DNA of 64,000 nucleotides from Octopus sinensis (lineage: Eukaryota), in assembly GCF_006345805.1 (NCBI RefSeq), contig NC_043002.1, positions 22,816,001-22,880,000 on the forward strand, given 5' to 3'. The notes beneath the pieces were generated by a model. That model had not been told where the DNA came from. It did not search any database and was given only the letters and a program-made list of their open reading frames with translations. Both the position numbers and the translations under genes were made by a program. Of this stretch, positions 1-64,000 are shown piece after piece (the stretch's first letter is position 1; each line of letters begins with the position of its first letter).

Positions 1-583
1 CAGAGTAGTATCAATGTAGCTTGGCACTTCTGGAAGAAGCAACATCGTTGTGATCTACGGTTGAGTGTTCAGTGTTTAGTTGTTCATATTGAATGTATAA
101 TGATGATGATGATGTTGATGATGATGATGATTTGTTTTCCACAAACGTGACGAATAAAGTATCGATTCAGACACAAAATGGAGGACGCTCACTCATGGAA
201 CCAAAGAATAACGTAATCATGAAATATAAGTCTATATGTTGTACATGATTTTAAAAAATGAGGGTAGTGGTCCAATCTCCCTGGTATAAGAAGCCCTCTC
301 GAACCCATGAAGCAACCGCACCATCCAAGACCTTCGTGAACAAACAACAAGATCAAGTGCCTTCAAATGCCGCTCTCCGGCATACAGATTTATATTTTGA
401 TTATCCTATCCTGACTTTCCACTTCAATCTATCTTTCACTAAATTAATTCCAGAACAGTACCTCTCCGTCCATTCTCACATTCCTTTTCAATTAAAACTT
501 GAAAAAGTTGATACAGGTTCTTCCAAAATGCCTACCCTACTATCTTTCAGTTGCATCCGTCACACATTTTTCGCTAGACTCAC

Positions 584-949
584 CAGACTGAAGAAAATTG
601 CCTTCTCTGCCCAATTAAAGGATGGCCGTGGAACAATCATCGTGATGGCATACTCATTGGCGATAACCAAATCCGTCTCGTTCGCAGCAGCAGCTACTTG
701 GTATAGCACCACAGATCAGCAACGCCAGGACTTCAAACGAGTGCGCGCTGAACAGTTTTGTTGCTCCGTATGTACCCCTGACAGACCCATCCGTTGACAC
801 TTCCAGTAGACCAAAGATTCCAGTAACTTTCCCAAAGTAGTCCCCGACTCGCAAGCCCTGTACAAAACAAAACCAGCTAGTTTATTTTCATCGACACCCA
901 AAGCTTCCCCTAGAACGCCTAGTCGGCGCTCTTTTCCTATACTAAATCT
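584..949 (-). CDS. Left gene, putative exon (death-fold-like segment), in-frame TGA at 718-716
   Basis: Acceptor caatctttag|AGA at 949 and donor CTG|gtgagt at 584; 366 nt, phase 0/0. Reads RFSIGKERRLGVLGEALGVDENKLAGFVLYRACESGTTLGKLLESLVYWK...SWRC*SVVLYQVAAAANETDLV...FFSL. The CDS may simply end at 716. Confidence 0.6.
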
Positions 950-1120
950 CTAAAGATTGCTAAATGGAACTTCTGCCGATTCCATTACTTGATTGATAGA
1001 GGGCGGTAAGCGTCTGACGACATTCCGCTTGCCAGGCAACCAATACTGGCAGGGCTGGATTTAGACCTTAGTGGGAGCCCAAGGCTCATAGATATTAGGA
1101 CTCCTCCGATTTTGCGTATA

Positions 1121-1325
1121 CAGGATGAGCCAAAAGTCACGCCCCAAAATATTTTGACATTTTATTTATATTACATAATTATTATATTCATTCAGTTTTT
1201 TATCATGTACATACAGTATGTGTAAATTCAATTTTATTTTATTTATTTTATTCAATTTTAGAAAGATTGAAGCATGTCTGACAATTCCCGAGCGCATTGA
1301 ACTTATTTTGTGCTGGCCCACACTG
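1121..1325. mobile_element. Tc1-like MITE
   Basis: TA-flanked CAGGATGAGCC...GGCCCACACTG imperfect TIRs. Confidence 0.45.
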
Positions 1326-1695
1326 TATAATTTTCAACTGTTTAAATGTGGAAAATAGGAATGTGCATCGCAAAAGCAAATATAATGTTGTAAATAGTCT
1401 AAGTACAAAGAACATTTAAAAGTTCATATCAATTTTGTATTTTTTAATGTTTTTTTTTCTTTCTTTCAGCTATTCCTTAACTATAATGGCTGATAACTTT
1501 TTGATAGTTTCTGGCCTGTTGAGGTTACTTTGTTCATTTGTTTGAAAAGTGCATTGCTGTTAACTGGCTTCTTATTATATCAGAAGAAAACATACCAAAA
1601 GTATTTCAAAAATGCAATACTTACAAAAAAAGCTAATTCAAAACATACGAGAATAGAGAGGACCCATTAAATCTAGAGACCCCGATCACTTAGAC

Positions 1696-1760
<65 letters not shown>

Positions 1761-1797
1761 TGCTGCAGCAGCAGCAGAATCAGCAGCGTTACCTTAC

Positions 1798-1992
1798 CTT
1801 GTCCAGATTCTTCATCTCAGTTACGCTGGCCTTTTCCACACTGAATATTCGATCAATCAATGTGCGCCACATGTTGAGGTGGCATTCTCTCGACTGACGT
1901 GACATATCCTCATTGCTGACAAGTTGCCTCACACGGCATGGCATATGCAGAGGGTCCAGCAGCTCGGCTACATTGGACCGAATTTTGTTCTC
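1798..1992 (-). CDS. Left gene, internal coding exon (65 aa)
   Basis: tattttccag|GAG...AAG|gtaagg; 195 nt open, phase 0/0: [65 protein letters not shown]. Confidence 0.8.
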
Positions 1993-2148
1993 CTGGAAAA
2001 TACCATAGTAAAGTTAATTGTTGTTGGTGGTGGTGGCGAGATGGTGGTGGTGGTGGTGGTGGTGGCGGCGGCGGTGGTGGTGGTTGTGGTTGTAATGTTC
2101 TTTGTTGTTGGATGCGGTGATGACGGTAGTCATAATGGCATGGCTGTG

Positions 2149-2282
<134 letters not shown>

Positions 2283-2289
2283 ATGTATG

Positions 2290-2324
<35 letters not shown>

Positions 2325-2326
<2 letters not shown>

Positions 2327-2873
2327 GAGCAAAACGTCCTCGGTCCAATGGACGGTGCTGAGTTATCAAACATTTAAAGCAAATTTTCTCAAAACAACTT
2401 GTCCGACCGTCCCATAGTCCTCCTCTTTGAGAAACATTGATTTAACCTAAATTTGAGACACCAGCAAAAGAAGAAATAAAGATAGACTTTTTTCTATTTC
2501 AAAGAAAAACGATTTTATTCACACAAATGGGCAACCGAAGAATTTAAAGTTTCAGTAATGATAAGGCTGTTGACTGGGGGAACACAAACATGGTTTAAAC
2601 AGTAAGCTTGGCAGGAAAGAAACGTGCCTTTAAGCAGTACAAAAACAAAAAAAATGGAAGGTGCAGATATGTACACGTTGACGAAAGAAAAGCAGGACAA
2701 AAACGGTTTTATCGATCGCATTCTCACCTGGATTCAATTTTTGTAATTTTTTCAAGACTTATACACGTCCTGATACCGTCGGGTATCTACATATCAAATT
2801 TGAGCGCAATCGGATGGAGGATGCCCGAGATCCGAGAAGACACACATAGAGACAGACTGAACGGATTTTATAT

Positions 2874-2880
<7 letters not shown>
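2325..2880 (-). mobile_element. Helitron-like non-autonomous element
   Basis: Minus strand starts TCTATATAAAA followed by GTCT repeats and ends with a short GC hairpin (cgtccattggac); non-coding. Confidence 0.35.
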
Positions 2881-2908
<28 letters not shown>

Positions 2909-3184
2909 GTATGATTAATTTATGGAATGAAATTCTACAAATCCAATCGTATTTGTCAAATATGGAGGAGATAAGATATTAAAAAAGTTGTAAGAAGTTT
3001 TGTTTTAAAGTGAAAGAGAGGAGAAAATGAAAGAGGTATATACGTGTGTTTGAAATGGACATGTGTGTGTGTGTGAAAGAGAGAGCGAGAGAGAAAAAGA
3101 GGAAGAGAGAGAGAAAAAAGGGAGAGAGTGAGTGAAGAGGTGTGTTGTCATGTATACGTACATACATCAATACATATCTCTTTC

Positions 3185-3648
3185 TCTTTTCTCTTTTACT
3201 TGTTTCAGTCATTTGACAGCGGCCATACTGGAGCACCGCCTTTTTAGTCGAGCAAATCGACCCCAGGACTTATTCTTTGTAAGCCTAGTACTTATTCTAT
3301 CGGTCTCTTTTGCCGAACCGCTAAGTAACGGGGACGTAAACACACCAGCATCGGTTGTCAAGCGATGTTGGGGAGACAAACACAGACACAGATACACACA
3401 CACACACACATATATATACATATATATATATATACGACGGGCTTCTTTCAGTTTCCGTCTACCAAATCCACTCACAAGGCTTTGGTCGGCCCGAGGCTAT
3501 AGAAGAAGACACTTGCCCAAGGTGCCACGCAGTGGGACTGAACCCGGAACTGTGTGGTTGGTAAGCAAGCTACTTACCACACAGCCACCCCTGCGCCTAT
3601 ATGCGTGCATCTTTTTGTATGTACGTGTGCATGTGTGTATGTGACAGA

Positions 3649-3679
<31 letters not shown>

Positions 3680-4216
3680 AAAGGGAGAGAGTGAGTGAAG
3701 AGGTGTGTTGTCATGTATACGTACATACATCAATACATATCTCTTTCTCTTTTCTCTTTTACTTGTTTCAGTCATTTGAGTGCGGCCATGCTGGAGCACC
3801 GCCTTTGTAGTCGAGCAAATCGACCCCCAGGACTTATTCTTTGTAAGCCTAGTACTTATTCTATCGGTCTCTTTTTGCCGAACCGCTAAGTAACGGGGAC
3901 GTAAACACACCAGCGTCGGTTATCAAGCGATGTTGGGGGACAAACACAGACACACAAACACACACACACACACATATATATATACATATATATACATATA
4001 TACGACGGGCTTCTTTCAGTTTCCGTCTACCAAATCCACTCACAAGGCTTTGGTCGGCCCGAGGCTATAGTAGAAGACACTTGCCCAAGGTGCCACGCAG
4101 TGGGACCGAACCCGGAACCGTGTGGTTGGTAAGCAAGCTACTTACCACACAGCCACCCCTGCGCCTATATGCGTGCATCTTTTTGTATGTACGTGTGCAT
4201 GTGTGTATGTGACAGA

Positions 4217-4247
<31 letters not shown>

Positions 4248-4735
4248 AAAGGGAGAGAGTGAGTGAAGAGGTGTGTTGTCATGTATACGTACATACATCA
4301 ATACATATCTCTTTCTCTTTTCTCTTTTACTTGTTTCAGTCATTTGACTGCGGCCATACTGGAGCACCGCCTTTTTAGTCGAGCAAATCGACCCCAGGAC
4401 TTATTCTTTGTAAGCCTAGTACTTATTCTATCGGTCTCTTTTGCCGAACCGCTAAGTAACGGGGACGTAAACACACCAGCATCGGTTGTCAAGCGATGTT
4501 GGGGAGACAAACACAGACACACAAACACACACACACACACATATATATACATATATATATATATACGACGGGCTTCTTTCAGTTTCCGTCTACCAAATCC
4601 ACTCACAAGGCTTTGGTCGGCCCGAGGCTATAGAAGAAGACACTTGCCCAAGGTGCCACGCAGTGGGACTGAACCCGGAACTGTGTGGTTGGTAAGCAAG
4701 CTACTTACCACACAGCCACCCCTGCGCCTATATGC
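3185..4735 (-). mobile_element. Three tandem copies of a tRNA-derived SINE plus ~140 bp of host repeat
   Basis: Near-identical ~565-bp units (cagtcattt motif near 3206, 3768, 4337); head on minus ggcgcaggggtggctgtgtggtaag...gggttcagtccc. Confidence 0.85.
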
Positions 4736-4774
4736 GTGCATCTTTTTTGTATGTACGTGTGCATGTGTGTATGT

Positions 4775-4813
<39 letters not shown>

Positions 4814-6054
4814 CGTGTCTGTTCCCATGTATGCGTAAGAGGCACTCTCTTTCTCTCTGACACACACATACATTTCATATACACATTCAAAAAGCTTTCC
4901 CTTTCTCCCCTCTATTTCACTTTAAAACATAAGTAACAGGTGATTTTTAGGATAAAAATTGTTTTAAAAAAAGGCTTCAATTCATGTAAATTGATTACTA
5001 TTGTTTGGATAGTTCTAATTAAATAAGTTAGGTTAAATATATAAGGCGCAGGAGTGGCTGTGTGGTAAGTAGCTTGTTTACCAACCACATGGTTCCGGGT
5101 TCAGTCCCACTGCATGGCACCTTGGGCAAGTGTCTTCTACTATAGCCTCGGGCCGACCAAAGCCTTGTGAGTGGTATGATATGTTTGGCTACGGCCTCAG
5201 GAGTAAAGTTGAAAAAGTATGACACACTGACACACTAACACACTGACATTCGCATTTATCATATTTGATTGTCCCTTCGCTTTAGTTGTATTACTATGTC
5301 ATTATGTTTCTGCTCTAATTCTGATTTTTCTCCCACACTATTATTGATCATTATTTATCGCTTTGTAGGACTGAAATATTTTCGTTATAATAACAAAGTA
5401 TCTATCCATAAAATTACTGTTCCAATTAATTTGAAATTCTCTCTTAATTTATCTATAAGAGTATAAATAAAAAAGTATTTTACAAATCAAATTCATCGCT
5501 CTGCGAGTTCCATATATCATCAGTTTCTATATCACCTCATATATATATATATATATCACGTGACCACGTGACTGACCAGACCATCAGATGTTGTTACACA
5601 TTGCTGGTCACAATGCGTTCCCATTGTTTTAGCCTTCGAATGACACCACCCCGCTGGCTAAGCGAGCAGACCAACAGAAGAAAGAGTGGGAGAAAGAGTG
5701 GTGAAAGAGTACAGTAAGGATCACCACCCCCTGCCGGAGCCTCGTGGAGCTTTTAGGTGTTTTCGCTCAATAAACACACACAACGCCCGGTCTGGAAATC
5801 GAAACCGCGAGTCCGCTGCCCTAACCACTAGGCCATTGCGCCTCCATATATATATATATTCAGTTTCCGTCTACCAAATCCACTCACAAGGCTTTGGTTG
5901 GCCCGAAACTATATTAGAAGACACTTGCCCAAGGTACCACGCAGTGAGACTGAACCATGTGGCTGGTAAGCAAGCTACTTACCACACAGTCACTCCTGCG
6001 CCTATATATATACAGAGAGAGAGAGAGAGAGTAAAAGAGAATCACCGACAGATT

Positions 6055-6565
<511 letters not shown>

Positions 6566-6776
6566 CATGCAATTTTCTTGCAATATTTGTTTGACACCTA
6601 GTGTATTTGTATGTGTCCGTGGAATTGTTACTTTATATATGTTTATATATGTATGCGTACGTGTGTGTCTATGTTTTGTTTGTGATTGTGTGTGTGTTCG
6701 TGTGTGTGTGCGTGAGTGTGTGTGTGTGTGTGTGTGTGTGTTCTTGTTCATGTCTGTGCTCATACGTGCAGCTTAC

Positions 6777-7026
6777 CTTTTCTGTACACGTGGCTTTCAA
6801 ATAGCGCCCCGGAACAAACGACTCCAGGGCTCTCTGGTCGATGTTGATGTCATTAAACTCGTCTAAATCCTGAATCTCTGATTTGTGCTCTTCTTCTGTT
6901 TCCATGACAACAGTGCATCCGCTGGGTATTGGTGTAGGCGATTTTGTGTGTTCTTCTTTATTAAGTCTTGTACTTCAGTGAAGGGTCAGTTAGTGTGGCC
7001 ACCATATTCTCGTTTTCAACTGAGAC
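6777..7026 (-). CDS. Left gene, coding exon (METEEE...CTEK); 5' part out of frame or UTR
   Basis: Acceptor ggtttgcag|GTC at 7026, donor AAG|gtaagc at 6777. 6905-6777 encodes METEEEHKSEIQDLDEFNDINIDQRALESFVPGRYLKATCTEK, phase 0 into the 1992 exon. The exon is 250 nt (3n+1). Confidence 0.7.
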
Positions 7027-7193
7027 CTGCAAACCGTTAATGAAAATTGATTTCGTAAGACAGAATGTGGAGAGAAAGGTATTTCTCGTTGTTTTATATA
7101 CATACACATGCAAACATGCGTGTATATATATATATGTGTGTGTGTGAGTATGTGTGTGTGTATGTGTGTGTGTGTGTGTATGTGTGTGTGTGT

Positions 7194-7238
<45 letters not shown>

Positions 7239-7239
7239 A

Positions 7240-7980
7240 GGGTGTGGTGAATAAATTGTCTAAATTACGCAAAAATGAAAATAACACTGACATCTCATTT
7301 TAACAGATATATTTCCCAAAATTACATAAAAATATCTTGAAATACTAAAATCGCCATTGGCTTCAACCACGGCCTCCAAGACGACTTCGGAATTTTCTGC
7401 GACTCTTCTGGTGAATGCTGCCATAAGCCTTGCCTTCAGTTCATCTTTGGTGTTAGCAGGCGCTCAACTGCACCCCACACATAATAACCAAGGGGTTTGC
7501 TGACTGAGGAGTTAGGTAGACAGATGTTAGAAGTGACGTGGTCGCAAAAATTATCTTACAGCCATTTCTGGGTTCTCCTGCTTGTGTGGCATGGTGCAGA
7601 GTCCTGTTGCCAGACATAGGGTATTCCAGCAGCCACCCTCTCGACCCAGAGCAGCACTACCTCTTTCAGGCGCTTGATGCAGGCATCTGTGTTGAGTCTG
7701 ACGTTGTGTGGGAAGTTGAATGGAGGCATAACGTCGCCATCACTAGTAATCACTCCAAACACTATGATGTTGACTGGATGTTTGATTTTTATCACTCTCG
7801 GTACATGTACTCAGATTGCACTGTCCTATGATTGACACTCAAATACTCTGCAATATGTGTATTGGAGCTTCCGGCGCGAATGCCAAGCTGTACAGCATGT
7901 CGTTTCCAAATTTCTGGTAGGTTGAATTGCGTCATGGTGCTGGTTCTCTCACAGACGGTACCCAACTGACCCTACTATAC
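7240..7980 (-). mobile_element. Tc1/mariner transposase remnant
   Basis: ORF 7556..7795 KHPVNIIVFGVITSDGDVMPPF...YVWQQDSAPCHTSRRTQKWL contains the QQDxAPxH catalytic-Asp motif. Confidence 0.8.
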
Positions 7981-8059
7981 TGTGTACTGTGTAGTTGACA
8001 AAATCAAAAGCAAACAATGCGCATGTGCGAAATGGCAACAATTTACACATTGCACCTTT

Positions 8060-8146
<87 letters not shown>

Positions 8147-8319
8147 TATACACACACTTATATATGTATACTCATAAATATATATAACTACACACATATA
8201 AATATATTTATATATATGTATATCCATATATACACATATATACATACGTACATACATAGACACGCACACATATAATATATATATATATATATATAATTAT
8301 TTAAGCATTGGGTATGTAC

Positions 8320-8361
8320 CTCGTAGTAAGATGGTGAAGCACGTTCACTGTCTCTGGCTAC
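8320..8361 (-). CDS. Left gene, possible 42-nt exon (VARDSERASPSYYE)
   Basis: catcag|GTA...GAG|gtacat, phase 0/0; weak polypyrimidine tract. Confidence 0.35.
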
Positions 8362-8439
8362 CTGATGTCATCCACAGTATTTACGTAACTCTCGCTGGAT
8401 CTACCCCAGGAATTCCTCAGTGTTCGTCGAGTATATAAC

Positions 8440-9750
8440 AATTGATAGAGACTGAAATGGAATATACGAGTAATATATTGTGAGCAATAAAGAGTTTGAG
8501 ATCAAGAGAGGAAACCAGCTGATGTAGAGAGTTGAGAGATCCACAAAAATTGGTTTCTGCAACGGTGTCATGAGTATGCGATGAATGTAAGAGAGTAAGG
8601 GATATACCAGGTATTTGACTTTGTAAAGTGTTGACATGAGACAGGCGCTCTCAAAGCAGAGAGAACAATGGTCGAAGAGTTGATGGTATTCAAGAATTCA
8701 AAGAGCAGAAAAGGAAGTAGATGCATGTAAAGAAAGACTCCGATCACTATGTCTGGCCTATTATACTTCCATTTTGCTGATGTCTTCATTGGAACACTCC
8801 ACCAGTATTATTTGATAGTATGAGTTGTTATGTCCTACACAACACCATACCTTCTTATAATTGTATCTTCATGGTTATCCTTGTTACGGATGGCATTGTA
8901 GAATGTTCTGGCCAACGACAGCATGCTTCCCGCATAAATAACATTGTGGAGACATTCTCAGATCGTTAGATATCGTGTGTGACATTCTCAGTGTTAATCC
9001 CACAGAAACTACATCGTTTGCTGTATAGATGTGGTTTACCTCTATTCCTAATTTTTTTGCTGCGCCAGCTATTTCATTATCTCTTACATCTGCATCACAA
9101 AATCATACTTTCCGAAGTGACATCGTACTTTCCGAAGTAAAAGCTAATATACTAGCTGCTAATCCGAGATAGTCTACTTTGGGAATCAGTATTGCTGTCA
9201 TCTGGAGTTTTCTAGCAATATAGTTACGCATAAACTTCTGTTGATGTGCATTCAGTTTTCTTCAGATGACTATGCAGCGGTTGAGATGTGCAGCTTCTTT
9301 GGATGTGTGTCTGATCTTCAATCAGAGAATACTATCCGAGGAGCATCATGTATGCAAACTCTATGCACAGATACACTTAAATATTTGGTAGTTAGTAGAT
9401 ATCATAGAAATGTGAGCACAATCCTCAGTCGTTTCTAAAGTTGTATGTAGAGCCAGAAAAATCAGTGCTCTATTTCCTACAAAAGATTGTTTCGGAAGCC
9501 AGACAGCTGAAGAAAGCCACCAAGAAGATATCTGTGAGAGCTGGAACCAGTTCAAAGTGGTTGTGGTCAACAAAACACAGCAAATGGAAACTTTCTACAG
9601 GCAAAAGTTAATTCAGTCTTCGTTGACATAGGCGAAGCGAACAGGTTAAGGAGCAAAACTTGTTACTCAGAGACATTTGCTGACGATACGGAAGGGTTTC
9701 AAACATTGCGGTAGCTTTAGTCACCGCCAAGAGAAAAGCCACCAATATTT
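8440..9750 (+). mobile_element. Degenerate LINE (APE endonuclease region)
   Basis: Frameshifted traces of S-C-Y-S-P-T (~8824) and S-D-H-R (~9116), in APE order; many stops. Confidence 0.5.
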
Positions 9751-9838
9751 TTATGTAGCTCCAACAGTTTTCCGTAGCTCCAACAGTTTTCCGTAGCTCC
9801 TCCCTCTCAAAGCTTCTCTAATGTTTATTTCACTTTAC

Positions 9839-9855
9839 GTCTGCCGCCATGTTGT
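9839..9855 (-). CDS. Left gene, possible start micro-exon (MAAD)
   Basis: ctacttcag|ACAACATGGCGGCAGAC|gtaaag; ATG at 9850 in strong AACATGGCGG context; phase 0. Confidence 0.45.
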
Positions 9856-10249
9856 CTGAAGTAGATATGGTATATGTTACTGTTGACATGAAAAGCTTTA
9901 GTACGGGTTAATAACTGAAGTGTTTTAGCATCAGTGTTCAGCAATCATTCTTTTTCTTTTGCTTTTCTAATCAAAGGTCTCGTCTCGTATGCTGCAGGCC
10001 AGATATCTTCTAACCAACTTGCATCCTCATTAAACTCCAGAGTAAATCTTTATTTTCTTGAGATGGAGCTTCTAGAATATTTATTGATTATCCCCTCGTA
10101 ACTCTGTACTTTATGGCCTGATGATTAATTTCGATTAACTTTATTGTTGATTATTTTTCTATATATATATAGTTCAAATTTATAGAAAAACAAAGACGAA
10201 GACGAATGTAGGAACAACAAGCAAGTGTATTAGTTTGATGCTATGGGAA

Positions 10250-10930
10250 AATGGAAAAGTCTTTTACGTTTCGAGCCTGCGCTCTTCGACAGAAGGAATA
10301 AGAGCAAATAAAGAGAGGAAATGGAAAAAACATGTTGAGTTCAGTGATCCAACATGATGAATGATTGAAATGTTGAAGTGCAAGAAGTCTATTGTGTGGT
10401 ATTTGTGTGAGTGTATATCTGCATCTGTAGTATATATAATATGCACACAGCTTGTAGTGAGGGTCACTCTTCATAAGCTGACGACAGATAACAATTTAAT
10501 AACGTTCCGACAATACAAAACTTCAACGGTGCTGAGAAATATTGATGCTACCAGAGAATGTCAGGGTTCTTTTTCGCCCTCACTATGGCACACATCTTAC
10601 CTCCATTATCCATGCAATCACAGCAGGAAATCGAGTACTGCGGTGACCATTCGGATCATGTAGCAACTTTTTCTTTTTACTATTCGCTTAATATTTGTTC
10701 ATTTCTCTGATTTCTATCATTTCTCTCACGTTCTTCCATCACATTGATAATGAAATATTTTATCTTTCTCCTATCCAGTTTCCGTATCACTTCTCTCTAT
10801 CATTCCGATTTCCAATGCAACCAGATGGAAGGACATTGTGCATTTAACTTCAAGTCCACCACAAACCATCTCTACTCGAATCACTTCTCACTGCCACTAT
10901 CATATCTCCCACGATTCCCTATATTATTTT
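10250..10930 (-). mobile_element. Penelope-like retroelement fragment with hammerhead-like motif
   Basis: acgtttcgagcc...gctcttcgacag tail at 10261-10298, a type of motif typical of PLE pseudo-LTRs; extent is approximate. Confidence 0.4.
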
Positions 10931-10933
10931 ATA

Positions 10934-11869
10934 GGATCTTTACCCTTTGAACGACAGATCGAGAAATTAATTTTTTGCAAATAAACACTTTCAAACTTCG
11001 GACACTGGTAGGATGTGTCATATAAAATATCATTTACTCTTAATGTTGTTGAGAAAAGTTTCTATTTTCAAAGTTATTTCGGTAATTTTAACCAATCAAT
11101 GGCGTGTATTCAGCTGAATAAAATTACTGCTGTTTTTTGTCAACAACAACTTCCGGCGGTGTATATTTCGTTTGTCACTGTTATTTATGACATATTTTCA
11201 TCTCATTTACGTTTGTATGAATAAACAAGTGTATCTGAAGCATGTTTACTTCATAGCACCACCATAATCGTTCGTGCATTTCTACTGCTTTTAGTTTGTT
11301 TTTTTTTTCCTGTTTTTCAGCTACTATTTTCGGAAAGACTTTTTTGCCACCCTCCCCCTCCAATTTCTAAAACCCTAAAACCCCAACCTTAACCCTAACT
11401 CTAAAACCCTAACCCTAACTCTAAAACCCTAATCCTAACCCTAACTCTAAACCCCTAACTCTAACCCTAAAACCCCAACCCTAAAACCCTAACCCTAACT
11501 CTAAAACCCTAACCCTAACTCTAAAACCCTAACTCTAAAACCCTAACCTTAAAACCCTAAAGCTAAAAACAGTACAAACGCACAAACGATGTCACAAATA
11601 ACAGTGACAAACGAAATATACACTGCCGATAGTTGTTGTTGACAAACAACGGTAGTAATTTTATTCAGCTGAATACACGTCATTGATTGGTTGAAATTAC
11701 CGAAATACGACTACTTTAGCACGAAATAACTTTGAAAATAGAAACTTTTCTCAACAACATTAAGAATAAAAGATGTTTTGTATGACACATTCTACCAGTG
11801 TCCGAAGTTTGAAAGTGTTTAGTTACAAAAAATTAATTTCTCGATCTGCCGTTGAAAGGGAAAAGATCC
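10934..11869. mobile_element. Foldback MITE: ~260-bp TIRs, telomere-like (TAACCC) core, 8-bp TSD
   Basis: Ends GGATCTTT...AAAGATCC; ATTTTATA on both flanks; arms ~10934-11195 and ~11593-11869; core 11365-11560. Confidence 0.9.
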
Positions 11870-12120
11870 ATTTTATAATCCACGCCCTACTGTCTATGTG
11901 ACCGCCTCGTATTATCCTTGCAACTTCCCACTTTACAGTCAACTCAACAACCATGACTTCTTCGCTAATGTAGATCATTCCATAAGGCCAGGACGTTCTT
12001 TCATTATTGCAATGTGTGTTCGGAATACCAGCACTTCCTTCGAGTCCATCTGCATATTTTGCAGTCAATAACACAGACATTTGTTGTCTTGATTTTGTTT
12101 TATTCCGCTCATTCATTGTT
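11870..12120 (-). mobile_element. RLE-type non-LTR retrotransposon fragment
   Basis: WPYGMIYISEEVMVVELTVKWE resembles the PD.VI....V..VELTVPWE restriction-like endonuclease motif. Confidence 0.55.
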
Positions 12121-12524
12121 CTTCTAATGAATCAACATTTGCTACAAATTTGGTTATACAAACGGGTACACTTAAGCAATGAATTCCAATATCGAACCCG
12201 GAATTACTCCATTTCTGATCAGATTTTTCAACCATGCAGCCAGGTTTGTATAATCAACGAGGGAGTGCCTACATGATTATTCAATCTACTAAAAATAATA
12301 GTTAAATCTCCCTTAAATGTCGTTCTACTGTTTCCAAACCAGAAAAACACTGTCAATGTAATACTTTCTATATTGCAAAAGAGAGATGATCGTGACTGGA
12401 ATATCTTTCAACATAGATTTACACGGTGTTGTCTAACCAAGGATGTTCATTCTTATCTGGACATCAACAACTTGTGTTTGTGTGTGTATGTATCATATTA
12501 TATAATATATGTGTGTGTATATAT

Positions 12525-12706
12525 TGTGGGATGACGTCAGCGGCTGGGGAGTTGACTGGAACTTGGGAGCTGACCGGAAGAGGAAGGGCACGCAGGTGAC
12601 GTGTGCACAGGCAGGGGAAGATTGCGCCCTTTTCGATCTGGAAATCCGTGAGTGCAGGACGTGTCAGTGCTTCGACAAGGTGAGAGAAAGCACTGCATTC
12701 ACTACA
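12525..12706. mobile_element. Candidate solo LTR / GC-rich promoter-like island
   Basis: TGT...ACA ends with tatat on both sides inside a (TA)n tract; contains TGACGTCA, CCGGAAG and a plus-strand AAG|gtgaga donor. Confidence 0.5.
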
Positions 12707-12795
12707 TATATATAATATATAAACTAATACACCTGCTTGTTACTCCTTCACCTGTCTTCGCCTTAGGTTTCTGTTAATTTGAACAATGTATTATA

Positions 12796-12881
<86 letters not shown>

Positions 12882-13325
12882 GTGTTATAAATGGATATGT
12901 GTTTGGGTCCGTGTGAATAGAATGGACGTTGCTTCCAATATTCACAACTTCACGTTAACAACTTTTATCTTTTCTGTCTGTCCGACTCAACAGAATAAGG
13001 TAAAATCTGTATCGTATCATTCTTCTTCTAGATCGGATTCTACTCACAACAACAACACCCACGCTGTCGACGACGACAACGACGATGACGATGATAATCA
13101 TGATGGGGCAATCTTCAGCCACAATATCAATCACACGCTACCATTTTAAAAAGTGTGATACATTATGGCTGAAAAATAAAGACTAAAACAAATAAAGATG
13201 TAATGACCCTATCTGCGTGAAAGACTTTCTAGAGTGTATTTCCTCGATCAGGATTGGCCAGGGGCTTAAATTAGTAGAACATCAACAACAACAGTAATAA
13301 TAATAAAAACAATCGCGTAGCTTAC

Positions 13326-13560
13326 CAGTCCGGCCTTTACGAACGAAATGCTAAAGTATAGCCATTTGGTGAAATGAAACATGGGTTAAGAAACGAAACA
13401 GCTAATACAGAACGCCGTGTAAGAGCCATTTGAGTCGGAGAACATACTGGTGGTCTCGCGCTGTTCAGACAGTCACGTGTTTACAGATTCACGTGTTTGT
13501 GAGAATAAAATGGAAGTTTGCTGTTGTTATTTTATTTCACTCACTGAACCAATGACAAAG
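13326..13560 (-). promoter_or_regulatory. Candidate promoter and non-coding first exon of the left gene
   Basis: Minus-strand donor CTG|gtaagc at 13326; CACGTG E-boxes at 13474-13479 and 13490-13495; CCAAT at 13549-13553; non-repetitive sequence. Confidence 0.35.
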
Positions 13561-14164
13561 CCTCTACGTGGTCGCTCGAACTCCTAGAAATAGCAACCAT
13601 ATCTTTTCAAAACATATAGTACTTTCTCTTTTATTTATTCATTTTATTTTAACACAGGACGTTATATTGGATAATGTAGTCCAAGGTTACTAAGTGTGAA
13701 AGAGATGACCTGGTCATAGCAAGAATGGCATTGATCATGGGTTTGTTCTGGTTGGTTTGACACTGACTAAACAACATCAACAATTAGTAATATAGTTCTT
13801 TTTTTTTTTTTTGGCATTCTTTCGATATAACTCGACAAAATCAAAACATATGACCGGTTATTTCCGTGGAAGCAAATGACAGTTCAATTCTGTTTTCTGC
13901 TTGGAAATTTGCGATTTTACTTACACACTTGAAACAGGTAAGAACAAATATGCAAGGCTTTTTTTTCTTCAAGTTTAAAATGAGACATTGCTGGTATAAT
14001 TTCGTTATATCTATACTCCACAACCCACGGAAATATCCGAAGTGAAATGTTTTGATTTTGTCGAGTTATATCGAAGGAATGCCTTTTTTTAATTTTTTAT
14101 TTGTCATCCGTCGTAACTGTTTCTCACATAAACACAAGGCCAACAGTTTTAGGAAGTGAGAGTT

Positions 14165-14405
14165 AGTCGATACCTATTTCTTTACTACCCACAAGGGGCT
14201 AAACACAGAGGCGACAAACAAGGATAGACACACGGATTAAGTCGATTACATCGACCCCAGTGCGTAACTGGTACTTATTTAATCGACCCCGAAAGGATGA
14301 AAGGTAAAGTCGACCTCGGCGGAATTTGAACTCAGAATGTAGCGGCAGACGAAATACCGCTAAGCATTTCGCCCGGTGTGCTAACGTTTCTGCCAGCTCG
14401 CCGCC
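14165..14405 (-). mobile_element. SINE family A (head gcggcgagctggcagaaacgttagc)
   Basis: Same sequence recurs at 18.3-19.2, 20.4, 23.9-24.4, 29.3 and 58.1-59.6 kb. Confidence 0.85.
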
Positions 14406-16226
14406 TTTATACCATTATACCTTTATAAGCATTCGATACCATTGACTCGAATGCTTGACTGATACATTTTATTTTATCAAACCCAGTGAATGAAAATTTA
14501 CGACGACCTCAGTAAGATTCGAATTGCAACATAAAGAACCGGAATGAATAGCAAAAAGGATGTTTCGTTCCGGTGCGCTGAGGATTCTGTGAAACCACAA
14601 CCTTTGTTAATAGTTCATAATATAGGCGCAAGGCCTAAAGAAATATGGAGACGAGTGTAAGTCGATATCACCGAGTTCAATATTTGACTGGTACTTTATT
14701 CTGTCGAGCCTAGAGGAATGAAAGTCAAAGATGACTTCGAGAAGATTTGAACTCAGAACGTAAAACGCCAGAACAAATAGCAGAGACATTTGGTCCAACG
14801 TTGTTACGATTCGGCCAATCAACCACCCTAAAGTTATTTCTTACGTAGGCACAAGACCGCAAATTTGAGAAGAAAGTCTATAATAACCCTCAGTACATCG
14901 CAGGTGCGGTATATTTTATCGATCGCAGTAGGATGAAAAGCAAAGTTGACAACGGTGGTTTTCGAACTTAGAAATTAAATTAATGTAACTAAACCCGATG
15001 AAACGAAATATTTTATCTAATGCTTAATTAGTTTTGCAATCCACCAGCTTTTTCCTAAGAATTATAATCATTTCTTACAAAGGTATACGGTCACAAATTT
15101 GGAGAGTGGGTGTGGTCCACTAAATTATCCTAGTATTTTATCGATCTTGGAAGATGAAATGTCAAGTTGACCCTAGCGGAATTTGAACGCAGAACAGCAG
15201 GGTTTTTCATGCGATTCTACTGATTATACCGAAGATTTCTAATATTATCCCAAGGTCACATATTTTGGAAAACAGGCAATTAAATCGATCCGAGGTTGGT
15301 TTGGGAATTATTTTATCAATTTCGAAGAAGTAAAAGAAAAAGATGAAATATCACCGAGATCGATTTTACCTTTCATAATTCGGTTGACGATAAAATAAGA
15401 ACTTGTCAAAAATGTGTGACTTTACGAGATGCTTATTATTGTTATGATGAAAGAGTGGTAGGACGATTGTGACGCTGTCGGATTTGCCTTTCATAATTTT
15501 AAGTATAATGAAATATCAGTCGTATTTATAATCGACTTTAATCGATAACAACACTGCGTCTTAGGATTCATTGACTTATTTGCTCATATTAGATATCTGA
15601 ATGACACAATAGTTGGAGCAAAAATGCTGAGGTACTGCTGACATAAGTTTACTTTAAACTAATTCCGGGTTCGATACTAACCTGTGTATTTACAGCATCT
15701 ATGCCGCTAGAATCATTAAGAATGTAATTGATCATCACATCATCTTCCTTATAAAAAGACTGATAAAGAGGAGTTTGTTCGTTATTTGCTTTACATAATG
15801 CAAATGATGATTTTAACTCATGCCTTTAGCAACTCAACTGGGGCTAAGGTCGCTACATTTAAAATCCTCAAGTTGTTGATAGATACCTTTAAAGCCAATA
15901 CTTGACATAGTGTAGAATCATTTCAATTAACATTCACTAATTGCAGACACAAGCCACTACTTGGCTCCTATTCTAAATTAGAAACCCCAGCATGATGCCC
16001 TTAATTTTCCGTTTAAAATGTTGCAAATCAACATCTGCAGAAAAAAACACGTTCTGGGAGAAGCTTCCAGAAGTGTTCTTCTTCTAGAGTCAGGAGACTC
16101 CTTCCCTAATTTTCCCCGCAAATTAGTAGCAAAGTAAGAACATGCTTAAATTCTTATTTTACTCACAGTGAAGCTTTCAAATATGTTTTAATTCTGATTT
16201 ACACTGTATAGGCATAACACAATGTG

Positions 16227-16280
<54 letters not shown>

Positions 16281-16412
16281 CAATAAAAATTGCAAATTAA
16301 TTGCAATAACGAAGACAATAGAAGCAGCAACAACAACTGGATAGTAGGTTTTAAAGTGTTTTTATTGTAACAGCGTACAGTAGTGTTTTAGTGCCATCAC
16401 AAGCTGGGATTG

Positions 16413-17399
16413 TTAAAAATCTCTGTTATAAGAAAATGGAAAGGCATTTATATTCTGAATAATGTGTGGTGATCCATATGATTGCTGAGATGTTGCCGGA
16501 CTACGAATATCAGTAAAGTTTACTTGGTGGAATTTGATAAGTCGATTCTCGTATCTCTCATTTAACGTAGAAGAATCTACCACGGGAAACATAGCCCTCT
16601 GATCAGGACAGTAATCGCTAGTAGAGAAAGAAACTACACTGATGTCGTTCGAATCCAGAGGAGTACCTGGGTGAAATGATGTCAAATAATCTCTCCCGTA
16701 GAGACCTGGAGAAGGTAATTTTGCGAAGCTCTGTGAATTTGTTAAAGAATTGTTGATTCGCTGATTGCTGTGTATGTCGATAGAACTTGTTAAACCGCTT
16801 TCTAATTGTGGAAATATCCAACCACTGGTGCCCATGTTTCGTTGCTTTGAGCGGTCATCGTCCCTGAGTGTAAAGATTGCTGTTGGTGTAATTTGATTTG
16901 GTGGTGATCTGATATCGTAGTCGCTAATGAAAATGTTATTTTTGGAAGATTTATTAGATTGTAAAACCTTTCTTTTATTCTGATTGCGTGAGTTACACGA
17001 AAATTTCGGTAAATTTGTTTTGATATATTGATCTTCCCTTGTATCTCTCATTTTGAAAAGCTCTTTTCTCGTCTTATCGTCTGCTATTTCAAAATCGCCT
17101 GATTTTTTATTATCGTCTGTTATCATAGAGTTGTTTCCTCCCTTAGATTGTTTAAAGTGCGTCTTATGTCCGCCACATTCATCGTTGTTAAACCGCTCCA
17201 GTTCGTACATAATGCTTGTCAAAACTACAGTCGGAATGAGCCGAGTTTCTATTGATTTTGGTTGAGATGAAGAGGAAAGATGTGTTGAACCACTTTGAGA
17301 AGGTGTCGGCGATTCTTTACAGATTTTGTCAACTCTACGTTCGGCAGACATTTTCTGTTTCCCGACAACTTCTTTCCGGCGTCGATTCTGGAACCAAAC
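16413..17399 (-). CDS. PRD-class homeobox gene, last exon (helix 3 VWFQNRRRK plus Ser/Asn-rich tail)
   Basis: Acceptor cgatttttcag|GTT TGG TTC CAG AAT CGA CGC CGG AAA at 17399; 987 nt open to TAA at 16415-16413; includes track ORF 16413..17351; AATAAA (minus) at 16361-16366. Confidence 0.92.
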   Translation of the reverse strand, partial: VWFQNRRRKEVVGKQKMSAERRVDKICKESPTPSQSGSTHLSSSSQPKSIETRLIPTVVLTSIMYELERFNNDECGGHKTHFKQSKGGNNSMITDDNKKSGDFEIADDKTRKELFKMRDTREDQYIKTNLPKFSCNSRNQNKRKVLQSNKSSKNNIFISDYDIRSPPNQITPTAIFTLRDDDRSKQRNMGTSGWIFPQLESGLTSSIDIHSNQRINNSLTNSQSFAKLPSPGLYGRDYLTSFHPGTPLDSNDISVVSFSTSDYCPDQRAMFPVVDSSTLNERYENRLIKFHQVNFTDIRSPATSQQSYGSPHIIQNINAFPFSYNRDF

Positions 17400-18279
17400 C
17401 TGAAAAATCGCAAAAGAGAAAAACAGTTCTGTCGTTTAATACAAGGTCACCACTGGTACAGCAATTGTGTCATCAAATACATTCCAATGAACATCCGACT
17501 TTTTTTTTAATATCAGATAGCCAATATGTCCTTTTTTTTTAAACGGTTAGATGTGACTCGGCTACGATTTCTGGCATGTTATTTGTTCACTCAGTGGTTC
17601 CCTTGTTGGCTTATACAGTTCCATGCTATAGAGTTAACAAATGTAGATTTCAAATTTTGGCACAAAGCCAGCAACTTGGGGGGAAGGGTAAGTCGATTAT
17701 ACCGACCCCAATGTTCAACTAGTACCTATTTTATTGACCTTGAAAGGATGAAAGGCAAAGTCGACCTCGGAGGAATTTAAACTCAGAAAGTAAAGACGAA
17801 CGAAATGCTGCTAAGCATTTTACCCGGCATGCCAACGGTTCTGCCAGCTTGCAGCCTTAGATTTAACAAATATCGAAAAATAAAAGATAAACTCTTGGAG
17901 ATCCAATTTTGTTATTCCATTTCACTTTACCGTTATCTCATCGCGCCCGTGACAACAACCACAGCTATGATTCAACGAGGTGGCTGCTATGTCGTCACAT
18001 AACCCACTAGAAACAGCAGCCAAATCGCTTTCAGGCCATATGTGACTGTCTTAAGAAATGAATGACACACTACATAAGCTTGTCCTAAATTCATATCGTC
18101 TGAAAAAATGCGAGGTCAAATCTGAAATGCCTTTCGTCCTACACCTGTTCAGTCAGGTCTGACCTGGACTAGGGAAAAATAAAAATAACAAAATCTAAGC
18201 CAACAGTAACAAAGACGGAAGACGCCACAGCAACAACAACAACCAAGGCCATTGTCTTAACAATATTCTTTTCTACTCT

Positions 18280-19190
18280 AAGCACAAAGGCCCGAAATTT
18301 TGGGGGAGGAGGCCTGTCGATTAGACCGACAACAGTATGCAACTGGTACTTAATTTATCGACCCCGAAAGAATGAAAGGCAAAGTCGACCTTGGCGCAAT
18401 TTGAACTCAGAACGTAGCGGCAGACGAAATACCTATTTCTTTACTACCCACAAGGGGCCAAACACAGAGAGGACAAACAAGGACAGACAAACGGATTAAG
18501 TCGATTATATCGACCCCAGTGCGTAACTGGTACTTATTTAATCGACCCCGAAAGGATGAAAAGAAAAGTCGACCTCGGCGGAATTTGAACTCAGAACGTA
18601 GCGGCAAATGAAATACCTATTTCTTTACTACCTACAAGGGGCTAAACACAGAGAGGACAAACGAGGACAGACAAACAAGTTAAGTCGATTATATCGACCC
18701 TAGTGCGTAACTGACAGGCGTAACGGCAGACGAAATACCTATTTCTTTATTACCCACAAGGGGCTAAACACAGAGGGGACAAACAAGGACAGACATAGGT
18801 ATTAAGTCGATTACATCGACCCCAGTGCGTAACTGGTACTTAATTTATCGATCCCGAAAGGATGAAAGGCAAAGTCGACCTCGGCGGAATTTGAACTCAC
18901 AACGTAACGCAGACGAAATACCGCTAAGCATTTCGCCCGGCGTGCTAACGTTTCTTATTTCTTTACTACCCACAAGGGGCTAAACATAGAGGGGACAAAC
19001 AAGGACAGACAAAGGGATCAAGTCGATTACATCGACCCCAGTGCGTAACTGGTACTTATTTAATCGACCCCGAAAGAATGAAAGGTAAAGTCGACCTCGG
19101 CGGAATTTGAACTCCGAACGTGGCGGCAGACGAAATACCGCTAAGCATTTCGCTCGGTGTGCTAACGATTCTACTAGCTCACCGCCTTTG
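18280..19190 (-). mobile_element. Tandem cluster of family A SINEs in the homeobox intron
   Basis: About five units of ~130-190 bp, several joined at gaaatacc|tatttcttta. Confidence 0.85.
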
Positions 19191-19524
19191 TAGCTTCATC
19201 TTACTCAGTCTTGACCTGGGTCAAAACAACAACAACAACAACAACAGCAGCAGCTTACAAGGTCCATACATTCGGTTTCTATACAGACTTAACCGGGGCT
19301 AAACAATGACTTACATTCTTCATACAGCAAATCACATTTTCACAGCCAAGCGTGACCTATGGCTAAATAACAACAGCCTACAGACCTTATCTGGGGCTAA
19401 ACAACGATAATAACATCATGAATATCTGGACATCAGCCTGTTGCCTTTATAGATCTTCTCGCTCACACTTGACCTGGGGCTAAATGAAACTAATAACAAA
19501 CGCTCTAAGGTAAAACTGTCTCAC

Positions 19525-19750
19525 CTTCACCTGTTCTCGGTTGATGCCGACTCGTCTGGCAATGATCTGTTTCTGGATGCTGTTTGGGTAGCGAAGTCTC
19601 TCAAATATTCCGTTGAGTAACTGAAGCTGGTGACGGGTGTAGCTGAGTCTCTCCCTTGGTGACAGAACGAGGAAATCTAGTGGAGGAAGAAGGAAGAACG
19701 ACGATGTCAATGGTGAATGTGGTGATGATGGTGGTGGTGGTGTTTTGTTG
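19525..19750 (-). CDS. PRD-class homeobox gene, homeodomain exon (residues 1-46)
   Basis: SPRERLSYTRHQLQLLNGIFERLRYPNSIQKQIIARRVGINREQVK, then donor AAG|gtgaga at 19525 (phase 0, between HD codons 46/47). 5' boundary uncertain: candidate acceptors at 19755, 19750 or 19676. Confidence 0.88.
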
Positions 19751-19805
19751 CTGCGCTAAAAGAGCGTCGACGTCAACTTGTATCCCCTCTAGCTATTCTC
19801 TAGAG

Positions 19806-20158
19806 CAGTAGTTCTTAACTGCGGTCCATATAGTCCCTGAAGTTCCATATAAGACTTTTGGGGGTCCACGCAACTATATGGTAAAATGGGGATCCACAAT
19901 ATTATTTCAAGAGGCCCTTCAAAACAATGTTGCTTTAAATGTATGTATTAGTATGTATTGCAACAAAAAACAACTTGGTTTCTTTCTCTGATATTTTACA
20001 TAGTTCAACCTACACAAGTTGATGTGTGAAAAACAAAATAGGAATCTTGAAGGAAATATCTATAAATCTAGTTTTTAAACCTCGAACGGTTATGGGGTCC
20101 ACCAGAATAAAATAGTAATCAAAGGAGTACATGTATGAAAAATGTTTGAGAATCCCTG
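19806..20158. mobile_element. hAT (Charlie-like) MITE
   Basis: CAGTAGTTCTTAAC...GTTTGAGAATCCCTG TIRs; 8-bp TSD CTCTAGAG at 19798-19805 and 20159-20166. Confidence 0.9.
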
Positions 20159-20276
20159 CTCTAGAGGAAATCACTTGGTACTGACTATATTCTTGTTAAT
20201 GTTCTATCGCAGTTGATTGTGCCAGTTTTCTAAAAGGGAAACAAATCACTCGAAGTGAATTGCCGACCGATCTCAC

Positions 20277-20287
20277 TTGCCTCTCAT
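20277..20287 (-). CDS. Possible start exon of the homeobox gene (ATG AGA GGC AA)
   Basis: Donor AA|gtgaga, phase 2, compatible with acceptor gcgcag|C at 19750, giving MRGNNKTPPPPSS...; speculative. Confidence 0.25.
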
Positions 20288-20691
20288 ATCAACAAATTAT
20301 TTGAGAGATTAGTGAGATCCTGACTAACTCACTAACTTGGAAAGAAATAGTCTTCGTATTTCCAACCAACATGGTTTCTGTAATGGCAGGAACTGCTTAA
20401 CATATCTTCTGCATCACTTTGATGCCATTTTAAAGACTCTAAGGCGGCGAGCTGGCCGAAACGTTAGCACGCCGGGCGAAATGCTTAGCGGCATTTCGTC
20501 TGTCTTTACGTTCTGAGTTCAAATTCCGCCGAGGTCGACTTTGCCTTTCATAAATTAAGCACTGAGGTCGATCTTTGTAAGCCTAGTACTTATTCTATCG
20601 GTCTCTTTTGCCGAACCGCTCTGTTACGGGGACGCAAACACACCAGCATCGGTTGTCAAGCGATGTTGGGGGGACTAACACATACACACAA

Positions 20692-20722
<31 letters not shown>

Positions 20723-21962
20723 TATATACGACGGGCTTCTTTCAGTTTCCGTCTACCAAATCCACTCACAAGGCTTTGGTCGACCCGAGGCTATAGTAGA
20801 AGACACTTGCCCAAGATGCCACGCAGTGGGGCTGAACCCGAAACCATGTGGTTGGTAAGCAAACTACTTACCACACAGCCACTCCTGCTCGTGTACATTG
20901 CATTTACGGAGGTGTCTTTAACAATATTTAGTAGTTAAAGTTTATCATTATTAGCTCTGGTCAGTTCTAGAGGACATTCTGTCATAAATCGCAATTTTTG
21001 AACTAGATAAATATTGACTGTTTTGAAAACGTGTTGTTAATTTTTTTATTTCGTTTTTTTGCATTTCCCATCTATATCATTCATTGATTTTTCATACACA
21101 TTCGCATTTGACACAATAGTTTCAAAAAAGAAAAACTAAAATGTTGATTATTGCAATTGAAAAGAAAAGGATAAATATGCTTTTTTTCAGCGATCCCCAT
21201 TTAGGACTTTTCGAAAATGTTATAATAATTTCCAAAATAATTCACATATGAAGAAAATTTAAATACTATAAATTATTTTATAGCCAAGCCAAAAAACATG
21301 AATACAAAATTTAGCAGTTAATGGGTTAAATTTTTCCTGAAATCATGCTAATATTTTCCATAATACTGCTAAAATTACAATAATCAGATCTGTTGTAATA
21401 ACTATTGTACTTATGGGAATATCCAATATTTTTAAATCTTTCTGGTGCAGCTGAAAGTAACAACTTTCTTGACATATGACGTATGCAAAATTTAGACTCT
21501 CTACATGCAAAGCTGTAGGCTACAACGTGGATCGTATTTGAAATTTTCCAATATAAAGATATAATTAGCGTTTAGATTCATCTTTCGAATGTCGAAGAAA
21601 AATACAAGTTTGCAAATATTGGGATCGATTGACCCGATAAGGGCTTTGAAGTAGGGGCTGCGTAATTATGAAACTCTCCAATGACTGAAAACATTGCGAT
21701 GTGTTGTGTATATTACATGCGTATTTATGTGTGCGCGTGTATGTGTATGTATGTATGTGTGTGTATGTGTGTGTGTATGTGTGTGTTTACATATACATAT
21801 ATACACATACATATATATAACACACACACACACACATCTATGTATACACACACACACACACACATATATATATGTATATACATATGTATTGAAATATAAA
21901 TATACGTGTGTTTTATATATATATATGTATGTATATATACATATATGTGTTATATATATAAG

Positions 21963-21999
<37 letters not shown>

Positions 22000-22785
22000 T
22001 GTGTGTGTGTGTTATATATATATATATACACACACACACAAACATTTTCAGATATACATTTATACATATACAAGTACACATATATATGCGTATGTGTGTA
22101 AATATGTGTGTGTTATATATATATATATATATATATATATGAGCGACAGACATATATATATATATATGTTTGCATATATATCTGTATGTATGAACACGCA
22201 CACACACATGAGCGTATGCACAAACAAGCATACACACAAAGGTATGCGTAGAAAATAATGAAAACCCCCACACTCAGTAAAACACACAAAAGAGCAATGA
22301 TGCATAGGGAACTTGTGGATTTTCATACCTGCTTGGTCTTTTTCCATTGTCGTTCCCATCTAGCCTCTTCTTCTTCTTCTTTTTCTTCTTTTTCTTCTTT
22401 TTCTTCTTCTTCTACTTCTACTTCTTCTTTTCTCCTTCTTCCTCTTCTTCTCACTGCCCAGCCACAGACGTCAATCTCCTACCTGGCCAAATGCAACAAT
22501 AGTTGATAATAGACTAAGCTCCTGGCAACATCTTCTGGTCGCTAGCCAACTTCCGCTCGGCCAAAACACCTAACGGCGTTTGTCGCTGACCCGAGATTAC
22601 GACCGGAAGATTTGGAATGCAATGGTGAAAAGAGAAGGGGGGAGAATTAAAGTGAGGAGGTGGGGGTAAGGTTGGGTGAAGGGACCAGGGGTTAGGGAAA
22701 AGGAAGGAAAACAAAAGTTTACAGATTTACTTACCTATCTTCTGTTAAAAAGAATGTTTATGTGCATGTATGTGTATATATATAT

Positions 22786-22825
<40 letters not shown>

Positions 22826-22848
22826 TATACACATATTATATATACATG

Positions 22849-22924
<76 letters not shown>

Positions 22925-23277
22925 CGTGTATATTTGTGTATATGGATATATAGACACACATGTATACACAGGTTCACCACATATATAGTGTGTGGGGAGT
23001 GTATTCGTATATGCACAGATACATAAGGTAATACTTCGATATACGTATTCATTTGTTTCCGGAGAGCACTCGTAAAACGAAATCTCGTAAAGCAGAGCAA
23101 TAATTTCCCATAGTAGCAATGTTATAAATTGTAATCCGTTCCCAGAAAAATATTTTACCAATAAATTTTATAATATCCCTAAATAAATGGCAATAAAACA
23201 ACAGTAGAATGTAAAGAATATTTTATGAAGTAAAAAGAACGTCAAGATTATTTATCAGTTATTATTAATATTATTAC

Positions 23278-23374
<97 letters not shown>

Positions 23375-23425
23375 GTTGTTGTTGTTGTTGTTGTTATTAT
23401 TATCATCATTATTATTATATTATTA

Positions 23426-23469
<44 letters not shown>

Positions 23470-23473
<4 letters not shown>

Positions 23474-23660
23474 CGTTTTCTGAATCACTCTCATTCACAC
23501 TAGACACGCACACACCATCGATTGTAGATGCTATCACCGATTCACAAGCACTCGTAGACTGACTTGTAGATTTCTTTTTTAAAAAAGGAAACAAGTCTAG
23601 AGTTGTTTGCTTAAAAGAAGCTCTTTTTCGTTCTCTATAAATTTTTCGGTAACACACAGA
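23470..23660 (-). mobile_element. Tigger/pogo transposase C-terminal remnant
   Basis: CYRKIYRERKRASFKQTTLDLF resembles the TIGD/Tigger C-terminal CYREI..E.K....QT.L..F motif. Confidence 0.55.
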
Positions 23661-23934
23661 AGTATTTATGATAGTAGAAACTGTTGCACTTCGTTCAAAA
23701 TTCGGATCTTGTGTTTGAAAAATAAAACTCGTAAACTGGAGATCTCGTAATGTGAGGTATTACTGTATGTAATCACACACACATGTATTATTGCATATAT
23801 ACATCGACATCCCATTATTATGAATGTATAAACATATACAGACACGCGCACTCACACGTCCACACACACACACACACACACATGACAATGAGTAAAGATG
23901 ACTAATCCTGGGTAGCCAATGGCATACATTCTTA

Positions 23935-24410
23935 TTTCTTTATTGCCCACAAGGGGCTAAACATATAGGGGACAAACAAGGACAGGCAAACGGATTAAGT
24001 CGATTACATCGACCCCTTTGTGTAACTGGTACTTATTTAATCGACCCAGAAAGGATGAAAGGCAAAGTCGACCTCGGCGGAATTTGGACTCAGAATGTAG
24101 CGGCAGACGAAATACCTATTTCTTTACTACCCTCAAGGGGCTAAACACAGAGGGGACAAACAAGGACAGACAAACTGATTAAGTCGATTATATAGACCCC
24201 AGTGCGTAACTGGTACTTTCTTTACTACCTTCAATGGGCTAAACACAAAGGGGACAAACAAGGACAGACAGACGGATTAAGTCGATTATATCGATCCCAG
24301 TACGTAACTGGTACTTAATTTATCGACCCCGAAAGGATGAAAGGCAAAGTCGAAATACCGCAAAGCATTTCGCCCGGCGCGCTAACGTTTCTGCCAGCTC
24401 GCCGCCTTAA
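23935..24410 (-). mobile_element. Family A SINE tandem cluster
   Basis: Three partial units of the family A sequence. Confidence 0.8.
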
Positions 24411-25987
24411 ATATATGCGTGAATATATGCATAGATGTATGCATGAATATATTCAGATGCATGACGAATAAGGATATATTGCAAAACAAATAAATCGCTT
24501 ATTTGCAATCAGTATTAACTTTAAATGCGAACAGAAGATAACCTTCATAATTATGAACTCTCCCAAATTGGTATGCCATAAGGGAAAAGATAGTCTAGTT
24601 GTTTTGAGACAAGAAGACAAACTATTTATTGAGGAATTTCCTATAACCAACTGGATAAACTATCTTATTTCCAGTAGGTATGCAATATTCTGAAAATATG
24701 ATCATATAAATAAACATACAGATATTCACCAACATTAAAACTCTTATGAATAAAAACCAGTGTTTACAAGTGTTTAACACATAAAATCCAATTTTCCGCA
24801 CTTGATTAGACACAAATATTACATGTTCTGTGCATGATAAACAGATAAAGATCTGTGATGCTTTTTCAAACGTTTCCGAGCAACTAATCACACCGCTGAG
24901 TTCTGTTGGTTAGTCATATTTCGATGTGCTTATGTTTATTTTTGCATATATATTGTCACGTTGCTTCCTTCCTTATTTTAATACTTTAAACAACTGGAAA
25001 CATGAAATTAATATACCATTGAAGACGCTTCGGTGTCTATTAATAATAATGTTTGACAATATAGACAGAATGCCAATAATTTTAGGATAGGGGGTCCTAA
25101 TCGGTTACAGTAACGTACTTGAGTGATACTTCATTTTTCATCGACCTCGAATTATCGACAGTGGAGGGCTATAAAATTAGAATTTACATCGGTAGAATTT
25201 GAAAACAGGTCGTATGTAGTGGGAATAAATACTACAAGATATATCATCTTCGATCCTATTTTACCGCCACTCCTTTCAATTTCTATTAAAAAAATCCATT
25301 CTGCTATAGGTGCAAGACCTGAAAATTTGGTGACGGGCTCTAACTGATGTCGTTGACCCCCAGTACTTGACTGATACTTCACGACCCCGAAAAGGTGAAA
25401 GATAAAGTCGAGCTTGGTGGAATTTGAACTCAGAATGTCAACTAAACTGACATTACCTCGGTTACGACACGATGATGAGTGCTTCAGATGATCTGATCAA
25501 CGGAACAGCCTGCTCGTGAAATTAGCGTGCAAGTGGCTGAGCACTCCACAGAAACACGAACCATTGATACAGATTTCAGAGAGACGCAGCGTAACACAGA
25601 ATATGACAACATTGGCTCAATGAGCCACCGGAAATCGAACTCAAGGCCTTACCAACCCAAGCCGAACACCCTAACTAATAAGCCATGCGCTTTCACACTC
25701 AGAATGTAAAGGCGAACGAAATGCCGCTAAGAATTTTATCCGGCATGCCAACGAGTCTGCCAGCCTGCAACATTTCTAATGATAATAATAATGATGGTTT
25801 CCAATACTGGGACAAGGCCGGCAATTTCGGTGAAAGAGTAAGTCGATTACATCGACTCCGGGGCTCAACTGTTCCTTATTGTATCCACCTCAAAGGGATG
25901 AAAGGCAAAATGAACCTCGGCAGAACTTGAAAAGCTGCAAAGCATTTTGCCTGGCGTGCTAACGATCTTACTAGCTCGCCGCTTTTC

Positions 25988-26024
<37 letters not shown>

Positions 26025-26430
26025 CTCTTTTACTCTCTTTTACTTGTTTCAGTCATGTGACTGTGGCCATGCTGGAGCACCGCCTTTAGTCGAGCAAATT
26101 GACCCCAGGACTTATTCTTTGTAAGCCTAGTATTTATTCTATCGGTCTCTTTTGACGAACCGCTAAGTTACGGGGACGTAAACACACCAGCGTCGGTTGT
26201 CAAGCGATGTTAGGGGGACAAACACAGACACAAACACATACACACACACATATATATATATATACATATATATGGCCTTCTTTCAGCTTCCGTCTACCAA
26301 ATCCACTCACAAAGCTTTGGTCGGCCCAAGTCTATAGTAGAAGACACTTGCCCAAGGTGCCACGCAGCGGGACTGAACCCGGAACCATGTGGTTGGGAAG
26401 CAAGCTACTTACCACACAGCCACTCCTACA
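26025..26430 (-). mobile_element. tRNA-derived SINE (same family as 3185-4735)
   Basis: Full body with internal CA/TA microsatellite. Other copies at ~20580-20885, 29785-30140 (+) and 55425-55840. Confidence 0.85.
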
Positions 26431-26869
26431 CAAAATGGCAAATTTCGGCACAAGGCCAATAATTTCGGGGGAGGGTTAAGCCGTTTGCATCGACCGCAGT
26501 GATCAACTGGTAATTTATGTTATCGACCGCGAAAGGATGAAAGGCAAAGTTGACCTCGGCAGAATTTAAACTCAGACCTTGAAGAAGGGCGAAATACCCC
26601 TAAGCATTTCGCCTGGTATGCTAAGGGCTCTCTCAAGAATAATCGTTTCTAACATTATGTTCAAGGGCAGGGATTTGAGGGAGGGAACAGTCAGTTATAT
26701 TGATACCAGTAATTAACTAAGTACTATAGTTTAAAAAACCCAGGGTGGTATGAAACGAGAAGTTCACCTCGATGGGATTTGAAATCAAAATGTAGAGTCA
26801 AAATAAAATAAATACTGCGAAGTACTTTTCCGGCGCTCTAACGATTAAACTAATCCTGTCTTCTAGTGT

Positions 26870-26900
<31 letters not shown>

Positions 26901-27035
26901 GTGTATACATATATACAGAGATTGACAGACAGAGACAGAAATAAACAGAAAGTGGGAAGAGCGAATCAGAAAGGCAAAAGTGCGAGCGAGAGACAGAGAG
27001 AGGGAAGACAGAGAGAGAGAGAGAGAGAATGAGAG

Positions 27036-27071
<36 letters not shown>

Positions 27072-27424
27072 GAGAGTGTGCGTGATAGTGATAGACAGAA
27101 ACATAGCATGGTACGGCGACTGATCCAGTTAAACATCTCTGATCCAGTTAAGCGACAAGATGAAGCTTTAGCACATCGGAGGATATCCAATGTTTACCGT
27201 AGATATGAAGTGTTTGCTTAAATGGTGCTTATGCATACAACTGTAATCTTGTGTGTAGTAAATAAGGGATTATCTATAATTGGCGTCAGTTTTAAGATGG
27301 TGCTGCTGCTATTTTTTTTTTGTTTTGGTTTTTTTTTATTTTGGTTATTACTACTTAGCTGCAGGTAATCTGTTGTCAAGCAGATATATCAACAAAGACG
27401 ATCTGCTTGTGACCATCCCGTCTT

Positions 27425-27426
27425 TC

Positions 27427-27524
<98 letters not shown>

Positions 27525-27572
27525 TATATATATATATAATATATATATTATATATATATATATATGTATATG

Positions 27573-27606
<34 letters not shown>

Positions 27607-27629
27607 TATAATATATATATATATATGTA

Positions 27630-27673
<44 letters not shown>

Positions 27674-27679
27674 GTTATG

Positions 27680-27710
<31 letters not shown>

Positions 27711-27823
27711 TGTATATGTATAATATATATATAAATATATCTATGTATATATATATTATATAATATATGTATATATATATTATATATATATATATAATAT
27801 ATATATATCTATGTAATATAATA

Positions 27824-27905
<82 letters not shown>
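27425..27905. repeat. Long (TA)n microsatellite
   Basis: Direct inspection. Confidence 0.95.
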
Positions 27906-27906
<1 letters not shown>

Positions 27907-28342
27907 GCGTGGGTATAGCTGTGTAATAAAAAAACAACCTCAGTTTGCAACTACGGGTTTCAATCCCACTGCGCGGTGCCTTAGAAAAGTGTCCTCTATT
28001 ATTTGCTGGGGCAGACCAATGCGTTGTGAGAGAATTTGGTTGACGGAACGGCAATTGCATGGGAGTCAATCATATATGGACGTGTGTGTGTGTGATTGTT
28101 TTTTGTGTTTGTCCGCCCCACCACTTGACAACCGGTGTTGGTTTTTGTACGTCCCTATAAGTTAGCGGTTCGGCCAGAGTCCGATGGGATAAGTACCAGA
28201 CTTAAGTTAAGTACCGAAGCCTATTTGATTGACTAAACCCTTCAAGGCACCGCCTCAGTATATATGTATGTATGCATGTGTATATTTGTGTTTCTATGTA
28301 TGTCTAAGTACATATATAAATGTATTTATACATACACACATG

Positions 28343-28409
<67 letters not shown>

Positions 28410-28660
28410 TAAATTAGAGATAAAACCACTATTAGGCAAATCAAACAGTGTAAATCATAAACCAATACATAGAAATAAAATTAATTAATAAAAAAAATAT
28501 ATAAAATATAAAATTCAAACTTTTTGATTTGCCTAATAGTGGTTTTATCGCTAATTTAATATATATATTTATACTATAAAATTAGATTTAATCCTAAATC
28601 TAATTTTTCCCTGTAAGTTTGGATTTACTCCCTAATATTATTATATTATTATTATTATTA

Positions 28661-28691
<31 letters not shown>

Positions 28692-30653
28692 TATTATTAT
28701 ATATATATATATATATATATATGCATATAAAAACATGCAGGAAGTAAATAGGCACCTTTAATTTTCAAAATCTTTTATTTAATACGCAAAGCGAACAATT
28801 GAAATGTAATCGATAGGTAGGACTACATACTTTAGTTTCAAGTTGACATTCCCTTTGCAGTTTTTAATTCAGAAACTATTTTTTTGCGTTGAACTGATGA
28901 GTCTTGTGATTGTCTCTTGCGGAATTTCTGCCCACTTTTCACGCAACAATTGAAACAATTCAACTTTAGATTTAGGTTTCTGTTGAGTTTTTCACATAGC
29001 TCTATCTAGTATTCACCAAAGATTTCACTGCTCAACAAAATGAAACTTTTTTTAACCATCAGAGTTGCTGATTGATTTTTTCTGGGTTACGCTTTGATGC
29101 TGATTACGAATCTGAAGTCTGATTTCCTCTATCAGGTCACATTTTCATGTTAATGATACCTGCTGTTTTAACTTAAATGATGCGTAAAACGTGTCTATAT
29201 AAAGTATATAGAGGTGTTGATCTGCAACAATTTAAAGAAATAATAGTGGCGTAAAGGCGGCGTGCTGGTAGAATCGTTTGCACGCCGGGCGAAATGCTTA
29301 GCGGTATTTCGTCTACCGCTACGTTCTGAGTTCAAATTCCGCCGAGGTCGCCTTTGCATTTCATCCTTTTGGGGTCGATAAATTAAGTACCAGTTACGCA
29401 CTGTGGTCGATGTAATCGACTTAATCCCTTTGTCTCTCTTTGTTTGTCCCCTCTATGTTTAGCCCCTTGTGGGCAATAAAGAAATAAGAATCGATAACAA
29501 CCCGGGTAAAATGCTTAGCGGCGCATCGTCCGCCTTTGGCTCTGAGTTCAAATTCTGCCGAGGACGATTTTTGCTTTCATCCTTTCGGGGTCAATAAAAT
29601 AAGTATCGACTGAGTACAGGGGTCAATGTAATGATTTACCTCCTCCAACAAAACTGCCAAAATCAGAAACCAATATTAATGGCATCAATTTCAACCCATC
29701 TCAGAGAACATGCAAAGGTCATGGACGAAGACCCTAGCTCGAAATTCTACAAGTAAAAGATAAAGCAAAATAATTTGCCTATATAGGCGTAGAAGTAGCT
29801 ATGTGGTAAGTAGCTTGGTTCCGGGTTCAGTCCCACTGCGTAGCACCTTGGGCAAGTGTTTTTTTACTATAGCCTCGGGCTGACCAAAGCCTTGTGAGTG
29901 GATTTGGTAGACGGAAACTGAAAGCAGCCCGTCATATATATGTGTATATATGTGTGTACATATGTTTGTGTGTCTGTGTGTTTACGTCCCCGTAACTTAG
30001 CGGTTCGGCAAAAGAAACAGATAGAATAAATACTAGGCATACAAAGAATAAGTTCTGGGGTCGATTTGCTCGACTAAAGGCGGTGCTCCAGCATGGCCAC
30101 AGTCGCATGACTGAAACAAGTAAAAGAGAGTAAAGAGTAAAATGTACAAAGCTAAGAAGCTGTAGGGATATTTTGATGAAAATTTGATGTTTTCTTACAC
30201 GGTCCGTATCTTACTCAAACATAGACAGTCCAGCCAATCTTAATTCCATCAACGCCATCTGACCTCTACGCACGCACATATACACATATGTACAAACATA
30301 TACATTACATGCGTATATATACACGCCCGTCACACTTATACAAGCACGCGCAACACACACGCACATTCACACAAACACACACACACGCACATGTACACAT
30401 TCGTGGTCAGACAGATGGACGCCAGACCTTCCAAAGTCTTAAGTTTTCACACAAAACATTTCAGTTACTTACTGATAGCAAATAACAACATGGGGCGCGT
30501 GAATACGGGTGGTGTGCTTGTGGAAATGGCATGGCGGTGGTGGTGGTGGTGGTGAGGTGGTGGTGGTGGTTGTGGTTGTGTCGGTGGTAGTGGTAGTGGA
30601 TGTGGTGGTGAAGAGGCTGGTGATGGGTGTAATATGACAGTGGTACGGTAGCT

Positions 30654-30726
<73 letters not shown>

Positions 30727-31257
30727 ATATAGGGTAAATGGTGGTATCGGTTATGTTAACGATAGTAATAACCGAGGTGATAGTTAAACTATGCGGGTTC
30801 AAATTGCAGGGGGAAATGTGAAGGGGTACGATGGTGATGAGGTAACGGTGGGGTGATGGTACTGATAATTGGTAGCGTTTATTCAAGAGAAAGACCTCCA
30901 TCTCGGGTTGGTACAGCTCGGCATGAGTGCCACTGCATGGGCTGATAATCGATGTTGGCATGTTTACGTCCTTGTGACTTAGTAGAACAGATGCGGAAAG
31001 GTGTCTCGTTCGACCCTTTGATAATTTGGCGAATCAGCCACCCTCGATTGATCTTTTTTTCTTTTGCGTGTTATAGTCAATGGTCTACTACCATGCTGAG
31101 GCACTCCCTTGGAAAGTTTTGTCCAACAAATCGAGACTTCAGTACAATATTCTGAAACCTAGTAATTATTTTATCGGTTTCTTTTTGCCTAACCACTAGA
31201 TAACGGAGATGTAAACAATCCGACACCGGTTCTCAAGTGGACAAACACAAAGGCGTG

Positions 31258-31307
<50 letters not shown>

Positions 31308-31702
31308 TACACATATACATACATACATATGTATATATGCACATTTCTCTCTCTCTCCCTATATATATATATATATATAGGCGGTGCTCCAGCATGACCG
31401 CAGTCAAATGACTGAAACAAATAAAAGAATAAACGACGGGCTTCTTTCAGCTTCCGTCCACCAGATCCACTCACAAAGACACTTGCCACAGCACATCGGT
31501 TGTAAAACATGAATTGGTGGGCAAGCACGAAAACATACCAGCATACGTATACAAACACACACACACACTGACACACACACCACACACACCACACACACAC
31601 ACACACCACACACACACACACACACACACTGACACACACACACACACAGACACACACACACAGACACACAGACACACAGACACAGACACACACACACACA
31701 TA

Positions 31703-31958
31703 TTGGGTTGGTGTATAATTATTGTGGCTTTTTTTCAACAAAATTTATTCAACAAAAACAATGACAATATTTAACAAAAACATCTTTAAATGACGGTCTG
31801 ACCGTCTGCCAAGCAAATGGGAAGCAGTAATTGAAGTAGATGTTGAATATGCTCCGGAATAATCATTTAAAGATGTTTTTGTTACATGTTGTTATTGTTT
31901 TTGTTGAATAAAATTTGTTGAAAAAAAAAAAAGCCGCAATAATTATGCACTAACCCAA
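31703..31958. mobile_element. Mariner-type MITE
   Basis: TA-flanked TTGGGTTGGTG(T/C)ATAATTATTG TIRs; a second, truncated copy at ~57919-58146. Confidence 0.8.
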
Positions 31959-33860
31959 TATTTCACTTTAACTGGTTCTGCTTTAACATAATTCAAAGAC
32001 ACATAAAAGAAGGAAAGAATTGCATAACATTCAAACGGTTCCTGGACGAACATTTCCAATAAATTTCAGATGAACCGTCTATACCCGGATATATCGCTGC
32101 AAGCAGTAGCTCTTTATTCGGATTGGCTTTGGTGCCCGAAGAATGACTGTTGTATAAATCAACGTTAAATGTCTTTTCCAGGTGGTGCTGTTAAATTATT
32201 CACGGCCTGAGTCAGTTCTGGCCGAAAGTTATCAAAGTGGATAAACATACATTCATACATCCATACATATGCATGTGTGTATGCATTACGCACAAAAGCA
32301 GTATATCTAATCTTCAATTTGTCTCTCCCTCTTTGTATCACCAACAGCTGTCTTGTTCTCCTTTCTTTCATTCACTTCCACAGCAACGCATATTATATCA
32401 GCAACGTCATTCTGCAAACCTCATTTTACTTCGAAGCGGCAAAAATCTTTTCCTCCGAACTCCTTTGTTTTTCTTTCTCCGTCTTTCATTCTTCCTCACA
32501 CTCCACACTCTCTCCTTCCCCTTCATTTCTCTCTCTTTCTCTCTCAGTCTCTCCATCTCTCTCTCTCTCGCTCGCTCGCTCTCCGTGTCTGCATTCTATT
32601 CTCTCTATCTATCATTCTCGCTTTCTCCTTCGCTGTCTTTCTCCCGATGCGTTTCATGGCGTCTGTTTCATATTTCGTCCGTTATTCTAGAAAGACAGTT
32701 GGGCGAGCTGTCTTTTGATGTTGTCGAGGCGAATTTGCGTCTCGGTTTCAATCCTTGGTAGACATAATGTGACACCACCAGAACTCAAAACGCTAGAACT
32801 CAAAACATTTTATTCCTTTCTATTATTTTCTTCTTTTGTTCTGTTTTTATTTATTGGTCCACGCCTGAAAGTGGATTTTGGCACCACAGACCAACAGGAT
32901 TACTCGTGAACATTACTGTGCATCTGCTATTTGCTTCCGTCCATTACACAACAGTAACTACAAAGAACTTCGGACCAACTAAACGGACCAACGCTTCTTC
33001 TGAACATATGGGAACATAACGTAGACAAGGCAGTGAAGGGCAGTTCAGAGTAGTGCAGAGTAGTGCAGGGCAGTTCAGAGTAGTGCAGAATAGTGCAGGG
33101 CAGAGCAAGGCAGAGCAAAGCACATAGCAGAGCTGGCGGAGTCGAACTACCGACTTGTTGATGGATTGTTCTATATACTATGGACTCGGTCCACCTAATT
33201 TTTACTTTACCTTAATAGAGTACCTTTCCAGATATTCAGTATTCAAGGAAAACTGTAAATGTGTTATGAACGAATTAATGCCAGATCCATTTGCGTGGCA
33301 AACCTTTTAAATGTTCCTTAAATAATTTACTAAAACACAGCTGCATCAACTACATTTTTACCTGTTAACAAAGAGAACGGCGAACGTATACCTAACAAAC
33401 AGTACCCAATCCAATTTTCTTTTGCTTTTATTTTATTTTATTTCGCTGTCAGGTATTGATATTGAGACTGTTTGTCAGCTCCCTGCTCATCCCCGATTAG
33501 TGCTATACCTTTTGCGGGTTTTTTTTTTTTTTTTGAAGTATCACCTTGCTCTAGCTTAGATTTTGTCAGCTAATATTTTGTTTATACATTATCACTTTAC
33601 AAATCCGATCGATATTTGCTTTTCGTCATAGAACCTACAGCAAAAGTAGAAGTAAAATTAACAAGAATAACAACAACGACAGCAGCGATAACAAGATCAA
33701 CAACTATAACAATTATCAAAATGATGATGTAGCAATCAATACTCAACTGAAGAGTGAAGCAGACTACGTTCATACAAACGAGCAGATATTATAAAATTAA
33801 GTGTTACTATATCTCTAGAGAGAAAGAGAGAGAGAGAAACCTCGAGCCAAATCACGCAAA

Positions 33861-34052
33861 ATGAGGAGAAAATCGGTGAATTTTAGGTTGCCAGACGAAG
33901 AAAATGCATGTATGTCAGAGGCAACAGCCCAAAGTTCTGCAACGGCTCTTAGTAATACAACAGACCATAGTTCTGCAACAACCCCTAGTTCTCTGCCGCT
34001 TGACAATAGTAGTTCGATTTTTATGGTCACTTCCGATGACACTTCGGATAAG
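33861..34052 (+). CDS. BCR/ABR-like RhoGEF gene, exon A (N-terminal region)
   Basis: MRRKSVNFRLPDEEN...SDDTSDK, donor AAG|gtaatt, phase 0. An in-frame acceptor atatctctag|33819 could make it an internal exon. Confidence 0.6.
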
Positions 34053-35674
34053 GTAATTTTGTATTATTGTAATATTGTTTGTCAGCCGTTCTAAGTCATA
34101 TTTTCCTTCCTTTCTTCGAGGGTCGATAAAATAAAGTACCAGTCAAGTACTGAGGTCCATCTATTCGACTGTTTCCCTACGCCAAATTTCTCTTGTCCCT
34201 GTATTAGAAATAGTTGTTTTGTTTTTTTAGTTTATTGTTGTTGTTACTGTTATTTTTTAATGTTATCCTCGTTATAATAATTGTTGTTGTTGATGATGAT
34301 GATGTTTAACCCCAGGTCATCTTTGATTGAGCAAGTCGATTAGCTGTTGTTTAACGCCAATTCACCCACGATTGGCCAAGGTGTTAAAATAGAAAGCATC
34401 TCGTTTATTTCGTATGATTAAGACTATAAAGTATCCTTCCTTTGATAAGACGAAAGGGTCCGATTAAAGGGATTTTGGCTATTTCTAGAAGGCATAGTGA
34501 TAAGGTAAGCAGTAATTTCCGGCTATTTTTTTTTTACCTGTGGACCCTTTTGTTTCCTATTTTACTCAGATGGACCCTCATAGCCTTTCGATGTTTTAAA
34601 AAAATTCTTATATTTTTATAATCAAATATTATTAAGAATTGTATATATAAAAATTGTTAAAGGATTTTGGGTATTTTAGAAGTATAACCAATTTATTGGA
34701 AATGGATTTTAACAATAAAATTTTATATGGACCACCAACTAATGAACCAGTGAGAACCACTGAGTGGGGCAGTAGCCGATATACTCTTTATCGATATGAC
34801 AGGAAGGTTATAATAGGATTTATTATATTATTTATAATAGAAGAAATGGTTAACTAATAACTAGTCATATAACATTAATTACTGATTAGTCAAGTCACTT
34901 GTACTATGCTAATAAGTAATTAGTCATTCCACTGCATTAATTAATGATTAGTCAGTCGTATTGTACTAATTAAATTTAGTCATTCATATTGCATTAATTC
35001 ATAATTAAGTTTATTACACTAATTAATAGTTAGTCAGTAATTAGTCATTCGTACTGCAGTAATTATTAATTAGTTAGGCCCAGGTAATTGACATGCCATT
35101 TCTCCCGAAAATTGCGAACCTTCTCCCAAATTAGAAAGAATTGTTATGATTAGTCCTAAATTACGATTAGTCCTAAATGACAAATATTTCGTTTACCTCT
35201 TTCGATGTTTCGATCCGGTTCTTCAGTAGAAGAAGTCAGTAGAGTAGAAGTCGTTTCCCACCATCCTGTTTGGAGTAAACTCCTGCAAAGGAGATTTACG
35301 CTTGAAGCGGACATCACTACATGTGTGATTAAATGATTGCTTCAGTAAATATTATCAAAGGAACAAACAGTTATTTAACAAAGGTGGTAATTGTGATATT
35401 AATGTTGGAAATGGAATTTATTGCATATTCAATGATGTCCCACACCGAATATGCAGGTATTCTCGTCAAGTCGTTCGTTGCGTGTGTTCGTATGTATTTA
35501 TTATGTGTATACATATATATGTATGTGTGTGTGTAAATGTATGTATGTATGTATTATGTACAGAAGGGTTATATATATATAACCCTTCTGACGGTGCTTC
35601 GGCCTAAGCTAAATTGATTTTTTCCTGTAAGTTTTGGAATTATATTCCTTACTATTATTAGACACACACACACA

Positions 35675-35714
<40 letters not shown>

Positions 35715-35817
35715 GTCTGTCTGTGTGTGTGTGTGTGTGTGTGTTTAATAATAGCAAGGAATATAATTCCAAAACTTACAGGGAAAAATTCAATTTAACC
35801 ATTTTAAATCAAATTTC

Positions 35818-35880
<63 letters not shown>

Positions 35881-35982
35881 TATATATATACTATTAAAGA
35901 ATGTATGTGTGTGCTTGAAAATTGGTACAACGATTGTTTCGGCCTTTGTCATCGTCTATATATATATGTATATATATATATA

Positions 35983-37272
35983 CGAGGGGCGTTCAATAAG
36001 TAATACCCATGACCCACTTCCCATAGCAGTAGAGCAACGAAACTTGGAACAGTTATTAGTCTTTTTCTACATAAGAACCACCCAGAGTTACGCATTTCTC
36101 CCATCGTTTGATGCAGCTCTGAAGACCGTTTTTGTAGAAGACCCCAGCTTGGTCCTCCAACCACGACGTGACTTCAGAAATCAAGGCTGCATCATCTGAG
36201 AAACGCTTTCCTTTCAAACACAACTTCATGGCTGGAAGAGGTGAAAATCAGAGGGTGCAAGGTCAGGAGAGTAGGGGGATGGGGGATGAGTTCATAGCCG
36301 CACGCCTGTGTTTCTGATCTGGCGACACGCGAGTTGTGGATCGGAGCGTTGTCCTGCAGGAGGAGGGTGCCTTTGCTGATCTTGCCCCGCCTCTTGATTT
36401 TGATAGCTTCTCTTAATTTCCTCAAAAGTGAAGCATAATAGACTCCTGTAATTGTGGCACCCTTTGCCAGGAAATCTGTCATCACTACTCCGTCCTGGTC
36501 CCAGAAGACTGTAAGCATGGCCTTGCCAGCGGAGGGCTGCACCCTTGCCTTCTCTGGAGAAGGTGAGTCACGGTGCTTCCACTGCATTGACTGGGCTTTG
36601 GTCTCTGGATCATAGTGATAGACTCAGGTTTTATCCTATGCAATCAGTCTTTTGAAAAATTTTGACTCTTCTTCTTGGCACATCTCCAAATTCATCCTCG
36701 AGCACTCGACGCGTTCTTGCTTCTGGAAAGGTGTGAGCAACCTGGGAATCCATCTGGCAGACACCTTTTGCATATGCAAATAGTCATGAATGATAGTTTC
36801 CACAGACCCGGTACTAATCTTGACCTCATGTGCTATTTGGCGAATAGTTATGCGTCGATCTTCCAAAATGGCAGCCTCAACTTGACAGACAGTTGCCTCA
36901 TCAATGGCAGAAGTGGGCGACCAGATCTGGGAGCTGTTTCCACAGAGTTCCGACCATGTTTGAATTCACGATGCCAGCGTTTTACAAGGTCATATGATGG
37001 GGCATTATCACCATAAGTTTCTTTCATTTCATCAAAAGTCTCCCGTGGTGTGCGTCCTTTCAAATACAAAAACCGGATCACTGCTCGACACTCAACATGC
37101 TCCATTTCACACTTGACTCAGTTCAAACACCTGTAAATCGGAAACCACAATTAGTTCAGAGCTGTAATTCTCCACTTAATCTATAGAGATATAAATAATT
37201 GCACATGCAAAATTTCAGCTAGATCAAACAACTGCAAGTGGGTCAGAGGCATTACTTATTGAACGCCCCTCG
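35983..37272 (-). mobile_element. Near-complete mariner transposon with frameshifted transposase
   Basis: TIR CGAGGGGCGTTCAATAAGTAAT, TA TSD; transposase pieces 36848..37105, 36636..36866 (WIPRLL) and 36192..36587 (LLQDNAPIH). Confidence 0.95.
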
Positions 37273-37399
37273 TATATACATGGATGTTACACATAAGACT
37301 CACGTACAAAAAAAAACACACAGACACTCACACACTGTGCATGTATGTAGGCAAGTATTTATGCATGTCCATATATGTGTGTACCTTGAATAATCTGTA

Positions 37400-37644
37400 T
37401 TTCACCTTGTTTGGTTGGTTGGTTGGCATCCTTTCTGTCTCGGGAGACAATGGAGTTGCGCATAAAGTAGTCTAGTCCGGCTTTTATATTTCATGTCCTG
37501 ATACATTTCCTGCTGTGGCTGTGTAGTCCTGTCCTATCCTGGACAAACACTTCCTCTGGCAGGTACCGCAAATGTAGCGAAGACTGTTCCTGGCTGGTTG
37601 TAATGCCATAGTTTCTTGCTGACGTCTCTTCTTTTCTTTCCATT

Positions 37645-37691
<47 letters not shown>

Positions 37692-37790
37692 ACTCCTTTG
37701 TATTCCCTCTTTTACGGTACGTCGCCATTCTCCACGGTTGCCAGCAACTGCCTCCCAACCGCTAATATTGATGTTGCAGGCCTTCATGTC
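37400..37790 (-). mobile_element. RTE-like LINE 3' end
   Basis: WEAVAGNRGEWRRTVKEG and CGTCQRKCLSRIG...HSHSRKC zinc-finger-like C-terminus typical of RTE elements. Confidence 0.75.
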
Positions 37791-37863
37791 CCTTGTTTAT
37801 TTGTATGCTTATCAATATATTTTTTCTTTTTTTTCTTCATGTATTTATCACTCGGCTTTGAAG

Positions 37864-38049
37864 GATCAAGCCAATGATGAATTTTCCAAGGATGCGTTAC
37901 ATTATGTTGAAATACCAAGGACAATACAAACCCAAGAAGAGTTGGATCAGAAGACAAATGATCAGCTGATGTCTCTATGCCTGCTCACTTTGACCAATAT
38001 TTTATCCACCGAATTCCATTATGCTGAACAGCTGAGAAAGTTATACCAT
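37864..38049 (+). CDS. BCR/ABR-like gene, exon B (start of DH domain)
   Basis: ttgaag|GAT...CAT|gtgagt, 186 nt, phase 0/0; LTNILSTEFHYAEQLRKLYH matches the DH CR1 pattern IL.TE..Y...L..L. Confidence 0.85.
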
Positions 38050-38275
<226 letters not shown>

Positions 38276-40425
38276 TAATTATTTCGTGTGTACTTGTGTT
38301 ATCCTCTCAAGATATTTTCTTTGCTCTGAAAGCAAATCTTCCTCAAATCAAACCATTGTTTCAGCTTTAGAAAATAAAGGGATGCATGTTTAACTGTGGT
38401 TCTTGATAAACTATGTTTCCATAAAAGACAGCACGGTCACGGTTGGGAATCCTTGAACCAAAGGTCTTCCTTCTTGAACGGGGCCAACCTGGGGTTAAAT
38501 AGCAACCACTGCTACCACCAGCACCTCCACCACTGTAACCATCACCCCCATTACTACCAGAAAACCTCTACAATACCACTAATATTCCCCCCACATACAT
38601 ACACATACGCTCACATGCACACACAGATCTCAGGTATCTTACAATACAAATTCATAAACGTATATATATATATATTATGTATGAATATGTATGTATGTAT
38701 TTATATCTGTGTGTGTATGTGTGTAGGAGTAAATGTAAGAAGGGGCCGACCCACACAGAATAGAAGTGATATCAAGAGTTAAAGGGGTTGAAGAAGAGTA
38801 TTACAAATCCAGCAGCTGTCTCTGGGAGCTCGGTGGTCCAAAATAATGATTGTAATTTGACTTCATCGTCGGATGATACGAACCTCCTTCTTCAGGAAAG
38901 AAATCTTACATCTGAGGTGTTGATAGAAAGGAGGTTAAGGATAGAATGATTTTGTGGAGAGATAAGTGTGCTTGAGGAAGAATTGGGGAGGTATCCAGAT
39001 AGAGAATAGAGAGAGAAAATAAATTTATACTTACAAGCACGTGCATGCATAAAATACTTAGATATACACGTAGAAACAAGCATATCAAACTATGTACATA
39101 CCAATATATACATAAGTATCTGTGAAAGAATAAGTGGTGTAAGAGAGAAAGTGAGAGAAATGAAGAGAGAAAAGTTGGGTATGTTGATTTAGTCCGAGGA
39201 TGAAAAAAACTACATAATTACATGGTGTTTCGGATATGTGTCTCTCTTCAAGGAGAGGGTAGAGAAAACATCCATGTGTAAATACATGTGAAGAAAACAA
39301 TGAGAGGAGCTAAATATTAAGGGTGAATTGAGAAAGCGGGGTGAAAGTTTGTTACAATATCACTGTCTAGAAAAATGAGATGTTTGTGAAGAGCGCCAAT
39401 CCAAATGAATTTCTAACATACGATTATACTTTATTTGTTCTGTGAAGTACATACGCTACGACACATTTTCTGCTGTGTCTGTTCGATTTCGTGAGATGTT
39501 TAATGATTATAAATGCGTAAAACTGTGAATACTACGGAGTTAATCATAAGCTATTACACACGTACAAACGTAAGTATGTATGTATGTATGTATGTATGTA
39601 TGTATGTATGTATGTATGTATGTATGTATGTATGTACGTATGTATGTATGTATTTATGTATGTGTAGTTTATGTCAGGTCACTTTCGAGTGCTACTGGTA
39701 ACATGTAACCCAGTACAACCTGTTGCATGGTCGGATCGTCGGCGACTAAACCGGCAACTCCACCAAGCTTAATTGGTGAGGAGGGTGTTTATTGGACACC
39801 CTGCGGGATGAAAAACAAAACCCGTCAAAGGGCGGAGGAACTCTTGAGAGTCAACGGCCATCCAGTAAATGTCTTAAGGATGTATCATGCGCAGGGACAT
39901 AGAAATAATCGGACTGAATACCCGATCGCGCGGTTAAACCATTGGGAGTGAAGGACTCCCAGCCTTTGTTAGGGCATCCCTCTAGGAGAAGGTAACTCAG
40001 GTAACTGGGATAACTCTGACATAAAACCTGCGACTCAGTGGTTACCGATGATGTTGACTTGTTCTTCTTTTCGGATTATGGCTGCTGTTGCTTAGTGAGT
40101 GGGATTGACTCAATACACAGCCTTTCCTCACTTTAAAAAAATCTTCTTGCACAGGCATTGCACGATAACAACATTGATTAAGCTACGTGCAATGGCCATA
40201 TTCGATAACGAGGGGACAGCCACCATGTATGTGTAGATAGATAGATAGATTTATCGTGATCGACCAGACTATCGGATGATGTTATACATCGCTGGTCACA
40301 ATGTGTTTTGCATCATTTTGGCTTTCTAAGGATGCCATCTCGCTGGCTAAGCGAACAAGCCAATATGTGTGTGTGTATTTATGTACGTGTGTATACATAC
40401 ATACATACATACATATATACACTAT

Positions 40426-40771
<346 letters not shown>

Positions 40772-40773
40772 TA

Positions 40774-40879
<106 letters not shown>

Positions 40880-40880
40880 T

Positions 40881-41047
40881 ATAAATGAAAGAATGGAGTC
40901 GAACGAAGATTTTAACAAAATTCCTTTACTCTCAACACATGTTTCGAAGACTGCATACTCTTAATTCAGTCTTTCTGTCTTCGAAACATGTGTTGAGAGT
41001 AAAGGAATTTTGTTAAAATCTTCGTTCGACTCCATTCTTTCATTTAT
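40881..41047. repeat. Perfect 71-bp inverted repeat with 25-nt loop
   Basis: 40881-40951 is the exact reverse complement of 40977-41047. Confidence 0.95.
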
Positions 41048-41215
41048 TCATATTTAAAAAAAAAAACACAAATTACCACACAAGAACACGGGGTTTCTGC
41101 CCTTGGCATGCAGCTTCAACCGTGTTTTCTGACGTGAATTTGCTACCCAGGTATCGATTAACCGAATTATCAATATTAGGATAATTCATTCACCTACTTA
41201 TATATATATATATAT

Positions 41216-42184
41216 ATATAAATTTATATATGAGGATAATATCGATATTTAAGTGTCGAAATTATCAAGTGGCCAGCATGAAAGAAATACCTTACAAAGG
41301 TAAAAAAAATTTTAACAATTAAAAATGAGGGTGTCTAAAAGACACCAACATGCCGAAATGGCAGTCGAAACTCTGACTATAAAACCACGTTAAATGTTCA
41401 TATCGCACCATGAGGTAAAGCGGAGGGACAAAACATACAAGCAAAAATTATTGAATAATTCAAGATCCAAGGATTTCTGGTTCTGCTTTAGATAAGCTTT
41501 ACCGTCATCAATTGAATATATCAAGGGTACATAAATACAGATATATATATGCACAGCAAACGATATACTTACATATACGAGCGCCGTACATACATGGTGC
41601 TTTACCTCATGGTGCGATATGAACATTTAACGTGGTTTTATAGTCAGAGTTTCGACTGCTATTTCGGCATGTTGGTGTCTTTTAGACACCCTCATTTTTA
41701 ATTGTTAAAAATTTTTTTACCTTTGTAAGGTATTTCTTTCATGCTGGCTACTTGATAATTTCGACACTCAAATATCGATATTATCCTCATATATAAATTT
41801 ATATAATTCGTTATTATATTCACTGCGGTGCTTATTTTAACCACATCGTACTTATGCGGTGATTTGGCGGGCGATTCAAACTGGCTGGGTCCATACGTGC
41901 ATATGTATGTATGTACGGCGCTCGTATATGTAAGTATATCGTTTGCTGTGCATATATATATCTGTATTTATGTACCCTTGATATATTCAATTGATGACGG
42001 TAAAGCTTATCTAAAGCAGAACCAGAAATCCTTGGATCTTGAATTATTCAATAATTTTTGCTTGTATGTTTTGTCCCTCCGCTTTACCTCATGGTGCGAT
42101 ATGAACATTTAACGTGGTTTTATAGTCAGAGTTTCGACTGCTATTTCGGCATGTTGGTGTCTTTTAGACACCCTCATTTTTAAT
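41216..42184. repeat. Nested inverted duplications (A-B-A'-C-B'-partial A')
   Basis: A ~41216-41421 vs A' ~41599-41805; B ~41411-41595 vs B' ~41906-42092; A' repeats partially to 42184. Confidence 0.9.
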
Positions 42185-42442
42185 TATGTATATATATATA
42201 CGAGCATTGTAGCGTTGTTTAATGTCGAGCGAATGAGGAGAAGCGAGTGCTAAGTATATGTTGTAGAGGACGAGTTCTTTTTTTTTAAATTAAAACCGAA
42301 GAAGCCGAGAGTTTGTTTATGGACTCGAATTTCATGTCACGGTGATCTTAACTTGTGAGATTAGCAGTGGCTTGAAACTAGACAAACCCTAAGCGTCACA
42401 TACACCGTTTTCATGTTTTCATTCCGTTTCCATCTTCTCTAG

Positions 42443-42628
42443 TGCAGAAACTACTTCGCTAACCAACTTGAGGAGGATGATTGTTTGTTCAATAAAGCCG
42501 AGCAAGATGCCTTGTTCTACCGACTCGATGACATCGTATTATCAGTAGAGTTTTACCATATGAATTTATCGCGGCTTCTGAAAAAGTGGTCCCTCAACAC
42601 CAGGCTCTCCTTGGCTTTTGAGGATACC
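42443..42628 (+). CDS. BCR/ABR-like gene, exon C (DH)
   Basis: cttctctag|TGC...ACC|gtaagt, 186 nt, phase 0/0; EQDALFYRLDDIV...LLKKWSLNTRLSLAFEDT resembles the BCR segment IFFKVPEL...QQWSHQQRVGDLF. Confidence 0.87.
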
Positions 42629-43021
42629 GTAAGTATCACAAAGTGTTCCTTTGTTTTAATTTATTTTTGGTTTAATCACTGGACTGCGGCCATGCTGGGG
42701 CACTTCACTGAAGTACCATATCTTAAATACGGTACTTATTACATCAGTCTCTTCAGCCGAACTGCTGCTAAGTTAAGGGGACTTAATCAAACGAATACCG
42801 GTTGTCAAGCGATGCAAGTACAAGCACAGAAATGCTCTCACAGATGTATGTATGTATGTATGTATGTACATACGTTCGTATGTATGTATATTTATGACGG
42901 GTTTCTACAGTCTTTCTGTATACCAATTTCACTCACAAAGCATTGGACTTTAGGTATAAGATACTTCCCCAAGGTGCCATGCAATGGTGCTGAACTCGAA
43001 AGCACGTGGATTCGTCATTTA

Positions 43022-44272
43022 CAAGGGACGTTCAATAAGTAATGCCCCTGACCCACTTGCCTTTGTTTAATGTAGCTGAAATTTTGCATGTGCAATTATA
43101 TATATCTCTATAGATTAAGTTGCAAATTATAGCTCTGAACTAATTGTGGTTTCTGATTTATAGGTGTTTGAACTGAGTCACGTGTGAAATGGAGCCTGTT
43201 GAGTGTCGAGTAGTGATCCGGTTTTTGTATTTGAAAGGACGCACGCCACGGGAGACTTTTGATGAAATGAAAGTAACTTATGGTGATGATGCCCCATCAT
43301 ATGACCTTGTAAAACGCTGGCATCGTGAATTCAAACATGGTCGGAACTCTGTGGAAACAGCTCTCAAATCTGGTCGCCCCCCTTCTGCCATTGATGAAGC
43401 AATTGTCCGTCAAGTTGAGGCTGCCATTTTGGAAAAATGGGCTATTCGCCAAATAGCCCATGAGGTCAAGATTAGTACCGGGTCTGTGGAAACTATCATT
43501 CATGACCATTTGCATATGCAAAAGGTGTCTGCCAGATGGATTTCCAGGTTGATAACACCTTTCCAGAAGCAAGAACGCGTCGAGTGCTCGAGGATGAATT
43601 TGGAGATGTGCCAAGAAAATGAGTCAAAATTTTCAAAAGACTGATTAAACAGGATGAAACCTGGGTCCATCACTATCATCCAGAGAACAAAACCCAGTCA
43701 ATGCAATGGAAGCACCGTGACTCACCTCCTCCAGAGAAGGCAAGGGTGCAGCTCTCCGCTAGTAAGGTCATGCTCACAGCCTTCTGGGATCAGGACGGAG
43801 TAGTGATGACAGATTTCCTGGCAAAGGGTACCACAATTACAGGAGCCTATTATGCTTCACTTTTGAGGAAATTAAGAGAAGCTATCAAAATCAAGAGGCG
43901 GTGCAAGATCAGCAAAGGCACCCTCCTCCTGCAGGACAACGCTCCAGTCCACAACTCGCGTGTCGTCACATCAGAAGCACAGGCGTGCGGCTATGAACTC
44001 CTCTGATTTTCACCTCTTCCCAGCCATGAAGTTGCTTTTGAAAGGAAAGCGTTTCCCAGATGATGCAGCCTTGATTTCTGAAGTCACGTCGTGGTTGGAG
44101 GACCAAGCTGGGGTCTTCTACAAAAACGGTCTCCAGAGCTACATCAAACGATGGGAGAAATGCGTAACTCTGGGTGGTTCTTATGTAGAAAAAGACTAAT
44201 AACTGTGCCAAGTTTCGTTGCTCTACTGCTATGGGAAGTGGGTCAGGGGCATTACTTATTGAACGCCCCTCG
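43022..44272 (+). mobile_element. Near-complete mariner transposon (same family as 35983-37272)
   Basis: Same TIRs, TA-flanked; ORFs 43189..43644, 43701..44006 and 43960..44199 give a frameshifted transposase with an internal deletion. Confidence 0.95.
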
Positions 44273-45127
44273 TATAACTTATATTTATCCCATGTCATTT
44301 ACTAAGTTATTACAATACAAATAAATTATATTATTTAAAGCCTTTATCGCAGTCAGTGTTAATATTCATATCGCAAATGAACCATTTTGTGCAATACTTC
44401 TACTCAGCTGAGTTTACGAAAAGTACGTCGGTATCTTGTTTAATGCGTAACACTAAACTGTGATATTTTCCTCCTAATTAGTGTAAGTTGGGAAAATACG
44501 TCCACATGTCTTGCTAAGAGCATAATAGTATTCCTGTAGACTTAAAACTTAACGTACACTCAAGACATATACAAATCTAAATTTTGCTTTTAAAATTGGT
44601 GAGTTGAGTTGACCTGGGCTATTCCTGAGAATCATGACTTATAGCCAGGGATATACCCTATGAATATCCCGTACTACTTTTTCTGAAATATGCTTGGGCC
44701 CAAGATAAGAGATTGAGATAGAAATAGATAATTGTTTGTCGGATTACTTCGTTAAGGTTAATGTAGGGCTGCGAATTTAAGCACCTCTGTACTAGGATGT
44801 CTTTGTTGACGAGAGCAATTACCATCACACTCACCACCACACGAATGCTTTGTCAGTTTTACCACCACCTCTACAATCAACACCACTGTACGTACGACTA
44901 CCGCCACCACTACGATCACTAGTTTTACCACCATCAAAGACACTACCACAGCCGCAGTCATTACTATTTATCACTGCAAACATCGCACTCAAAAACGAAA
45001 TGTTTCGTCATAGGTAGGCGTTAGTTTCTTGACTTTAACACTATCATCTCCGGCAAGAACACAACTGCTCTGTTGCTCGTGGCTTCTCTTTGATATCACA
45101 TTCATCATCATCACCTTCAGCAGCAGC

Positions 45128-45420
45128 AGGAGGTGCAATGGCCCAGTGGTTAGGGCAGCGGATTCGCGGTCGGAGGATCGCGGTTTCGATTCCCAGACCG
45201 AGCGTTGCGTGTGTTTATTGAGCGAAAACACCTAAAACTCCACGACGCTCCGGCAGGGGGTGGTGGCGACCCCTGTTGTACTCTTTCGCTCCAACTTTCT
45301 CTCACTATTTCTTCCTGCTTCTTGTCCTCGACTTCCAACGCAACCGCTGAGCCTGGATGCGCATTCATCCATCCGTCGATGCTCTCGGTGTTGGGGTTGA
45401 CCTGCTTTCTCTTCTGCGGG
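45128..45420 (+). mobile_element. SINE with tRNA-like head
   Basis: ggaggtgcaatggcccagtggttagggcagcgg...ggtttcgattccc (A/B boxes); same head at 49453 and 54822. Confidence 0.8.
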
Positions 45421-45887
45421 TCTTACGAATAGCAAAGGACCACGTTTCGGACTTCTCCCATCTTGCGAGCTCTGGGACGAAGACCGTTCGCTCAACGGCA
45501 ACAGCAACAGCTACAGCAGCAACAGCAGTAGTAGTAGCAGCAGCAGAAGAGTCACACCATCATTATCGTTGTCGTCATTGTCGTCGTTGTGTTCATCGTC
45601 ATCATCTGTATCATCATTACAATCCTCACCATTATTATCAGCGACTGTATCCATTTGCTTAATAATATTCTCACATCACAACATTGAAAAAACACAGTAC
45701 ATTCCGTGCTGACTCTAACAATACCGAAACATACTTAAAGTTGTCGTTCGTACTTGCCGAAATTTGATTCTCTAAGTAATACTGACTTTACTACAACACA
45801 TAAGTATTTCTAATCAGAATCTTCAAGCTTACTGCATTAATAATGTTAACTACCATATCAAATAGTTGTACCTCTTAACATTTTCAG

Positions 45888-45995
45888 CTTAATTCTTTAC
45901 CATTGTTCCACGACTGTGCCGACCATTTCAAGGAAGCCGAAAAAATAATTTTGGCAAAGGGGGGTGCCGACGTAGTTAACGATCTTATCCGAGAG
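45888..45995 (+). CDS. BCR/ABR-like gene, exon D (DH)
   Basis: acattttcag|CTT...GAG|gtaaga, 108 nt, phase 0/0: LNSLPLFHDCADHFKEAEKIILAKGGADVVNDLIRE. Confidence 0.85.
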
Positions 45996-46205
45996 GTAAG
46001 ATTTTTCATGTTTAATTGATATTTTTTGTTCGTTTTGATTATCTTTCTTTTATCTTTTAGCATTTGCTTGTTTCAGTCATTACACTGAGGCCATACTGGA
46101 GTACCACCTTCAGAAGCTTTGGTCGTCCTCTTTTAATGTCTTGCTAGTTATCAGTTACTACTCAGTTTCTAATTGTCATAATTCTTCCAATGCAAAGAAT
46201 TCACC

Positions 46206-46243
<38 letters not shown>

Positions 46244-46499
46244 ACTACTACTACTACTACTACTTCTGCCACCACCACAACTATCACTATAAGCACCACT
46301 GCTACAACTACCATTCTTACCTCTACTACCACAACCACCACCACCACTACTACCACCACTACTATTACCATCGTTACGTCTACTGCCACCACCACTAATA
46401 CCACAACCACCATCACGACTACCACTAGTATTAATAATAATCCTTTCTATTAGAAGCACAAGGCCTCAGATTTGGGGGACTAAGGTAACACCCTTTATT

Positions 46500-46887
46500 T
46501 TTCGGGCACCATCCGGAGTATTCAAGTGATTCCAAGTAGTGCTGTTATCTGCAAGCACTCCACCCTTATTTCAACCCCTATTTGTTCCTTATTACTTCTC
46601 AAGAGTTTTACTCACTGTCCCCAGGGTTCCAACAATTATCGGTACTACTACCACCTTTTTCATCGACCACAACTGCTTAATCTCCCAAGCTAACCTGTCA
46701 TATCTATCGACTTTTCCTTCTTCCTTATCGCATACCTTGTTGTTAGCTTGGCATGCTATATCTATAATCCAGCACCGTTTGCTTTCTTTCTCAATTAACA
46801 CTATGTCTGGTTTCCTATTCTCTATCTCATGGTCGCACTGAATCATAAAATCCCATGGGATTATCATTTTCGACCATACCTTCGGGT

Positions 46888-46890
<3 letters not shown>
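46500..46890 (-). mobile_element. R4/Dong-like RLE LINE fragment
   Basis: WDFMIQCDHEIENRKPDIVLIEKESKRCWIIDIAC...VPIIVGTLG, a PD..D endonuclease motif; adjoins a (TTA)n tract. Confidence 0.85.
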
Positions 46891-46931
<41 letters not shown>

Positions 46932-46949
46932 GTTATTATTTATCTCCAG

Positions 46950-46980
46950 GAAATACCATTTCTTGACATTCCATTTTCAG
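46950..46980 (+). CDS. BCR/ABR-like gene, 31-nt micro-exon E
   Basis: tatctccag|GAA ATA CCA TTT CTT GAC ATT CCA TTT TCA G|gtaagt, phase 0 to 1; needed to bridge exons D and F. Confidence 0.8.
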
Positions 46981-48582
46981 GTAAGTCTTTATTTTGGCTT
47001 CTATGGAACTAAGAACATATTCTGGGGAATCTGTTAGGCCGATTACAGTATTTTAAGCCTGGCCAGAAATCAAATAATTTTGAAAATGATATTCATAGAA
47101 GTAGCAAAGTATTTTTTTTCTTGTGATAAAAAAAGATCTAGAAACCAAATATATAAGATCGGATGAAATTTATATTAAATCCTGAAATAACATGTTTAAT
47201 TCTTCATTGAATGGGTAAATAATTTGAATTAATTACAATAATTGATATAAGAACGATATCAATATATGCCGTTGCTTTTGCTAAATAATTTCATTAACCC
47301 ATTAGCACCAGAAGGATAATCCATCATATTTATGTAACACCTGTAGTTTTCTGAGATATCTTTAGTTAGTCATCAAGACTGGAGTTTCTTTCAAATATTG
47401 TAATAAAATTCTTTTATATATTTAGTATCAGATAAAGTTGTATAAAGAAAAGATTTTTGGTAATAAATCAAATCAAAAAAATTGGGGCACTAATGGGTTA
47501 AATTTTCTACGTAATAAGTTTTTTTTTTTTTTTTTTTGGTGTTGTAGTCTTTGATTATCTCCAGATCAGACCCAACCGAGCAGATCTATGATGAAAATCG
47601 TTTTGGCTGTCACTACAGCAATCTCCCTCTTAAGTACGGAACTTCAACCTAACCGCTTGTGCGTACTAGCCGGTAGGTACGTTCATAGCAATAGCGGTAG
47701 CAAATCAGTTGCGCGAATGTATGTGTGCAGCCAGTCACAGTAAGGCTCACGCATGCACACGGTTTTAGATCATATTTATCATCTTTCCTGTCAGTTTTCT
47801 CCATGATGTCAAGCAAAGGAAAGGGGAAGTGTTTGAATGAAAGAGAAAGCGTTGTCGTAGAATAAATCGATGATAAACTTGAACCTGAGATTCATGAAGA
47901 TTTTACGCGTACTTATCTGGGATTCCTACTTAAATGGGTGTGTACTTGACCGGGATGTTACTGTATATCACTCTTTATGTTCTTTGTAAAGGAGCTAGGA
48001 TGTAATTTAGTGAAGGTGTTTTGCTTAGTGATTAGGACGTTCGGTTTATGATTGTAAAGTCGTGAAATTGATTCTTGACCACAAGGTACGTAGTGTTCTT
48101 GAACAAGACACTTCAGTTCACGTTGTCCCATTCTACCTCGCTGTAAATTAGCACTGGCCAGGGTGTTGGTGCAATCCTCTCTCCCCTTTCGGCTGTTCCG
48201 CTGTGTCAAGGATCAGGAAAAGGTGAAGGTATCACGACTACACAGGCACTTAAAACAATTAGTGAAAGCATGGTGTATCTTACTAAGCTATACTGTCCGG
48301 GCATGGTGTTTGTCTGTAATGTACGTAGGATCTTTTATGATGGAGATTTAAATACTATTTCTAGATGACCGTGCGATGTCATTGAAGCTCTTCCTTTTCG
48401 TTCTGCACGCCCATATTATAGACAGTAGGAAATTATATCTTTTAGAGACATCGTAAAGTTCATGCAAAAGTGTTTGTGGAATCATGCATGCTATTTAACA
48501 ACATCACATTCACAATTATTGGTTACCTTTCTGTAGATGATATTCAAATCAATTAGAAGACATTACTGGATTTTGACAAAAC

Positions 48583-50511
48583 TGTTATAATGTGGATCCT
48601 CGTCCATTTGTATGTTGCCGTTGGCACTGTAATATTCTTGTCGCCACTATTATGTTGTGGCGGTATTCCGCGTCTTATTATTTTTGACACGTCTATCGTG
48701 CTATCGTTGATAGTTCCGCCAGCCAATGACCTTGAAACATCTACCTTGACTCGTTCAAAATGCAATTAGACACTACCCGTGTTTAATTGCATTTTGATAC
48801 TAGTAGCTTCGATTCTCACCTTGATGAATTTTCTTTTCATTGTATTTACTTTTTTCTCTGATGACAAACTATTTTTTCTCGTTTGGTCCAATTTTTCGTC
48901 ATTGCGATTTCATGTGTCCTGTGTTCCAACATAAAAAAAACACTTCGCTTTTTTGAAAGGACTGTCTTTCCTCAGGTGCCTACCACCACATGACATACAT
49001 GGCTTTATCTCCTAGTATATATCCGTCTTCCGACACTTCCACACTGATTTTATCTGTAAACAGTCTCTGCGTTAGATTTCTTCTGTATCATGCCTTACCT
49101 TTAATATCATATCGCACTCTTCTGACAGTTTCTGGAGAGCTATATCCTGGTTCATTTCCAGCTTTGCGAGAATTTTCGTTCTGACTTCTGCGTTTTTTTC
49201 AACAGTAATTCCCTGAGCAAAAACCAGGCACTTGAACAAGTCTGGAGTTAGCTTATCTAGTTTAAATCTTTCGCACTCTCTGTTATATGGTAAAGTATTC
49301 GTCATCGCTTTTCTCAGTGTTCAAACACTTCAAATGTGTGTTGACCAACGATGCTTTTTCACTAAATATCCTGCTTAGAATGTTAATTGTGACTGTGAAA
49401 TTTATGTCAGAAACTTTTTTAGGCAATATAAAGTTACAGTATTTCTCATGCGTGGAGGTGCAATGGCCCAGTGGTTAGGACAGCGGACTCGCGGTCGGAG
49501 GATCGCGGTTTCGATTCCCAGATAGGGTGTTGTGTATGTTTATTAAGCGAAAACACCTAAAGCTCCACGAGACTCCGGCAGTGGGTGGTGGCGACCCCTG
49601 TTGTACTCCTTCGCCCCAACTTCTCACTCTTTCTTCTTATTTCTTGAGTAACGCTGCGATGGACTGGCGTCCCGTCCAGCTGGGAAAAACACATACGCCA
49701 CAGAAACCAGAAAACCGGGCCCATGAGCCTGGCTAAGCTTGAAAAAGGCGAAAAAAATTTTTTATGAAGCCCTATCGTCGCCAGTTTCCTCAGAATTAGA
49801 CGCATTTTCATTTCGTCCGTCCAATTTTGGCATTCCTTTTCGAAAATTTGTTCAAATCTTTGGTAATATGCCACGAAAGTGATTCTTTCATCCGGGTCGT
49901 ATTTAAATTCATTTATTGAATTTGCTACATGGTCTAGCGAAAACGTATTTTTCGCTTTTATTATCAACTTCATTAGTTGTAGCATTTGTTTTGGTCTTCT
50001 TGTTGTGTGAGTTGTTGTTATGCTGTTTTTGCAATTCAACTAAACCTTCTAATAAGTTTTCCATAATTTTACGGATTTTTCGTAGAATATATATATATAT
50101 ATATATATAACAAAAATGTTTGTTACTCCCCCGTCGAGTTTTTAATTTCTCGACGTGTGAAAACTTTGCGACGTCGTCTGCGTGAATTGTTTATATCCAA
50201 GTCGCCACTATTATAATGTAGATCCTCGTCTACTTGTATGTTGTCCTCGGCACTGTAAGATTCTTGTCACCACTATTATGTTGTAGAGGTATTCCGAATC
50301 TTATTATCTTTGACTCGTCTATCGTGTTATCGCTGATAGTTCCGCAAGACAACGACTTTGTAACATCTACTTTGACGGTAACTCGAACTCGAATATATCA
50401 CGTAATTAACTCTGACTTCAACTGAGAACTCGTACAACGACTTTACTACTACTGAACTCCTACAACGACTGACTGTTACGTGGGAAAGTGTGTACCATTT
50501 TCACTACAACA
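48583..50511 (-). mobile_element. Internally deleted LTR retrotransposon (gag only)
   Basis: TG...CA ends, 5-bp TSD AAAAC (48578-48582, 50512-50516); LTR similarity 48585-48750 vs 50211-50376; PBS-like TGGCGAC near 50207; gag pieces 49557..50039 and 49072..49305; CCHC remnant ~48900-48975. Confidence 0.9.
49453..49745 (+). mobile_element. tRNA-derived SINE with V-domain-like core, nested in the LTR element
   Basis: tRNA-like head, then gctgcgatggactggcgtcccgtccag; interrupts the gag frame. Confidence 0.75.
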
Positions 50512-50669
50512 AAAACACTAATAACACCATATGGATTAACGAAAAGATTAATAAATAACATTGCACATATTAATTGGAAAAGGACAAACAACGAAATCAC
50601 ATTTATTTTTAAATTTTGGAATCTTGTGGCAAATTTGTAATATTCATTTTATCTATTTTTATCTTGTAG

Positions 50670-50722
50670 ATTTAATTCAATTTCCTATAACCATGAGAAG
50701 TAGAATTATTTACGGCCTAAAG
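50670..50722 (+). CDS. BCR/ABR-like gene, exon F (DH CR3)
   Basis: tatcttgtag|AT TTA ATT CAA TTT CCT...AAG|gtcagt, 53 nt, phase 1 to 0: (D)LIQFPITMRSRIIYGLK, at the LL.KP.QR position. Confidence 0.8.
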
Positions 50723-51009
50723 GTCAGTTATACATACATCATGTATTCATAACTTTAGCTGAAGATCACGCAATGTAGTAGATGAAACGCTACAGCGAGT
50801 CTGAGACATTCAGTTTCAAATCTCACCTGTAGCGGAATCTTGCTGCATTTCACTTTAGATATTCGATAAATTATGTGGTGTCTGTCAAGTACTGGAGTCA
50901 ATATAATCGATTAAATCTTTTCTTAAAGCCACTAAACTTAGGGCATATTGCAATATGTCCTTGCTCATATCAATTTTGAGGCGTGGAGTCGATTACAACA
51001 ACAGCCCTG

Positions 51010-51417
51010 GGATCTTTTCAGTTTTTCTAGCGATATCATATGAAATTGTCACCCATAATTATGACCCTAGTATCGATCTATTGCATTTCAATCAGTTTTA
51101 GGATTAGGGTTAGGGTTAGGGGTGGGGGGAAGGGTATCTTTTTTTTCTTCACAAATGTAAATAAACCCAATCTCTTTCTGAAACGAGGGACATATTCATA
51201 CGGCACAGAATGTTTTCACCTCAATAGACGTCACTGATTGGTTGAAATTGCAGAAATTGAAGAAAAAACAACAAATATCTTACAAACTATAGAATTTTCT
51301 CAATAAAGCCAAGAGAAAAAGATGTTTTATAAACACATTCTACCAGTATACGAAGTTTAAAAGTGTTTAGTTACGTGGAAATTATTTTAAAAACTGCCGT
51401 TCAAACTGAAGAGATCC
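51010..51417. mobile_element. GGATC-ended MITE with TTAGGG tract
   Basis: Ends GGATCTTT...GAGATCC; flanks cagccctg / tagccctg (7/8 TSD match). Confidence 0.85.
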
Positions 51418-51980
51418 TAGCCCTGTTCAACTAGTAATTGTTTTGTCGCCCCGGAAAAGGTAAAGGCAAAATAGATCTTAGCGGGATTTGAAATCCAAAC
51501 ATTTTGCCCAACGATTCTGCCAACTCACCAAGTTTAGTAAAATTAACATGTTTCTAAACATTTTAAACTTGCCCACTACCATAACGAAGAAATGCATAAA
51601 CGGATGACACCTTAGTTGTATTCCCTACTACTTTAAGACAAAAAAGTAGGAACAATAAATCTCTCATTAATGATAATGGTGGTAAATGAGGTATGTACTA
51701 GTTCCAGATTCACCGGTTAGCGGTATTTCGTCTGTCTTTACGTTTTGAGTTCGAATTCCACCGAGGCCGACTTTGCTTCTCATCCTTTCGGGGTCGATAA
51801 ATTAAGTACCAGTTGCGTACTGGGTCGATCTAATCGACTACCCCCACCCCCGCTCAAAAATATTGGCATTTCTTCCAGGTCTAATGACCCAACCACTTAG
51901 ACTTAACTTCATTAGAGCTCATAGCGGATACCTCCAAAATTCGATATTCTCTTATATTTAAATATTGGATTGGAGGTCAG

Positions 51981-52396
51981 GGATCTTTTCGGTTTGAACG
52001 GCAGTTTTTTCTAGCGGTGTCGTATGAAATTGTCACCCATAATTATGACCCTAGTATCGATCTATTGCATTTCTATCTGTTTTAGGGTTAGGGTTAGGGT
52101 TAGGGGTGGGGAGAAGGGTATCTTTTTTTCTTCACAACTGTAAATAAACCCAATCTGTTTCTTAAACGAGGGACATATTCATACGGCACAGAATGCTTTT
52201 TACCTCAATAGACGTAATTGATTGGTTGAAATTGCAGAAATTGAAGAAAAAAACAACAAATATCTTACAAACTATAGAATTTTCTCAATAAAGCCAAGAG
52301 AAAAAGATGTTTTATAAAAACACATCCTACCAGTATAAAATGTTTTAGTTACCTAGAAATTTATGTTAAAAACTGCCGTTCAAACCGAAAAGATCC
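51981..52396. mobile_element. GGATC-ended MITE with (TTAGGG)n tract
   Basis: TIR GGATCTTTTCGGTTTGAACGGCAGTTTTT; perfect 8-bp TSD GAGGTCAG. Confidence 0.92.
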
Positions 52397-52490
52397 GAGG
52401 TCAGACTAATGTTAAATACACTGCTCCCTCACGCGATTTTTATATGCCTTCTCTTTTTAAATTTTTTTTTTAATTTTCTATATTTTCTAG

Positions 52491-52595
52491 CAAATGGCTA
52501 AGTACATTCCTCCGGATAAACGAGACTACATGGAAATGAGGCTGGCTGTGCAATCTGCAATGGCAATTGATGGTGTTCGTCAACCACGTGGTGAT
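52491..52595 (+). CDS. BCR/ABR-like gene, exon G (end of DH)
   Basis: tattttctag|CAA...GAT|gtatgg, 105 nt, phase 0/0: QMAKYIPPDKRDYMEMRLAVQSAMAIDGVRQPRGD, like KHTP..HPD...L..A. Confidence 0.82.
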
Positions 52596-52629
52596 GTATG
52601 GAGTCTCTGATTCTCTCTCTCCTGCCCTC

Positions 52630-52702
<73 letters not shown>

Positions 52703-52852
52703 TTATCACTATTTTGTCCTCTCTTTCTCTCTCCTTTCATAAAAATACAAGGACAAATTCATCGTTAAGATACTAGGAAACAAAAATCAAGCTATATATG
52801 TAAAATGAATAGGCCTTAATGCGTACATACATAGACACGTACAAACATATGA

Positions 52853-52937
<85 letters not shown>

Positions 52938-52958
52938 TAGATAGATAGATAGATAGAT

Positions 52959-53017
<59 letters not shown>

Positions 53018-54047
53018 TTCATTTTGTCAAACGGTCTCTTAATTTCAGCCAGATATTGCGATTTTCTAACTTCTCAACTCTGCATTCTCTACACTTCTAA
53101 CCATTTCTTTTCCTTCGTATCCTCATTATTTATCAAACGGTTTCTTAATTTCGGCCAGATATTGCGATTTTGTGTGTGTCTGTCTGCCTATCTGTCTGTC
53201 TGTGTGCGTGTGTTTGCATGTGTTTGTCTGTTTGTGTGTCTATGTGTGCACGTCTGTGCGTGTGTGCGTGTGTATGTGCGTGTGCACGCGTTTGAGTATG
53301 CGCGCGCTCGATTGTGTGTTCATTCTGTTCTACATCCAATGAAAATATTCATTAATTGTATTGCTCATCGCCTTCTGTGACAGATCTTTCCATCCTAACT
53401 GTAAAACAGTTTTTGCTGGGGCTTTCTCCTTGGCAGCAGAGCTTATAATGACAATTTCCCCCATATAAAACAATACGTTTCGTTCAAGTTTATATCGCTC
53501 ATTCATTATGCTATTATTTTCGTCAACGGTCAATCGACAACACCAACTGAGTCCATCGATTTTGAAATGTAACAATCCACTGTCCAATCAGCTTTAAACA
53601 TTTATTTGATTATTTGCCGACTAAATCTCTGCATTATTAAAATCATTGCGTTGTTATAAAAAATCAGTTCTGTCTGATGATCGGTTACTTGAAAAGCAGA
53701 GTAAAGGTTGCTAAAATGTTCAGCCTCATATATGCATGTGTCCGTGCACCCGTGCGTTTGGGTACGAGTGTGTGTGTGTGCGAGAGAGAGAGAGAGAGTC
53801 AGTGAGTGCGTGTGTGCGCGCGTGTGCGTGAAGACAAGCAGTGGACTAAAATGTGAGCAATCAAAACCGTTTTGCTGGATTAATAACTTCCCTTGATACG
53901 TTGATTGGTTCTTATGCGATACCAATGGTTTCATGTAGATTCTTAGCAATTTTATAGATTTATATATATATAGGTATGTTTGATAAGTGCCAGCGCACGA
54001 AACTCTCGGACCTTGTGTCACTCTGTTACTTTTGCTAAATATTAATA

Positions 54048-54095
<48 letters not shown>

Positions 54096-55212
54096 GTTTA
54101 TATATTTGTTGTGCAAGATTTTTTATGTGAAGTCGTGTGTTAAAACAGATATTGTTATATTTCGGAATGGTCATTTTGCCAGTTTAGCCAATAAAAACAC
54201 ACGCACTATATATTTGGTGTTACTTTGCTTCAGTGTTATTTATTTTTTACATTAATCTTAATCTTATTTCGGTCAGAGTTCTTTCGTCACACTCCTGTGA
54301 CCGCATCAGTGGTCCTTTGTTTTCTTCTTTCTTATTTGTGTCTCTCCTTACTAACCGTCAGCCATTTTGTATTTCTATTGTATGTCTTCATTTGCGCATG
54401 CTTATTTCTCTCTTTATATAATATAATATATATATATAATGCATGTACGGAATGCCCGAATATTGTTTGGAAATGTAGAGGATAAGCTGTAATTAAGTCA
54501 ACAAGAAAGAGATTTTAAATTTTGCGGCCGAAGATAGAAATTGCTAAATAAATTTCTGAGATTGTTCATCGTAATGTGCACTTTTTCGTCCTGTATACTT
54601 CTTTTGCTTTTTAAACTAAAACAGACGCAAAGGCGCGCGTGCGCACACACACACACACACGACGGCCAAATCTACTGACAAGGCTTTTGTCAGCCCAAGT
54701 CTATAGTAGAAGACACTTGCCCAAGGTGTCTTGCAGTTAGACTGAACCCAGAACTATGCGGTTGGGAAGCAACTATATATATATATATTGGGATATATAT
54801 ATATATATGTATATATATAGCGGAGGCGCAATGGCCCAGTGGTTAGGGCAGCGGACTCGCGGTCGGAGGATCGCGGTTTCGATTCCCAGACCGGGCGTTG
54901 TGAGTGTTTATTGAGCGAAAACACCTAAAAGCTCCACGAGGCTCCGGCAGGGGATGGTAGTGATCCCTGCTGTACACTTTCACCACAACTTTCTCTCACT
55001 CTTACTTCCTGTTTCTGTTGTACCTGTATTTCAAAGGGCCGGCCTTGTCACTCACTGTGTCACGCTGAATATCCCCGAGAACTACGTTAAGGGTACACGT
55101 GTCTGTGGAGTGCTCAGCCACTTACACGTTAATTTCACGAGCAGGCTCTTCCGTTGATTCGGATCAACCGGAACCCTCGTCGTCGTAACCGACGGAGTGC
55201 TTCCATTCCATG

Positions 55213-55304
<92 letters not shown>

Positions 55305-55307
55305 CAC

Positions 55308-55340
<33 letters not shown>

Positions 55341-55591
55341 CATACACACACACACACATACATATATATATACGTATATGTATATACACATGCATATATC
55401 TGAATATATGTACTCTTTTACCCTTTTACTTGTTTCAGTCATTTAACTGCGGCCATGCTGGAGCACCGCCTTCAATCGAGCAAATTGAACTGCCGAACTG
55501 CTAAGCTACGGGGACGTAAACACACCACCAGCGGTTGTCAAGCGATGTTGGGGAGACAAACACAGACACACAAACATATACACACACACAT

Positions 55592-55674
<83 letters not shown>

Positions 55675-56038
55675 CACACGTACGACGGGCTTCGTTCAGT
55701 TTCCGTCTACCACTCACAAGGCTCTGGTCGGCTCGGGGCTATAGTTGAAGATACTTGCCCAAGGTGACACGCAGTGGGACTGAACCCGGAACCATGTGGT
55801 TGGTAAGCAAGCTACTTACCACACAGCCACTCCTACGCCTATGCATGTATATATATATACACAAACATACATATGTCTGTGTGTGTGTGTGTGTGTGTGT
55901 GTGAGTGTGTGTGTGTGTGTGTGTGGTGTGTGTGTGTGTGTGTGTGTGTGTATTGATATATAGCTGAACTATAACTAACACGTTATATTTTGCTATTAAA
56001 ATTAATGCAGCAATTACAAATACCTTATTCCTGTTTAG

Positions 56039-56163
56039 GTGATTGGTCATCCACTTAAGTCCGGATACGCCGTCCAAGTAGTCAATAGGACACGCTACCT
56101 CCGATACTTGTTTCTTTTCCCTAACAATCTTATCATTACTTCAATGACGAAGAAGGGATCGCA
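56039..56163 (+). CDS. BCR/ABR-like gene, exon H (start of PH)
   Basis: cctgtttag|GTG...CA|gtaagt, 125 nt, phase 0 to 2; LKSGYAVQVVNRTRYLRYLFLFPNNLIITSMTKK aligns by eye with BCR [34 protein letters not shown]. Confidence 0.88.
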
Positions 56164-57409
56164 GTAAGTACCCTGTCGACTTTTCACTTCGTAAACTCTA
56201 TGAATTGTAGACCTATTCCACTCGAGAAAAACGCTGTACACTTTAGAATCTGAAAATTGTTGATATTTTGTAAATGAGAACTTATGGCTATGTATGTGTG
56301 TGTGTTTCTGTGTACGCACCCATATGTAGAGAGTGAGAGAGAGAGTGTGAGTGAACAAATCAGGAAATTTCGTTCATAAATTGATTTAGTTATGTCATCT
56401 TATATTTCACGAATAATAATAACAAGGCTTGAAACATTGAAGGAGGAGGCAAGTCGATTACATCTACTCCCAGTACTCAAGTGGAATTTATTTTATCGAC
56501 CCTAAAACTATGACAGGCAAACTCGGTCTCGGCAGAATTTGAACTCAGAACGTAAAGAGGGACGAAATGCCGCTAAGCATTTTTCCCGGCGGGCTAGCGA
56601 TTCTGCCAGCCAGCGGCCTTATAAATGATAATGATAATAACTTCTGTTATATAAGGAAAAAACTTATTGATAGATTACACCATCAAATCTTCAGAAAATC
56701 TGTAACACTAGTTCAATGGCTTTCAAGATTTATAATACAATATAGATAGTTATAATTGTATAAAAAGCCATAATTATTTGAATGTTATTTATGAGTGTTA
56801 GGCAATCTCTTATTTGACATTAATTATGATGTGTTTGCATAATTTGCACCTACAATTAATCATAAACTTTTTACTTATGGAACGGAATTAATTATTATTG
56901 ATGAAATACGTGTAAGACGACGTAAATGAAGAATTCATAGACGAACACACTGTCATTCTATATGTACTTTGTAGTCCTTTTAATTATTAGACCAGTGAAA
57001 AGAGATTTCGACTATAATAGGAATTCTTGCAGATTTCTCTTTTGATGTATCAGGTCATCCCATAAGTTCTGTCCGAATATTGAATAAAGAAAACAAGTGA
57101 TCAAATGTTATATTTAATTGAAATTTAATCATCACTGTACTTTCCTTGATTATCTATGACTTCCTTCCATCTAGTTACAAGCTTTTTAATCCCATCAATG
57201 TAAAATTCTTTTGGCGTCAGAGCCAAGAACTCTGAAATGTCAGTTTCGACCTCCTTCTAGCTTGCCAAAGTTAAGTCCCTCAAATGATTCTGTAAACTAC
57301 GAAACTGTATGTGTGTGTGTGTGTGCGTGTAGACAGAGAAAGAAAGAGAGAATGAGTGATACTGCTACAACGCCTTACGTTTCTGTTTCTGCTTTATCTT
57401 TAACCGTAG

Positions 57410-57477
57410 GGGTGTCTTTTTCGAAAGTATTGATGTTATACGTCTCGGCAAATATATGACCAATGTAGTGAAAAGTG
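57410..57477 (+). CDS. BCR/ABR-like gene, exon I (PH)
   Basis: ctttaaccgtag|G GGT...AGT G|gtaagt, 68 nt, phase 2 to 1: (Q)GVFFESIDVIRLGKYMTNVVKS. Confidence 0.83.
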
Positions 57478-57602
57478 GTAAGTAATGCAGTCACAGAGGA
57501 AGCGGATACCAGCCACTATTATATATGCATACACACACACAGACACGCATATATATGTATATATACAGGCAAATATGATTTAACGTATATATAAGCATGT
57601 AT

Positions 57603-57651
<49 letters not shown>

Positions 57652-57816
57652 GTTTTCTGTGTTCCTTTCTGTAGAAGAGCGTAGGCTCGAAACGTAAAAT
57701 ACTTTTTTCTATTCCTGAGCGTTATACTAATACATCTGTTTGCTTTGTACACCACCTGTCTTTGTCTTTTGTTGTTTTTTTCGTAAACTCTACCTATATA
57801 TATATCTGGGTGTATG

Positions 57817-57850
<34 letters not shown>

Positions 57851-58746
57851 TGTTTGCATGTGTGTATGCATGTATGTTTGTATGTATGTATATATGTATA
57901 ATATATATAATGTATATATTGGGTTGGTGCATAGTTATTGCGGCTTTTTTTCAACAAATTTTATTCAACAAAAACAATAACAATATTTAACAAAAACATT
58001 TTTAAATCACGGTCTGACCGTCTGCCAAGCAAATGGGAAACAGTAATTGAAGTGGATGGTGGATATGCTCCGGAATAATCATTGACAGATGTTTTTGTTA
58101 CATGTTATTGTTTTTGTTGAATAAAATTTGTTGAAAAAAAGCCGCTATATATTTCTTTACTACTCACAAGGAGCTAAACACAGAGGGGAAAAACAAGGAC
58201 AGACAAACGGATTAAGTCGATTACATCGACCCCAGTGCGTAACTGGTACTTAATTTATCGACCCCGAAAGGATGAAAGGCAAAGTCGACCTCGGCGAAAT
58301 TTGAACTCGGAACGTAACGACAGATGAAATACGGCTACGCATTTCGCCCGGCGCGCTAACGTTTCTGCCAGCTCGCCGCCTATTGTATATATGTAAGTGT
58401 GTGTTTATGCATGAATGCGAGTGTGAATGTATACGTGTATGTGTAATACACATAAAGTTTTATATTTCTAAGTATCTACAATATGTAAAACATTTGACAG
58501 TTTGTTTTAGTTTTGAAGAAAATAGTAAATGCTCTATATTTTCTTGCATTCAAGTGATACGCAGCAACATAAAACAACCCGCTTTAAAGAAATGCGCTTT
58601 ATTCAACAATAGGTGCAGGAGTGGATGCGTGGTAAGATGCAATCACACGGTTCCAGGTTCAGTCTCAATGCACGGCACCTTGAGGAAGTATCTTCTACTA
58701 CAGCCTCGAGCTGACCAAAGCCTTGTGAATGGATTTGGTAGACGTG

Positions 58747-58814
<68 letters not shown>

Positions 58815-58839
58815 TGTGTCTGTGTGTGTGTGTGTGTGT

Positions 58840-58893
<54 letters not shown>

Positions 58894-58919
58894 TTGTCCT
58901 CAGCCATCGCTTGACAACC

Positions 58920-59650
58920 AAAAAGTCGGCCTCGGCGAAATTTGAACTCAGAACATAAAGAAAGACGAAATACCTATTTCTTTATTACCCACAAGGGGCT
59001 GAACACAGAGGGGACAAACATGGACAGACATAGGTATTAAGTCGATTATATCGACCCCAGTGCTTAACTGGTACTTAATTTATCGACCCCGAAAGGATGA
59101 AAGGCAAAGTCGACCTCGGCGGAATTTGAACTCACAACGTAACGGCAGACGAAATACCGCTAAGCATTTCGCCCGACGTGCTAACGATTCTGCTAGCTCG
59201 CCGAAATACCGCTAAGCATTTCGTCTGGCGTGCTAACTATTCTTTTCTACTCTAGGCACAAGGCCCTAAATTTGGGGGTGAGGGGAGCAGTCGATTATAT
59301 CGACCCCAGTACGCAACTAGTACTTATCGACCCCGAAATGATGAAAGGCAAAGTCGACCTCAGCGGAATTTGAACTCAGAACCTATAAAGAAAGACGAAA
59401 TACCGTTAAGCATTTCGCCCGGCGTGCTAACGATTCTTTTCTACTCTAGGCACAAGGCCCGAAATTTGGTGGGGTGTGCAGTCGATTATATCGACCCCAG
59501 TATGCAACTAGTACTTAATTTATCGACCCGGAAAGGATGAAAGGCAAAATTGACCTCAGCGGAATTTGAACTCAGAACGTAAAGAAAGACAAAATACCGC
59601 TAAGCATTTCGTCCGGCGTGCTAACGATTCTCCCAGGTCACCGCCTTGCT
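58920..59650 (-). mobile_element. Family A SINE tandem cluster
   Basis: Several overlapping partial units. Confidence 0.8.
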
Positions 59651-59983
59651 AGACGCTAATATCACTTGAACTGAAAGAGCATATCTAATGGAGATGAAGG
59701 GAATATGTAGAATGGGAATATTTTCACCCTTAGCACAACCAGTATGTGTGTGTATGTGTAAGTGTTTGTGTATGTATGTTTGTGTGTGTATGTGTGTGTG
59801 TTTGAGTATTTGTGTGTGTTTATGTGTGTGTGTGTTTGTGTGAATGTATGTGTTTGTGTGTATGTGTTTGTGTGTATATGTTTGTTTGTATTTGTGTTTG
59901 TGTGTGTTTCTATATGTGTGTTTGTGTATGTGTTTGTAACCAATTCTTCACTAAACCTTTTACTATTTTCTCATTCGATATAG

Positions 59984-60090
59984 TGAACAAGAGTGACCAG
60001 ATGTGGCCTGAGGTACAGAGGAATCTCCAATCGTGGAAGACGTATAAACATAGATTAAGAACGGTTGTGGAAAAGCGCGAAAGCACATTT
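59984..60090 (+). CDS. BCR/ABR-like gene, exon J (helical insert in PH)
   Basis: cattcgatatag|TG AAC...TTT|gtgagt, 107 nt, phase 1 to 0: (V)NKSDQMWPEVQRNLQSWKTYKHRLRTVVEKRESTF. Confidence 0.83.
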
Positions 60091-60459
60091 GTGAGTTATG
60101 AAATTTTTGACTCCTATGTCTCAGTAATACTAAAACGCTAGGGATGTTTGTGTGTACCCAAAAAATCTCAGAAATAATATATATCTTATCTTAATTTTTA
60201 TTTTTTTTGCATATTTATTTTCATACTTAACTTCGTGCAGTACGAACTTTCGTGATATTTGGACCTCTATTTAGACGATTAAACACAATTTTTGTTATGA
60301 GTGTTATGGCGTATCAATCAGCACAAACACTTAGTCTTCGCGCTCTCTAAGAAAAAATGCCAACTTTTTGACGTACACAATATTTTAATCATTTAGAAAT
60401 ATTTTTAACTGAATGTGATTTCATCATCCAGAGCTCGTTAATTTCTGTAAAAAAAAATT

Positions 60460-60870
60460 ATTTATTTACTTTTGTTTTAAAGAGAAAGAGGAGAAAGTAA
60501 AAGATATATGTACGTGTATATGTAATGGACGTGTGTGTGTGAGAGAGAGAGAGAGAGAGAAAGAGAAAGAGATATAGAGAAAGAAAAAAGTGAAGAGGTG
60601 TGTTGTCATGTATACGTACATACATCAATATATATGCATACATCTTTTTTTGTATGTACGTGTGCATGTGTGTGTGAGAGAGAGAGAGAGTAAGTGAACC
60701 TATGTGTTCTCATGTATGTGTAAGTGGCACTCTCTCCCCCTCTCTCTCTCTCTCACACACACACTCACACACACACGTCCATTTCATATACACATTCATA
60801 CATCTTTCACTTTTTCCTCTCTTTCACTTTAAAACAAAAGTAACAGGTGATTTTCGGGATAAAAATTGTT
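60460..60870. repeat. Dispersed microsatellite-rich repeat; SINE-free counterpart of ~3005-4960
   Basis: Shares gtgaagaggtgtgttgtcatgtatacgtacatacatcaata and the downstream aagtaacaggtgatttt with the 3-5 kb region, without the SINE. Confidence 0.75.
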
Positions 60871-62952
60871 AAAAAATGCTTCTACTCATGTAAAATTCGC
60901 ACAAAATGTTTTCAGAATTACTGATATGGCCAGGGGGAAAAAGTTTTCAATTTAGTTGTATATAGCATAATTTCATTTGTCATTAGATTTTATTAAATTT
61001 TTATTAGATTTAAGCCCATACTTTTTCTGTAAATCCCACCCTGACATTAAATGAGTAAACTTCCGGTACGAATATTTACGTTTTGTAACTCTCTAAGAAA
61101 AAAAAAAACAATGTCGACAGTTCCAATTAAATAAGTCCAGAAGTTAGGTTAAATATATAAACATGCATAAGTACCATGAATTCCCATTCTACAAACTGGC
61201 AAACGATTCCGTGAATACTTTACCGAGCGACGCTGGATAGTAAGTTTAGTATTTTCTATTAACTTTGAAAGATTTTACATTATATCAAATACTAACACCT
61301 CCTTCGCATTTTCTTGTTTTTCTTCTTTCTTTTAAAAGGCAGAGCTCAGAAACACTGAAGTGGGTCTCTCCTTCTTCATTCACCAGCTGAGTTTTAACGC
61401 CATTCCATGAAACCTCACTTTGATTAATTATTGTACTAATTTCTTCCTATTTCAAACTTTATCCTGTTCCAATTTAAACTTGATATTTTTATTTCATGTC
61501 TCATTACGGTAACATTTTTATGAGGACAACTGATGCTGGGGATGAGAGAGGTGGCAATGGTGGTGGTAGTGGTGGTAATACTGATAGAGTTGTAGTGATG
61601 GCGGTGATAGTGGTTGTAGTAATGTCATGGTGGTGTCAGTGGTGGTGGGGGTGGGGGTCATGCTAATAATGCCATAGAGGTAGTGGGGATGGTATGGATG
61701 GCGATGGTACTTAGCTGTTGTTACCACGATCCGTGTGCACCGTCATGGAACCGACGTGATGACCAACGACGTTCCAACCTTGACCATCAAGTCTTTTCCT
61801 ACATCAGGGATTTACACTTATTGTCTAACGTGTCTTTCTCTTTAAACGGTTAATCCTTTATTACTCAGCTCATTCTGACAAATGTAATAGTAATACTTAT
61901 TTATTCATATGGCTTTGAAATAATCATACATTATCTGAGAGCTTCGAGATTTCAATGACGTGATTGTTTATTTTTAAAATGATATTTCAGGGTGGGGATA
62001 TATGTGAGGCCCGATTGAGTTGTTTGAATACAAAACATGTAGAATATACAGGCCAAGTGAAATCCGTTTAAATACACTAAGATGCAATTTGAGGAATGTA
62101 TGACTATTATTTCTAACAGTTCCCGAGACTGCATTGAGGCCCCCTCGTTGTCTCGTGGCAGTGATTCTTTTATACCAGAAATTCAGAGGCATAGAGGTCA
62201 AGGTTGTACTGTGATTTGATCATAGATCAAACTGATTAGAACTGACAAGGGGTTAAACTTCTTGACCTCTTCGAATTTCTGTTCGAATTTCTTGCATATA
62301 ATGTAAATAGGATTCGTTATATCTGAGATTCAATTATAAGATACGTAATTTTCTTAATCATGGTAGAATATGATTTAAGAGAAATTTGGTTACTATTCCT
62401 AACATATTGGGTAACCGTATGGAGGCTCTCTGTGGCTTGTCGTGTAGTGGTACTTGTCGATTAGTCTCAGTTCAATGGCTGAGCATAACCATAACGATAG
62501 GTATTTCATCTCTGACCGTTGTCTTTTATTCAAGAATAGTTTATTTAAAGTTACATTATTCAGTGTTCTTTTTCTTTAAAACAACGGGCAAAATTTCGAC
62601 AAGATTTGGGTGCTGTTTCTGTAGTAGGCTTAGCAACTTCGCAGTTTTTCTCTCCTTGGGTCGTGAAACAGTGATGTTTTCGGGTACTGATTGTTGTTGA
62701 TATTGTAATTCTTTAGTCACAGATCATCCAATGGCCTTTCAGCTCTGGCCTTTGCGTTGTGTTATCTTACACAATGTGACTTTCATCTTATATTTACGAT
62801 GTTAGGACATAATTTAAAGGAGATTAGCTACTATTGCTAGTAGGTCAGGCGAACGTTTAGAGAAACCTTCGGATGCTAGTGTTGAGTGAAGTGTCGCGGA
62901 TGAACAGAATCACATGACCCTCTTTTATTTTTCTTTGTTTTATACTTCACAG

Positions 62953-63006
62953 ACCCCGTGGTATCTGATGAAAGTCAAGCTGCTCGAACGCCTTATCTCT
63001 AAAAAG
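62953..63006 (+). CDS. BCR/ABR-like gene, exon K
   Basis: Long pyrimidine tract, cttcacag|ACC...AAG|gtgagg, 54 nt, phase 0/0: TPWYLMKVKLLERLISKK. Confidence 0.8.
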
Positions 63007-63137
63007 GTGAGGACAGTTATGAGAGATAATCATATACATATGTAAATAGACTAATAGCTATATATATACATATATATGAACATACATGCTTACATACATA
63101 CATAATACATACATACATACATACATACATACATACA

Positions 63138-63168
<31 letters not shown>

Positions 63169-63284
63169 CGGCTCATCCCATAAATAATGTGTCTTTTTTC
63201 AATTGCATGAACTAAAAGTCGGAGGGGGACGGGATAATATATGTATACATTTATATATACGTATACAAATATACAATGCATATA

Positions 63285-63500
63285 CGAAGAGGTGCTGAAA
63301 AGTTCCTGGCTTTAAGGGTATTGCGAAAGGCCTGACTGGAGGCCCAACCTTCAAGTTCATTTACAGGGCCTAGAAAAACTGAAGAATCACGGCAATAAGT
63401 GTGAAAATCTGAACGGGGAATATGTTGAATAAAATCATAATTAACTGATCCTCCTGTACTTTCTTTTGCCCAAAGCCAGGAACTTTTCGGCATCCCCTCG
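63285..63500. mobile_element. Mariner-type MITE
   Basis: TA-flanked CGAAGAGGTGCTGAAAAGTTCCTGGC / GCCAGGAACTTTTCGGCATCCCCTCG TIRs. Confidence 0.85.
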
Positions 63501-63532
63501 TATACAATCGTATGTGTTCGTATATTCATGTA

Positions 63533-63568
<36 letters not shown>

Positions 63569-63621
63569 GTGTGTGTGTGTGTGCATAACCTTTTTCTCAG
63601 CAGTATTTCTTTATTCCACAG

Positions 63622-63767
63622 GAATTAATGTTGATGCTTCTGCTGCCAACTCTCCGCCTCTCTGTCCAAGACGTGATCAATCATAATGTTTATCACTTTA
63701 TTTTTTCATCCCATTTCGAGTTGGAATCATGGAAAGATCTAATCGAAGATAATAACTACCCTTGTAC
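63622..63767 (+). CDS. BCR/ABR-like gene, exon L (end of PH); gene probably continues beyond the window
   Basis: tattccacag|GAA: ELMLMLLLPTLRLSVQDVINHNVYHFIFSSHFELESWKDLIEDNNYP matches BCR [40 protein letters not shown]. Donor is either gtgagc after 63767 or gtacgt after 63763. Confidence 0.87.
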
Positions 63768-64000
63768 GTGAGCCTTCTTTCGTCTTTCTATTGCATAGCC
63801 CTGGCCTTTATTTCATTATTATTTATTAACACAGACGTGGTTGCGGGCTGGCGCACTCGTTTCCACACTAGACAAAATATTTAGCAGTATTTCTTCCGGT
63901 TCTTTACGTCCCGAGTACAAATCCCGCCGAGGGTAACTTCACCATTCATCCTTTAGGGGTTGATAAATTAAAATACCAGCCAAGTATTGGGGTCGATGTT

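What the first reader, a model, noticed from the sequence alone, without database searches (positions are those of the whole stretch)
16413..19755. Divergent PRD-class Q50 homeobox gene hidden across a SINE-filled intron
Seen: splicing 19525 to 17399 gives a full homeodomain, SPRERLSYTRHQLQLLNGIFERLRYPNSIQKQIIARRVGINREQVK|VWFQNRRRKEVVGK, plus a ~315-aa Ser/Asn-rich tail. Known: an intron between HD codons 46/47 is typical of the PRD class. The N-terminal arm is Otx-like (RER..TR.QL), but residue 50 is Q rather than K. Helices 1-2 are strongly divergent, and position 54 is R rather than the usual A. I see no OAR or Otx WSP motif in the tail. Inference: it fits no conserved bilaterian PRD family I recognise and may be a fast-evolving lophotrochozoan- or cephalopod-specific homeobox gene.
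Basis: partly seen in the sequence, partly recalled or inferred. Interest (0 to 1): 0.78.

Follow-up and report, generated by a model that had tools for sequence, protein, structure and literature searches.

The report
Octopus copy of Lopx homeobox gene
This is the octopus copy of Lopx, a homeobox transcription-factor family already described in molluscs, annelids and brachiopods; octopus genomes already annotate the gene under a misleading name, so the find is real but ordinary.

Summary
On the minus strand, joining 19525 (GTG AAG|gtgaga) to 17399 (tttttcag|GTT TGG) gives exactly the quoted 60-residue homeodomain (Pfam PF00046, E=4.3e-15). A 314-residue tail follows. The gene has three exons, not two. 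A 31-nt first exon with the ATG lies at 22359..22329, and exon 2 starts at 19676, not 19755.

[quoted passage not shown] It is 94% identical, without gaps, to O. bimaculoides XP_014782262.1. Barton-Owen et al. 2018 (PMC6118893) list that accession as the octopus member of Lopx ("lophotrochozoan-only homeobox").

In a tree of 116-127 PRD-class homeodomains the window's domain falls inside Lopx (bootstrap 97-99%). It is 62-82% identical to the other mollusc and annelid Lopx domains (48% to the aberrant Lingula one), against at most 42% to any other family. Single-copy relatives occur in bivalves, gastropods, an annelid, nemerteans and rotifers.

So the gene is neither hidden nor cephalopod-specific. 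Minor additions: the 46/47 intron is conserved in Lopx of molluscs, an annelid and a nemertean; rotifers have Lopx; octopods keep a shortened, faster-evolving version.

The parts
22329..22359 (-). Coding exon 1: ATG plus 10 1/3 codons (MGTTMEKDQA, then the first base of D11). Donor gtatga at 22328..22323. A (GAA)n microsatellite abuts the ATG upstream.
   Evidence: Found by six-frame search for the N-terminus of P0001. The same short exon and the same phase-1 junction occur in Argonauta hians (ATGGACAAACACGAAGCAG|gtgaga). The resulting 389-aa product matches XP_029637961.2 exactly.
19677..22328 (-). Intron 1 (2,652 nt, phase 1), rich in microsatellites.
19525..19676 (-). Coding exon 2 (152 nt): five linker residues plus homeodomain residues 1-46. 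The homeodomain part is 19662..19525.
   Evidence: Acceptor cttccttcttcctccactag|ATTTCC and donor AAG|gtgaga. tblastn of P0001 onto the O. vulgaris locus gives the same exon.
17400..19524 (-). Intron 2 (2,125 nt, phase 0) between homeodomain codons 46 and 47. It holds six SINE-like repeat copies: 17690-17858, and a tandem block at 18316-19190.
   Evidence: The same intron position occurs in Argonauta, Mizuhopecten, Elysia and O. vulgaris and in Owenia and Tubulanus.
16413..17399 (-). Coding exon 3 (987 nt including the TAA at 16415..16413): homeodomain residues 47-60 (17399..17358) plus the 314-residue tail.
   Evidence: The whole exon stays open in a further Octopus-like genomic contig, L006.
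17190..17237 (-). Conserved motif 1, IPTVVLTSIMYELERF (protein residues 116-131). The family pattern is VVP.VVMKS.I.EL..F.
   Evidence: L128 is invariant across 19 proteins from four phyla; E127 and L128 are invariant among the 13 mollusc proteins. AlphaFold2 predicts a helix at 118-129 with block pLDDT 73-93, while the rest of the tail is below 50.
16872..16919 (-). Conserved motif 2, YDIRSPPNQITPTAIF (protein residues 222-237).
   Evidence: D223, P227, P228 and N229 are invariant in the 13 mollusc proteins of alignment A1. PPN-type motifs also appear in the annelid and nemertean proteins.
16361..16366 (-). AATAAA, a candidate polyadenylation signal starting 47 nt after the stop codon.
   Evidence: Sequence only. 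No transcript evidence was available.

Best explanation
The locus is the Octopus (sinensis-type) orthologue of Lopx, a single-copy homeobox family restricted to spiralians. It is a three-exon gene on the minus strand (CDS 22359..16413) encoding a 389-aa protein. The protein has a short N-terminus, a 60-residue Q50 homeodomain (residues 16-75) split by a phase-0 intron at positions 46/47, and a short conserved helix about 40 residues downstream. The rest is a long, mostly disordered Ser/Asn-rich tail that carries a conserved SPPNQITPTA-type linear motif. Shown here: gene structure, family membership, orthology, intron conservation and purifying selection. Inferred: it acts as a sequence-specific transcription factor. 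The homeodomain would bind TAAT-core sites, since the DNA-contacting residues R5, Q50, N51 and R53 and the W48/F49 core are all present. The two conserved tail motifs would recruit partner proteins. Compared with other molluscs, octopods keep a stripped-down version. It lacks the long acidic N-terminal region, has at best faint remnants of the C-terminal motifs, and has a faster-changing homeodomain.
For: (1) Identity. The translated three-exon model matches XP_029637961.2 [O. sinensis] exactly. It sits in one 90% cluster with CAI9724814.1 [O. vulgaris] and XP_014782262.1 [O. bimaculoides], and it is 94% identical to the latter without gaps. PMC6118893, supplementary sheet 'LOPX', lists XP_014782262.1 as O. 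bimaculoides Lopx. It also lists XP_021359506.1/OWF47443.1 as scallop Lopx; my hit P0014 carries the same two names, OTX1-like and ESX1. (2) Phylogeny. In an NJ tree of 116 PRD-class homeodomains from that paper's supplementary file 9 plus mine, the window groups inside Lopx with 97.4% bootstrap. With nemertean, rotifer and Owenia domains added the value is 98.8%. The Otx and Hopx control clades score 99%, Lopx+Otx 0% and Lopx+Hopx 8%. Identity is 37-49 of 60 to the other mollusc and annelid Lopx domains (29 to the aberrant Lingula one), against at most 25 of 60 (Prrx) to anything else. (3) Signature. All 11 residues that are at least 85% conserved in Lopx and at most 10% frequent in other PRD families are present: S7, Y8, I19, N27, Q30, K31, I40, R42, Q44, K46, R54. 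(4) Conservation outside the homeodomain. Motifs 1 and 2 are shared, and motif 1 is predicted helical at high confidence. (5) Gene structure. The 46/47 intron with GT/AG occurs in Argonauta, Mizuhopecten, Elysia, O. vulgaris, Owenia and Tubulanus. Exon 1 and its phase-1 junction are conserved in Argonauta. (6) Selection. dN/dS is 0.08 for the homeodomain and 0.32 for the tail against Argonauta, and 0.44 for the tail against a second Octopus-like species. The CDS differs from O. vulgaris at 3 of 1,170 nt, while flanking DNA is 94.6-98.8% identical. (7) An SRA-derived contig from a cephalopod-like relative (L001) carries the homeodomain uninterrupted, as a spliced mRNA would.
Against: No RNA reads from Octopus itself could be examined, so the 19525/17399 junction rests on the RefSeq and ENA gene models, canonical splice sites and conservation. 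The tree is a simple NJ tree on 60 columns, limited to PRD-class sequences plus one ANTP outgroup. CUT-class domains, for which Lopx has been mistaken in general trees, were not included. dS against Argonauta is saturated (about 1.3-1.5), so those ratios are rough. Function is entirely inferred. In the literature I could search, Lopx in the homeobox sense appears in only two papers; neither passage read reports a functional test, and no DNA-binding study turned up. I could not see which motif Figure 6b of PMC6118893 calls the Lopx-specific one.
Confidence: 0.93

Rival explanations
1. It is a new, cephalopod-specific, fast-evolving PRD-class homeobox gene with no orthologues elsewhere.
For: The octopus homeodomain is more diverged than other mollusc Lopx domains: 46 of 60 identical to oyster. 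The protein lacks the N-terminal acidic/RPFTPPPP region and clear copies of the C-terminal motifs found in bivalves and gastropods. Database names (Mix.2-like) give no hint of a family.
Against: Full-length colinear relatives with the same homeodomain signature and tail motifs exist across Mollusca, Annelida, Nemertea and Rotifera. The clade has 97-99% bootstrap support. The O. bimaculoides orthologue is already published as Lopx.
Confidence: 0.02
2. It is a divergent orthologue of a classical PRD family such as Otx/ceh-37, Mix or Nobox, as the automatic names in the databases suggest.
For: The N-terminal arm RER..TR.QL resembles Otx. Family members are named OTX1-like, OTX5-like, ocelliless-like, ceh-37, ceh-36-like, Mix.2-like, NOBOX-like and unc-4 homolog. 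OTX2 and ceh-37 are among the better solved-structure matches.
Against: Residue 50 is Q, not the K of Otx. Identity to Otx domains is below 25 of 60. The Lopx+Otx grouping has 0% bootstrap while Otx alone has 99%. No TF_Otx or OAR Pfam hit was found. Molluscs and annelids have separate bona fide Otx genes in the same data set. The inconsistent names across species are typical of best-hit naming, and PMC6118893 reports exactly this mis-annotation. Mix and Nobox domains were not in my tree.
Confidence: 0.02
3. It is a decaying or non-functional copy: an open reading frame kept by chance or a young pseudogene, with the long repeat-filled intron as a sign of neglect.
For: The tail evolves fast: 43% identity to Argonauta with dN/dS 0.32, and 79% identity to another Octopus-like species with dN/dS 0.44. 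No octopus transcript was examined. The intron is 44% interspersed repeat.
Against: The 389-codon frame, both splice junctions and the start codon are intact in O. sinensis, O. vulgaris and O. bimaculoides, and a colinear 361-codon frame with the same junctions is intact in Argonauta. Homeodomain dN/dS is 0.08. All DNA-contact and core residues are retained. It is the only Lopx copy found in these genomes. Repeat-rich introns are the norm in this window.
Confidence: 0.03

Closest known systems
Lopx (LOPhotrochozoan-only homeobox) family, Barton-Owen et al. 2018, GBE 10:2151 (PMC6118893). Members include O. bimaculoides XP_014782262.1 and C. gigas CGI_10016179 (Cgi_Hbx_2 of Paps et al. 2015).
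   Same: Same homeodomain signature (11 of 11 diagnostic residues) and the same clade. It is 94% identical and colinear with the published octopus member. It shares the post-homeodomain helix motif and the SPPNQ motif with mollusc members, and the 46/47 intron with members from three phyla.
   Different: Nothing sets it apart from the O. bimaculoides gene. Compared with bivalve and gastropod Lopx, octopod proteins are shorter (389 aa against 400-700). They have only 15 residues before the homeodomain and lack clear PVLSDLL, NRVFPFPFIADPP and SSLSNPYY motifs. They also have 11-16 substitutions in the homeodomain.
Otx / orthodenticle / ceh-37 (PRD class, K50)
   Same: N-terminal arm RER..TR.QL, the YP motif at positions 25-26, and a 46/47 intron. 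Annotation pipelines often confuse the two families.
   Different: Q50 instead of K50, R54 instead of A54, and N27 instead of D27. Helices 1-2 are unrelated and there is no Otx tail domain. The clades are separate (0% joint bootstrap).
Q50 paired-like homeodomains (Prrx, Otp, Arx, DUX4 and others)
   Same: Q50, the overall fold and the 46/47 intron. They are the closest non-Lopx domains by identity (Prrx, 25 of 60) and by solved structure (DUX4, PRRX2).
   Different: At most 42% identity. It lacks the near-universal PRD-class D27 and A54 and has no OAR domain.
Hopx (divergent PRD-class family)
   Same: In PMC6118893, Lopx grouped apart from all PRD families except Hopx. Both share an 'IIA..VGI' stretch in helix 2-3.
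   Different: Lopx keeps the DNA-contact residues (R5, Q50, N51, R53), whereas the Hopx domains in the data set have L53 and H/N51 variants. Joint bootstrap is only 8%.

Membership tests
Lopx | The homeodomain falls in the strongly supported Lopx clade, apart from the canonical PRD families. | tested here: met
   NJ bootstrap is 97.4% (116 domains) and 98.8% (127 domains). Identity is 37-49 of 60 to the other mollusc and annelid Lopx domains, against at most 25 of 60 to non-Lopx domains.
Lopx | Family-specific homeodomain residues (derived here from the published alignment): S7, Y8, I19, N27, Q30, K31, I40, R42, Q44, K46, R54. | tested here: met
   11 of 11 are present in the window's domain.
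Lopx | [quoted passage not shown] 6b of PMC6118893). | tested here: inconclusive
   The figure's sequences are not in the held text. Two motifs outside the homeodomain are conserved between octopus and other family members. I cannot say which of them, if either, is the published one.
Lopx | Orthology to a member named in the defining paper. | tested here: met
   It is in the same 90% cluster as XP_014782262.1 and 94% identical to it over all 389 residues without gaps. That accession is listed as O. bimaculoides Lopx.
Lopx | Taxonomic restriction to lophotrochozoans. | tested here: inconclusive
   Named hits at E<=1e-15 are all spiralian: molluscs, an annelid, nemerteans and rotifers. No ecdysozoan or deuterostome names appear. 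Rotifers lie outside Lophotrochozoa in the strict sense, so the range looks wider than the family name suggests.
PRD class of homeobox genes | Intron between homeodomain codons 46 and 47. This is typical of the class according to established knowledge; it was not re-derived here. | tested here: met
   Present in the window and in Lopx of Argonauta, Mizuhopecten, Elysia, O. vulgaris, Owenia and Tubulanus. Absent in the intronless Brachionus gene.
PRD class of homeobox genes | The homeodomain groups with PRD-class families in a tree of all classes. | not tested
   Only PRD-class domains and one ANTP outgroup were used. PMC6118893 leaves Lopx unclassified. The nearest solved structures are PRD-class proteins: DUX4, PRRX2 and OTX2.
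Otx | K50 and a C-terminal Otx tail domain. | tested here: not met
   Residue 50 is Q. No TF_Otx hit was found. Lopx+Otx has 0% bootstrap.
Mix/Bix (the name carried in RefSeq) | The homeodomain groups with vertebrate Mix-type domains. | not tested
   No Mix domains were in the data set. The name appears to be a best-hit label, and the same family is named after at least eight other genes in other species.

The most novel reading that the evidence does not exclude
Lopx may be a genuine PRD-class family that arose before the split of Gnathifera and Lophotrochozoa. That would make it pan-spiralian rather than 'lophotrochozoan-only' and 'unclassified'. Two results point this way. The class-typical 46/47 intron is conserved in molluscs, an annelid and a nemertean. 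Rotifers (Brachionus, Seison) carry clear Lopx homeodomains. Within this old family, octopods have kept a shortened version with an accelerated homeodomain, which could mean a change of partners or targets in that lineage.
Probability: 0.5. Interest if true: 0.3.

Novelty: already known. Interest (0 to 1): 0.15.

Why it matters
For the scan, this is a true positive that is already explained. A reader without tools correctly spliced a homeodomain across a 2.1-kb repeat-filled intron and correctly sensed that it fits no classical family. However, the gene is in RefSeq and its orthologue was classified in 2018. The practical value is modest. It shows that the RefSeq name 'Mix.2-like' is misleading and that the gene should be called Lopx. 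It adds gene-structure evidence (the 46/47 intron) on the open question of which class Lopx belongs to. It also suggests that the family is older (rotifers) than its name implies. No function is known for any Lopx gene, so expression and binding-site studies would be new, but nothing here makes the octopus copy a special case.

Tried and rejected
ARAGORN and an Rfam E-value scan of the homeodomain intron found no tRNA or other RNA family, so the tRNA origin of the repeat is not shown. Searching the supplement of PMC6118893 for the octopus tail motifs found nothing, so the published Lopx-specific motif could not be matched. Searching papers for the run accessions SRR8281664 and SRR11869390 found nothing, so the source species of L001 and L006 stay unidentified. 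The representatives search gave family size only (127 clusters at E<=1e-10), with no names. Looking up seven clusters named only the three Octopus proteins. I considered Hopx affinity, Otx affinity and a pseudogene reading and rejected them (see rivals). No fold search was run, because the homeodomain fold is not in doubt.
Full report
OBSERVATION. On the minus strand the sequence reads ...CGA GAA CAG GTG AAG|gtgaga at 19525/19524 and ...tctcttttgcgatttttcag|GTT TGG TTC CAG AAT CGA CGC CGG AAA at 17400/17399. Joining the two gives, in frame, SPRERLSYTRHQLQLLNGIFERLRYPNSIQKQIIARRVGINREQVK|VWFQNRRRKEVVGK. This is a complete 60-residue homeodomain with the intron between codons 46 and 47. The spliced product hits Pfam Homeodomain at E=4.3e-15 (55.7 bits against a cut-off of 22.9). 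Its best solved relatives are DUX4, PRRX2 and OTX2. After the homeodomain the frame stays open for 314 residues (Ser 14%, Asn 8%) and ends at TAA 16415..16413. No OAR or Otx-tail family is hit. The 2,125-nt intron holds six copies or part-copies of a ~216-nt interspersed repeat: 17690-17858, and a tandem block at 18316-19190. They cover 942 nt, or 44%. The repeat has 26 hits in the window on both strands. ARAGORN and Rfam do not call a tRNA in it, so 'SINE' is a reasonable label but is not demonstrated here.

GENE MODEL. A polypyrimidine tract and AG (cttccttcttcctccactag|ATTTCC) place the start of exon 2 at 19676. A 31-nt first coding exon, ATG GGA ACG ACA ATG GAA AAA GAC CAA GCA G|gtatga, lies at 22359..22329. 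Exons of 31 + 152 + 987 nt give 389 codons plus a stop. Argonauta hians has the same short first exon (ATGGACAAACACGAAGCAG|gtgaga) and the same phase-1 acceptor (tatcag|ATATCC). Its frame upstream of that acceptor contains stops, so 19677-19755 is intronic. An AATAAA lies 47 nt after the stop, at 16366..16361.

IDENTITY. [quoted passage not shown] It shares a 90% cluster with CAI9724814.1 [O. vulgaris] and XP_014782262.1 [O. bimaculoides]. It is 94% identical to the latter over all 389 residues with no gaps. The window's DNA is 94.6-98.8% identical to the O. vulgaris locus, while the CDS differs at only 3 of 1,170 nt. The window is therefore from O. sinensis or something very close to it. The gene is not hidden: it is annotated in three Octopus genomes.

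FAMILY. The first proper protein search returned full-length relatives in Argonauta (46% identity, 99% coverage) and in many bivalves and gastropods. These carry a jumble of automatic names: OTX1-like, OTX5-like, ocelliless-like, ESX1, ROC4-like. before it was my own mistyped query and means nothing. Barton-Owen et al. 2018 (PMC6118893) described exactly such 'putative ceh-37' genes as a new family, Lopx (LOPhotrochozoan-only homeobox). They found it to be a strongly supported clade apart from all PRD families except Hopx, with its own C-terminal motif, and left it unclassified as to class. Their supplementary sheet 'LOPX' lists XP_014782262.1 as O. bimaculoides Lopx. It also lists XP_021359506.1/OWF47443.1 as scallop Lopx; my hit P0014 carries the same two names, OTX1-like and ESX1. 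The oyster member is CGI_10016179, the unplaced 'Cgi_Hbx_2' of Paps et al. 2015.

TESTS OF MEMBERSHIP. I took PRD-class homeodomains from their supplementary file 9, added the window's domain and five of my hits (116 domains in all), and built NJ trees. The window falls inside Lopx with 97.4% bootstrap. The control clades Otx and Hopx score 99%, Lopx+Otx 0% and Lopx+Hopx 8%. Identity is 37-49 of 60 to the other mollusc and annelid Lopx domains and 29 to the aberrant Lingula one. The best non-Lopx match (Prrx) reaches 25 of 60. With Owenia, two nemerteans, three rotifers and others added, the clade holds at 98.8%. Eleven positions are at least 85% conserved in Lopx and at most 10% shared by other PRD families: S7, Y8, I19, N27, Q30, K31, I40, R42, Q44, K46 and R54. 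The window has all eleven. The 'divergent helices 1-2' and the 'unusual R54' are therefore the family signature and not octopus oddities.

Outside the homeodomain, two motifs are shared. The first is IPTVVLTSIMYELERF (residues 116-131). L128 is invariant across 19 proteins of four phyla, and E127 with it among the 13 mollusc proteins. The second is YDIRSPPNQITPTAIF (residues 222-237), where D223, P227, P228 and N229 are invariant among 13 mollusc proteins. AlphaFold2 with the family alignment gives a confident three-helix homeodomain (block pLDDT 88-95). It also gives a confident extra helix at 118-129 (block pLDDT up to 93). Everything else is below 50 and likely disordered.

GENE STRUCTURE AND SELECTION ACROSS SPECIES. 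The 46/47 intron, with QVK|gt...ag|(V/I)WFQNRRR, is present in Lopx of Argonauta (525 nt), Mizuhopecten, Elysia and O. vulgaris. It is also present in the annelid Owenia and the nemertean Tubulanus. The Brachionus gene has no intron. Several truncated gene predictions in the databases read straight through 'QVK' into this intron. A 1,652-nt contig assembled from run SRR8281664 (L001) encodes a cephalopod-like Lopx with the homeodomain uninterrupted. That is what a spliced mRNA would look like, but its species is unknown. Against Argonauta, dN/dS is 0.08 for the homeodomain and 0.32 for the tail; dS is saturated, so these are rough. Against a second Octopus-like genomic contig (L006), whose exon 3 is open from the acceptor to the stop, the tail gives 0.44. 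The gene is therefore under purifying selection, strong on the homeodomain and relaxed on the tail. Only one copy was found in O. vulgaris and in Argonauta.

HOW IT MOST LIKELY WORKS. Shown: the gene is intact, conserved and spliced like its relatives, and it encodes a homeodomain protein. Inferred from general homeodomain knowledge: it is a nuclear, sequence-specific transcription factor. With R5, Q50, N51, R53 and the W48/F49 core in place, it should bind TAAT-core sites in the manner of Q50 paired-like domains. The conserved helix and the SPPNQ motif in an otherwise disordered tail look like docking sites for partners. Within the searchable literature, Lopx in the homeobox sense appears in only two papers; neither passage read reports a functional test, and no DNA-binding study turned up. 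The only expression note is its presence in Spirobranchus operculum-regeneration transcriptomes.

WHAT IS DIFFERENT IN OCTOPODS. Bivalve and gastropod Lopx proteins are 400-700 aa long. They have a long N-terminal region ending in an acidic run and RPFTPPPP, and C-terminal motifs PVLSDLL, NRVFPFPFIADPP and SSLSNPYY. Octopus and Argonauta have 15 or fewer residues before the homeodomain and at most faint remnants of those C-terminal motifs. Their homeodomains carry 11-16 changes relative to other molluscs.

COMPARISON AND NOVELTY. The locus is a member of Lopx by every test I could run. It is not Otx: it has Q50, no Otx tail and 0% joint bootstrap. 'Mix.2-like' is a best-hit label. The finding is already known. 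Two small points go beyond the 2018 description, which did not sample rotifers or nemerteans and did not mention Lopx introns. First, the class-typical 46/47 intron is conserved across three phyla, which argues for PRD-class ancestry. Second, Brachionus and Seison have clear Lopx domains, so the family appears spiralian-wide. Both need a proper all-class phylogeny and named genomes before they can be claimed.

VERDICT. Interest is low.

Noticed in passing
P0057, P0068 (Brachionus), P0062 (Seison), P0054 (Tubulanus), P0058 (Lineus), P0048 (Owenia); loci L007-L009: Clear Lopx homeodomains occur in rotifers and nemerteans, which the paper defining the family did not sample. They join the Lopx clade at 98.8% bootstrap. 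The 46/47 intron is present in Owenia and Tubulanus but absent from the intronless Brachionus gene. The 'lophotrochozoan-only' range may therefore be too narrow.
   Followed up: partly
window 18316-19190 (also 23952-24408, 29253-29632, 58169-59647): The ~216-nt SINE-like repeat often sits in head-to-tail arrays of full and partial copies (TRF periods 122, 184 and 216), not as single insertions. The array in the homeodomain intron is shared with O. vulgaris, whose intron is 2,148 nt against 2,125 here. The Argonauta intron is only 525 nt.
   Followed up: partly
window 43189-43644 (+) and 36192-36587 (-): These are fragments of mariner/Mos1-type transposase: HTH_48 at E=2.8e-9, and the Transposase_1 partial DDE domain at E=1.9e-21. 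Neither is a full-length frame.
   Followed up: partly
window 49557-50039 (-): A 160-aa ORF hits Pfam DUF7083 (E=1e-11). It is possibly part of a mobile element; I did not pursue it.
   Followed up: no
window 3190-3592, 3753-4160, 4321-4723: Three tandem copies of a ~400-nt unit, about 92% identical to a single copy upstream of Lopx in the O. vulgaris locus (L005 5934-6329). Near-identical ORFs at 3132-3644 and 4263-4838 overlap two of the copies.
   Followed up: no
window 22366-22451: A (GAA)n/(TCT)n microsatellite of about 29 units lies just upstream of the Lopx start codon, ending six bases before the ATG at 22359, so the 5' UTR or promoter-proximal region is simple sequence. Intron 1 is also dense in TG/TA microsatellites (21721-22167).
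   Followed up: no
L005 25477-25969, corresponding by the colinear alignment to roughly window 6400-6900 (-): In O. vulgaris the next called gene downstream of Lopx has a weak RhoGAP hit (471-aa product running off the locus). In Argonauta a 437-aa gene also starts about 2 kb downstream of Lopx. I did not test whether the two are orthologous.
   Followed up: no
L001 (Logan SRR8281664 contig, 1,652 nt): A transcript-like contig encodes a 236-aa Lopx with cephalopod-type residues (IIARRVG, KVWFQNRRRKEV) but a much shorter tail. Four more cluster members come from other Logan contigs. The species is unknown; it could be a decapodiform or another cephalopod lineage.
   Followed up: partly
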